Assembly: GCA_026391215.1 (NCBI GenBank)
Contig: JAPLDX010000063.1
Span: 1 to 16,639 of the forward strand
DNA: 16,639 bases
Direction of reading: 5' to 3'
Origin: Bacteroidia bacterium
GTDB taxonomy: Bacteria; Bacteroidota; Bacteroidia; Bacteroidales; VadinHA17
In this document: piece after piece, positions 1 to 16,639 of the stretch
Layout of the letters: each line of letters opens with the position of its first letter
How positions within the stretch are numbered: position 1 is the stretch's first letter
Program-made: the position numbers and the translations under genes
Notes under the pieces: generated by a model
The model's database searches: none
The model's input: the letters and a program-made list of their open reading frames with translations, nothing else
What the model was told of the DNA's origin: nothing

Positions 1-747
1 GCAAAAGTAAAAATGCAGGGAGCAATTCAAAAGTGGGTGGATCATTCAATAAGCGTGACCATCAATCTTCCAGCCGATGCAAAAGAGGAGATGGTCAGCG
101 AACTATACCTTACAGCATGGAAATCAGGATGCAAGGGAGCAACTGTCTATCGTGACGGATCGAGAAACGGTGTGCTTATTTCAGGGAAGCCTGAAACAAG
201 GACAGAAAGGCCGAAACGTCCTAAAGTGCTCGATTGCGACGTGATCAGGTTCAATATAAATGAAGAGAAATGGGTCGCTTTCGTCGGGCTGAAGGAATCC
301 AGACCGTACGAGATATTCACCGGGCTGGCTGATGAGGAGATATTTCCCATTCCTAAAAGCATTGTAAAGGGACAGATAATCAAGATCAAAAGTGATGACG
401 GGAAGACCCGCTACGATTTTCAGTATACCGATAAATACGGCTATAAGAAAACAATCGGCGGACTTTCACACATGTTCAAGCCTGAATTCTGGAACTATGC
501 CAAGCTGATATCGGGAGTACTGCGTCATGAGATGCCTATTGCAGATGTGGTTACCCTTATACAGTCCCTTAAGCTTGATAGTGAATCAATAAACAACTGG
601 AAGAACGGCGTGGAGCGTGCCCTGAAAAAATATATTCCCAACGGGACAAAGGCAAAAGGAAAATGCACCGAATGTCATTCTGATAACCTGGTATACCAGG
701 AGGGGTGCCTTATCTGCAAGGATTGCGGCTCCTCTAAATGCGGGTAA
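1..747 (+). CDS. nrdJ: Adenosylcobalamin-dependent (class II) ribonucleotide reductase, C-terminal part (5' truncated by window)
   Basis: Frame is open from base 1 (AKVKMQGAIQKWVDHSISVTINLP). Contains AWKSGCKGATVYRDGSR typical of RNR large subunits, a TSCPD-like region (RPYEIF...AKLISGVLRH) and a Cys-rich tail CTEC...GCLICKDCGSSKCG. Confidence 0.9.
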   Translation, partial: AKVKMQGAIQKWVDHSISVTINLPADAKEEMVSELYLTAWKSGCKGATVYRDGSRNGVLISGKPETRTERPKRPKVLDCDVIRFNINEEKWVAFVGLKESRPYEIFTGLADEEIFPIPKSIVKGQIIKIKSDDGKTRYDFQYTDKYGYKKTIGGLSHMFKPEFWNYAKLISGVLRHEMPIADVVTLIQSLKLDSESINNWKNGVERALKKYIPNGTKAKGKCTECHSDNLVYQEGCLICKDCGSSKCG

Positions 748-756
748 AAATCTATT

Positions 757-1641
757 CTATCTGTTAGCTCTGATCAGTCCTCTCCTCAACCAGGGAGAGG
801 ATATTTTTTTATCATAATAATGAATCATATAACCTTTTGACGGAGTCACTGTGAATCTGTTTTTTTCAAGGAGCGAAGTAAATTCCTTTTCGTCATTATT
901 TTTATGATAGGTGCATAAGGCTATTTTAAGGCTGCTTTTTCCCGCGAGCAATTCCGAAGCGCCATTAAGTACTTTCCGCTCATTCCCATCAACATCAATT
1001 TTCAGGAATGTGATATCTTTCCGCGCACTGATCAGTGAGTCAAGGGTTATATGTCTATCATCATCAAAGTCAGCCACATACTTACTTATTATCTCTACCT
1101 TATCCTTCCACGGTGCAAAAGTGGCTTCAAGAGCCCGGATCCATTCACTGTCATATTCAACCAGGTATATTTTCTTTACCTTTTCAATTACTGATAATGA
1201 AAAATTTCCTTCTGCAGCACCAATATCTGCTATTACGTCACCGGCACCGATAGTGAAATCTTCTGAAAGATAACTGTGAGGACTCCGGAGATCCTGCTCT
1301 CTTAACAGGTCAGAACAAGCCAGTTGTATCCTTCTGGTTGTCCACCTTTTTCTGAAATAGAGTCTTTTTCCATCATGAATGACGTATGGCATTCCATTTG
1401 AAGGATCTGATAAAACTTCAATCTTTTCGGGTGAATATTCAAAAGAAAAGGGATAAGGGAAGATAGTAACAGGATTTACCTCAAGATATTTTAAAACACC
1501 TCTTTGTTCAGCATTGACCTCATTGCCAGGTAGTTTTGAATAGTAATCAAGGATCTTTTTCCGGAGACTCTTTTTAAGAATTCGGGTCCTGATTGGTTTC
1601 GGAACCAACACACGATATATCTGAAAAAGAAAAGGATTCAT
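757..1641 (-). CDS. FkbM-family SAM-dependent methyltransferase
   Basis: SAM-binding motif IADIGAAEGNFS, TLD followed by FLKIDVDGNE (FkbM KIDVEG-like), and IALCTYH. Starts 6 bp after the kbl stop. Confidence 0.75.
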   Translation of the reverse strand: MNPFLFQIYRVLVPKPIRTRILKKSLRKKILDYYSKLPGNEVNAEQRGVLKYLEVNPVTIFPYPFSFEYSPEKIEVLSDPSNGMPYVIHDGKRLYFRKRWTTRRIQLACSDLLREQDLRSPHSYLSEDFTIGAGDVIADIGAAEGNFSLSVIEKVKKIYLVEYDSEWIRALEATFAPWKDKVEIISKYVADFDDDRHITLDSLISARKDITFLKIDVDGNERKVLNGASELLAGKSSLKIALCTYHKNNDEKEFTSLLEKNRFTVTPSKGYMIHYYDKKISSPWLRRGLIRANR

Positions 1642-1647
1642 TTTTAA

Positions 1648-2838
1648 TTATTTCAGGACACGCAATTCTTTCCCGATCTTTTCAAAAGCTTTTATAGCCT
1701 TATCGAGATGTTCTTTCTCATGTGCGGCAGAAAGCTGAACGCGGATCCGTGCCTCTCCTTTAGGGACGACAGGATAATAAAATCCGATAACATAAATTCC
1801 CTCACGCAGGAGCCTGGCTGCAAATTCCTGTGATAGTTTTGCATCATAAAGCATAACTGCGCAAATTGCAGATTTGGTTGGTTTGATATCAAATCCCAGA
1901 TTGGTCATCCGGCTGATAAAATACTCAGCATTCCTGTGAAGCTTATCCTGAAGAACATTTGTCCCGATCATCATATCCACCATTTTAATACCTGCAGCAG
2001 CAACCATGGGGGGAATTGAATTTGAAAATAGATAAGGACGTGATCTTTGACGGAGAAGTTCAATGATCTCTTTCTTCCCTGTGGTAAAACCTCCTATTGC
2101 ACCGCCAAATGCTTTGCCGAGAGTTCCTGTTATTATTTCAACCTGTCCCATGATATTAAAAAGTTCGGTTACTCCTCTGCCGGATTCACCAACCACTCCT
2201 GCTGAATGGGATTCATCAACCATTACCATGGCATTATAGAGGTTTGCCAGTTCAACGATTTTTTTCAGAGGTGCAACATTCCCGTCCATGGAAAAGACTC
2301 CATCGGTGACTATAAGGCGGAACCTTTGTTCCTGGGCCAGCTGCAGCTGAGCTTCAAGATCTTCCATATCGGCATTCTCGTACCTGTAGCGATGGGCTTT
2401 GCAGAGCCTCACCCCGTCAATTATGGAAGCATGGTTCAACGCATCGGATATTATAGCATCTTCACTTGTAAGAAGAGGTTCAAACACACCTCCATTGGCA
2501 TCAAAGCATGCTGCATACAGGATCGTATCTTCAGTACTGAAAAAATTAGCAATTTTCCTTTCTAACTTCTTATGAAGATCGGTTGTTCCACAGATGAAGC
2601 GTACCGATGACATCCCATAGCCATAATCCCCAAGAGCTTTTCCTGCTGCTTCGATAAGATCCGGATTATTTGAAAGGCCCAGATAATTATTAGCACAGAA
2701 ATTCAGGACTTTCTGCCCGGTATCAAGCTCAATTTCAGCTCCCTGGGGGGATATAATAATTCGTTCTTTTTTATTAAGGCCAGCCTCTTCTATTTCCTTA
2801 AGCTGGTTTGCAATATGATTCTGAAAAGCAGTATACAT
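1648..2838 (-). CDS. kbl: Glycine C-acetyltransferase (2-amino-3-ketobutyrate CoA ligase), canonical-looking copy
   Basis: NFCANNYLGLS, GMSSVRFICGT, CFDANGG, DALNHASIIDG, DGVFSMDG, VDESHS, PLP lysine in TGTLGKAFGGA, RQRSRPYLFSNS, YPVVPKGEARIRVQ. Confidence 0.93.
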   Translation of the reverse strand: MYTAFQNHIANQLKEIEEAGLNKKERIIISPQGAEIELDTGQKVLNFCANNYLGLSNNPDLIEAAGKALGDYGYGMSSVRFICGTTDLHKKLERKIANFFSTEDTILYAACFDANGGVFEPLLTSEDAIISDALNHASIIDGVRLCKAHRYRYENADMEDLEAQLQLAQEQRFRLIVTDGVFSMDGNVAPLKKIVELANLYNAMVMVDESHSAGVVGESGRGVTELFNIMGQVEIITGTLGKAFGGAIGGFTTGKKEIIELLRQRSRPYLFSNSIPPMVAAAGIKMVDMMIGTNVLQDKLHRNAEYFISRMTNLGFDIKPTKSAICAVMLYDAKLSQEFAARLLREGIYVIGFYYPVVPKGEARIRVQLSAAHEKEHLDKAIKAFEKIGKELRVLK

Positions 2839-2853
2839 AATAATTACTAAAGC

Positions 2854-4101
2854 TTATATGCCGTATTTTGCTATGATCTCTTCTTTTGTCAAGCCCAGAA
2901 TTTCATATTTTTTTCCTACTTTAATAAAAGCATTTAATGCCTTTTCAAGATGATGGATCTCATGCCCGGCGGAGATCTGTGTTCTTATCCTTGCCTGGCC
3001 ATTGGTAACCACAGGGAAAAAAAATCCGATAGCATAGATACCTTCATTGTAGAGATCCTTTGAAAAATCCTGGGATAGTTTTGCATTGAACAACATGACA
3101 GGAACAATAGGGCTGTTTCCTTCCTTTAAAATAAATCCTGCTTCTGTCAATCCCTTTCTCCACCAGGCAGCATTCTTTTCCAGTTTATCCCGCCTTTCGG
3201 TGCTTGAAGAAAGGATATCGAAAACCCTCAGTACCCCTGCTACGATTACCGGTGATATTGTATTTGAAAACAGATATGGACGGGCTTTCTGCCTGCACAT
3301 CTGGACTATTTCCTTCCTGCCGGATACACATCCGCCGGAAGCTCCGCCAAGTGCTTTGCCAAATGTGGTGGTAATAATATCAATTTTACCAACTACATTG
3401 AAATGTTCATGTGTTCCGCGCCCGGTTTTTCCAATAAATCCTGAGGAATGAGAATCATCAACAAGGATCATGGCATCATATTTTTCACAAAGCTGTACCA
3501 TTTCATCAAGCTTTGCCAGATCACCATCCATTGAGAATACTCCGTCAGTTATTACCAGCTTGATTCTTTTATCGGCATGAAGCTGGAGCTTCTCTTCAAG
3601 GTGTTCCATATTGGAATGTTTGAAAGTGTCATGTTGAGCGCTGCATAACCTCATTCCATCGATTATGGACGCATGAACAAGTCTGTCGGATATCATTATA
3701 TCTTCGCTTGTCAGGATAGCTTCAAAGACTCCCGCATTTGCGTCCATGCATGAAGGGAAAAGAATTGTGTCTTCAGTTCCCAGAAACTCTGTGACCTTGT
3801 TTTCAAGCTCCCTGTGAATATCCTGGGTGCCGCAGATGAAGCGAACCGACGACATTCCGTAGCCTCTTTTTTCAAGCCCTTCATGAGCAGCTTTAAGCAC
3901 ATCAGGATGACTTGATAATCCCAGATAGTTATTGGAGCACATATTAATTACTTTCTTGATACTGGCTCCCGAAGGAAATTCGACTTCGATATCAGCTGCC
4001 TGGGGAGAGTGGATAAACCTCTCTTCTTTATAAATACCGGCATTCTGGATCTCTGACAATTGATTCCTGTACAAGTCTTTGACTCTATTGCTGTAGCTCA
4101 T
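2854..4101 (-). CDS. Second Kbl-like PLP-dependent alpha-oxoamine synthase (divergent paralogue)
   Basis: MCSNNYLGLS, GMSSVRFICGTQD, DRLVHASIIDG, DGVFSMDG, VDDSHS, PLP lysine in TTTFGKALGGASGG, RPYLFSNT, ARIRTQIS. Has a short C-terminal extension relative to the other copy. Confidence 0.85.
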   Translation of the reverse strand: MSYSNRVKDLYRNQLSEIQNAGIYKEERFIHSPQAADIEVEFPSGASIKKVINMCSNNYLGLSSHPDVLKAAHEGLEKRGYGMSSVRFICGTQDIHRELENKVTEFLGTEDTILFPSCMDANAGVFEAILTSEDIMISDRLVHASIIDGMRLCSAQHDTFKHSNMEHLEEKLQLHADKRIKLVITDGVFSMDGDLAKLDEMVQLCEKYDAMILVDDSHSSGFIGKTGRGTHEHFNVVGKIDIITTTFGKALGGASGGCVSGRKEIVQMCRQKARPYLFSNTISPVIVAGVLRVFDILSSSTERRDKLEKNAAWWRKGLTEAGFILKEGNSPIVPVMLFNAKLSQDFSKDLYNEGIYAIGFFFPVVTNGQARIRTQISAGHEIHHLEKALNAFIKVGKKYEILGLTKEEIIAKYGI

Positions 4102-4109
4102 AATTAACG

Positions 4110-4355
4110 TTATTTATTTATATACTTATTCACAAGTTCAACGATCTTATTTACTGAATCAAATGCTTCAGGTGTAGCTTTTTCCGGCGGTATTTTAATC
4201 TTGAATTTATTTTCAAGAAAAACCAGCAGGGAAACCATCGAAAAGGAATCAACATATCCGCTGGAGATCAGAGGTGAGTCATAAGTAATTTCTTCACCTT
4301 CATCAAGGTATTCACTTATGACATATTTCCGGATGAGTTCTTTAATATCTTCCAT
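4110..4355 (-). CDS. Stand-alone acyl/aminoacyl carrier protein (phosphopantetheine attachment site)
   Basis: 81 aa with the motif SGYVDSFSMVSL (GxDS serine) followed by LENKFKIKIP...EAFDSVNKI, a carrier-protein pattern. 29 bp from the ligase and 8 bp from the Kbl paralogue. Confidence 0.88.
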   Translation of the reverse strand: MEDIKELIRKYVISEYLDEGEEITYDSPLISSGYVDSFSMVSLLVFLENKFKIKIPPEKATPEAFDSVNKIVELVNKYINK

Positions 4356-4384
4356 AATTATAAAGTAGTTAAGATTTATCTGAA

Positions 4385-6088
4385 TCAGTCATTTTCGAGA
4401 GTGGAGATATCTCCGATTTCTTCACCCCATTCCTTTGCATGCAGTAATCTTCTCAATATTTTCCCGCTCCTGGTTTTCGGGAGCTTATCCATAAATTCGA
4501 CAGCCTGGGGCATTGCAAGGGGAGATAATTTTTTTCTTATGAAATTCATTATCTCAAGTTCAAGATCAGGACCGGGACTGAATCCCGGTTTGAGGGTAAT
4601 AAATGCTTTAACCACTTCCATGTTTATAACATCGGGTTTTGCAACAACAGCTGATTCTCCGACTGCCGGATGTTCCAGCAGTGCTGATTCCACTTCAAAC
4701 GGGCTAACCAGATGTCCCCCGGTATTGATTACATCATCATCACGGCCAACAAACCAGAAGTATCCTTCATTGTCAATACTCGACCGGTCTCCTGAAAGAT
4801 ACCAGCCATTGACAAACTTTTCCTTATATTTCTCTTCATTGTTCCAGTAATTCCTCATCATTGACGGCCATCCCGGACGGAACGCGATAAGTCCTATTTT
4901 CCCCGGCTCTATAATTGGTTCATATTTTTTCGGATCAAGCACCACACCTGTAATTCCCGGGAAAGGTTTACCCATAGATCCCGGTTTTACTTTCATACCG
5001 GGGAAATTGGTGATCATTATACAACCTGTCTCAGTCTGCCAGAATGTATCATGGAATGGTTTTCCAAACATTTTTATGGACCATATTACTGCTTCAGAAT
5101 TCAATGGTTCTCCTACACTTGCAAGATGACGGAGGCTTGAAAGGTTAAATTCACGGACAATTTCATCACCTGCTCTCATAAGCGATCTTATTGCTGTCGG
5201 AGCCGAATACCATACAGTAATTTTATTATCATAGATGAATTTATACCATGTCTGAGCTGAAAATCCCGCATCAAGAACGCACTGAGTAATCCCAAGGCTC
5301 CATGGTCCTATTATGCCGTAGGAGGTGCCTGTCACCCATCCAGGGTCAGCAGTGCACCAGTATATGTCATCTTCCTGCAGATCGAGAACCCATTTGGTTG
5401 TAAGATATTGTGCGATAATTGAGTAATGAACATGCTTTACTCCTTTTGGCTGTCCGGTTGTCCCGGATGTATAATGCAATACAGAAGGCGATTCAGCAGT
5501 GGCAGGAAAAATTTCCAGATTCTCAACAGGCGCAGACTCATGTAAGCTGAAAGCAATTTCCCTGCTTTCCAGTTTTTTTGTAATTACATGATCAACAATG
5601 ATTATAAATTCAAGATGAGGGAGCCTGTCCCTAATCTTCCTGACCTTTGATAAATGTTTACTCTGCGTTATGATTGCCCTTGTCTGTGCATTTTCAAGCC
5701 TGATGAAAAGAGATTCTTCCCCAAAAGCAGAAAAAAGCGGCTGTACGATAGCTCCTATTTTAAGGCCACCAAGAAACGATAAATATAATTCCGGGATCCT
5801 GTCCATGAACAGGCACACCCTGTCTTCACTTTTAATCCCCAGATTACGAAGGAAATTACCGATAACATTTCCTGCAATACGGATATCGTTAAATGTATAT
5901 CTCTTTTTGATCCCTCCGAAACCTTCATAAATGAGAGCAGTTTTACCGGCTTTTCCTTTTAAACAGATCCGGTCAGAACAGTACCATCCGATGTTTAATA
6001 CATTTCCATCCCTGTACTCTAGTTCCTTTTCGGCAATGGACCAATTAAAATCTTTGATCCTTTCCTCATAAAGGCCAAAATTTGACAT
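4385..6088 (-). CDS. acsA: AMP-forming short-chain acyl (acetate)-CoA/carrier ligase, AcsA-like
   Basis: ANL-family motifs YTSGTTGQPKG, WCTADPGWVTG, YSAPTAIR, SVGEPLN, DTFWQTETG, FVGRDDDVI and PKTRSGKILRR. Confidence 0.88.
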   Translation of the reverse strand: MSNFGLYEERIKDFNWSIAEKELEYRDGNVLNIGWYCSDRICLKGKAGKTALIYEGFGGIKKRYTFNDIRIAGNVIGNFLRNLGIKSEDRVCLFMDRIPELYLSFLGGLKIGAIVQPLFSAFGEESLFIRLENAQTRAIITQSKHLSKVRKIRDRLPHLEFIIIVDHVITKKLESREIAFSLHESAPVENLEIFPATAESPSVLHYTSGTTGQPKGVKHVHYSIIAQYLTTKWVLDLQEDDIYWCTADPGWVTGTSYGIIGPWSLGITQCVLDAGFSAQTWYKFIYDNKITVWYSAPTAIRSLMRAGDEIVREFNLSSLRHLASVGEPLNSEAVIWSIKMFGKPFHDTFWQTETGCIMITNFPGMKVKPGSMGKPFPGITGVVLDPKKYEPIIEPGKIGLIAFRPGWPSMMRNYWNNEEKYKEKFVNGWYLSGDRSSIDNEGYFWFVGRDDDVINTGGHLVSPFEVESALLEHPAVGESAVVAKPDVINMEVVKAFITLKPGFSPGPDLELEIMNFIRKKLSPLAMPQAVEFMDKLPKTRSGKILRRLLHAKEWGEEIGDISTLEND

Positions 6089-6120
6089 AAATTAATTGCA
6101 TTAGTAATTTACCTTGCCTT

Positions 6121-6128
6121 CCAAGATA
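6121..6128 (-). promoter_or_regulatory. Possible Bacteroidota -7 promoter element for the acsA-ACP-kbl-kbl-fkbM block
   Basis: Minus strand reads TATCTTGG, one mismatch from TAnnTTTG, in AT-rich context about 33 bp upstream of the ligase ATG. Confidence 0.35.
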
Positions 6129-6179
6129 TACAATTTTTTACAGTTAAAACATCTCTTATCTGATTTTATTCTGAAGGGA

Positions 6180-6251
6180 TAAAGTCCATAAAGTCTGTAA
6201 AGTCTGTAAAGTCTGTAAAGTCTGTAAAGTCTGTAAAGTTTGTAAAGTTTG
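6180..6251. repeat. 9-bp tandem repeat, 8 units, consensus TAAAGTCTG
   Basis: TAAAGTCCA x1, TAAAGTCTG x5, TAAAGTTTG x2, read directly. There are no spacers. Confidence 0.97.
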
Positions 6252-6275
6252 TATGGTTGATAAGATTTATATGGA

Positions 6276-6499
6276 TTAATGTAATGTTTTAATCAGGCCG
6301 GAAATTATTTTTGAGATCTCTTTGGATGAATTGAGGAGAAATTTGTATTCTTCTTCACTTAAATATTTTAGTTCAGAAGCAAGATAAAGCATAGATCTTA
6401 CCTCTCCACATGACCCTTTAGCGATAAACAAAAAATTCTCTGGGTCATAACTTTAGCTTTTTGCCATGATAAAATATCTTCAAACTGATCAATCTTCAT
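6276..6499 (-). pseudogene. Four-helix-bundle protein (23S rRNA IVS protein / bAvd-like, TIGR02436-type), internally deleted and frameshifted
   Basis: ATG at 6499 gives MKIDQFEDILSWQKAKVMTQRIF (family N-terminus F-E-D-L-x-x-W-Q-K-A). A different frame from about 6434 gives FLFIAKGSCGEVRSMLYLASELKYLSEEEYKFLLNSSKEISKIISGLIKTLH* (family FLxIAxGSxxE motif). The central DQxxRAxxSIxxNIAEG segment is absent and the first frame stops at 6398. Confidence 0.85.
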
Positions 6500-6520
6500 A
6501 GAATCTGCAATTTTAAATTC

Positions 6521-6557
6521 GACTTTACGGACTTTGGACTTTAAGGACTTTCGACTT
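6521..6557. repeat. Degenerate GACTTT tandem array (5 cores spaced 9,7,9,7 bp), the reverse complement of the 6180-6251 array
   Basis: GACTTT cores at 6521, 6530, 6537 and 6546, plus GACTT at 6553. The array ends 2 bp from the tdh stop codon. Confidence 0.9.
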
Positions 6558-6559
6558 AT

Positions 6560-7594
6560 TTATTCCCAATTAAGGATGACTTTTCCGCAGTTCCCTTCTT
6601 CCATTATATCGAAACCCTTCTGAAAATCGTCAATATGAAAACGGTGCGTGATGACCGGATTCAGATCAATGCCTCCCAGTATCATCTGTTCCATTTTGTA
6701 CCAGGTCTCCCACATCTCTCTTCCATATATTCCTTTAAGTGTAATTGCTTTGAAGATAATGTCACTCCATGGAACTTCAAAGTTCGAAGGAAGAATTCCG
6801 AGCAATGATATACTTGAACCGTTATACATATTGGTTATCATTTCGATAAATGCTTTTGGAGAGCCTGACATTTCAAGTCCCACATCAAATCCTCTCATCC
6901 CCAGCTTCTTAACTGCATCAGAGATCTTTTCTCCCTTTGAAGGATTGATTGTAAGTGTTGCTCCCATTTTTTTCGCAATATCAAGACGGTAATCGCTAAG
7001 ATCGCTGGCTACAATAAATCTTGCACCTGAGAATCTGGCAATTGCAATAGCCATGCTTCCGATTAGTCCTGTTCCTGTTATCAGAACATCTTCTCCAAGG
7101 AGAGGGAAGGAAAGCGCAGTATGAGTCGCATTACCGAACGGATCCATTATAGCTGCCCATTCATCGGGGATCCTGTGGTCGAGTAGTACAATATTTGCTG
7201 CAGGTATTTTAACATATTCGGCAAAAGAGCCATCAATATTTACACCAATCCCGACGGAATTTTCGCAAACATGCTCTTTTCCGCGGCGGCAATTCCTGCA
7301 ATGACCGCAGGCCAGATGACCTTCACCGGTGACACGGTCACCTGCTTTAAGATTAGCTACACCGGCACCGGTTTTTTCAATATAACCCATATATTCATGA
7401 CCAATCACCATAGGAGTCTTTATGGTTTTCTGTGACCAGGCATCCCATTTATAAATATGAAGATCTGTACCGCAAATGGCTGATTTCTTTACTTTTACGA
7501 TTACGTCATTCAATCCCGGTTCGGGGACAGGAACTTCTTCCATCCATAAGCCTCTTTCCGGCCGGGCTTTCACCAGGGCTTTCATTTTCTTCAT
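6560..7594 (-). CDS. tdh: L-threonine 3-dehydrogenase (Zn-dependent MDR family)
   Basis: MKALVK, AICGTDLHIYKWDAWSQKTI, GHEY, GEGHLACGHCRNCRRGKEHVC, DPFGNATHTAL, GIYGREMWETWYKM, GKVILNW. The start is placed at 7594 (or 7585) rather than 7639 because a promoter motif lies at 7612-7619. Confidence 0.93.
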   Translation of the reverse strand: MKKMKALVKARPERGLWMEEVPVPEPGLNDVIVKVKKSAICGTDLHIYKWDAWSQKTIKTPMVIGHEYMGYIEKTGAGVANLKAGDRVTGEGHLACGHCRNCRRGKEHVCENSVGIGVNIDGSFAEYVKIPAANIVLLDHRIPDEWAAIMDPFGNATHTALSFPLLGEDVLITGTGLIGSMAIAIARFSGARFIVASDLSDYRLDIAKKMGATLTINPSKGEKISDAVKKLGMRGFDVGLEMSGSPKAFIEMITNMYNGSSISLLGILPSNFEVPWSDIIFKAITLKGIYGREMWETWYKMEQMILGGIDLNPVITHRFHIDDFQKGFDIMEEGNCGKVILNWE

Positions 7595-7611
7595 ATGGTT
7601 GTATTTTTCAA

Positions 7612-7619
7612 CAAAGTTA
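7612..7619 (-). promoter_or_regulatory. Bacteroidota sigma-A -7 element for tdh
   Basis: Minus strand reads TAACTTTG, matching TAnnTTTG. TTTG copies lie upstream at 7637-7640 and 7647-7650, at non-canonical spacing. Confidence 0.6.
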
Positions 7620-7682
7620 ATACAATTATGCTGTATCAAAGTCTGACAAATGCCATACTATTAATATATATCACGGTTTACA

Positions 7683-7690
7683 TATCTTTG
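7683..7690 (+). promoter_or_regulatory. Bacteroidota sigma-A -7 element for gltX
   Basis: TATCTTTG (followed by CA) 26 bp upstream of the gltX ATG. Confidence 0.65.
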
Positions 7691-7716
7691 CATAATCTTA
7701 ATCAGAATTTCAGCTT

Positions 7717-9234
7717 ATGCAGCAAGTTCGCGTTCGTTTTGCCCCGAGTCCTACCGGCCCTCTACACATAGGAGGCGTGAGGACAGCCCTCTATAATTAC
7801 CTCTTTGCGAAAAAGAATAAAGGTATTTTCATCCTGAGGATTGAAGACACTGACCAGACAAGATTTGTTGAAGGCGCCGAGGAATATATTATGGAATCCC
7901 TGAAATGGTGCGGAATGAAAATCGATGAAGGGATCATTGAGGGAGGAAATTACGGTCCTTACCGTCAGAGTGACAAAAAACTTCAGTACAGGCAATATGC
8001 CGACATGCTGATGAATAATGGAGATGCATATTATGCTTTTGATACTCCCGGGAAGCTCGAAGAGCTTAGGATAAGCGCTGAAAGAGAAGGGAATGCATTT
8101 ATTTATAATGCATCAATCAGGGATAATATGCGCAATTCATTATCAATGCCTGAAAGCAAATGGAAAGAACTTCTTGAAAAAGAAGAGCCTTATGTCATAC
8201 GTTATAAAATGCCCCTGAACGAGGATGTTCATTGTGATGATATGATCCGCGGGCACATAGTGGTAAACACCAGCACACTTGATGATAAGGTGCTTATTAA
8301 AGCAGACGGGATGCCGACTTATCACCTTGCACATCTTGTCGATGATCACCTGATGAAAATAAGCCATGTGATCCGCGGTGAAGAATGGCTGCCTTCGCTG
8401 CCGCTGCATTTTTTGCTTTACCGCTCTTTCGGATGGGAAAAGCCTCTGTTTGCACACCTTCCTCTTCTTCTTAAGCCGGATGGAAAGGGAAAACTAAGCA
8501 AACGAGATGGCGATAAGATGGGATTTCCTGTATTCCCTCTCTTCTGGCCCTATGGAGAAACTGCCAAAGGGTACAGGGAAGAAGGATATTATCCTGAAGC
8601 TTTTGTAAATATGCTGGCACTGCTGGGCTGGAATCCGGGAACAGAACAGGAGATCTTCACCATGGATGAGCTGATAAATGCTTTTTCAATTGAGAGAGTC
8701 CATAAATCAGGCTCCCGGTTTGATCCCGAAAAAGCCAAATGGTTCAACCACCATTATCTGCAGTTAAGGAGCAATAATGAGCTTGCCCTTGAATTCAGGG
8801 ATTATCTGAGAGCACAGGGTTATCATCACGATATTGGTGATCTTGAAGCCATAATTAGCCTGGTTAAAGAAAGAGTGAGCTTTGTCAAGGATATCTGGCG
8901 TGAAACGGATTTCTTTTTCAAAAGTCCGGATGTCTATGACAAGGAGGTTATAAAGAAGCGGTGGAAGCCAGAAACTCCGGCACAACTGCTTGAACTTAAG
9001 GCATTTCTGGACGAAAGGGACACATTTACTCCCCAAATCACCGAGCAGGCTGTCAAGGGCTGGATAGAGAAAAAGGAATATAATACCGGCGATGTCATGA
9101 ATGCTTTCAGACTGGTCATTGTCGGAGCATCACGAGGCCCTCACCTTTTTGACATTATTTCCTTTATCGGGAAGGAGGAGACGCTCATGCGTATTGAAAA
9201 AGGAATTGCTGTCATTGGAAATAAGGTACAATGA
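7717..9234 (+). CDS. gltX: Glutamate--tRNA ligase
   Basis: VRVRFAPSPTGPLHIGG, LRIEDTDQTR, ISHVIRGEEWL, KLSKRDG, and C-terminal anticodon domain SRGPHLFDI. Confidence 0.97.
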   Translation: MQQVRVRFAPSPTGPLHIGGVRTALYNYLFAKKNKGIFILRIEDTDQTRFVEGAEEYIMESLKWCGMKIDEGIIEGGNYGPYRQSDKKLQYRQYADMLMNNGDAYYAFDTPGKLEELRISAEREGNAFIYNASIRDNMRNSLSMPESKWKELLEKEEPYVIRYKMPLNEDVHCDDMIRGHIVVNTSTLDDKVLIKADGMPTYHLAHLVDDHLMKISHVIRGEEWLPSLPLHFLLYRSFGWEKPLFAHLPLLLKPDGKGKLSKRDGDKMGFPVFPLFWPYGETAKGYREEGYYPEAFVNMLALLGWNPGTEQEIFTMDELINAFSIERVHKSGSRFDPEKAKWFNHHYLQLRSNNELALEFRDYLRAQGYHHDIGDLEAIISLVKERVSFVKDIWRETDFFFKSPDVYDKEVIKKRWKPETPAQLLELKAFLDERDTFTPQITEQAVKGWIEKKEYNTGDVMNAFRLVIVGASRGPHLFDIISFIGKEETLMRIEKGIAVIGNKVQ

Positions 9235-9914
9235 ATCTCCCCGGAAGAGACGACTATATCAATATTCATACACATGAAGCCAGGCCCTGTCCCGGTGTTT
9301 TCCTAGTTGATAACATCATGGCACATGAGAACAGGATTCCGGAACAGACCAATGGGCTGGCATTTACTTTCGGCATACATCCCTGGTACTTAAATGAAGG
9401 CAATCATGATCATCTGATTACAGAGGTGGCAAAATCGGCTTTACTTCCGTCAGTTATTGCATTGGGAGAAGCTGGATTTGACAGGATAAAAGGCCCGTCA
9501 CCGGAGCTTCAGCGCAGTACATTTGAAAGACAAATATTAATTGCGGAAGAAAACAGAAAACCTGTTGTTATCCACTGTGTCAGGGCTTGGGATGAACTGC
9601 TCCGGGCTCATAAAAGGATGAATCCCGGGATGCCATGGCTGGTGCATGGATTCAGGGGTAACAAGGATCTTGCCGCACAGCTTATTTCAAAGGGCATGTA
9701 TCTCTCGTTCTGGTTCGATTTTATTTTAAAGCCGGAATCATCGACACTGGTAAGAGACCTGCCAAAAGAGAGGATGTTTCTTGAAACCGACGGCGCAGAA
9801 GTTGACATAAAAGATATATATAATAAGGTATCGGACGATCTGAAAATATCTGTTGAAGAACTTAAAACATATATTTATTCTAACTTTTACAAATTCTTTA
9901 ATATAAACCCTTAA
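9231..9914 (+). CDS. tatD: TatD-family metal-dependent hydrolase/nuclease
   Basis: NIHTH, GIHPW, LGEAGFD, IHCVRA, VHGF, FLETD. Overlaps the gltX stop by ATGA. Confidence 0.88.
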   Translation: MNLPGRDDYINIHTHEARPCPGVFLVDNIMAHENRIPEQTNGLAFTFGIHPWYLNEGNHDHLITEVAKSALLPSVIALGEAGFDRIKGPSPELQRSTFERQILIAEENRKPVVIHCVRAWDELLRAHKRMNPGMPWLVHGFRGNKDLAAQLISKGMYLSFWFDFILKPESSTLVRDLPKERMFLETDGAEVDIKDIYNKVSDDLKISVEELKTYIYSNFYKFFNINP

Positions 9915-9919
9915 ATGAA

Positions 9920-10642
9920 ATGGATGCCTGGTTGTCCAGAACGGAATTACTACTTGGTAAGGAGAAACTTACAAAGCTTAAATCCTCAAATGTTCTTATC
10001 GTTGGACTGGGCGGGGTGGGTGCATTTGCTGCGGAAATGATCTGCAGGGCAGGTATCGGTTCAATGACAGTTGCAGATGGCGACACTGTACATGCTTCCA
10101 ACCGGAACAGGCAGCTTCTAGCTCTTAAAAGCACAGAGGATATTGCAAAGACAGAAATAATGCGTTCCAGGCTTTTGGATATAAATCCCGGTCTTAATCT
10201 TACGGTTATAAATGAATATATCAGGGATGAAAGGATGATCGAAATACTGGATGCCGGATTTGATTATGTCGTTGATGCTATTGATACTCTCTCTCCCAAA
10301 GTATTCCTTATATATCACTCTCTGAAGAGAAAATACCCTGTAGTAAGCTCGATGGGTTCCGGTGGGAAATATGATCCGCTGAGAATAGATATTAAAGATA
10401 TTTCTGAAACCACGGATTGTCCTCTGGCCAGGATACTCCGAAAAAGGCTTCACCGGCTGGGTGTAAGAGAAGGATTTACCGCAGTATATTCCCCTGAGGC
10501 ACCAGACAAAGCAAAAGTTATCCCGGTTTCAGGTGAACCTAATAAAGCCTCAGTTGTCGGGACGATCTCCTACATGCCAGCAGCATTCGGGATCGCCTGT
10601 GCATCAGTGGTTATCAGGGATCTTGCAGAAATTTCAAGATAG
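9920..10642 (+). CDS. tcdA: tRNA threonylcarbamoyladenosine dehydratase (ThiF/E1-like)
   Basis: SRTELLLG, VGLGGVG, DGDTVHASNRNRQ, DYVVDAID, SSMGSGGKYDP, CPLARILRKRL, GTISYMPAAFG. Confidence 0.9.
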   Translation: MDAWLSRTELLLGKEKLTKLKSSNVLIVGLGGVGAFAAEMICRAGIGSMTVADGDTVHASNRNRQLLALKSTEDIAKTEIMRSRLLDINPGLNLTVINEYIRDERMIEILDAGFDYVVDAIDTLSPKVFLIYHSLKRKYPVVSSMGSGGKYDPLRIDIKDISETTDCPLARILRKRLHRLGVREGFTAVYSPEAPDKAKVIPVSGEPNKASVVGTISYMPAAFGIACASVVIRDLAEISR

Positions 10643-10737
10643 GGAACCTGCCTTGTCTCAGCAATTTGAAGTATTAAAAACCATTTTGATTCAACTTGTA
10701 AATCAGATCTTTATATTTTATTACAAAACTTATTTAC

Positions 10738-10745
10738 TATATTTG
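10738..10745 (+). promoter_or_regulatory. Bacteroidota -7 element for the leader ORF / metal-efflux operon
   Basis: TATATTTG 12 bp upstream of ATG 10758, in an AT-rich intergenic stretch. Confidence 0.55.
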
Positions 10746-10757
10746 TGTTTTATTGTA

Positions 10758-11150
10758 ATGAGCAAGATTATTAATAAGATAGGTGTCTGTTTCTTGTGGC
10801 TGGCTGGTTTGGTCCTGTGTGCCCATCTTATCATTCCTCATGACCATCATATATCTGATGCATCTGTAATTGAGGATGAGAATTGTCCTGCATCAGAGAG
10901 AGAATCCAGCCATCACCAAGGTTTGCCTGACCATTGTCATGCTTTTAATGATCTGGTCTCAGAAAAGTTCAGGGTTTATCATATTCTTCCTGATATTCAA
11001 TATAACCTGAATGCATTCATCAGACCGTCTGATGAAAATGCATCCGATTTACCTGTTTACTGTGTAGGAATTATTGACCTGCAAAAGCCGTTTATCGATT
11101 CTTATGCTCTTGAATTATCTCTGTTAAGAGCACCTCCCTCCCTGGCTTAA
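10758..11150 (+). CDS. Small His/Cys-rich protein with N-terminal hydrophobic helix and C-terminal RAPP motif (130 aa); candidate leader/arrest peptide
   Basis: MSKIINKIGVCFLWLAGLVLCAHLIIPHDHH...SSHHQGLPDHCHAFN...LLRAPPSLA*. The start is moved from 10533 to ATG 10758 because the upstream extension overlaps tcdA and the promoter motif. Confidence 0.75.
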   Translation: MSKIINKIGVCFLWLAGLVLCAHLIIPHDHHISDASVIEDENCPASERESSHHQGLPDHCHAFNDLVSEKFRVYHILPDIQYNLNAFIRPSDENASDLPVYCVGIIDLQKPFIDSYALELSLLRAPPSLA

Positions 11151-11176
11151 TACCATTCATTCTGCATTTTCATTCA

Positions 11177-11195
11177 AGGGATTTTAGAAATCCCT
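11177..11195 (+). promoter_or_regulatory. Short hairpin between leader ORF and czcA
   Basis: AGGGATTT-TAG-AAATCCCT is a perfect 8-bp inverted repeat. It has no U-tract. Confidence 0.4.
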
Positions 11196-11253
11196 GCAAT
11201 CATCATTATGCATATCTGTTTCGTTTCGATGTTTATTAATAAATTATATTAAA

Positions 11254-14200
11254 ATGATAGACCGGATAATCTCCTTTTCAATCAGGAATAAGTTCATTAT
11301 CGGATTATTCATTTTGGCAATAATAGGATGGGGAACCTACTCATTATCAAGACTGCCAATTGATGCCATACCGGATATTACAAATAACCAGGTGCAGGTA
11401 ATTTCTCTGGCACCTTCATTAGCGGTTCAGGAAGTAGAGAGCTTTATTACAGCTCCAATCGAAGTTTCTGTGGCCAATATCCCGGATATTATTGAACTCC
11501 GCTCTATCTCAAGGCTGGGATTATCTGTTGTTACTGTAGTGTTTGAAGATGGAGTGGATGTATATTGGGCAAGACAGCAGCTTAGTGAGCGTTTGAAAGA
11601 GGCTGAAGAGTCCATTCCGTCTGGTTTGGCACAAATATCTCTGGCTCCTGTCTCTTCAGGATTAGGAGAAATATTTCAATACCGGCTGGCGGTGGAGAAA
11701 GGACATGAAGAAGAGTTTAATCCAATGGAGCTCAGAACAATCCAGGATTGGATTGTGCGACGCGAAATGCTTGGGACGACCGGTGTTGCAGATATAAACA
11801 GCTATGGCGGATTTGTCAAGCAATACGAAATAGCTGTGAATCCTGAAAGACTCAGAGGCATGAACTTATCATTAACGGATATTTTCAATGCCCTGGAAAG
11901 GAACAATGAAAATACGGGCAGCGCTTATATTGATAAAAATCCGACTGCTTATTTTATAAGGGGTATCGGATTGGTTAAATCTCTTGAGGACATTGAAAAG
12001 ATTGTCGTTAAGACCACTGATTCTGGAGTTCCTGTACTGGTCAGGGATATTGCAACAGTGCAGCTTGGCAGTGCAACCAGGTATGGTGCTTTTGTTGTTG
12101 ATACCGCAGAAGCTGTCGGAGGTGTTGTAATGATGCTGAAAGGCGCAAATGCACATCAGGTTATTGATAATGTGGAAAAACGAATTGAGTCAATTCAAAA
12201 ATCGTTGCCGGAAGAAGTCAGGATTGAGCCTTTTCTTAATCGCTCTGATCTGGTGGGGCGTGCTATTGGAACTGTTTCAAGAAACCTGATTGAAGGTGCA
12301 TTAATTGTAGTTTTCATCCTTGTTTTATTACTGGGAAATATGCGGGCCGGGCTTATTGTAGCATCGGTCATCCCGCTTTCAATGCTTTTTGCTGTTTCAA
12401 TGATGAATCTTTTTGGAGTGTCTGGCAACCTGATGAGCCTGGGAGCCATTGACTTCGGATTGATAGTTGACGGTGCCGTAATCATTGTTGAAAGTGTTGT
12501 TCACAGGATTTCCATGAGCGAACATCACCATCCTGGAGTTTTGAGGCTGAACCAGGAGCAAATGGATGAAAATGTTCTTGATTCAGCAAAACGGATGATG
12601 AACTCAGCAACCTTCGGACAGATAATTATATTGATTGTATACCTGCCAATAATGGCACTTGTAGGTATTGAAGGGAAAATGTTCCGGCCAATGGCACAGG
12701 TAGTTACTTTTGCACTGATCGGGGCTGCAATATTATCACTTACATACGTGCCCATGGCCTCTGCCTTATTCTTAAGCAAGAGAACAAGTCATAAAACAAA
12801 TTTTTCTGACCGGTTATTGGATTGGATCCGTAAGATTTTCAATCCTGTAATTGTTTTTGCACTTAAAAGAAAACTTCTTGTTACGGTTTCTGCAATAGTT
12901 CTGTTCTTATTTAGCTTGTTCTTATTCGGCCGTCTGGGAGGTGAATTTATTCCTCAACTCGAAGAAGGCGACCTTGCATCAAGTGTTATAACTCTTCAGG
13001 GAGGATCGTTGACTCACACAGTTGATAATGTCATTAAAGCAAACAAAATTTTACTTGAAAATTTCCCGGAGATAAAACATGCAGTTTGTAAAATAGGAGC
13101 TGGAGAGATTCCAACAGATCCTACTCCCATGGAAACTGGTGATTATGTCATTACCCTTAAAGATAAAAGTGAATGGGTTTCAGCTTCTAATCGCGAAGAA
13201 CTTGTAAGTAAAATGGAAGAAAGTTTAATCCCTCTTGCAGGCGTAAAATTTGAGTTCCAACAACCTATACAGATGAGGTTTAATGAACTGATGACTGGTT
13301 CTAAACAAGATATTGCCATTAAAATATTTGGAGATGATTTAGCTGTATTATCTGAAAAAGCTGCTGATGTCGAAAAAGTTATTCAGACAATTGCCGGAGT
13401 TCAGGATATTAATGTAGAGAAAGTAACTGGTCTTGCACAGATACAGGTAGAATACAACCGGGATCGTCTGGCACAATATGGTCTTTCTGTAGAAAATATA
13501 AATCAGGTTTTGCGTGCAGCTTTTGCCGGCAGCCAGGCAGGCGTGGTTTATGATGAAGAAAAGAGGTTTGGACTGGTAGTTCGTCTCGACAAAGATTACA
13601 GACAGAGCCTTGATGATGTAAAGAACCTTACTGTAGCTCTTGCTGACGGACATCAGATACCTTTTGATCAGGTAGCTGACATTTCAATTAAATCAGGTCC
13701 CGCTCAGGTTTCGCGGGAAAATACAAAACGAAGGATAACAATAGGATTCAATGTCCGTAACCGTGATATAAAAAGTGTTATAAATGATGTTGAAGAGCAG
13801 CTTGACCAGAAAATTCAATTACCTGCCGGATATTACATTTCTTACGGTGGCCAGTTCAGGAACCTTGAGGCAGCTCAGAAAAGACTTTCCATAGCAGTTC
13901 CTGTTGCACTCCTGTTGATTTTCGTCTTGTTATATTTCACATTTCATTCTGCGAAACAATCTCTCCTGATCTTTACCGCAGTTCCAATGTCGGCAATCGG
14001 CGGTATTTTTGCCCTCTGGATACGGGGAATGAACTTTTCAATATCTGCAGGTGTCGGTTTTATTGCATTATTTGGGGTTGCTGTTCTGAATGGAATTGTG
14101 CTCATTGCAGAGTTTAACCGACTCGAAAAGGAAGGAGTTGCAGATATAACAGAGCGTGTGCTTAAAGGACTAAAGATAAGGTTGCGTCCCGTAATTATGA

Positions 14201-15645
14201 CAGCAGCCGTTGCATCATTTGGGTTTCTGCCTATGGCATTATCAACATCGGCAGGTGCTGAGGTACAGAAACCATTGGCTACCGTCGTGATAGGAGGACT
14301 TATCACCGCAACTATTCTTACATTGGTAATTCTTCCGGTATTTTATATCTTTTTTTCCTCTACAAGCTTCAGATTAAGATTAAAGGGCAGATCGGCCAGA
14401 AGAATGACAGCTTTTTTATTGTTTGCTGTGACAACATCAGCATTTAATATAATAAACGGACAGCAAGCAAAGGTCATTAATCTGCATGACGCAATCCAGA
14501 TAGCCCTGGATAGTAATCTGTCCGTTAAGTCCGCAGCATTATCCATAGATGTGCAAAGGACTCTCAAAGGTGCTTCCCTTGACCTTCCCAAGACAATTAT
14601 CGACGGTCAGTACGGCCAGTTCAATTCATACACAAACGATAATAGTATTGCAATTTCTCAATCTTTTGCTTTCCCTTCAGTCTATGTGAATCGTTCAAGA
14701 CTGGCAAATGCAAATGTTAAAAGCAGTGAATTTCAATATATGGCCACTCAACTTGAATTGGCAACGCAGGTTAAACAGGTTTACTGGCAATTTGTATTCT
14801 TGTCTTCAAAACAAAAATTACTGGTATATCAGGACAGCCTTTACTCAGGATTTTTGCGAGCGGCGGAATTAAGGGCAAAAACCGGAGAAACGAACCGGCT
14901 GGAAATGATCACTGCCCGTTCTCAAAGTCTTGAAATAAAAAATCAGCTGTACCAGGTAACTTCTGATATTGCAATATACAGTCGTAAATTTTTGGTTTTG
15001 CTGAATAGTAAATCGGTTTTGGTACCATCAGACAAGGAAATTCATCGCATTGATCTTACACCGAATTCTGACAGCATCCAGGTTATTCAGAATCCATACC
15101 TGGATTACGTAAAGCAGCAAGTTGAAGTATCTCAGATTGAGAAAAAACTGGAACAAAGCCAGATGTTGCCTGATTTAAATATTGGTTATTTCAGTCAGAC
15201 AATTATCGGGAACCAGGATGTAAACGGGATATCCCAAAATTTCGGGAAGGGAGACCGATTTACAGGTGTTCAGGCTGGTATATCCGTTCCATTGTGGTTT
15301 GTCCCATATACATCAAGGGCGAAGGCTGCAAAAATATCTGAGAATATTGCCCGGACAAATGCTGAAAATTATACTAAATCCCTTGCAGGCAATTACCAGT
15401 CACTGCTTGATGAGTACAATAAGTACTCTTCAAGTGTTGATTATTATGAAAAGCAGGCTGTTCCTGAAGCTGACCTGATAATTGACCAGGCAATCCGAAG
15501 TTATAAAGCCGGGGCACTTGACTACCTTGATTATATCCTTACATTAAACAGAGCATTGGCAATCAGGCAGAACTATCTTGATACACTTAACAGTTTAAAC
15601 CAGACTATTGTTTCAATTGAATACATCACAGGTAAAATATTTTAA
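11254..15645 (+). CDS. czcA: CusA/CzcA-family heavy-metal efflux RND permease fused to a C-terminal TolC-like outer-membrane factor domain
   Basis: [77 protein letters not shown]. After about aa 1040 there is a second hydrophobic stretch and an OMF-like region ([40 protein letters not shown]). Confidence 0.93.
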   Translation: [1463 protein letters not shown]

Positions 15646-15657
15646 ATTAATGTAATC

Positions 15658-16639
15658 ATGAAAGAAGTTAATTATAAAGTGTCATTGATCATTTTCGGAG
15701 TCATTTTCTCTGTAATATCTTGTTCTAAAGGCACTAAGCCTGTAGAAGAAACCGCCGGGACTGAAGTTCTCCCGGAAGATGTTGTCGAATTACGGGAAGA
15801 TCAGATCAAACTTGCCGGTATTCAGACCGGTTCAGTTGAGATCCGGTCAGTCAGTAACACTCTTAAAGTCAATGGAATTGTTTCTGTTGCACCACAGAAT
15901 CAGGCAACTGTTTGTATGCCTTTGGGCGGTTTTGTCAAGAGCACTTTCCTTCTTCCGGGAGAAGCTGTCAGTAAAGGGCAGACACTTGCTGTTATCGAAA
16001 ATCAGGATTTCATTGATATCCAGCAGAGTTATCTGGAGGCAAAAAACAGACTTGTATTTGCTGAGGCTGAATTTAAACGTCATACAGATCTGTATAAGGA
16101 TGAAGTATATTCTGAGCAAAATTTACAACAGGTGACTGTTGAGTATAAGAACCTTAAAGCACTGGTAAAATCCCTGGAACAAAAGCTGGTTCTTATAGGA
16201 ATTGATCCTCATCAGCTCAATGAGGATAACATCAGCAATACAGCTGACCTCGTATCCCCCATTAAAGGTTATCTGAAAGCTGTCAATGTAAATATCGGGA
16301 AATATGTTTCATCAACTGAAATTCTTTTCGAAATTGTAAACAGTGATAAGCTATTCCTTGATCTGACATTGTTCGAAAAGGATGCAAATAAGGTTACCAT
16401 TGGCCAGAAAATAAAGTTCTTCATTAACAATGAAACTGAAGCACATGAAGCATTTATCTCGCAGACAGGAAAATCAGTTAGTGACGACAAGACTTTCAGA
16501 GTTTTTGGAACTGTCATAAGTTCATGCAAAAACCTATTGCCCGGAATGTATGTTAATGCATTAATTGAAGAATCAGATATAAAAGTAGCAGCACTTCCTT
16601 CAGAGGCAATAGTAAGTTTCGATGATAAGGATTATATAT
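15658..16639 (+). CDS. RND efflux periplasmic adaptor (CzcB/CusB-like lipoprotein), 3' truncated; missing from the ORF track
   Basis: ATG 15658 gives MKEVNYKVSLIIFGVIFSVISC (lipobox)...DQIKLAGIQTG...PLGGFVKS..LLPGEAVSKGQTLA...SPIKGYL..VNVNIGKYV...LLPGMYVNA...LPSEAIV. The frame is open to the window end. Confidence 0.92.
   Translation, partial: MKEVNYKVSLIIFGVIFSVISCSKGTKPVEETAGTEVLPEDVVELREDQIKLAGIQTGSVEIRSVSNTLKVNGIVSVAPQNQATVCMPLGGFVKSTFLLPGEAVSKGQTLAVIENQDFIDIQQSYLEAKNRLVFAEAEFKRHTDLYKDEVYSEQNLQQVTVEYKNLKALVKSLEQKLVLIGIDPHQLNEDNISNTADLVSPIKGYLKAVNVNIGKYVSSTEILFEIVNSDKLFLDLTLFEKDANKVTIGQKIKFFINNETEAHEAFISQTGKSVSDDKTFRVFGTVISSCKNLLPGMYVNALIEESDIKVAALPSEAIVSFDDKDYI

Follow-up and report, generated by a model that had tools for sequence, protein, structure and literature searches.

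The window, by which we mean the whole analysed stretch of 16,639 nucleotides, comes from the genome of a sediment Bacteroidales and carries on its minus strand a threonine dehydrogenase gene, an AcsA-type ligase gene, a carrier-protein gene, two genes for Kbl-scoring enzymes (the Kbl-like alpha-oxoamine synthase AOS415 and kbl) and an FkbM-like gene. The initial annotation had described these six open reading frames as co-oriented, and all of them lie on the minus strand where it had placed them, with intergenic gaps recomputed from the coordinates (29, 8, 15 and 6 bp) that equal its values. The tight packaging it had noted applies to the ligase, carrier, AOS415, kbl and FkbM-like genes but not to tdh, which is separated from the ligase gene by 471 bp (6089-6559) holding a broken gene and two tandem-repeat arrays. 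Profile searches assigned tdh (6560..7594) to the Zn-dependent L-threonine 3-dehydrogenases (NF003808, 525.5 bits, cut-off 380; TIGR00692, 460.3 bits, cut-off 458.35); its reading frame extends without a stop as far upstream as a TTG at 7639, but the Tdh profile begins at residue 19. At the other end of the run, kbl (1648..2838, 396 amino acids) encodes a CoA-type glycine C-acetyltransferase (TIGR01822, 668 bits, cut-off 493) that matches E. coli Kbl (1fc4) with an E-value of 7e-147, followed by the FkbM-like methyltransferase gene (757..1641; TIGR01444, 39.4 bits, cut-off 37.7).

Comparison with relatives separated residents from newcomers. When 19 relatives without the ligase-carrier-AOS415 genes were searched for kbl (kbl2), orthologues of 79-85% identity were found beside tdh in 17, and an FkbM-like gene followed kbl in 8 of these 17 loci. 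At this site the relatives read tdh-kbl(-fkbM), with tdh directly adjoining kbl. The comparison indicates that this Bacteroidales genus has tdh and kbl as its resident operon for threonine cleavage, and that the ligase, carrier and AOS415 genes came in between these two as a cassette of three genes that spreads horizontally. Two genes initially counted as members of the system thus drop out of it: the second kbl is the housekeeping Kbl of the genus, and the FkbM-like gene falls outside the cassette because relatives without the ligase keep tdh-kbl(-fkbM) at the same site. It is absent from the cassette carriers L025 and L029, its position in L027 is occupied by a different methyltransferase family, and we read it as a trailing neighbour of kbl that is unrelated to threonine cleavage or the cassette. 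The broken gene (6276..6499, minus strand) belongs to the four-helix-bundle, 23S rRNA intervening-sequence protein family and consists of two short open reading frames of 33 and 51 amino acids in different frames. It is flanked by the repeats detected with Tandem Repeats Finder, a 9-bp unit in 8.2 copies (6180..6253) and a second, small array (6518-6557), and L027 has an intact homologue of 113 amino acids in the corresponding place (TIGR02436, 121 bits; PF05635, 122 bits); the broken gene probably marks the insertion junction.

The ligase (LIG; 4385..6088, 567 amino acids) resembles AcsA-type AMP-forming acetyl-CoA synthetases closely, passing the acetate-CoA ligase equivalog cut-off (PRK04319, 746 bits, cut-off 729) and having a 572-amino-acid Acs (9g79, E-value 4e-170) as its closest solved relative. 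Its residues V252, T253, V325 and W350 align to V310, T311, V386 and W414 of S. enterica Acs, the last of which is given a role in the acyl pocket in PMC10455477, and all four are invariant in 84/84 ligase orthologues. The pocket therefore appears acetate-sized, in keeping with the short acyl group that had been proposed. The equivalents of the catalytic Lys609 and of Arg584, which binds the 3'-phosphate of CoA, are also kept, the latter in 84/84 ligases. In contrast, L460 occupies the position of Acs Arg526, a residue that PMC10455477 describes as highly conserved and required for the thioester step; the position is Leu in all 84 orthologues and Arg in the closest solved AcsA. A further difference from AcsA-type enzymes is that the ligase gene is linked to a carrier gene and usually preceded by AcpS. 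Since the ligase passes the acetate-CoA ligase cut-off and keeps the Arg584 equivalent, it may simply make acetyl-CoA, and no other Acs-like ligase was found in the genome at an E-value below 1e-50. However, the carrier linkage, the AcpS linkage and the Arg526-to-Leu change lead us to propose the carrier protein as thiol acceptor instead of CoA, making the enzyme a candidate acetate:carrier-protein ligase.

The carrier protein (4110..4355, 81 amino acids) matches PF00550 (25.8 bits, cut-off 20.8) and scores under every NCBIfam ACP and DltC cut-off. Its G-x-V-D-S-F-S-M-V-S-L motif is DltC-like; D36 and S37 are invariant across 46 sequences, and Ser37 (bases 4245-4247) presumably carries the phosphopantetheine. 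An AcpS-type phosphopantetheinyl transferase forms a fourth cassette gene in most other lineages. It is missing from the cluster in the window's genus, where the genome has a single PF01648 match located elsewhere, and this counts against a carrier-dependent reading.

AOS415 (2854..4101, 415 amino acids) shares 53% identity with the neighbouring kbl product and scores above the glycine C-acetyltransferase equivalog cut-off (TIGR01822, 562 bits, cut-off 493). Solved Kbl structures align to it from end to end (7v58, E-value 8e-135; 1fc4, 1e-129), and in the alignment to 7v58 it keeps the Kbl catalytic motifs, including the PLP lysine (Lys249) and the His/Asp residues. It falls well below the cut-offs for SPT (331 versus 640) and BioF (358 versus 426), and also far below that for ALAS. 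Across 46 sequences the alignment columns average 89% identity and the C-terminal tail is conserved; in the tree, the AOS415 sequences group together as one clade with a long stem branch (SH-aLRT 100), and 20 fixed differences separate it from Kbl, indicating a separate, very conserved Kbl clade. None of these fixed differences could be attributed to carrier-protein docking, which, together with the score above the CoA-type Kbl cut-off, is a point against carrier use. We nevertheless propose that AOS415 is a glycine C-acetyltransferase working with an acetyl-S-carrier protein, judging from gene order and residues.

To describe the gene neighbourhood of AOS415, we took the 80 best loci by similarity to it (at least 80% identical), which are nearest relatives, many of one genus, and non-independent. 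Their record labels span Bacteroidota, Aminicenantes, Zixibacteria, Cloacimonadota, Ignavibacteriales and others; because most are metagenome bins, mis-binning may account for some of the phylum labels, although several of the loci come from long contigs, of 236 kb to 1.6 Mb. The carrier gene is immediately 5' of AOS415 in 80/80 loci, often 8-30 bp away, and where the upstream sequence extends far enough (70 loci), 68 have the ligase there. At least 5 kb of upstream sequence is available for 62 loci; 47 of these have a Tdh within about 9 kb (31 Zn-type, 16 SDR-type), 30 have AcpS and 5 have the acetate channel SatP. SatP/AceTr stands directly behind AOS415 in L065 and L067, which with five further loci makes seven. 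An order-level survey of 401 Bacteroidales genomes yielded 28 ligase-centred loci, with the carrier after the ligase in 24, AOS415 after it in 22 and AcpS before it in 23; three loci of one genus (L051, L056 and L057) have AcpS and ligase without a nearby carrier gene, L075 and L078 being larger stretches of L051 and L056. The order of ligase, carrier and AOS415 therefore recurs in many genomes, far beyond chance, and the initial grouping of a ligase, a carrier and one Kbl paralogue stands as a conserved unit repeatedly linked to threonine dehydrogenase.

The linked dehydrogenases have two unrelated folds, Zn-ADH or SDR (the latter matching TDH 2yy7 with an E-value of 1e-126), which argues for function rather than inheritance. 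Operons in other phyla read SDR-tdh, AcpS, ligase, ACP, AOS415, and in 4/5 genomes with this type of operon AOS415 is the sole gene passing the Kbl cut-off. Five Aminicenantes-type carriers without a nearby Tdh all encode an SDR-Tdh elsewhere in the genome (5/5). Several further genes were seen around individual cassettes: a BMC shell-domain protein and a sigma-54 activator upstream in Zixibacteria loci, a Pat-like acetyltransferase near Zixibacteria locus L140 with an open reading frame of the same cluster, known by clustering, in Aminicenantes locus L145, and an extra short-chain dehydrogenase in six Aminicenantes loci. No other recurring tailoring or export genes were found around the cassette in the loci compared.

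The ligase-carrier pair also stands beside a DltB-like MBOAT in four loci (L028, L029, L031 and L060; TIGR04091, 181 bits, under the cut-off of 375). A DltD-like membrane-anchored protein with Ser...Asp-x-x-His motifs follows the MBOAT in L028, L029 and L031; none was identified in L060. Acyl-carrier donor is the sole sensible role for the pair at these loci. The arrangement recalls Dlt D-alanylation (DltA ligase, DltC carrier, DltB MBOAT, DltD), in which the ligase charges a small carrier protein of its own, as predicted for the cassette, and the VDSFSMVSL motif and weak NCBIfam matches of the carrier resemble DltC (35.5 bits against a cut-off of 68). Where Dlt has an enzyme that adenylates D-alanine, the cassette has an acetate-type Acs homologue, and the acceptor in the window would be a PLP enzyme rather than an MBOAT. 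Sphingolipid modules (acyl-ACP synthetase, ACP, serine palmitoyltransferase) and pimeloyl-ACP-dependent BioF offer the other parallel, with a dedicated carrier feeding an alpha-oxoamine synthase from adjacent genes. AOS415 differs in falling far short of both the SPT and the BioF cut-off; the cassette acyl group is predicted to be C2 and the AOS415 substrate glycine, with no decarboxylation if AOS415 acts like Kbl.

On these comparative grounds we suggest that the ligase would adenylate acetate and pass the acetyl group to the phosphopantetheine thiol of the carrier, giving acetyl-S-ACP; AOS415 would interconvert acetyl-S-ACP plus glycine with 2-amino-3-ketobutyrate plus HS-ACP; and Tdh would interconvert 2-amino-3-ketobutyrate plus NADH with L-threonine plus NAD+, the resident tdh supplying or consuming the keto acid. 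The cassette would then be a carrier-protein-dependent copy of the Tdh/Kbl pathway, coupling threonine and glycine to free acetate and ATP via a private thioester pool that bypasses acetyl-CoA. The classical pathway, as in E. coli tdh-kbl, shares the two enzyme families, the intermediate and the adjacent tdh, but needs CoA alone; the cassette adds a carrier, an acetate-activating ligase and usually AcpS, and the window holds a classical kbl besides the separate-clade AOS415. That acetyl-ACP is the intermediate common to ligase and AOS415, and linked to Tdh, is what we somewhat favour, given the synteny, the Tdh link, the insertion, the acetate pocket together with SatP, the Arg526-to-Leu change, the MBOAT loci and the AOS415 clade. 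As to direction, we lean slightly towards acetate consumption, in which acetate, ATP, glycine and NADH would yield threonine or at least 2-amino-3-ketobutyrate; in reverse, threonine would give glycine and acetyl-ACP, and then acetate and ATP from AMP and PPi.

The same chemistry run catabolically is a serious but rather unlikely alternative. Tdh would oxidise threonine, AOS415 and holo-carrier would cleave 2-amino-3-ketobutyrate to glycine and acetyl-ACP, and the ligase would run backwards from acetyl-ACP, AMP and PPi to acetate and ATP, or the acetyl group would be handed to the DltB-like MBOAT, with the private pool freeing the acetyl-thioester/thiol ratio from the CoA pool. Insertion inside a catabolic tdh-kbl operon fits this, as do labelled hosts from uncultured lineages of sediment, wetland and similar metagenomes, and the BMC shell-domain protein and sigma-54 activator in Zixibacteria loci. 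Kbl chemistry favours thiolytic breakdown of the keto acid, which also speaks for catabolism; a parallel CoA-type Kbl in one operon would be natural for catabolism, whereas it would undo a biosynthetic AOS415 reaction. The initial annotation had raised the idea that carriers might be short of thrC or ackA, which the genomes did not bear out: thrC is present in 24/32 carriers versus 27/40 non-carriers in Bacteroidales, in 5/14 versus 13/27 among relatives of a Zixibacteria carrier, and in the window's own genome, with no anticorrelation with the cassette in either set, and ackA occurs in 15/15 carriers tested. There is therefore no apparent need for a new threonine route, in line with catabolism, nor for an ATP-yielding route from acetyl-CoA, which is already there and weighs against it; both points also count against the acetyl-ACP reading as such. 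Also opposed to the catabolic direction are loci where the ligase and carrier are accompanied only by the MBOAT pair (L031 and L060), so that forward acetate loading would be required, the SatP-family proteins, named acetate uptake transporters in NCBIfam, after the cassette in seven loci, and the Pat-like acetyltransferase (L140, and the same-cluster frame in L145), which gives a hint that an ATP-consuming enzyme is controlled in the way Acs is.

Ordinary CoA chemistry throughout appears improbable. Here, the ligase would be a usual acetyl-CoA synthetase and AOS415 a second CoA-dependent Kbl isozyme, while the carrier (with AcpS) would serve another acceptor, for example in envelope acylation, and merely co-travel with the ligase. 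Both enzymes do exceed curated CoA-type equivalog cut-offs, and the Arg584 equivalent kept in all 84 ligases, the genome's want of another Acs-like ligase at the E-value given above, the ligase-carrier pair beside an MBOAT without AOS415, and the AcpS-ligase loci without a nearby carrier (L051, L056, L057) would suit this account. It fits poorly with a carrier gene immediately upstream of AOS415 at every one of the 80 best loci, AOS415 as sole Kbl partner of a co-operonic Tdh in four of five other-phylum genomes, a separate clade with its fixed differences and own C-terminal tail, and the loss of Arg526 from the ligase. Least probable, in our view, is a decarboxylating AOS415 that would release a free aminoketone from acetyl-ACP, either aminoacetone or the product of another amino acid, as a signal, pyrazine-type compound or cofactor precursor, with the dehydrogenase reducing the aminoketone instead of making threonine. 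To our knowledge, all alpha-oxoamine synthases except Kbl decarboxylate, trios of ligase, carrier and such a synthase are typical of lipid and natural-product pathways, and both the extra short-chain dehydrogenase in six Aminicenantes loci and the methyltransferase from either of two unrelated families after kbl in the genus could be read this way. Yet AOS415 is far above the Kbl cut-off and far below those of BioF, SPT and ALAS, both types of dehydrogenase linked to it are genuine threonine dehydrogenases, the methyltransferase also occurs in cassette-less genomes, other recurring tailoring or export genes are lacking, and identity of at least 80% across phyla is unusual for secondary metabolism.

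We found no published description of a ligase-carrier-AOS415 system. The cassette is almost unchanged across several anaerobe phyla and, if the acetyl-ACP reading is true, would carry out threonine, glycine and acetate chemistry with its own carrier protein in the place of coenzyme A.

The window carries six open reading frames (ORFs) on its minus strand at the positions assigned by the initial annotation, and the reported gaps of 29, 8, 15 and 6 bp between ligase, carrier, AOS415, kbl and FkbM-like genes were reproduced, with tdh standing apart from these five. Read from the tdh end, the genes encode a Zn-type L-threonine 3-dehydrogenase (tdh, 6560-7594; NF003808, 525.5 versus a cut-off of 380; TIGR00692, 460.3 versus 458.35), a 567-aa ligase of the short AcsA type of acetate-CoA ligases (4385-6088; PRK04319, 746.1 versus 729), an 81-aa carrier protein (4110-4355; PF00550, 25.8 bits versus 20.8), a 415-aa Kbl-like alpha-oxoamine synthase, here called AOS415 (2854-4101; TIGR01822, 562.4 bits with a cut-off of 493; NF005394, 567.5 with a cut-off of 460), a further, CoA-type Kbl (kbl, 1648-2838; 668.1 bits and 626.3 for the same two models) and an FkbM-like ORF (757-1641). 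We refer to ligase, carrier protein and AOS415 together as the cassette and to genomes containing it as carriers. The 471 bp that set tdh off from the ligase gene (6089-6559) hold a broken four-helix-bundle gene of the 23S rRNA IVS protein family, flanked by small arrays of 9-bp and 16-bp tandem repeats; this is the boundary of the cassette on its tdh side, and the gene is intact at the equivalent place in a related locus, L027. An Rfam search of the window gave no family match, and across 17 related loci it returned one tRNA and no riboswitch hinting at an inducing metabolite. Elsewhere on the plus strand, a 1463-aa ORF (11254-15645) matches a CusA/CzcA-type RND permease over residues 1-1035 (1158 bits) and a TolC-like outer-membrane factor over residues 1076-1434 (37.7 bits); it is either an inner-membrane pump fused to an outer-membrane channel or two genes without an intervening stop. 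A 205-aa ORF at 10533-11150 (plus strand) has no NCBIfam match, shares about 110 bp with the end of a tcdA-like gene and may not be a real gene.

The initial annotation had grouped the six genes as a candidate carrier-protein-dependent glycine C-acylation system. We compared the locus with 19 cassette-less genomes of the same genus, comprising 18 without a ligase orthologue and one, G018, with a ligase-carrier-MBOAT arrangement at another site. Seventeen of these encode a single Kbl, 79-85% identical to the window's kbl, whose gene directly follows tdh between gltX and nrdJ. Because cassette-less relatives have tdh-kbl, with or without fkbM, at this place, gene order indicates that this is the resident locus and that ligase-carrier-AOS415 is inserted between tdh and kbl. 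The FkbM-like gene was rejected as a cassette member and its proposed place in the system was not borne out: it follows kbl in 8 of the 17 cassette-less loci, is missing from the carriers L025 and L029, and is replaced by another methyltransferase family in L027. Among the related loci examined, no FkbM gene was seen next to the cassette outside this genus's locus.

Of 24 other genomes in the genus, 6 contain a ligase orthologue at least 74% identical; in the order as a whole, 32 of 401 sampled genomes, from many families, have one that is at least 69% identical. Among 28 ligase-centred loci at order level, each taken with 1.5-kb flanks, 24 have the carrier gene after the ligase, 22 have AOS415 (76-85% identical) after the carrier, and in 23 the ligase comes after a gene for an AcpS-type phosphopantetheinyl transferase (PF01648, 73 bits). 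In longer stretches the common Bacteroidales order is a divergent SDR-type gene, then kbl, AcpS, ligase, carrier and AOS415, and the SDR-type gene encodes a GalE-like L-threonine dehydrogenase (E 1e-126 to 2yy7). Scanning 185,579 species genomes matched at least 581 relatives of AOS415, and the best 80 of these, all at least 80% identical, were used. They are labelled Bacteroidales, Aminicenantes/Acidobacteriota, Zixibacteria, Cloacimonadota, Ignavibacteriales, Delongbacteria, GN15 and some 'Clostridia' bins, with several of the loci on contigs of 236 kb to 1.6 Mb. The conserved synteny proposed earlier was recovered as a unit of ligase, carrier and Kbl paralogue, with a carrier gene directly upstream of AOS415 in 80/80 loci, the ligase upstream in 68 of the 70 loci that extend far enough (the two exceptions are apparently split alignments) and Tdh in 47 of the 62 with at least 5 kb upstream (31 Zn-type, 16 SDR-type), counts that are not independent events because the loci are the query's nearest relatives, many of them from one genus. 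The same 62 loci contain AcpS in 30 cases, a second alpha-oxoamine synthase in 48 and a SatP/AceTr acetate channel in 5.

Outside Bacteroidota a frequent operon order is SDR-tdh, AcpS, ligase, carrier, AOS415, without a further Kbl in the vicinity, and AOS415 is the sole gene passing the Kbl cut-off genome-wide in four of five such non-Bacteroidota genomes. Five Aminicenantes-type carriers without Tdh near the cassette all encode an SDR-type Tdh elsewhere. No fused ligase-carrier or carrier-AOS protein was recognisable; comparing the carrier with longer proteins gave four single-member proteins of 170-442 aa, which is weak evidence. Several neighbourhoods show additional genes. In a single lineage of Bacteroidales, whose records bear the labels Rikenellaceae or Bacteroidales, the tdh-ligase-carrier-AOS415-kbl block is succeeded on its own strand by ilvD, ilvB and ilvN (L094:12216-16607 and 11 similar loci); isoleucine is made from threonine. 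Six Aminicenantes-type loci (L120, L122, L133, L136, L156, L160) have a classical short-chain dehydrogenase gene (adh_short, 240-290 aa) near the cassette, beside or in place of the SDR-type Tdh. Zixibacteria-labelled loci (L140:1835-5212, L154, L158) have genes for a TPR-containing sigma-54 activator and a single BMC shell-domain protein immediately before SDR-tdh, AcpS, ligase, carrier and AOS415, and downstream in L140 lies a Pat-like protein of 895 aa with ADP-forming CoA-ligase domains and a GNAT domain.

AOS415 scores above the glycine C-acetyltransferase/Kbl equivalog cut-offs (TIGR01822, NF005394), can be aligned with solved Kbl structures along its whole length and is 53% identical to the window's kbl. 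In alignment with Kbl 7v58 the motifs HASIIDG, DDSH and FGKA(L)GGASGG are kept, and K249, H143, D215 and H218 are invariant in 46 sequences; we take these to represent the PLP-binding lysine and His/Asp active-site residues. Phylogenetically, AOS415 forms a single clade of 44 rows on a long stem (SH-aLRT 100), apart from the Kbl clades, with short internal branches and mixed phyla, a pattern that fits horizontal spread under strong constraint. Mean column identity is 89% over 46 de-duplicated sequences, a conserved 14-residue C-terminal tail distinguishes the clade from Kbl, and 20 positions are fixed differently in the two groups, none of which could be tied to CoA or carrier binding. Gene context suggests that the thiol partner of AOS415 is the carrier protein rather than CoA. 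A complex prediction for the AOS415 dimer with the carrier protein, run with alignments, scored 0.13 against a mark of 0.32, which counts neither for nor against such a complex. A serine palmitoyltransferase (SPT) module was rejected, as AOS415 reaches 331, 275 and 234 bits with SPT models whose cut-offs are 640, 500 and 670. The Delongbacteria-labelled loci L148 (at 1964) and L157 (at 10316) carry a tandem second copy directly downstream of AOS415, 61-63% identical to it and sister to its clade in the tree.

The nearest solved relative of the ligase is the 572-aa Acs 9g79 (E 4e-170). Ligase residues V252, T253, V325 and W350 align to Val310, Thr311, Val386 and Trp414 of S. enterica Acs, the first three of which we take to be acyl-pocket residues of that enzyme, and all four are invariant in 84/84 ligase orthologues. 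A long-chain acyl-ACP synthetase was rejected, the ligase falling far below the long-chain model cut-offs and keeping the pocket Trp. Passages of one study state that Trp414 limits the Acs pocket to acetate and that Arg191, Arg526 and Arg584, highly conserved in Acs, serve CoA binding and the thioester step (PMC10455477). The Arg584 equivalent is kept in all 84 ligases; that of Arg526 is Leu in all 84 and Arg in 9g79; and that of Arg191 falls in a loop that aligns poorly, where only one ligase has a basic residue (Lys) and 75/84 have an Arg three positions further on. The ligase groups with Acs by PRK04319 score and acetate pocket but does not keep the full set of three CoA-pocket arginines. 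With the pocket residues kept and Arg526 replaced, it is an Acs relative that has an acetate-sized pocket and differs from Acs at a position involved in the second half-reaction. The change to Leu points towards a changed thiol acceptor, as a lead rather than proof.

In the carrier protein, the phosphopantetheine-attachment motif D36-S37 is invariant in 46 sequences, as is the surrounding VDSFSMVSL. The protein scores below every named ACP or DltC model cut-off, and DltC membership was rejected on NF003464 (35.5 versus 68) and TIGR01688 (26.8 versus 52.35). Its best NCBIfam match, the OlsHI ornithine-lipid ACP, was also rejected (59 against a cut-off of 130); that ACP belongs to a planctomycete GH3-type pathway (PMC12493201). 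The VDSFSMVSL motif and the weak DltC matches fit a Dlt-like picture. In four loci the ligase-carrier pair stands with a DltB-like MBOAT (181 bits, cut-off 375), namely L028 and L029, both in the window's genus and with the MBOAT between tdh and ligase, L031 and L060; the arrangement is at L028:8200-11020 and L031:8306-10788. A 311-318-aa protein follows the MBOAT in L028, L029 and L031; it is membrane-anchored at its N-terminus, carries SGNH/DltD-like motifs (Gly-Asp/Ser-Ser ... Asp-x-x-His, read by eye) and has no PDB relative by sequence. In L060 no DltD-like neighbour of the MBOAT was identified. The window contains no MBOAT or DltD-like gene, and its genome's only MBOAT, 31% identical, is located elsewhere. 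From their gene content, the ligase-carrier-MBOAT loci look like a Dlt-type envelope acylation system using an acetate-type ligase. L031 and L060 are without AOS415, so acetyl-carrier could arise there only from a forward-working ligase, and these loci make the strongest case for loading of the carrier by the ligase.

We propose that the ligase would convert acetate, ATP and HS-carrier to acetyl-S-carrier, that AOS415 would reversibly condense acetyl-S-carrier with glycine to 2-amino-3-ketobutyrate and HS-carrier, and that Tdh would interconvert 2-amino-3-ketobutyrate plus NADH with threonine. The core of this scheme, acetyl-carrier protein as the shared intermediate, has in our estimate a slightly better than even chance of being correct. 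With a private carrier pool, ATP hydrolysis or threonine cleavage could fix the acetyl-thioester/thiol ratio without reference to the CoA pool, a rationale that should hold in either direction. More tentatively, and at somewhat less than even chances, several anaerobe phyla would share an unrecognised central-metabolic module whose thioester currency is acetyl-S-carrier protein, not acetyl-CoA. An Acs-derived acetate:carrier-protein ligase would charge a private DltC-like carrier, and a dedicated Kbl subfamily would C-acetylate glycine from it; with Tdh, this would amount to ATP-driven formation of threonine from acetate and glycine or, in reverse, PPi-dependent, ATP-yielding threonine fermentation. 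In some genomes the acetyl-carrier would also feed the DltB-like MBOAT, which would constitute an acetyl-Dlt system.

As to the direction of flux, we lean slightly towards acetate consumption over the same chemistry run catabolically, as threonine cleavage. Insertion of the cassette in a catabolic operon and the parallel CoA-type kbl speak for cleavage, as does thermodynamics, since breakdown of 2-amino-3-ketobutyrate is favourable; against this, the ligase would work forward in the MBOAT loci, SatP-family 'acetate uptake' genes lie behind the cassette in seven loci, and the Pat-like acetyltransferase lies near the cassette in the Zixibacteria locus L140, with a member of the same ORF cluster, itself without annotation, in the Aminicenantes locus L145. 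Acetate kinase bears on the question too: ackA is present in 15/15 carriers, which would make a second acetate-forming ATP route unnecessary. The same count does not support replacement of Pta/AckA by the cassette, and the predicted loss of pta/ackA in carriers was not seen for ackA, the gene that was searched. Nor was the predicted loss of thrC: the window's genome has the gene, as do 24 of 32 carriers versus 27 of 40 non-carriers in Bacteroidales, and 5 of 14 versus 13 of 27 among relatives of a Zixibacteria carrier. Without a thrC anticorrelation, replacement of aspartate-derived threonine synthesis is not supported, and the absence of a thrC deficit counts on the side of cleavage. Of the earlier interpretation, the carrier-linked Kbl paralogue is supported; FkbM membership and the thrC/ackA losses are not.

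Among known systems, the Tdh/Kbl pathway uses the same enzymes, but with CoA only, and AcsA-type acetyl-CoA synthetases share the ligase's pocket, whereas the ligase lacks Arg526 and has an attached carrier gene. The Dlt system follows the same ligase-carrier logic with a different ligase family and acceptor. Ligase-ACP-SPT and pimeloyl-ACP-BioF modules are carrier-fed alpha-oxoamine synthases, but for long acyl chains, and AOS415 lies far below the cut-offs of such SPT/BioF-type enzymes. We are aware of no case in which an Acs-family enzyme loads acetate on a phosphopantetheinyl carrier or a Kbl works with acyl-ACP, and a search of full-text literature on the cassette and its parts, with subscription journals and supplements outside its scope, found neither such a case nor a description of the cassette.

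The cassette is widespread, unusually conserved and hidden by ordinary annotation. With identity of at least 80% across phyla among the best 80 of at least 581 relatives, the proteins should be easy to express and test, making the system directly accessible through five readily expressed proteins (ligase, carrier, AOS415, kbl and tdh). If the proposal is true, an Acs-family enzyme loads acetate on a phosphopantetheinyl carrier and a Kbl uses acyl-ACP, and ATP-driven condensation via a private thioester pool would be of interest for engineered glycine-based carbon assimilation. The textbook Tdh/Kbl pathway would then have a widespread carrier-protein-dependent twin, masked in automatic annotation by the gene names 'glycine C-acetyltransferase', 'acetate-CoA ligase' and 'acyl carrier protein', and this would affect our view of the way in which uncultured anaerobes of sediments and digesters, in records labelled Bacteroidales, Aminicenantes, Zixibacteria and Cloacimonadota, handle acetate, glycine and threonine.
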